A DNA stretch of 22,290 nt from an uncultured archaeon (GTDB lineage: Archaea; Asgardarchaeota; Lokiarchaeia; Helarchaeales; HEL-GB-B). The position numbers and the translations under genes are program-made. The notes beneath the pieces are model-generated. The model made no database searches. It saw nothing but the letters and a program-made list of their open reading frames with translations, and was not told where the DNA came from. Positions 1-22,290 of the stretch are shown in pieces. Every line of letters starts with the position of its first letter. Position 1 is the stretch's first letter. The DNA is taken from positions 1 to 22,290 of the forward strand of contig CAZYEE010000025.1 of assembly GCA_964646355.1 (NCBI GenBank). The letters are read 5' to 3'.

Positions 1-1188
1 ACGACATATTTTAGAGTTGCAAATTTTAAGCCTTATAATGGAAAAATTTCAGACCTAAAATTACTTAAAGAGGATATATGGGCAATTTCAAGGGTTAACT
101 CATTGACTAAGGAATTGACCTCAATGTTTGAAGCTTTTAATATACCCAAAATACCAAAAATCTTACAAAAATTTTTATTAGATGATTTAAGCAGGTGGTA
201 TATCCGAATTATCAGAAAAAGAATTGAAGGTGACCCTAATGATGAAAATACAATTGCAGCATTGAATACCTTGTATTATATTCTAAAAAGATTCTTGCTT
301 TTATGTCATCCTGTCATACCTTGTCTAACCGAAGAATTATATCAATATCTCGTAAGGCAACTTGAAAAAGACACACCTGAGAGTATTCAATTGGATGTAT
401 GGCCTGTTGTTGAGGAAGATTTGATTAATGAAAAATTGGAAGATTCGATGGAAACTATTAAGAAAATAGTTCAAGAAGTAAGGGCACTCCGCTCACTCAA
501 AAATATTGGAGTAAGGCAACCACTTGGAGAACTAATAATCGGAGGAGATGAAGAAACAAAAGAGGTACTCGAATTATTCGAGAATTTAATTAAAAATGAG
601 GTTAATATTAAAAAAATTACCTTCTACAGCAAGACACAACTTATTAAAGAAAAATTAGAACTCGTATTCAATCCAAACTATTCTACTCTTGGCAAAAAAT
701 TCAAAAAGTCCCTAAACAACATTCTGGAACATATTAAAACACTTGATATCTACGAAATTAAACAGAAACTAGACAATAATGAATCTTTTGAATTTGAATT
801 TGATAATAGAAAGTGGACTTTAGACCCAGGCGACCTCGAATTCAAATATATAGCTGCTGATAATTATTGTTTCACATATTTGGACAAATATATAATTATG
901 CTAGACCTAACAATAGATGAAGAATTGTATGAGGAGGGAATTTCCCGCCAAATTAACAGACGCATACAATCAATGCGAAAGGACTTAAACTTAACGCCAA
1001 AAATCGATAAAATTATGTTATATTATGAAGGTGATGATTTCCTCGGTACGATAATAAATAAATTCAAGGATTACCTAAAAGCGGAGGCCGCAATAACTTC
1101 TATCGAAAAAGGCCTTCAAAATAAAGGTCATACCAAAGAATGGGAAATTGAAGGTAAAAAACTAATTCTTGAGGTAGTAAAAGAATAA
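1..1188 (+). CDS. ileS: Isoleucyl-tRNA synthetase, C-terminal part (gene starts upstream of the window)
   Basis: Frame 1 is open from base 1 (TTYFRVANFKPYNG...), so the listed Met at 103 is internal. Motifs LLDDLSRWYIRIIRKRI, LLLCHPVIPCLTEELYQYL, ESIQLDVWP and IGVRQPL match the anticodon-binding and C-terminal region of archaeal/eukaryotic-type IleRS (DLSNWY..R, ESVHL..WP, VRQPL). Stop TAA at 1186-1188. Confidence 0.85.
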   Translation, partial: TTYFRVANFKPYNGKISDLKLLKEDIWAISRVNSLTKELTSMFEAFNIPKIPKILQKFLLDDLSRWYIRIIRKRIEGDPNDENTIAALNTLYYILKRFLLLCHPVIPCLTEELYQYLVRQLEKDTPESIQLDVWPVVEEDLINEKLEDSMETIKKIVQEVRALRSLKNIGVRQPLGELIIGGDEETKEVLELFENLIKNEVNIKKITFYSKTQLIKEKLELVFNPNYSTLGKKFKKSLNNILEHIKTLDIYEIKQKLDNNESFEFEFDNRKWTLDPGDLEFKYIAADNYCFTYLDKYIIMLDLTIDEELYEEGISRQINRRIQSMRKDLNLTPKIDKIMLYYEGDDFLGTIINKFKDYLKAEAAITSIEKGLQNKGHTKEWEIEGKKLILEVVKE

Positions 1189-1195
1189 TTTTTTT
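1189..1195 (+). terminator. Oligo-T tract directly after the ileS stop (archaeal-type termination signal)
   Basis: Seven consecutive T (1189-1195) follow the TAA stop. Archaeal RNA polymerase terminates at oligo-dT runs. Confidence 0.4.
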
Positions 1196-1247
1196 AATTT
1201 TATAAAATTATAATCTTTTATATTTTATATAATCTAATTAAAATGCC

Positions 1248-1325
1248 TAGTAATATAAAATAAAACATAGTAACGTAAAGTAAAATATTATAAAATAAAA
1301 TAAAACATAGTAATATAAAATAAAA
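1248..1325. repeat. AT-rich intergenic direct repeats built on TAAAA/ATAAAA units
   Basis: tagtaatataaaataaaa occurs at 1248-1265 and again at 1308-1325, exactly 60 nt apart. ataaaataaaacatagtaa occurs at 1255-1273 and 1295-1313. The repeats lie between ileS and the next + strand ORF. Confidence 0.5.
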
Positions 1326-1343
1326 TGCTCAGTGATATAAAAT

Positions 1344-1811
1344 ATGAACAATGGGCTATATTTTCTCCTTCATAACGTTAATTCTGTGAATATAGTAGCA
1401 GAATTTACTCAAACAATGCTAGGATTTGATGTTCCAAACATTATTATTTCTAAAGCGGAAGGCTCAGCAGCAATGAGTGGAGTACCAACAGCTCACAAAC
1501 TTGCATTTAAAAATAACAAAAATCTGCTTTATTTAAAGGATATTTCTGATGTAATCGAATTGGTTGAGCCAGATGAAGTCTTACTCTACGTGTCTAAAAA
1601 ATATACTGACAATATTTTTAATGAAATGAAGGTCATTAAACTTTTAAAACAAAATAAAAAAGTATTAATCGCATTTTCGGGTCAAAAATCAGGTTTTTCT
1701 AGACAAGAAATGGATTTTGGGCATTTAATATCTCTAGATCTCCCCTCTGATATCAGTGTACTGGGCTCTGTAGCAATAATTTTATATAAAATTTTTAATG
1801 TTAATAAATGA
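1344..1811 (+). CDS. Hypothetical protein, possible SPOUT (trefoil-knot) methyltransferase-like fold
   Basis: 155-aa ORF. The C-terminal segment KVLIAFSGQKSGFSRQEMDFGHLISLDLPSDISVLGSVAIILYKIF resembles the SPOUT knot motifs (..FG.E..G.s.e.. then ..SLNVS.A..I.LY). Family assignment is not verified. Confidence 0.5.
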   Translation: MNNGLYFLLHNVNSVNIVAEFTQTMLGFDVPNIIISKAEGSAAMSGVPTAHKLAFKNNKNLLYLKDISDVIELVEPDEVLLYVSKKYTDNIFNEMKVIKLLKQNKKVLIAFSGQKSGFSRQEMDFGHLISLDLPSDISVLGSVAIILYKIFNVNK

Positions 1812-1853
1812 AAATGGAATACAATTTCTTAGTAATATTCTTATATCATACTG

Positions 1854-1861
1854 TATATTTT
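1854..1861 (+). promoter_or_regulatory. Candidate TATA box for the tRNA-Val gene
   Basis: tatatttt is centred about 25 nt upstream of the first tRNA base (1882), the usual archaeal TATA-to-start spacing. The AT-rich background makes this weak. Confidence 0.3.
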
Positions 1862-1881
1862 GAAATTAATCATTCGGCTAA

Positions 1882-1984
1882 GGGCCGGTGGTCTAGAATA
1901 AAATTTATTCAAAAATTATGGACAAATGGTTATGATGTCGCCCTTACGAGGCGAAGGTCGTGAGTTCGAGTCTCACCCGGCCCA
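1882..1984 (+). tRNA. tRNA-Val (anticodon UAC) carrying about 29 extra nt in the D-loop (non-canonical intron candidate)
   Basis: Acceptor stem GGGCCGG (1882-1888) pairs with CCGGCCC (1977-1983); discriminator A at 1984. Anticodon arm is TCGCC / CTTACGA / GGCGA (1938-1954) with TAC at 1945-1947. T-arm is GTGAG TTCGAGT CTCAC (1960-1976). D-stem is GTCT (1891-1894) / TGAT (1933-1936). Between AGA (1895-1897) and TGGTTA (1927-1932) sits ataaaatttattcaaaaattatggacaaa, which has no place in a cloverleaf. Total length is 103 nt against about 74 expected. CCA is not encoded. Confidence 0.8.
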
Positions 1985-1991
1985 TTTCTTC

Positions 1992-2753
1992 TTATTTCAC
2001 AATTTCATCTGGTATAAATGCATTCATTTCAATACCAGGTAAATGGGGACCAATGTCTTTAATTATGCCAGGAGCTTCTGTGTCTTCTTTACACACCATT
2101 GAGTATTCAAATAGTCCTAATCTTTCTGTTTTGATAATATCACGGGTGTGTCCCGTTCTTTTTAACACTTTTTGGATGATATTATTTAGTACTCCATTTA
2201 TATTGACTCTTTGGAGCCCCTTATCTACCCATTTTTTGAATCTATTAAGTTGTTTTTTAGAAAATTCTGCTTCTATCTTATAATTTCCAGGATCAATATT
2301 TGTTATCAATATCTCGGTTGGCATTTCGTTAATAATTCCATAGATATCAATGATTTTTCTGGTGGAGATCTTCTTATTTTGGACAAGTTGTTCTCTTAAT
2401 TTATGTAAAGGGATCAAGGCATCTGAAAAAGTATCATTATGAATTGCACCCACGTTGACATAAATACCATAACCATATTTATTGACCTCAACGAATTTTC
2501 CAAAGTATTTAACATTATTTTGAAGATCTTCAAAATTTTTACAGATATGAAATTCTTTTTTTAAGAAGTTGTAAGTAAACTCTTCATCATCACCAAAAAA
2601 TCGTATGTAAATATTTCCGGAATCAGTAATAGTGATCGTATCTAATGTAATATCCAGTTCACCAAGCATTTTATTAATCCTATATTTAAAATATTTAAAT
2701 AAATCCTTCTGAAAGGGCCCATAAATTGTTTCAATTAAAAGTACTTCTTTCAT
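1992..2753 (-). CDS. Conserved-archaeal-type hypothetical protein with an S1/OB-like segment
   Basis: 253-aa ORF convergent with the tRNA. GKFVEVNKYGYGIYVNVG looks like an S1/OB beta-strand signature. Overall it resembles uncharacterised archaeal proteins (possibly the DUF2110 type, unverified). Confidence 0.6.
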   Translation of the reverse strand: MKEVLLIETIYGPFQKDLFKYFKYRINKMLGELDITLDTITITDSGNIYIRFFGDDEEFTYNFLKKEFHICKNFEDLQNNVKYFGKFVEVNKYGYGIYVNVGAIHNDTFSDALIPLHKLREQLVQNKKISTRKIIDIYGIINEMPTEILITNIDPGNYKIEAEFSKKQLNRFKKWVDKGLQRVNINGVLNNIIQKVLKRTGHTRDIIKTERLGLFEYSMVCKEDTEAPGIIKDIGPHLPGIEMNAFIPDEIVK

Positions 2754-2881
2754 AATTGTTCAATCACAAAACCTATTCAAAATTTATAAATTCAATGTTT
2801 TTATTGAATTTATTAATACTATATAAAATCTGGTGTTTTTTATTAAATAGTTCAATATAATTTAAGGAGTAATGATCATTG

Positions 2882-3418
2882 ATGAAAAAAGTGATTGTAA
2901 TACGATACGGACATAGACCTGCAAGAGATCAGCGTATGACCACTCATATTGCCCTAATAGCAAGGGCTCTTGGAGCTGATGGTATGATAATGACCGATGT
3001 AGCGGATGAAAAAATAGAAAGTTCAATTCGAAATGTAAATGAAAATTGGGGTAGCAACTTCTTTATAGAAATGGGTATCAAATGGAGGGCTTTAATTAAT
3101 AAAATAAAAGAAAATAATGATTTATTAATACATTTAACAATGTATGGATTGAGACTTGATGAAGATATTATTGATGAGATTAGAGGATTTAATAAAAATG
3201 TATATATATTTGTTGGCTCTCAAAAAGTCCCTTCTATAATTTATAATCTTGCAGATTACAATATTTCAATCACAAATCAGCCTCAATCTGAATGCGGGGC
3301 GCTCGCTATTTTCTTAGATAGATTGTTTAAGGGTAAAAATTTATATCTTGAGTTTGAAAATGCTAAATTTAAAATAATACCCGCCAGACATGGAAAAAAA
3401 GTGGAGTTGAACCGCTAG
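2882..3418 (+). CDS. trm56: tRNA (cytidine56-2'-O)-methyltransferase aTrm56 (SPOUT)
   Basis: VIVIRYGHRPARDQRMTTHIALIARALGADGMIM, HLTMYGL, VGSQKVP, LADYNISITNQPQSECGALAIFLDRL and IIPARHGKKV align along the whole length with Pyrococcus-type aTrm56 (LRLGHRPERDKR.TTHVAL.ARAFGADG..., NQPHSEVAALAV.LDRL). The ORF track starts at TTG 2879; ATG at 2882 is more likely. Confidence 0.9.
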   Translation: MKKVIVIRYGHRPARDQRMTTHIALIARALGADGMIMTDVADEKIESSIRNVNENWGSNFFIEMGIKWRALINKIKENNDLLIHLTMYGLRLDEDIIDEIRGFNKNVYIFVGSQKVPSIIYNLADYNISITNQPQSECGALAIFLDRLFKGKNLYLEFENAKFKIIPARHGKKVELNR

Positions 3419-3460
3419 AGCGCGTTCAAGTCGAGACTGATAAAACCAAACAAGGTAAAA

Positions 3461-3961
3461 TCAGGTCTTGTATTTTTTCTTTTTTAAATGAACGATATCT
3501 CCGAGGGTTAATCCTTCACTTTTATGCTTGGTTTTATATTCAAATCCTTCGTCAATATCGGCGACGGTTAATAAGTTAATTCCAAAAATTTTTTCCAGTT
3601 TTTCTCTTACATCATCCGTGGGTTCCTGACCGCTTTCAATTCTTCTAATCAAGGAGGGCCTAATATTTATTCTTTTCCCCAGTTCTTCTTGAGTCCAGCC
3701 TCGTTTTTCTCGCTCCCTTTTTATTATCTTATTAAAATCTTCGACCAGCTCCATTTCAGCAAATTCTGGTCTGTAGCTTGATTTCCTCCTATAACCTTTT
3801 TTATTTCTAACTCTGGGTGTAGTTTTAACGGACTCTTTAATTTGAGTTCCAAATTTAGCACATTTTTGACAAACCTTCAACTTTGCACCTTCTATCAGTC
3901 TCCACTGGGCTCGACCATAAATTTCTTGGCCACAAACATCACAGATCTCTTTTCTTGGCAT
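3461..3961 (-). CDS. mbf1: Archaeal multiprotein-bridging factor 1 (zinc ribbon + XRE-type HTH)
   Basis: N-terminal CDVCGQEI...CQKCAKFG zinc ribbon. C-terminal REKRGWTQEELGKRINIRPSLIRRIESGQ helix-turn-helix. Size of 166 aa is typical for aMBF1. Confidence 0.85.
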   Translation of the reverse strand: MPRKEICDVCGQEIYGRAQWRLIEGAKLKVCQKCAKFGTQIKESVKTTPRVRNKKGYRRKSSYRPEFAEMELVEDFNKIIKREREKRGWTQEELGKRINIRPSLIRRIESGQEPTDDVREKLEKIFGINLLTVADIDEGFEYKTKHKSEGLTLGDIVHLKKKKYKT

Positions 3962-4060
3962 TTCAATTCACAATACACACTAATTGCTGATATTCAAAAA
4001 GTTCACATATAATTATCATATAATTAATACGTTTTCTAAATTATAAATTTACTTTATAAT

Positions 4061-4097
4061 TAATGAAACTGAATTTTTTTTTAATGAAATTGAATTT
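4061..4097. repeat. Direct repeat taatgaaa(c/t)tgaattt x2 in the divergent mbf1/pan intergenic region
   Basis: Copies at 4061-4076 and 4082-4097 are 21 nt apart. A third partial copy, taaatgaaatt, lies at 4127-4137. Confidence 0.4.
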
Positions 4098-4321
4098 ATT
4101 TAAGGATTTTTTTGATAATTTTTAGGTAAATGAAATTATGCCTATTTATTGAAAAAATCTTTTTTAATAGTGGTGTAATTGTACCAAATTGGATAGAATA
4201 TTAAATCCCTAAAATTTAATAATCACATTATCCTAAATTAAATTAAAGACTTGTAAAATTAAGTTTATGTATTGATTTGTTATAAATTGAATAAGAAATA
4301 ACCAAAAAAGGAACGATTTTA

Positions 4322-5539
4322 ATGCCTGAAAGTACGGAATCAAATAAGAAATGGTATCTCAATGATAATAGTTATTTAATTTCTTATACTAGAACGCTTG
4401 AAAGAAGGATAAGAGCTTTAGAAACAGAGAGACAGATTTATAATGCTGAGAAAATGCGGTTAGAACGAGAACTTCATACCCTTAAGTCAGAACTTGAAAG
4501 AATGCGTAGACCACCTTTAGTTACTGCTGAAGTTATTGACATTTTACCTGATAAATCTGTAGTGGTACGCAGCTCTACTGGGCCCCAATTTGTAGTGACG
4601 GTCTCACCTAATATTGATATAAATGATATCAAAGTCGGCTCTATTGTGGCTTTAAATCAGCGAACTTTCGCCATATTCAGACTTCTACCAAAAACAAAGG
4701 ATCCATTTGTTCAAGCGATGGAGGTCGAGGAAAGTCCTAATGTCTGGTATAAAGATATTGGTGGGCTTAAAGAACAAATAAGGGAGATTAAAGAAACCGT
4801 GGAGCTGCCTATAATAAATCCAGGAATTTTCGAGGCTGTTGGAATTGAGCCTCCAAAGGGAGTACTTTTATATGGTCCACCAGGTACTGGAAAAACAATG
4901 ATTGCAAGAGCAGTAGCCTCAGAAACCAATTCTACTTTTATAAGAGTAATAGGTTCTGAACTCGTTCAGAAGTTTATAGGTGAAGGCGCTCGACTAGTCC
5001 GTGAGGTTTTCGGACTGGCAAAAGAAAAAGCTCCAAGCATAGTATTTATTGATGAACTAGATGCTATCGGATGCAAACGTTTGGAGATAGCTACTTCCGG
5101 TGATAGGGAGGTTCAACGGACTCTTATGCAATTGTTAAGTATATTAGATGGATTCGATTCAAGAGGAGACGTAAGAATAATTGCTGCCACTAATCGAATT
5201 GATATACTGGACCCTGCACTCCTACGTCCTGGTAGATTTGATAGACTAATCGAATTCAAACCACCTAATGACAGTGAACGTTATGAAATATTTAAGATCT
5301 ATCTTAAAAAACTGAATATCGATGAATCAGTCAAAATATCTAAACTTGTCAGATTGACAGCCTCATCCGGTGATCAAAATCCGACAACAGGTGCGGATAT
5401 AAAGGCGATTTGCACCGAAGCTGGAATGTTCGCAATTAGAAATAATAGAACTGTAATCACAATTTCTGATTTCATTAAAGCCATTCAGAAAGTTAAAGGA
5501 AAAACTCCAACAACAATAACAAGTAAGTTTTATTCTTAA
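4322..5539 (+). CDS. pan: Proteasome-activating nucleotidase (AAA+ ATPase)
   Basis: N-terminal coiled coil ([33 protein letters not shown]) and an OB segment. Walker A is GPPGTGKT and Walker B is [29 protein letters not shown] is present. The C-terminal F-Y-S fits the HbYX proteasome-docking motif. Confidence 0.95.
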
Positions 5540-5627
5540 TCTCAATTTATTTTATGATTATTGATGCATTAATAATCATTTTTTCATCATTCTATTTTAT
5601 TTCTTTCATTTAAAGTGATGTATTAAA

Positions 5628-6110
5628 ATGGAGATTCTTTCCAATTCATCTCAATACTATTTTTATATGCGAAAATTTATAGCTCTATTAAAATTTCAAT
5701 ATTATATTGATGATGTCTCAATAGATTTTTTTAAGAATCTTAATTTATCGTTTATTTTTTCTAAAAACACAGGTAGATTAAAATATATCAAATCCAATGG
5801 AAAAATTATTGCTACCTTCAGAGCCCATGATGGATTCCTTGTATTGACAAAATTCGGCGCTACAATCATCAAAAATTTAATCGAGTACCCAAAACTTAGA
5901 GTTGTTATCCCAAATGAAATCTCTGAATTTATTGCCAAGGGACGTAATGTCTTTTCAAAACATGTTATTGAAATAGATCAAGAATTACGTCCCGAATCTG
6001 AAGTGCTTATTGTAGATCAGACCGATAAACTTGTGGGAATTGGAAAGTTAATTATGAGCCCAGTTGATGTAAAAAAATTTAAGACTGGAGTTGCTGTAAA
6101 GGTCAGATAA
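5628..6110 (+). CDS. PUA-domain RNA-binding protein
   Basis: The C-terminal EVLIVDQTDKLVGIGKLIMSPVDVKKFKTGVAVKVR is a PUA signature. The N-terminal TGRLKYIKSNGKIIATFRAHDGFLVLTKFGA matches the pre-PUA part of archaeal PUA proteins. The true start may be the Met at 5667 (MRKFIALL...). Confidence 0.7.
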   Translation: MEILSNSSQYYFYMRKFIALLKFQYYIDDVSIDFFKNLNLSFIFSKNTGRLKYIKSNGKIIATFRAHDGFLVLTKFGATIIKNLIEYPKLRVVIPNEISEFIAKGRNVFSKHVIEIDQELRPESEVLIVDQTDKLVGIGKLIMSPVDVKKFKTGVAVKVR

Positions 6111-6221
6111 ATAATTCATCTGCCATTATTTATTTTACATTTGTAATATGAATCTTTAATTTTAATATCTATTAATTTTTTATTAATACATGATTTATTA
6201 AGGCTAATTTTTATTTGTTCT

Positions 6222-6668
6222 TTATTTTTTCTTCAGCTCAATAATCGCCTTAGCTAGATCTCCTTTTGTTTTAATTAAAGTTTCTCTTGCTTCTTCTTCA
6301 GTAACTCCAGCTTGCTGTGCTACTAGTTGCACATCTTCAAAAGGGATCTCTATCGGTTTTTCTTCTTCTGTTTCTATTTTCGTTTCTTGAGTTTTACTTA
6401 ACTCGTCTATAGATGTGCCCTCAACCACCTCATTTCCTCCGATAATTTGATAAACTCTTCCTTGTCCTGCCAGTTCTACAAAAGTCACATTTTCTGGATT
6501 TTCTAATTTTATTTCATTTTCGCTTGTTCTTATTATCACTTCAATAACATTTGGAATTTCTTTTATGTTCATACTTGGATCCTGCTGAAGTTTCCTCATT
6601 GCTCTTCTTATTGATCTGCTACTTCCTTTTCTTGCTTGTTGCTTTTTTATTTTATGCCATTTGGACAT
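6222..6668 (-). CDS. nac: Nascent polypeptide-associated complex protein (NAC domain + UBA domain)
   Basis: NAC beta-barrel segment [41 protein letters not shown]-terminal UBA-like [36 protein letters not shown]. Confidence 0.9.
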
Positions 6669-6686
6669 ATGTTCACACCATCATTT

Positions 6687-6968
6687 TTAAGCAAAAATAT
6701 AAACAGTAAATGCAATTGTATTCAAAAAAATAAATAAAAATAACCATTCTACAAAATATCTGTTTTGATTTTCGGGATACTCTTTCATGTAGGAATGAAT
6801 ACCAAAAGATATTATCGTCATTAATAAAAAATCAAGAAACATAACTCCAGTAAATACTTCTAACTCAATTGGACCAATTAATCCAATTATCATTACTCCT
6901 GTTAATAATAAAAAGATCCAACCAGAGATATTGAGTACCATTTTGAAATTTATTTTTTCAATATTCAT
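6687..6968 (-). CDS. Small hypothetical membrane protein (3 predicted TM helices)
   Basis: 93-aa ORF made almost entirely of hydrophobic helices, co-directional with and 18 nt upstream of nac. No recognisable family. Confidence 0.45.
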   Translation of the reverse strand: MNIEKINFKMVLNISGWIFLLLTGVMIIGLIGPIELEVFTGVMFLDFLLMTIISFGIHSYMKEYPENQNRYFVEWLFLFIFLNTIAFTVYIFA

Positions 6969-7422
6969 TTTGATATCTTCCTATAATCTTATTAGCTTCT
7001 AATAATTTTATACTCTTTCGTTTATGATTATTGTCGCTTAGTATCACAAATTATTATTGCTTATCCATTTTAAAGATTTTTGATATCTTTATTTTTGATG
7101 TTAATTATATCATTTTATTCTTTATTTATTTAATATAAATCGTTAATTCCTATTTTATTTTTATTGATGAATGAACTACAATTTTAATCATATTTTTTTG
7201 TTTTTAGTTAATTATATTCATCTAAGACTTCTTGATACAATTTATTCAATTCTATTTTCTATAATCTGATTTAAATTGATAAATAATAAATACCGCCCTA
7301 AAAATATTTAAATGCTAAAACCGAAAAAATAAGACACTAATATAGATTTATATTATTTCGATTATTGTAATATTTAAAATATTAGCTTATAGGTTAATGT
7401 AAAAATTTTCGAGGAATAGTTT

Positions 7423-7809
7423 ATGTCGGAATCGAAAGGTGGCGGTCTCGCTGAACTGCTGCAGGAATTCCAAGATGATACTGGCATAGATTCAGGTTTA
7501 GCCATTATCTCCAGAGATGGACTGATAATGCGTTCATTATCTCTACCATCTGGCATAGATGAGGATATTGTGGCTGCTAATGCTGCACGTATACTTTTTC
7601 TTGGAGAAGCTACTGGAAAAGAGTTAAATAAAGGTGAATTACAACAAGTACTCTTTCAATTCGAAAATGGATTCGTTGCTCTTGCTGGTGCGGGCCCTTA
7701 TGCAGCTGTAATGGCATTAATCACCCCTGAAAATAAATTAGAGACAGGGGCTATTCTATTTTCAATAGGAATACTGGCCCGTAGGGTCAAAAAATTGTTG
7801 TCCGGATAG
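7423..7809 (+). CDS. Roadblock/LC7 (MglB-like) domain protein
   Basis: 128 aa. GLAIISRDGLIMRSLSLPSGIDEDIVAANAARI...GELQQVLFQFENGFVALAGAGPYAAVMALI follows the Roadblock/LC7 alpha-beta-alpha pattern. Confidence 0.8.
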   Translation: MSESKGGGLAELLQEFQDDTGIDSGLAIISRDGLIMRSLSLPSGIDEDIVAANAARILFLGEATGKELNKGELQQVLFQFENGFVALAGAGPYAAVMALITPENKLETGAILFSIGILARRVKKLLSG

Positions 7810-7874
7810 ATTTTTCAAATTTAATTCTTTTTTATTTTATACAAAATTAGATAAATTACCAAAATATGAATAAC

Positions 7875-7926
7875 AGATCTGATTTTTAGAGTATTTGGGG
7901 AAAACCCGTTAAAATTCATCAGATTT
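7875..7926. other. Long imperfect hairpin between the convergent Roadblock and nop10 genes
   Basis: agatctgat (7875-7883) pairs with atcagattt (7918-7926, one G-U). tttt (7884-7887) pairs with aaaa (7911-7914) across a 3-nt bulge. The apical stem is ggg (7898-7900) / ccc (7905-7907) with an aaaa loop. Confidence 0.3.
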
Positions 7927-7981
7927 AATAAAAAATAATACTTTTTGCTAATAAAATCCCCTACCATCTAATAAAATTAGG

Positions 7982-8155
7982 TTAACAACCTAACTCTTTT
8001 TTAAACGCTCTCCTATACTTCCCGTATCTGTCTTCCAACGAGAATTTAGGCGGCCCTACTGGAATTGTTTCTCCTCCACATCCAGAAACCGGACATATCT
8101 CCTTATTTATTGTATATCGTCCGCAAACCTTACATTTTCTTAAAAGTTTTCCCAA
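7982..8155 (-). CDS. nop10: H/ACA ribonucleoprotein subunit Nop10
   Basis: LRKCKVCGRYTINKEICPVSGCGGETIPVGPPKFSLEDRYGKYRRAFKKE matches the Nop10 zinc ribbon plus PP.FSPED.YG.YRR. The track start (TTG 8206) overlaps the upstream ORF. An in-frame TTG at 8155-8153 is preceded by GAGGA and gives a typical 57-aa Nop10. Confidence 0.85.
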   Translation of the reverse strand: MGKLLRKCKVCGRYTINKEICPVSGCGGETIPVGPPKFSLEDRYGKYRRAFKKELGC

Positions 8156-8165
8156 CTTGATCCTC

Positions 8166-8432
8166 TTATTTGCTTTTAATCTCTCTAATTTCGTGATTAT
8201 TATCAAGATCTATCAGTAATATATGATCATTGTGGGGATACTCGATTCTATATGGAAAATTACAAATATTTTCAGGTATCTCACATTTCAATATAATTGT
8301 TTCTTTACAAACAGGGCATTTAAATTGTATTGCTGATCTTTTTTCAGTTCTTATACAACTTATAAACTCTCTTTTTTCACTCTCGTCTTCAATTATTTCA
8401 ATTTTTATGTCCAAAGTTCTGTCGTTTGTCAT
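8166..8432 (-). CDS. Small hypothetical Cys-containing protein
   Basis: 88-aa ORF with CPVC plus CEIPENIC (possible zinc-ribbon-like). Its stop lies 10 nt upstream of the proposed nop10 start, suggesting co-transcription. No family recognised. Confidence 0.45.
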   Translation of the reverse strand: MTNDRTLDIKIEIIEDESEKREFISCIRTEKRSAIQFKCPVCKETIILKCEIPENICNFPYRIEYPHNDHILLIDLDNNHEIREIKSK

Positions 8433-9095
8433 TTTTTCAGATCCTATTTTAATTGAGGCACTTATTTTTAGTTAATCCTTCTAATTGTAATTTTTTTCTT
8501 ATATTGTTATAATTTCTATTCTTATATTAAATAATCAATAAACTATTAAATAATTAATATATTCTGTCATTAAAATTTTGATTTTCATGTAATAAAATTT
8601 TTTTCAAATTATTTCAATTATCAACTCTTAATTATTTTTCTGAGTATTTTTTCCATTAAATTTGAAAAAGAATTGGTTATAATAATATTTTCTATCCTTT
8701 TATTTACTCAATAATATTCAGTCTCATAAAATGATCATATTTAATAATTATTGATGACTCTTGTTTTGATTCATATTATATTTTGTAATCTGGATACTAC
8801 CTTATACTGTAATTATATTCTCTATTTCTTCCTCCAATTTATTTTTCAAACTTGAGTGCTCTCCTAAAAAATATATCGCCATAATGCTAAAATTTAAAAA
8901 TTTTTATTCAACTAAATTTAATAAAAATTATGAATTCCAAATATGGATATTAAATTTATCAAGTTAATCAAAGTTTATATCTTTCATCATTAATCCTTCA
9001 CAATATTCAATAAAAATTAACTAGATTATGAAGAGTTATTGTAGATTTGGAAGATATTTCCTAAATAGGTTTGGAAATGGTGAAGGAAATAGATA

Positions 9096-9102
9096 GGTGA
9101 TC
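9096..9102 (+). promoter_or_regulatory. Shine-Dalgarno-like GGTGATC ahead of the proposed dnaG TTG start
   Basis: ggtgatc (9096-9102) is complementary to the conserved archaeal 16S 3' end (..GAUCACC..). It lies 4 nt upstream of TTG 9107. Confidence 0.45.
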
Positions 9103-9106
9103 AAAT

Positions 9107-10385
9107 TTGACTAATAAAAATTATAACGATTATACTACAACTAAGTATTTAATTACTGCCCAAATAGTGGTCGAAGGTATTGTAGAAAACTTATTTAATA
9201 GTCAATCTATGACTAAGTCTACACAAACCGGATGTGGTTGGAGCCCTATTTGGGCAAACAGAAGGTTTATTGGGTGAAGAACTAGATTTAAGGGAATTAC
9301 AAAGAACCGGCCGTATTGGTAGAATTCAGGTAAATATTGAATCAAATGCTGGAAGATCGGAAGGTCAAATAATAATACCTTCCAGTTTAAACAGAATTGA
9401 AACTTCGATACTTGCCTCCGCAATTGAAACAGTAGACCGTGTAGGTCCATGTGCGGCTAAAATCACCTTAAAACATATCGAGGATATTAGAGAAACCAAA
9501 CGTCGGAAAATAATTCAAAGAGCAGCTGATATCCTAAAGCGGTGGGAGGCCGAAGTTATCCCTGAAAGTCAAGAAATCTCAAGCAGAGTCTTAGAAGAAA
9601 TAAAGACAGGTGAAATTCTTAAATATGGGCCAGATAAACTTCCAGCGGGCCCAGACATTGAAAAAAGCGACGAAATTATTATTGTCGAAGGTAGGGCAGA
9701 TGTTCTTAACTTACTCAGATGTGGGATCGCCAATACCATCGCGGTCCAAGGAACTAATATCCCAAAAAGTATCATCGATATCACCAAAGGTAAAAAAGTC
9801 ACTGTGTTTTTTGATGACGACAGGGGCGGAGAACTAATTCTTAAGGAAATAAAACAGCTTATTAAAATTGACTACATTATTAAATCAATTGAGGGTAAAA
9901 GCGTTGAAGAACTTACTAAAAAGGAAATTTTTAAGTGCCTAAAGAATAAAAAACCATTTAAAGATGAAGCAGAACCAAAAGCTAAAGAAAAAGAAATATC
10001 TAAACAAAAGAAGCCCAAAAAAGAGCCCAAAATAAAAAAGAAAGGTAAAAAACAAGACCTTAAAAAGCAGCCAAAGACCGCCATCAAGGTTAATCATAAA
10101 TTGGTAAATGCTGCCTCTGAAATTAAAGGTTCATTGACTTCTAAGATTTTCGACAAAAATTTTAACATTATTGAAGAAATCGGAGTTATGGAACTTGCCG
10201 AAAGACTTAATGAGATCGATCAACCAATTAAAGCCATTGTTTTTGACGGTGTCGCAACACAACGGCTCCTTGACATTGCTGAATCCAAGGGAGTTGACAC
10301 AATTATCTGTGCTAAAATCAGCAAAATCACTAAAAAACCACATAATATTAATATCATAACTTTCCAACAATTAAATTTAAATTAG
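9107..10385 (+). CDS. dnaG: Archaeal DnaG primase/exosome-associated TOPRIM protein, reading frame interrupted near codon 27
   Basis: Downstream part (track ORF 9234-10385): ALFGQTEGLLGEELDLRELQRTGRIGRI, IIIPSSLNRIETSILASAIETVDRVGP, YGPDKLPAGPD, TOPRIM IIIVEGRADVLNLLRCGIANTIAVQG...FFDDDRGGELI, and C-terminal IVFDGVATQRLLDIA. The missing conserved N-terminus TKYLITAQIVVEGIVE is encoded upstream in another frame (9140-9187), which opens at 9101 with TTG 9107. The two frames are separated by about 37 nt. Confidence 0.85.
9188..9224 (+). other. 37-nt frame-breaking insertion inside dnaG that folds as a stem-loop
   Basis: Deleting 9188-9224 joins ..GIVE to KPDVVGALFGQTEG, reproducing the conserved archaeal DnaG motif (..EG.VEKPDV.GA.FGQTEG). 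tgtaga (9181-9186) pairs with tctaca (9218-9223). aaa (9187-9189) is a 3-nt bulge. ctta (9190-9193) pairs with taag (9214-9217). atag (9198-9201) pairs with ctat (9207-9210). Confidence 0.6.
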
Positions 10386-10453
10386 ACTTTTTCATTTCAT
10401 ATTTAAAATCTATTTATTAATCTATTACCTTATTAAGATGGAGTATTATTGGA

Positions 10454-11131
10454 ATGAACGAAGAAGATCTATTAATACCACGAGATGATTACCTTGCAGC
10501 TGGTATTCATATCGGTACTCAAATAAAAAGCGCTGATATGAACCAGTTCATCTATAGAATCACTCGAACAGGATTGTATGTAATCGATATTAGGAAGACC
10601 GACTATCGTCTGCGTGTCGCTGCCAAGTTCATCGCTAGATTCGACCCCAGTAAGGTCATCGTGGTGAGTAGCCGACGTTATGGACATAAACCAGTTTCAA
10701 AATTTTGCGAAATTACCAAAACAAACCCAATTGTTGGTAGGTTTATTCCAGGCACACTCACTAATCCCTCAGCAAAAAAATATGTACAGGCTGAACTCGC
10801 AGTCATCTCAGACCCAAGAGCAGATAAACACGCCCTTTCTGAGGCGAAAAAGACCCGTATTCCCGTTGTCTCATTTTGCGATACCGATAATAATACCTCA
10901 AATGTTGATTTAATAATTCCTGCCAATAATCGTGGCAGAAAAGCACTCGCCCTATTATTCTGGATTCTTGCACGTCAGGTACTCCTTGAAAGAGGTCTTA
11001 TCAAGGATACCACTGAATTCCAATATCCTCTCGACGATTTCTACACTCAAGGTAGAATTCTATTTCAACCTGACCGCATGCTGGACGAATATGAACGCAG
11101 ACGTGGTAGAAGAAGAAAAAAAGGACGATAA
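10454..11131 (+). CDS. rps2: 30S ribosomal protein uS2
   Basis: LLIPRDDYLAAGIHIGTQ, LYVIDIRKTDYRLRVAAKFIA, IVGRFIPGTLTNP, AVISDPRADKHALSEAKKTRIPVVSFCDTDN and IPANNRGRKALALLFWILAR match archaeal/eukaryotic-type S2/SA. There is a basic RRRGRRRKKGR tail. Confidence 0.9.
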   Translation: MNEEDLLIPRDDYLAAGIHIGTQIKSADMNQFIYRITRTGLYVIDIRKTDYRLRVAAKFIARFDPSKVIVVSSRRYGHKPVSKFCEITKTNPIVGRFIPGTLTNPSAKKYVQAELAVISDPRADKHALSEAKKTRIPVVSFCDTDNNTSNVDLIIPANNRGRKALALLFWILARQVLLERGLIKDTTEFQYPLDDFYTQGRILFQPDRMLDEYERRRGRRRKKGR

Positions 11132-11347
11132 ATATTTCAAATCCTTATGAATATTATAATTTTGTAATTATTATTTATTACAATTTACCAATATCATTCT
11201 TGTTTTAAGCATTATTTTATAATATTTGTTTATAATATGTATTTTAATTTTTTTTTAAAATCAATTTAAGCTCACTTTTATTTTTCTTGTTTAAAAACAC
11301 CCAATTTTCATGATACATCCCGATCCTATATTAGAAAGTCTTATTAG

Positions 11348-12769
11348 TTAAAAGGGAGATTGCGGTGCTACCATCCTTCTCTTTATTTTATATTTAAATT
11401 TCTGTAGCATTGTCATTTTCGAATTACAAGCCTCATATAATTCATCCAATCCTATAGCATCCCAATATAATGGACATGCACCTTCACATAAATTAAAATA
11501 TTCGCATTTTTTACATATAGGTCTTGCATACTCTTTAGATCTCCAATATAATGCCGATTTATTTGACCAAATCTCCTTGAAATCCTGTTTAAGTAAATTA
11601 CCTATACCTGTTTTGAACGAAGAACAAGGAAGAACATCTCCCGAAGGAGAAACACTTAATAGACCTTGACACGCTGCACAACTTTTTAAATCTAAATTTA
11701 GAGAGATTGGGTGAAAATATTTATAACATAATGGAGAATACCAGATAAATCTGATATTTTTGTCTACAGCATGATAATATACTTCTTTTATATATTTTCC
11801 AATCTCACTATATTTTACCATAACTTTTTCCGTTTCCTTTAAAGAAGAACCCGTATATATAACCATATTCATTGAAAAATATTCCATTTTAAGCTCATCT
11901 TTTAAAAAGTCTACGAGGTTTATTAGGTCATGAAGATTCATTTTATTAATTGTGGTATTTGTGTGGACATTTATTCCCAAAGATTTTAGATTCAAGATCC
12001 CATTAACCGTATCCTCAAACGACCCCTTTTTTCCAGTAATTGCATCATGAATTTTATGATTGCTCCCTTCAAGCGAAATTTGAGCACTATGAAGCCCCGC
12101 TTCGACTAATCTCCTTGAATAGTTATGGTCTTTACATTTGCGCCCATTGGATATTAAATTCACTCTCATTCCAAGTTTTCGAGCATATTTTATATATAAA
12201 GGAAGCTCCTTGACAAGAGTAGGCTCTCCCCCAGTGAAAGAAATACTCGGTACCTTGGCATCCCACCTTATTATGGAAATTATTTTTTTGATTTTATCAG
12301 GCGGTAGTTCTTTAGTTTTTTTATACGGTGAACTATCTGAATAACAAAATACACACTTATTATTACATCGATATGTAAGTGCTATCTCTGATAAGACAGG
12401 ATAAAATAATTTCTTTGATTTGAATGGGATCAATTCAACATTATCATGTTGATAATAAATTGGACAACCAGATACTACCGCCCTTAGATCGGCAATAAAA
12501 TCGAAAATATCTCTTTTTATTTGATCAACAGATATTTGGTATTTAGCATGAATCTCATTAATTACCTCATCATTGGTAGCCCCTGCGAGATATTTTTTTA
12601 AAATTAGAACCCCTAAATCATTAAGATGATGAACTTTCATGGGTCTTAAGATTAGAGTTTTGTCTTCCTCTCTCACATATAAATAATCCTTAATCTTTTG
12701 TATATATTCAGGTATCCACTCAAGATCTATCTCATTATTATTAGTAATTGATTGTTCCATCTCATTCAC
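11348..12769 (-). CDS. Radical SAM/SPASM-domain enzyme with an N-terminal PqqD-like (RiPP recognition element) domain; putative peptide/protein maturase
   Basis: CxxxCxxC is CNNKCVFC (Cys135/139/142, nt 12344-12367). SISFTGGEPTL is the SAM-binding GGE motif. The C-terminal Cys cluster CAACQGLLSVSPSGDVLPCSSF...PICKKCEYFNLCEGACP is typical of SPASM auxiliary Fe-S domains. Residues about 35-100 (LILRPMKVHHLNDLGVLILKKYLAGATNDEVINEIHAKYQISVDQIKRDIFDFIADL) follow the PqqD/RRE winged-helix pattern. Confidence 0.85.
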   Translation of the reverse strand: MNEMEQSITNNNEIDLEWIPEYIQKIKDYLYVREEDKTLILRPMKVHHLNDLGVLILKKYLAGATNDEVINEIHAKYQISVDQIKRDIFDFIADLRAVVSGCPIYYQHDNVELIPFKSKKLFYPVLSEIALTYRCNNKCVFCYSDSSPYKKTKELPPDKIKKIISIIRWDAKVPSISFTGGEPTLVKELPLYIKYARKLGMRVNLISNGRKCKDHNYSRRLVEAGLHSAQISLEGSNHKIHDAITGKKGSFEDTVNGILNLKSLGINVHTNTTINKMNLHDLINLVDFLKDELKMEYFSMNMVIYTGSSLKETEKVMVKYSEIGKYIKEVYYHAVDKNIRFIWYSPLCYKYFHPISLNLDLKSCAACQGLLSVSPSGDVLPCSSFKTGIGNLLKQDFKEIWSNKSALYWRSKEYARPICKKCEYFNLCEGACPLYWDAIGLDELYEACNSKMTMLQKFKYKIKRRMVAPQSPF

Positions 12770-12824
12770 ATTTTAAGATTTTCATTATTTTTTATTCCAA
12801 TATACTTGAAATAATCCAACAAAC

Positions 12825-13883
12825 TCATTTTGCATCCTCAACATGCTCAAAAATATTGTTCATAAGATTCAATGCTTTTTTATAAAGTAAATTTAATTGT
12901 GAAATCGATATTACTGGAACTTCAGTTGTATTACTTGGTATATCATATCTGACCACTACCACCGATTCATTGGGTGAATATGGCGTTTCAAAAATAATGG
13001 GCCATTTAAATCTTGGATATGAAGAAAATAATCTTCTTAATAAAGACTTTTTCTTTTTGGGTTTGTTTTTCGGTAGATATTCATCAACATTCGGAATCTC
13101 TTTTTTATCTAATACTAGAACACAATACGGATATAGTATATCACTAACTGAAATCTGTACTAATAAACATTTAAAACCAACTTTTTCAAGTTTAGGTCTT
13201 AATATAATAATTTTATCAATAGAAAAGACAAAATAATCTCCATATACTCTTATTTTTATTAAAAATCGTAAATCTGATTCCTTATATAAATAATTTTTAT
13301 AAAAATTTATAAGAAAATTAGTATCTTTTGAAAACGAGATCTTTTTCGATAATATACTATAACCCGATATTACTCCAATCGAAATTCCTACTATAAATAT
13401 TATAAATGAGAAAAATGATATCCATCCGATATTAAATACAATGTTAACTCCAAGTTCAAAACATGCCAAAACCATAAAAAGTAATAGAAACGAACCAGTT
13501 ATTATGATCAATATAAAAATTGGTATTTCGATTTTTTCTTTATGCTGGTCTTTACATATTTTACAGATCTCTTCAAATTCACTTATCGATATATTATATT
13601 CCCTTCTAATATTTTTTAATTTTTTAAAATTGAAAAACTTAATTCTTGTAATATTTATTCCCATGTATATTGAAATTCCCAATAAAAATATATACATTAT
13701 AATAAATATTATCAGATTATATGACAAGTAAACCTGAATTATGTTGAATCCTAAAAAGCTAATTAGAAAATACGCTAATCTGATAAATCTTCTTTTAGTT
13801 ACAAATGCTGATAAATCTTTATTTTTCCCGGTTTTTTTTCTTGATTCTAAATTCGTATTTTCAACCTTCAATTTAACCAACAA
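12825..13883 (-). CDS. Hypothetical polytopic membrane protein (middle gene of the ACHx operon)
   Basis: 352-aa ORF with at least 4 strongly hydrophobic helices (YFLISFLGFNIIQVYL, IIFIIMYIFLLGISIYMGI, IFILIIITGSFLLLFMVLACF, ISFFSFIIFIVGISIGVISGY) and a soluble C-terminal part of about 150 aa. The track start is TTG, so the start is uncertain. No family recognised. Confidence 0.6.
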   Translation of the reverse strand: MLVKLKVENTNLESRKKTGKNKDLSAFVTKRRFIRLAYFLISFLGFNIIQVYLSYNLIIFIIMYIFLLGISIYMGINITRIKFFNFKKLKNIRREYNISISEFEEICKICKDQHKEKIEIPIFILIIITGSFLLLFMVLACFELGVNIVFNIGWISFFSFIIFIVGISIGVISGYSILSKKISFSKDTNFLINFYKNYLYKESDLRFLIKIRVYGDYFVFSIDKIIILRPKLEKVGFKCLLVQISVSDILYPYCVLVLDKKEIPNVDEYLPKNKPKKKKSLLRRLFSSYPRFKWPIIFETPYSPNESVVVVRYDIPSNTTEVPVISISQLNLLYKKALNLMNNIFEHVEDAK

Positions 13884-13937
13884 ACTCTATTTATAACCCT
13901 ATAAAATATTGTGATGAAATTAACGATTAAATTCAAA

Positions 13938-15758
13938 TTAATGACCTCCTGAAACACAAGCTCCATGACATGCACCGTGGCAAGCCGCATGACAAGCTGC
14001 ATGACACGCATTATGGCACGCATTATGACATGCATTGTGGCACGCATTATGACACGCCGAATGACATGCGCTTGGAGAAAAATGTACTGGAGATGCTGAA
14101 TAGGCTGTATATGAACGGGAATAATAGAATGGATACCAGATTTTTTCTACACTTTGTAAAGCATATCGATAAGTTAATTCATCATACTCCTCATATCTCT
14201 CCTTCTCCAATTTCTCCTTTAATTCAGGGTCTATTTGTTTTAGATTTTTAATAAAATCCATCAACCAAAAAGGAGGTCTTACACCTTTTAATTCAAGGTT
14301 TTTTAATTTTTCATCATGTTCTTCATCAATATATAACCATAACCACAACCAATTTCCGTTCTCATCGAATTTATTCCAGTATCTATTTGCTCTTTCAATA
14401 TTATCGCTCTCATTTTCGATGCTATTCCATATATCCTGTATTTTAGAACGATAAAATTCTGCAGTTTTCTCAAAATCTGCATCTATAACCTTAATCTGTA
14501 TATTTTCAGCCAGAACCTTAATAACAGATTCAATGCTTTCTTTTGTTATCTTTTTTCCATCTAATAATGAATTCAACAATTTCGTCTCATAATATGGAGG
14601 CTCCTTCAAGTTATAAAGATACAATCTTAAAATGATAGGGTCTTTATCTAATATCTCTATAACCCCTCTTCTATACAGGTCCATTATTATGAGGTTTAAA
14701 ATTTTTACCACGGGCAAATCTAAAAAGAAGGCTGCCTCAATAGGGTCCAAATCTTTTATAATGTTTCCAGGTATTCCCAAGGTTTCTAATTTAATTTTTG
14801 GTTTTTCATACATATATGATTTATTTATAATGGATATAAGTAGTTTTTTAGGTGTTTTTATAGAATTTTCTTTAATAATTTTTTTCCTTTTTACTCGAAC
14901 TATCTTGTCATCTCTATAAACTAAAAATATGGATACAATTATCAATCCTAATCCTATACTCACTGCCATCAATATTAATACATAATACATCGAGACGTCT
15001 GAAAACACATTAGGATTAGTGTAAAATGAGAATTCAAAATGAAAATATGGAGGTGCGTTGTATTTTACCATGTTAACATTCAGATAATGTAGACCGTTTG
15101 ACGGATTTACATAATTATCAGACCAGATGACTTCATCATATGTAGTGGTCAAACTTTCTTCCGTTAGTATTCCGTACCGGTCAAAAAATGCCTGATCGAT
15201 TGTATCCTCTGGTCCAACTATTATCGGAAAAATTACACGAACGGATTCTACTGGAATTTCTTGTGCCCATTGAGTTGGTGCCCAATGAAATACTGCAAGT
15301 GCTCCAGGTCCATTTGGATTATCTATAAAATCAATAATGGGATTTACCGTCTCATAAACAACAATAAAAGTAACAGTACACCCGGCGCTAATTCTTTCAC
15401 CTGTACTGATATCAAACCAAATTAAATTAATATCTGAGGGATCGGGATAATGTCTAATGTTATATACTCTACCATCATTGACATAAATCTTATTTTCATC
15501 TTCCTTAAAAATTCTGGGCTCAGGAATCTTGATTGATATCCCTAGCAAAGAACCGTATGAAATAATCAAACTGATATTGTATCTAACTACCGCAACCCCA
15601 TTACTTTTTAAAATTACTTGAACAACTTGATGATTTAAATAAAACTTTACATCTCTATAATCGGCTCCTATTTTTAGAGCCCTACTCTGGTATACTGGCA
15701 TGAAAATTAGTAGCATAAAAAGTATTAAACATAATGATAGTTTAACATCTTTATTCAT
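13938..15758 (-). CDS. Signal-peptide/single-TM membrane protein with a C-terminal (Ala-Cys-His-x) tandem-repeat tail
   Basis: 606 aa. It has an N-terminal hydrophobic leader (LSLCLILFMLLIFMPVYQS), a domain of about 250 aa, one TM (YYVLILMAVSIGLGLIIVSIFLVY) and a cytoplasmic region of about 290 aa. It ends SPS-ACHS-ACHN-ACHN-ACHN-ACHN-ACHA-ACHA-ACHG-ACHG-ACVS-GGH-stop. The overall layout, including LDPIEAAFFLDLPVVKILNLIIMDLYRRGVIEI after the TM, is reminiscent of DUF2207-type membrane proteins (unverified). Confidence 0.75.
   Translation of the reverse strand: MNKDVKLSLCLILFMLLIFMPVYQSRALKIGADYRDVKFYLNHQVVQVILKSNGVAVVRYNISLIISYGSLLGISIKIPEPRIFKEDENKIYVNDGRVYNIRHYPDPSDINLIWFDISTGERISAGCTVTFIVVYETVNPIIDFIDNPNGPGALAVFHWAPTQWAQEIPVESVRVIFPIIVGPEDTIDQAFFDRYGILTEESLTTTYDEVIWSDNYVNPSNGLHYLNVNMVKYNAPPYFHFEFSFYTNPNVFSDVSMYYVLILMAVSIGLGLIIVSIFLVYRDDKIVRVKRKKIIKENSIKTPKKLLISIINKSYMYEKPKIKLETLGIPGNIIKDLDPIEAAFFLDLPVVKILNLIIMDLYRRGVIEILDKDPIILRLYLYNLKEPPYYETKLLNSLLDGKKITKESIESVIKVLAENIQIKVIDADFEKTAEFYRSKIQDIWNSIENESDNIERANRYWNKFDENGNWLWLWLYIDEEHDEKLKNLELKGVRPPFWLMDFIKNLKQIDPELKEKLEKERYEEYDELTYRYALQSVEKIWYPFYYSRSYTAYSASPVHFSPSACHSACHNACHNACHNACHNACHAACHAACHGACHGACVSGGH
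13941..14069 (-). repeat. 12-nt-period coding tandem repeat encoding (A-C-H-x) x9 plus ACVS-GGH
   Basis: Coding-strand codons read gca tgt cat tcg / gcg tgt cat aat / gcg tgc cac aat / gca tgt cat aat / gcg tgc cat aat / gcg tgt cat gca / gct tgt cat gcg / gct tgc cac ggt / gca tgt cat gga / gct tgt gtt tca / gga ggt cat taa. Confidence 0.9.
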
Positions 15759-16293
15759 AAAATCTATCCATCCATCTCCTTAATTCACCAAACTATCTTT
15801 TTATATTGATCCTTTTGTATGATTTACGTATATTATCAAGTAAACCGCAATGACCCTATTTGAATCAATTATATCGATAGAATCGCATTCTCTTATTGAT
15901 AGTTAATCATACAATGCCCAAATCAATTAAAATATATGGTCTATAGGATTAAAAAATCTTTTTCATATATTCATATGGTTTCCATTTTTTTCATATGACA
16001 ATAAGAATGAAATACTTTCAATAAAAATACAGCTTCAATAGGGTTTTGTGCTTGCGATGAACATGGAAATATACATCACACACAGCTTGTTGAATCTTAA
16101 AGTATATAGGAAATAAAAATAATATTAAAGAGGAATATCATAAATGCTATGTATTTCCATAAAAAAATAGATAATTTACGGATTTAAATCATTGTGCTAT
16201 TGAAATCGCTTCTAAATGGTTTTATCGACATGGTTTTTATGGTATTTTAACTAGATTCCCTTAGTAGTATTTTCTAACTTTATTTCATAAATT

Positions 16294-16785
16294 TTAATCC
16301 ACTGAATAGCCCAACTTCTTAACAAGCTCTCTCCTTTGTTTTTTTTCATCTTCAGTCTCGATTTTATTAACCGCAGTTCCATCCACCGCTCCTATAACAC
16401 ATCTTCCTAAATCCGTCTCACAAACCACTATCTGAACGGGGTTTGCCGTCGCCACATATATATTGCATACCCCTACAACATCCTTAATATTTTTCATCAC
16501 ATTTATTGGAAATGCACCTTCAATAAATATGACAAATATATGACTGGCACCTATTTTTAACGCGTTCTCTGCCGCTAATTTACCTAATCTGTCATCATTC
16601 GCATTGTACCTTACCAACTTTGGCTGCGCCTCGTTCATCGCGACCCCCACTTTTATTCCAGGCACCGCTGTAATTAAACTCATATACAAATCGTCCACTG
16701 TAAATATTGAAAAATTTGCTTGCCCTATTATCACATTATCTTTATCCTCTTTCTCAATATCTATAACTTTTATCTCATTTTTCAA
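16294..16785 (-). CDS. Adenosine-specific-kinase-family (PAE2307-like) protein
   Basis: 163 aa. GQANFSIFTVDDLYMSLITAVPGIKVGVAMNEA...LVRYNANDDRL..LAAENALKIGASHIFVIFIEGAFPINVMKNIKDVVGVCNIYVATANPVQIVVCETDLGRCVIGAVDG...RRELVKKLGY follows, from memory, the conserved pattern of the small archaeal 'adenosine specific kinase' family. Its start overlaps the upstream rSAM gene by 11 nt. Confidence 0.6.
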   Translation of the reverse strand: MKNEIKVIDIEKEDKDNVIIGQANFSIFTVDDLYMSLITAVPGIKVGVAMNEAQPKLVRYNANDDRLGKLAAENALKIGASHIFVIFIEGAFPINVMKNIKDVVGVCNIYVATANPVQIVVCETDLGRCVIGAVDGTAVNKIETEDEKKQRRELVKKLGYSVD

Positions 16786-18268
16786 TCTTTATTCGCTCCT
16801 TTTTTATATATTTCTTTTCAGGTCCCAAAATTCTCTCCAATATTATGGAGGACCTCGTTCTATATACTTTGAAAATCAAATTTTTTAATCTTTTGAAGAC
16901 AAATAACATTAATTTTAATGAAACAAAAAGTAAAAAAATAAATCCTCTCGATTTTAGGATATACTTAACCGATTTGAGCATGTTTCTTCTTTTAAAGGAT
17001 CTATTCTGAGCAAATACAAGCAATTGCTGCAATTTCCTTGGCGATACAGCATGTGTCCTGATGACAGGTCTTCCCACATTATACCGATCCCAATCTCCCG
17101 TTATCAATAGCCCCTCCTCCTTACATTTATAATAGGTCCTCGTTTTCGGAAACGGGGTCAAAATTGAATAAAACAGAAAATCCACATCAAATTGCTCCGC
17201 TCTTATTATATTTTCTACTATCTCGTGTTCCGTAGCATCAAGATCAGCACCCAATATAATATTACCTATGATCACGATGTTGTTCTCATGGAGTATCTTA
17301 ATAGCCTTTAAAATAGTTTCCACATTAAGCTTCTTATTTATATCCTTCAAACCCTTGTCTGAAATGGACTCTATGCCCATAAACACCAGCCAAAAACCCG
17401 CTTCCGCCATCAGCTTTACTACTTCAGGATTTCTCACAATATTATCCGCCCTCACCTGACATATAAAGTGAAAATTCAATCTGCTTTTTATAAGTAACTT
17501 GCACAGATCCTTAACCCTGTTCATGTCCACGGTAAAATTATCATCCACAATTAGAATATCCCTCACTCCACTCATTTTTCTAATTTCATATAATTCACTC
17601 ACTATACTTATCGGACTCCTCGCCCTCCATCTCTTCCTGTAAAACTCGTGAATACAACAAAAATCACATGAATATGGACAGCCCCTCGATGTCTCTATAG
17701 AATCATATGAAATACCCATCATGTTGTAATTTTTATATCTCCTATATTTTCTGTCAGGAAACCTCAATCCATCCAAATCCTTGACCAAAGGGCGGTCCTC
17801 ATTGTGAATTACCTTTCCCTCGGATTTATACGAAACCCCCAAAACACCAGTAAAAGTACCTCTCTTTATCAACTCTCGAAACGTTAACTCGCCCTCACCC
17901 CTCACCACAGCGTCCACATACTCCGAACTCAAGATTTCATCCACTGTTAATGTGGCATGCCAACCCCCTAACACCACATCACACCGATTTCTGGTCGTCT
18001 CTTTAACAAACTTCGCCAAATCCAATACTTGGGAAACCCCCGATGTTAGATTGCAGCTGATACCCACCAAATCTGGTTTGTAGTCCTCTATAAATCTTTT
18101 TATATCCCCAAAATTTAAATTAAAATTACGCGCATCCAAGATCTCAATTCTCGCAAGATCGTCCGCATTTGACTTCAAATATTCCAGTCCAAGCGGGGGC
18201 AACTTAAAATAATCCGTGGCAATTTTACTACTCACATTTGGATATATCAATAAAACCCGTTTCCACAT
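16775..18268 (-). CDS. B12-binding-domain radical SAM protein (class B rSAM) with a hydrophobic C-terminal segment
   Basis: The N-terminal Rossmann-like cobalamin-binding pattern is VLLIYPN...LPPLGLEYL...DLVGISC...VVLGGWHAT. The rSAM core is ETSRGCPYSCDFCC (CxxxCxxC at Cys197/201/204, nt about 17657-17680). The C-terminal GFIFLLFVSLKLMLFVF is a possible membrane anchor. Confidence 0.85.
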   Translation of the reverse strand: MWKRVLLIYPNVSSKIATDYFKLPPLGLEYLKSNADDLARIEILDARNFNLNFGDIKRFIEDYKPDLVGISCNLTSGVSQVLDLAKFVKETTRNRCDVVLGGWHATLTVDEILSSEYVDAVVRGEGELTFRELIKRGTFTGVLGVSYKSEGKVIHNEDRPLVKDLDGLRFPDRKYRRYKNYNMMGISYDSIETSRGCPYSCDFCCIHEFYRKRWRARSPISIVSELYEIRKMSGVRDILIVDDNFTVDMNRVKDLCKLLIKSRLNFHFICQVRADNIVRNPEVVKLMAEAGFWLVFMGIESISDKGLKDINKKLNVETILKAIKILHENNIVIIGNIILGADLDATEHEIVENIIRAEQFDVDFLFYSILTPFPKTRTYYKCKEEGLLITGDWDRYNVGRPVIRTHAVSPRKLQQLLVFAQNRSFKRRNMLKSVKYILKSRGFIFLLFVSLKLMLFVFKRLKNLIFKVYRTRSSIILERILGPEKKYIKKERIKIEK

Positions 18269-18461
18269 TTAATCACATCATTAAAATTTATAACATTAAA
18301 GTTTACAGCATCAAAATTAATTCTCATCATAAATTCAATATGTCTTTTATTCTGCCGTTTTATTCTTTCAAATCCCCGCTTTTTAAGTTTATCGCTAAAT
18401 TCCTAACGAGTTTTATAATGATAAAATAATCCCCTTCATATCTTCCCCGCTTACCCCCTCT

Positions 18462-18701
18462 CTATAAATTTATTACGAAGTATGTCTCTGAATTCAATAC
18501 CCCATTTATCTCATGAATCTTCATCACTACTATTTTCGCCAACGACTCTAAATCTTCCTCTGATTCTATCCTCAATATTATATCCTTCGCCCCTGTTATT
18601 GCATACGCCTCAACTACCTCCGGTATATTCTTTATATCCTCTAATATCTCCTTCACTTTACCAGCTTTCACATTTAACATTACAAACGCTATCGATGTCA
18701 T
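18462..18701 (-). CDS. Stand-alone Lrp/AsnC-type ligand-binding (RAM) domain protein
   Basis: IAFVMLNVKAGKVKEILEDIKNIPEVVEAYAITGAKDIILRIESEEDLESLAKIVVMKIHEINGVLNSETYFVI is the beta-alpha-beta-beta-alpha-beta RAM fold pattern, with no HTH. The track start is ATG 18722. The second ATG at 18701 is preceded by AGGGGTGAT (SD-like) and fits family N-termini better. Confidence 0.7.
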   Translation of the reverse strand: MTSIAFVMLNVKAGKVKEILEDIKNIPEVVEAYAITGAKDIILRIESEEDLESLAKIVVMKIHEINGVLNSETYFVINL

Positions 18702-18740
18702 CGTTACTTTATCACCCCTCATATTATTTATTTATATTGG

Positions 18741-18771
18741 GAGCTCGAAGCTCAATCGGACGATCCGATTG
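18741..18771. other. Two adjacent GC-rich hairpins upstream of the RAM-domain gene
   Basis: gagct (18741-18745) / agctc (18749-18753) has loop cga. caatcgg (18753-18759) / ccgattg (18765-18771) has loop acgat. These stand out in an otherwise AT-rich spacer. Confidence 0.3.
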
Positions 18772-18942
18772 CCAAGTTTTCATAGTTTATTTTAGAAGAT
18801 ATGGACTTGCAGAAATCCATTCCTAAATAAATTTCATGATAATTGCAGCCCATCACCTTTAATTTAAATATGTGATAAAAAAAGATTTCTATTGGAAATG
18901 AATTTTTCCTAAAAATTTGTTATGCGTTTATTTTCTATCGAC

Positions 18943-19881
18943 TCATTTATCACACACCAAATCCTTACCCCAATATTTTATTAATAAACCCAAAATACCT
19001 ATACACACCCCCATCAACACCTCTAATACTACCACAATGCTTATCTCAATATTTATCTCATTGAATATTTCCATCCCGTATTTTAACCCCATCAAAATCA
19101 GACCAATTCTCCCAAACCACCAGCACCTCTCCCCACCACCGTTTAATAATATCCTCACACTTAATAAACAAAGCACAAGCCCCAAAATATAAATAACCTC
19201 CTCCATAAGATAATATACCATCCGAATTATGCCCATACTAAACATGACCCCAAAATAACCATAAACATCCATGTCCAAAATAAAATTTGCTACCCCCATC
19301 AATATATTTAAAATTATAAGACCATATAACCCCGCTAACAAATCATTTATAGCTCCAGAACCACTTATAACTCTTACACTAACCCTTAACTTTAATACCG
19401 CCTTAATACTATTCCATCCACAATACACCAACAACCCAACCCACATTAACACATAAAAACTCCATAATGTTATATAATACAATGACTCCCCAACTCCTAA
19501 TAAATTCCATAACTGACCACCACCCTCCACCACACCCCATATATACCCCAAATACGTATACGCACTCGCATCTCCTAAATACCCAAATATTAAACATAAC
19601 CAGAAAAATCCACTCAAATCCCCCGTAATTCGCCTCCTACCATATATATACAAAGCCAAAATAATTAACATCAACCCATAAACCAGGTTCAATATCACAA
19701 CCGTATCATTCGCCGTCCAAGCACCCCACCCAAACTGCACCATCCCATTATACAAATTGGATAACGGCGTTGCAAAATTAAATACTTGGATTAAACCCCT
19801 CAATACCAATACAAATGAAATAAAAAAAAATGAGATGTTTATATATGCACTCTTCGAATTTACCTTATTCTGGGATCGCAA
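18943..19881 (-). CDS. Hypothetical polytopic membrane protein (about 8 TM), rich in Gly/Trp/Tyr
   Basis: 312-aa ORF that is hydrophobic throughout. Its start overlaps the MaoC gene stop by 17 nt. The coding strand is markedly G-rich and C-poor (the + strand reads ccaccctccaccacacccc). No family recognised. Confidence 0.6.
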   Translation of the reverse strand: MRSQNKVNSKSAYINISFFFISFVLVLRGLIQVFNFATPLSNLYNGMVQFGWGAWTANDTVVILNLVYGLMLIILALYIYGRRRITGDLSGFFWLCLIFGYLGDASAYTYLGYIWGVVEGGGQLWNLLGVGESLYYITLWSFYVLMWVGLLVYCGWNSIKAVLKLRVSVRVISGSGAINDLLAGLYGLIILNILMGVANFILDMDVYGYFGVMFSMGIIRMVYYLMEEVIYILGLVLCLLSVRILLNGGGERCWWFGRIGLILMGLKYGMEIFNEINIEISIVVVLEVLMGVCIGILGLLIKYWGKDLVCDK

Positions 19882-20563
19882 CTGTTGCCGTACCCACTAT
19901 CGAATCCCTTAATCTAATTATCCCAAACCAAAACTTTTCTCCTTTTCTCTTACCCAGAAACTCCGCACTTATCTGATCCTTACCTGGTCTAAACCAGTTC
20001 CTTATTAACGCCTCCTCTCCAGTCACCCTCTTCGGATTGACCTCGATACCATCTGCCTCGAAATTCAACTCGAATTTCATTTCTCCCTGTAAATTCCAGT
20101 CTATATTCACTGTTATCTTACCATTTGCCAACCTCTTTAATACCTCTTCATCGGATAACGACTCATCAGCCTTCGCCTCGCCTCTTAAATAATATGTCTT
20201 TGTCGTCGACCTGATCTCTAAGTCCACGAGCTTCTCTCCGTTCTCCTCATATTTCTTTGTTATAATGCCCTTGAAATATACAATGTCCCCAGGTCTGGTC
20301 ATACCAACCATTCTACCATTATACGCACGGACATTCTCCGCTCCTACCCAGTCTACCAACATCTTACCAAGCATAGCATGACTATATAGCCCATGTGCTA
20401 TTATACCTTTATTACCAGCACGAACAGCAGCTATATAATCCTGATGTATTGGATTCTGGTCTCCACCTGCATCTGCATATACTTTAAACTCGTTTCTTGT
20501 TAAAGGCCCATATTCCATTGATGGACCTACTTCTCCTTCTTTTAAATCATCCCATTTAACCAT
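19865..20563 (-). CDS. MaoC-like (R)-specific enoyl-CoA hydratase/dehydratase hot-dog protein with an extra C-terminal domain of about 95 aa
   Basis: FKVYADAGGDQNPIHQDYIAAVRAGNKGIIAHGLYSHAMLGKML contains the MaoC hydratase motif (D.NP.H.D...A......IAHG). Residues about 140-232 have no recognisable family. Confidence 0.8.
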   Translation of the reverse strand: MVKWDDLKEGEVGPSMEYGPLTRNEFKVYADAGGDQNPIHQDYIAAVRAGNKGIIAHGLYSHAMLGKMLVDWVGAENVRAYNGRMVGMTRPGDIVYFKGIITKKYEENGEKLVDLEIRSTTKTYYLRGEAKADESLSDEEVLKRLANGKITVNIDWNLQGEMKFELNFEADGIEVNPKRVTGEEALIRNWFRPGKDQISAEFLGKRKGEKFWFGIIRLRDSIVGTATVAIPE

Positions 20564-20566
20564 TTT

Positions 20567-21052
20567 TTAATACCCTCCAGGCATCACAATTACTCCTATA
20601 TCTGAGACGCATACTACTTTTCCTATTTTATCCTTATCATTGCTTTTATCAATTGTAGAGGTTGCCTCGATATCTATTACCATCATTCCATTCGATTTGA
20701 TCTCTATGTTCTTTATCTTTGGTACCGTTAGAATTTTATCTCCGTCCTTAATCGGTGGAGCATCCTTGGGAAACCTATACCCTTGTCCACCATGTAAGAT
20801 TTTTAACGGATTCTTTATCAATGGACTCCCATCAGAATATTTTGCATCGTTTACTTTCATTAAAGCTGGAAAAACATAAGCGTTTGCATAAGCTGGATGG
20901 GCTATTGGGTCATTTTCGTCCAGAAACTCTGGCTGTTTCGCTCCTATCGATTTCGCGAATTCAATTAACTTCTTTTTCTTTACTTTAAACTTTGTACCTT
21001 TTAACTCTAATCCAATTAAGCCAGAAAAATCCTTGCTCATTTTCCTTATCAC
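20567..21052 (-). CDS. MaoC N-terminal-type (FAS1-like dehydratase) hot-dog protein, likely partner subunit
   Basis: KKLIEFAKSIGAKQPEFLDEN...AHPAYANAYVF and KILHGGQGYRFPKDAPPIKDGDKILTVPKIKNIEIK match the non-catalytic hot-dog half of two-subunit or double hot-dog hydratases. Its stop is 3 nt from the MaoC start. Confidence 0.7.
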   Translation of the reverse strand: MIRKMSKDFSGLIGLELKGTKFKVKKKKLIEFAKSIGAKQPEFLDENDPIAHPAYANAYVFPALMKVNDAKYSDGSPLIKNPLKILHGGQGYRFPKDAPPIKDGDKILTVPKIKNIEIKSNGMMVIDIEATSTIDKSNDKDKIGKVVCVSDIGVIVMPGGY

Positions 21053-21530
21053 CTTTCGGTTGATAAAAATACTTAACGTTTATTTATTAATAAACTTTGA
21101 CCTTAAGAATATATTGATACCTCCAGTTTTATTTTTAGACTTGATAATAAACCTACATTCTTCTATTATATATGATTTATAAGAATTCGATTCTATAATT
21201 AATTAAATCCAGTGATATGGGGTTATATATTTAGACTGATAACACTAATCTCCCTTGGTATCAATTATTTTCTGGTATATTCCTCTATTCGTCTATAATA
21301 ATCAAATTATTAAGGTTTATAATCAAATTACTGGAATTTTTCACCTTCATATTATTTAAAATGTTTAATTGTATGGATAGAATTCCTCCTTTATTTTTAT
21401 TATGGCCATAATTTTACATCAAATTGGGCTCTGATAATCTTGGAATGACAAATTTGGATTGATATAGAAAACGTTTTCGATTTAAAGAATTCCAATAGGT
21501 CTAAATTAAAATTAACAAGGAATATAAAAA

Positions 21531-21578
21531 AATGTAAGAAATATGAGAAATGTAGAAAAATGTAAGAAACGTAAAAAA
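21531..21578. repeat. About 10-nt periodic TGTA(A/G)GAAA repeats downstream of the 94-aa ORF
   Basis: The sequence aatgtaagaaat atgagaaa tgtagaaaaa tgtaagaaac gtaaaaaagg gives phased A-tracts. The minus strand carries several T-runs (ccttttttac, cattttt, catttttt) just 3' of the ORF ending at 21595. Confidence 0.4.
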
Positions 21579-21594
21579 GGTGATAACAACTATT

Positions 21595-21879
21595 CTATTC
21601 TTTTTGTTTTTTAGGCAATTTTGTAAAAAAAGATTCTAATTTTCTGTATTCAGGACTTTCTATAATCTTTTTCATCGCCTCTGAAATTAGAATTTTATTT
21701 ATCTTGCTATCCTTTAAATAATAAATTCTTATCAAAAATCTTTCTATTTCGCTTGGTTTCAATTCAAGCTCTTCAACAAGCTCTTTACCAACGTCTAGTG
21801 GATCCGCTTCAATTTTCTCTTCTTTGATTTTCTCGATGGTATATATAGCCAGCTCTAAAAAATTTTTCATTTTAATCAC
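21595..21879 (-). CDS. Hypothetical protein
   Basis: 94-aa ORF that is Lys/Glu/Ile-rich and predicted helical. It lies 12 nt downstream of the preceding ORF on the same strand. No family recognised. Confidence 0.4.
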   Translation of the reverse strand: MIKMKNFLELAIYTIEKIKEEKIEADPLDVGKELVEELELKPSEIERFLIRIYYLKDSKINKILISEAMKKIIESPEYRKLESFFTKLPKKQKE

Positions 21880-21891
21880 TCATTTTAGGGT

Positions 21892-22290
21892 TTATTTAAT
21901 TATATCAATAAAAACTTTTTGTAAATCATCAATCAAATCCTTATTATCTCTTAATTTTTCCGGGTAAACATATATCCGCACTCCTGATTCTATTGGAGAG
22001 ATCGAGGTTAATGATTTTATATATTCAGAAAATAAAGTTATATCTACAGGTTCCTTTTTCTTTTCATTCCAAATATAAACGATTTTTGAAGAAATTGGGA
22101 AACTGGGATAAGGTAATATGGTAGGTGAATCAAGGAAAATTAGCTGTAATTTGAGATATTTTTGTTTCAAATTTTCTACAATCTTTATCTCTATTCCTAT
22201 TTTTTCCTTATATCTATTTTCTTCATTAAGACTCATTATCCAACTCTGTACATCTGATATTTTTTCTATAATTTTGTTTATATTGATCAT
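21892..22290 (-). CDS. Hypothetical protein (may continue beyond the window edge)
   Basis: The ORF runs to the last base of the window. An ATG sits exactly at 22290-22288, but the frame could extend upstream. No family recognised. Confidence 0.4.
   Translation of the reverse strand: MININKIIEKISDVQSWIMSLNEENRYKEKIGIEIKIVENLKQKYLKLQLIFLDSPTILPYPSFPISSKIVYIWNEKKKEPVDITLFSEYIKSLTSISPIESGVRIYVYPEKLRDNKDLIDDLQKVFIDIIK

Follow-up and report, generated by a model that had tools for sequence, protein, structure and literature searches.

The closest described counterparts of the locus analyzed here are radical-SAM enzymes that are paired with cysteine-containing peptides or proteins. In the ACGX system and in TIGR04117 (Cys-Xaa-Xaa-Xaa repeat radical-SAM target), both defined by bioinformatics only, period-4 Cys repeats with Ala before Cys are coupled with a dedicated radical-SAM/SPASM enzyme; TIGR04117 describes a peptide of ~98 aa, and the ACGX repeat is likewise carried by a short peptide. 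The maturases of sactipeptides and ranthipeptides, such as CteB, SkfB, the SCIFF maturase and PapB, combine a recognition element, a CX3CX2C core and SPASM clusters, and act on Cys-rich substrates in the form of short leader-core peptides destined for release and export; in the case of PapB and freyrasin, the substrate contains regularly spaced Cys motifs. QhpD forms several intra-protein Cys thioether bridges, and in both QhpD/QhpC and anSME (structures 4k36-4k39; an enzyme without a recognition element), the product remains within a functional protein, in these cases a soluble enzyme subunit modified at one to a few sites. DUF2207/TIGR04222 represent membrane proteins in which an extracytoplasmic N-terminal beta-rich domain and a membrane span precede a C-terminal tail of low complexity; the function of DUF2207 proteins is unknown (PMC10457818).

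The stretch of DNA analyzed here (22,290 nt, hereinafter the window) comes from a Helarchaeota (Asgard) genome and contains three co-directional genes on the minus strand that extend from 15758 to 13938 (606 aa, ATG start), from 13883 to 12825 (352 aa, TTG start) and from 12769 to 11348 (473 aa, GTG start), with spacers of 54 and 55 nt, exactly as in the original prediction. In the NCBI annotation, the product of the last gene (P0002) is 470 aa long and starts 3 codons later, which makes the second spacer 64 nt. The same trio is also present in relatives, and no terminator-like site was found between the three genes; together with the tight spacing, these features argue in silico against independent transcription. 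The spacers (54 and 55 nt in the window, often below 100 nt in other loci) leave no room for a hidden additional small substrate gene. Upstream of the first gene, an AT-rich non-coding region of 535 nt (15759..16293, minus strand), presumed to be the promoter region of the three-gene unit, contains no ORF of 60 aa or longer on either strand and has no Rfam match; nor was a homolog found there of the ~130-aa accessory protein encoded in other loci.

The first gene (13938..15758, minus strand) encodes a tail-bearing membrane protein, denoted BIG, which was characterized by hydropathy, an AlphaFold model and comparison of 154 family representatives. Hydropathy reveals a hydrophobic N-terminal segment (residues 5-23), a signal or anchor helix, and a single membrane helix (residues 262-280) followed by 16 Lys/Arg within 59 residues, from which a cytoplasmic location of the tail is predicted. 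This topology agrees with the arrangement that had been proposed, with a leader, an outside domain, one membrane span and an inside C-terminus. The protein consists of an extracytoplasmic beta-sandwich (~38-247) similar to the N-terminal domain of DUF2207, a cytoplasmic region (~339-520) that comprises a winged-helix-like and a helical domain, and the Cys/His tail; the model has an overall pLDDT of 78 and a low-confidence tail (pLDDT <50). Foldseek matches include ribophorin I/Ost1 and the N-terminal domain of M1 aminopeptidases. The protein was tentatively assigned to a DUF2207-like family, in which 12 of 64 relatives match the DUF2207 N-terminal domain (PF09972) at E <=0.01 (best E 9.4e-8); relative P0124 scores 24.1 against a gathering score of 24.4, and one relative weakly matches TIGR04222. 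The window protein itself matches neither TIGR04222 nor PF09972 (no match to the latter at E <=0.1), and neither for this protein nor for the 352-aa one is the cut-off of any Pfam or NCBIfam model attained.

The tail (residues 564-606; 13941..14069, minus strand) reads ACHS-ACHN-ACHN-ACHN-ACHN-ACHA-ACHA-ACHG-ACHG-ACVS-GGH, that is, nine perfect A-C-H-x units followed by ACVSGGH, precisely as had been described. Within the family, conservation is highest in the tail, which accounts for 17 of the 26 invariant columns of the family alignment (A1). In the DNA, Ala is encoded by GCA, GCG and GCT, Cys by TGT and TGC, and His by CAT and CAC, and Tandem Repeats Finder detects only 74-90% matches rather than a clean tandem repeat; thus, the periodicity is maintained at the protein level and not by replication slippage. 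In a set of 77 distinct tails, 722 of 772 Cys residues follow an Ala (94% of the units), the residue after Cys is His (559) or Val (183), and 594 of 734 Cys-to-Cys spacings equal 4; the median numbers per tail are 11 for Cys and 8 for Cys-His pairs, and the family consensus unit is A-C-H-S. The recurrence of the same tail in these 77 homologs excludes a chance origin. The tail is nearly identical in about 20 Thorarchaeota species despite differing flanks, its irregularities (ACV-HD, ACVC-HS) are kept across phyla, its length is defined, and its end, ACVSGG.[H/R], is conserved.

According to Pfam, AlphaFold and Foldseek, the product of the third gene (11348..12769, minus strand) is a radical-SAM enzyme that also contains a SPASM domain and, at its N-terminus, a recognition element of the PqqD type (RRE). 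Radical_SAM (PF04055), SPASM (PF13186, residues 364-423) and PqqD (PF05402, residues 40-97) score 97.7, 40.3 and 27.5 bits against cut-offs of 29.5, 21.5 and 23.4, respectively. The CX3CX2C motif CNNKCVFC (C135, C139, C142; 12344..12367, minus strand), the predicted site of the radical-SAM [4Fe-4S] cluster, is invariant in the alignment of 47 orthologs (A5), and the protein also carries FTGGEP. In the SPASM region (11471..11722, minus strand), which can be aligned with the SPASM motifs of anSME, TigE, SuiB and CteB, the putative auxiliary-cluster cysteines C350, C364, C382, C419, C422, C428 and C432 are invariant or nearly so in the same alignment. The RRE (residues ~18-99; 12473..12718, minus strand) is delineated by the PqqD match and by the model (pLDDT 90.7 for the enzyme), in which residues 30-99 form three strands (30-33, 38-41, 45-48) and three helices (51-61, 66-77, 81-99), and R33, D36, I40, P43, N50, L57 and D87 are invariant in the 47 orthologs, which come from several phyla. 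All the features that the original prediction had read from the sequence, the CxxxCxxC and GGE motifs, the Cys-rich C-terminus and the segment shaped like a recognition element, are confirmed. The top Foldseek matches of the model are SkfB, SuiB (over 441 columns), anSME, CteB and PqqE, with EpeE, an epimerase, and TigE among the other structural neighbors; anSME is a top match both in structure and in SPASM sequence. By sequence, the closest PDB match is 7tol, a lipid-modifying radical-SAM tetraether synthase, and this match covers the radical-SAM core only (residues 124-266).

In Pfam and NCBIfam, only generic domain models are matched by the enzyme above their cut-offs: no NCBIfam equivalog cut-off is attained, the best score being that for AhbD (133 bits against 500). 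The sactipeptide-type models StsB (73 against 625) and SkfB (77 against 300) are likewise not reached, and PqqE (105.8 against 381), MftC (85.5 against 265) and anSME (80.8 against 349) were rejected. Membership in the ACGX system, a comparison suggested by the initial reading, was rejected as well: the enzyme scores 89 bits against the cut-off of 400 for TIGR04340, and the ACGX peptide models give no match to the tail at E <=0.1. TIGR04117 matches residues 563-601 only, with 27.3 bits against a cut-off of 50, and relative P0132 scores 18.7 bits against the same cut-off. Weak as it is, this resemblance of the tail to a curated radical-SAM target model counts in favor of a substrate role. Unlike the ACGX unit, the present unit contains His in place of Gly, and, in contrast to both ACGX and TIGR04117 peptides, the repeat forms part of a large membrane protein. 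The difference from sactipeptides and ranthipeptides is similar, in that what would be the "core" forms the C-terminal tail of a conserved membrane protein of 500-900 aa. In contrast to the few sites in the soluble substrates of QhpD and anSME, the membrane protein carries a periodic tail of ~10 units.

The middle gene (12825..13883, minus strand) encodes a membrane protein with four hydrophobic helices, in which hydropathy places the charged N-terminus, the middle loop and the C-terminal domain inside, in the cytoplasm. Orthologs occupy the same position in three other loci (L001, L002 and L008), and a ~340-aa protein encoded after the enzyme in about 30 bacterial loci is homologous by profile-profile comparison (hhalign probability 95.7%, E 8.9e-9, 276 columns). 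Hence the description of this product as a polytopic membrane protein stands, with the correction that, judging from these comparisons, it is a conserved third component. The accessory genes vary by lineage (c2-type membrane protein, ~130-aa protein, coiled-coil protein, membrane zinc-ribbon protein), so that the function of the module cannot be read from gene context. No conserved protease or exporter was found near the loci.

The system is not restricted to the source organism. In a scan of one genome per species, at least 498 loci with an ACHx-tailed relative were detected, distributed over more than 15 archaeal and bacterial phyla, including Asgard, Korarchaeota, Thermoproteota, Elusimicrobia, Chloroflexota, Planctomycetota and others. 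Among the best 80 of these at least 498 loci, 73 encode an ortholog of the enzyme (36-69% identity, E <1e-90), usually directly downstream of the tail gene and mostly 10-100 nt away. Six of the seven loci lacking the enzyme are cut by contig ends; the remaining one (L067, Chloroflexaceae) contains no radical-SAM gene within 10 kb of the tailed protein, and in several Chloroflexota loci, the enzyme is located 2-7 kb from it. In the reverse direction, a tailed protein adjoins the enzyme in all 7 informative look-ups (P0003, P0004, P0007, P0012, P0100, P0094 and P0118), which span Helarchaeota, Promethearchaeota, Thorarchaeota, Chloroflexota, Korarchaeota and an untyped metagenome contig (P0118). 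The conserved neighborhood of the enzyme and ACHx-tailed proteins is thus apparent from both sides.

A sister family consists of relatives with a (Cys-Ala)n tail that are paired with a distinct radical-SAM clade. The enzyme clade matches the tail type in 116 of 116 cases (the nearest neighbor belongs to the same class), with a median identity of 32.5% between the classes and of 44% and 55% within them. Because the enzyme clade follows the tail type, the alternative initially considered, a metal-binding tail next to an unrelated radical-SAM gene, is very unlikely with respect to the unrelated gene. No paper describing this pairing was found. DUF2207 proteins are not known to be associated with radical-SAM enzymes, and no paper mentions the two together; the pairing of tail and enzyme, which recurs in hundreds of uncultured archaea and bacteria, apparently represents a widespread, previously undescribed protein-modification system.

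From these comparisons, we infer that the Cys/His tail is the substrate of the enzyme. The three genes probably form a module that modifies the tail of a membrane protein in place, post-translationally, and comparative genomics strongly supports such an interpretation of the tail and the enzyme. Under this scenario, the 606-aa protein would insert into the membrane with the beta-sandwich outside and with the winged-helix-like and helical domains and the (A-C-H-x)9-ACVSGGH tail in the cytoplasm, where the tail would be accessible to an oxygen-sensitive Fe-S enzyme. The enzyme would dock via its N-terminal recognition element on the C-terminal region of the 606-aa protein, and 5'-deoxyadenosyl radical chemistry, with the auxiliary Fe-S clusters, would modify the A-C-H-x units in succession. 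The conserved 352-aa four-helix protein would act as a partner, probably either as a scaffold or as a client of the mature tail.

As for the bond, the leading guess, by analogy with the sactipeptide, ranthipeptide and QhpD enzymes only, is a sulfur-to-carbon (thioether) cross-link from each Cys to a nearby residue. With such links, the tail would become a rigid ladder built of small rings, with its imidazoles presented as an array. We would guess that a tail ringed in this way might bind metal or be redox-active at the inner side of the membrane. Against thioethers, the structural neighbors of the enzyme include one that converts Cys to formylglycine (anSME), an epimerase (EpeE), and enzymes that form C-C bonds (SuiB, PqqE, TigE). 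A bolder proposal, which we consider unlikely albeit worth stating, is a bond new to radical-SAM enzymes, either a Cys-His sulfur-to-imidazole, thiohistidine-like bond or a Cys-Ala lanthionine made without dehydration, that would be repeated about 10 times to yield a protein-derived cofactor on the cytoplasmic tail, active in metal binding or redox chemistry; the protein would then sense or transduce something across the membrane in anaerobes, archaeal and bacterial alike.

The strongest competing explanation, an improbable one in our assessment, is that the tail is unmodified and binds metal or Fe-S clusters or transfers electrons, with the enzyme acting as a partner and not as a modifier; for example, metal, sulfur or electrons could pass from the tail to the enzyme, or the membrane protein could serve as an anchor for the enzyme, whose target would be a lipid or a small molecule. 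The abundance of Cys and Cys-His pairs, a classic metal-binding composition, the Chloroflexaceae protein that lacks an adjacent enzyme gene, and the lipid-modifying activity of 7tol, with its match limited to the core, are compatible with such a role. However, the enzyme possesses a peptide-recognition element in which seven residues do not vary among phyla, its full-length structural neighbors are peptide and protein maturases, and both the prevalence of Ala before Cys and the complete match between enzyme clade and tail type are predicted for an enzyme-substrate pair, whereas a generic metal-binding tail requires neither. Still less probable is a giant precursor from which the modified tail or its units would be cut off to yield a free Cys/His-rich peptide or a small-molecule cofactor, as in the case of PQQ and mycofactocin. 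PqqE and MftC share the architecture of the enzyme, even if both NCBIfam matches are below the cut-off, and many identical units would give many copies of a product, but the absence of a protease or exporter conserved in the neighborhood, the defined length and conserved end of the tail, and the N-terminal ~560 residues, which form a conserved, well-folded multi-domain protein rather than a disposable leader, all speak against this possibility. A slippage or low-complexity artifact combined with coincidental gene adjacency, which has only the repetitiveness of the sequence in its favor, can be dismissed given the use of synonymous codons, the presence of the tail in 77 distinct homologs from more than 15 phyla and the adjacency in 73 of 80 loci.

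If the tail is modified, as we favor, the enzymes described here would constitute a large and phylogenetically very broad radical-SAM modification family, with at least ~500 loci when one genome per species is counted. The substrate would be the tail of a conserved membrane protein and not a secreted peptide, so that RRE-guided radical-SAM chemistry would extend from the precursors of natural products to housekeeping membrane proteins. For uncovering the chemistry, two substrates that are clean, short and repetitive are at hand, one based on the strictly conserved A-C-H-S unit and the other on the (Cys-Ala)n sister family. Such a modification would also provide the first functional handle on DUF2207-like proteins with low-complexity tails.

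The three cassette genes are located on the minus strand and encode a 606-aa tailed membrane protein (15758 to 13938), a 352-aa membrane protein (13883 to 12825) and a 473-aa radical-SAM enzyme (12769 to 11348), with intergenic gaps of 54 and 55 nt; the ORF calls reproduced exactly the positions and spacers of the original prediction. No terminator-like sites were detected between the three genes in a terminator scan, whereas the accompanying sigma-70 promoter scan was set aside as meaningless for an archaeon. The window belongs to a Candidatus Helarchaeota genome, with 100% identity to the database proteins P0001 and P0002. The cassette is surrounded by genes for PAN ATPase, NAC, Roadblock, DnaG and ribosomal protein uS2, and a mobile-element or defence context was rejected as a poor fit because the PAN ATPase, NAC, DnaG and uS2 neighbours are housekeeping genes.

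Upstream of the cassette lies a 535-nt AT-rich stretch (15759-16293), long for this otherwise compact region, in which neither an ORF of at least 60 aa nor an Rfam match was found. The minus-strand genes directly upstream encode a PF04008 'adenosine-specific kinase' protein (16294-16785) and a B12-binding, BchE/HpnR-like radical-SAM enzyme (16775-18268; 204 bits against a cut-off of 481), with the two ORFs overlapping by 11 nt; neither gene is kept beside the system in other loci. A 312-aa polytopic, Gly/Trp/Tyr-rich membrane protein without a Pfam family is encoded at 18943-19881 (minus strand), in a region of extreme GC skew (-0.6 to -0.66 across 18.5-20 kb). A partial Rfam tRNA match at 1919-1976 on the plus strand (34.5 bits, model positions 8-63 of 71) may represent a split, intron-containing or degenerate archaeal tRNA; ARAGORN detected no tRNA in the window.

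At its C-terminus, the 606-aa protein carries nine A-C-H-x units and then ACVSGGH, as originally described (residues 564-606; bases 14069-13941, minus strand). Within these units, Ala, Cys and His are each encoded by more than one synonymous codon, and the DNA repeats detected by Tandem Repeats Finder match at only 74-90%, so that the periodicity is selected at the protein level. Across 77 distinct tails, with a median of 11 Cys per tail, Ala directly precedes Cys in 722 of 772 cases, the residue immediately after Cys is His (559) or Val (183), Ser occupies position Cys+2 in 577 cases, and the Cys-to-Cys spacing is exactly 4 in 594 of 734. The tail accounts for 17 of the 26 invariant columns in the family alignment, has a defined length, ends with ACVSGG.[H/R] or ACVS[S/R]F, and strictly retains lineage-specific irregularities (...ACV-HD-ACHS..., ...ACVC-HS...). 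In about 20 Thorarchaeota species, the tail is identical while the sequence just before it varies. By these measures, the tail behaves like a precisely specified element, not drifting low-complexity sequence.

The association of the tail with the enzyme extends far beyond the window. Three genomes with enzymes 69-86% identical to that of the window (L001, L002 and L008) share the gene order of the window's trio, and their tails end in ...ACHGACHGACVSGGH; enzyme homologues of 46-49% identity from Thorarchaeota and Chloroflexota adjoin a homologous membrane protein of 590-740 aa that ends ...ACHSACHSACHSACVSGGFR or ...ACVSRF. A word-indexed protein search with the 606-aa query or a 17-sequence alignment recovered only the window's own protein; the family, with 154 representatives in an exhaustive HMMER search, was recovered by that search together with DNA-pattern scans. 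The database entry for the 606-aa protein itself (P0001) is a 452-aa 'partial' version that lacks the N-terminus and most of the tail. Protein databases may systematically under-represent Cys-repeat tails or mis-call them.

A scan seeded with the tail pattern ACH[SGD]ACH[SGD]A, with one genome per species, identified at least 498 loci encoding a tailed relative. The best 80 of these come from archaea (Thorarchaeota, Promethearchaeota, Nitrososphaerota/Thermoproteota) and bacteria (Elusimicrobia, Armatimonadota, Acidobacteria, Aminicenantes, Planctomycetota, Chloroflexota, Omnitrophota, Gammaproteobacteria, Bacteroidales, Bacillota, Spirochaetes, WOR-3, Sumerlaeota and Auribacterota). The co-occurrence of enzyme and tail that the original prediction entailed was found in both directions: an enzyme orthologue, usually beginning 10-100 nt past the tail gene, is present in 73 of these 80 loci, and in enzyme-seeded look-ups the tailed protein adjoins the enzyme in all 7 informative cases, one of them from a Korarchaeota genome. 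Six of the seven loci lacking the orthologue are interrupted by contig ends; in L067, no orthologue was found within 10 kb. At Thorarchaeota loci (L003/L005/L016 and others), the genes for the enzyme and the tailed protein are divergently transcribed, and the conserved block also holds an Ala_racemase_N/D-Ser-dehydratase-like gene, a metallophosphoesterase gene and genes for a winged-helix/zinc-ribbon membrane protein and a 408-aa protein of unknown function.

By hydropathy, the 352-aa protein crosses the membrane with four helices and has its C-terminal domain in the cytoplasm. It is homologous to a protein of about 340 aa whose gene follows that of the enzyme at some 30 bacterial loci (hhalign probability 95.7%, E 8.9e-9, 276 columns); the trio is therefore conserved, with differing gene order. 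Accessory genes in other lineages encode a cytoplasmic protein of about 130 aa (25 loci), and a coiled-coil protein of about 400 aa together with a membrane zinc-ribbon protein that is homologous to its counterpart in the (Cys-Ala)n system described below; none of these was found in the window. Apart from generic domains, no system component reached a Pfam or NCBIfam family cut-off.

The enzyme carries the CNNKCVFC and GGE motifs, and the predicted domains were borne out by Pfam scores exceeding the cut-offs for Radical_SAM (97.7 bits), SPASM (40.3) and PqqD (27.5). Its AlphaFold model (pLDDT 90.7) consists of a predicted N-terminal recognition element with the three-strand, three-helix fold, a radical-SAM barrel and a SPASM domain, so that the assignment of the PqqD-type recognition element holds at the levels of both score and modelled fold. 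The best Foldseek matches are maturases of peptides and proteins, namely SkfB, SuiB, anSME, CteB and PqqE. Little or no variation is seen across 47 orthologues at the CX3CX2C cysteines, at seven cysteines of the SPASM domain or at seven residues of the recognition element. The seven conserved cysteines were considered as a sign that the first auxiliary cluster has an open coordination site, a reading dropped as too weak because neither the coordinates nor the CteB alignment was good enough.

The exhaustive HMMER search also brought up a sister family of relatives with (Cys-Ala)n tails, typically ending ...GGCACACACAGCACACAGGGR, of which 245 were found in a metagenome scan. In 59 of the best 80 loci, the gene directly downstream encodes a radical-SAM/SPASM enzyme that carries a recognition element and shares only 29-35% identity with the window enzyme. 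The gene order is small membrane zinc-ribbon protein, tailed protein, active radical-SAM enzyme, paralogue and class I methyltransferase; the second paralogue retains PqqD and lacks CX3CX2C in 26 of 29 cases. None of the 245 relatives reached an NCBIfam cut-off. The metagenome loci L088-L167, for example L130:7571-13045, encode DUF2207-like membrane proteins ending ...CACACACAGCACACAGGGR. When 73 enzymes adjacent to ACHx tails were compared with 43 adjacent to (Cys-Ala)n tails, the nearest-neighbour enzyme belonged to the same tail class in every case (116 of 116), with median identities of 44% and 55% within the classes versus 32.5% between them. Such tracking of tail type by enzyme clade is a classic enzyme-substrate signature, and the interpretation of the tail as the putative substrate of the enzyme is supported. 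It appears unlikely that the tail is a metal-binding element left unmodified while its enzyme partner does something else.

In the AlphaFold model of the 606-aa protein (built on 64 family members; pLDDT 78), a predicted hydrophobic helix at the N-terminus precedes a beta-sandwich (38-247) and a single long membrane helix; a winged-helix-like unit (339-379), a helical domain extending to about 520 and a tail modelled with low confidence come after it. From hydropathy and the 16 Lys/Arg residues that follow the membrane helix, the beta-sandwich is assigned to the exterior and the tail to the cytoplasm, in agreement with the topology originally proposed. The DUF2207 N-terminal domain is matched by 12 of 64 relatives, and the window protein itself shows no match to it. 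In Foldseek searches, the ectodomain is similar to ribophorin I/Ost1 and to the N-terminal domain of M1 aminopeptidases. The best PDB matches of the model come from the eukaryotic oligosaccharyltransferase, namely its ribophorin I/Ost1 subunit (8b6l_O, 6s7t_E, 6c26_1, 8agb_E), and M1 aminopeptidase N-terminal domains are interspersed with these (E about 1e-7 to 1e-5); the 8b6l_O match spans 503 columns, covering the ectodomain, membrane helix and cytoplasmic helices. This model-based likeness is notable for an Asgard genome; the tailed-protein family, however, is mostly bacterial.

A giant precursor from which the tail is cleaved off as a peptide or cofactor is less likely still than an unmodified metal-binding tail, as no conserved protease or exporter was found, and a sequence artefact is already refuted. 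With the tail as substrate, the enzyme would dock on the cytoplasmic C-terminal region via its recognition element and then modify the A-C-H-x units. By analogy with CteB, SkfB, PapB and QhpD, our favoured guess for the chemistry is S-C (thioether) cross-linking; formylglycine formation, epimerisation or a Cys-His link are possible alternatives, kept because structural similarity to anSME, EpeE and C-C bond formers is just as close. The near-invariant Ala before each Cys is a feature that the A-C-H-x repeats share with the (Cys-Ala)n and ACGX repeats, and it hints at the A-C dipeptide as the reactive unit, in which case the conserved His would be what the mature tail displays.

The system appears to work like known recognition-element-guided radical-SAM/SPASM maturases acting on Cys-repeat substrates. 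The earlier comparison with the ACGX system stands as to this general kind and fails as to membership (89 bits against a cut-off of 400). Scores were far below the cut-offs for all curated families tested (ACGX system, TIGR04117, PqqE, MftC, anSME, SkfB, StsB), and no NCBIfam equivalog was reached by the enzyme, the top one being AhbD (133 bits against 500). Literature searches on DUF2207 with radical SAM, ACGX, Cys-Xaa-Xaa-Xaa, Asgard RiPPs and tandem Cys/His repeats found no description within the papers covered; an earlier one may exist among the many subscription papers beyond them. A mention of DUF2207 in a 5-thiohistidine paper concerns an unrelated neighbourhood. The new features are the A-C-H-S repeat unit, a putative substrate that forms the tail of a conserved, large membrane protein of DUF2207-like type in place of a short peptide, the system's own set of membrane partners, and a very wide distribution across both domains. 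Further variants in or near the family, namely ACV-H repeats (…HSACVHDACVHDACV…), C-Y-[DG]-S repeats, N/S-C-H-x repeats in short proteins ending GSRGWR, and ACHM repeats (proteins P0217, P0254, P0221/P0224/P0270 and P0269), suggest a larger superfamily of period-4 Cys tails.
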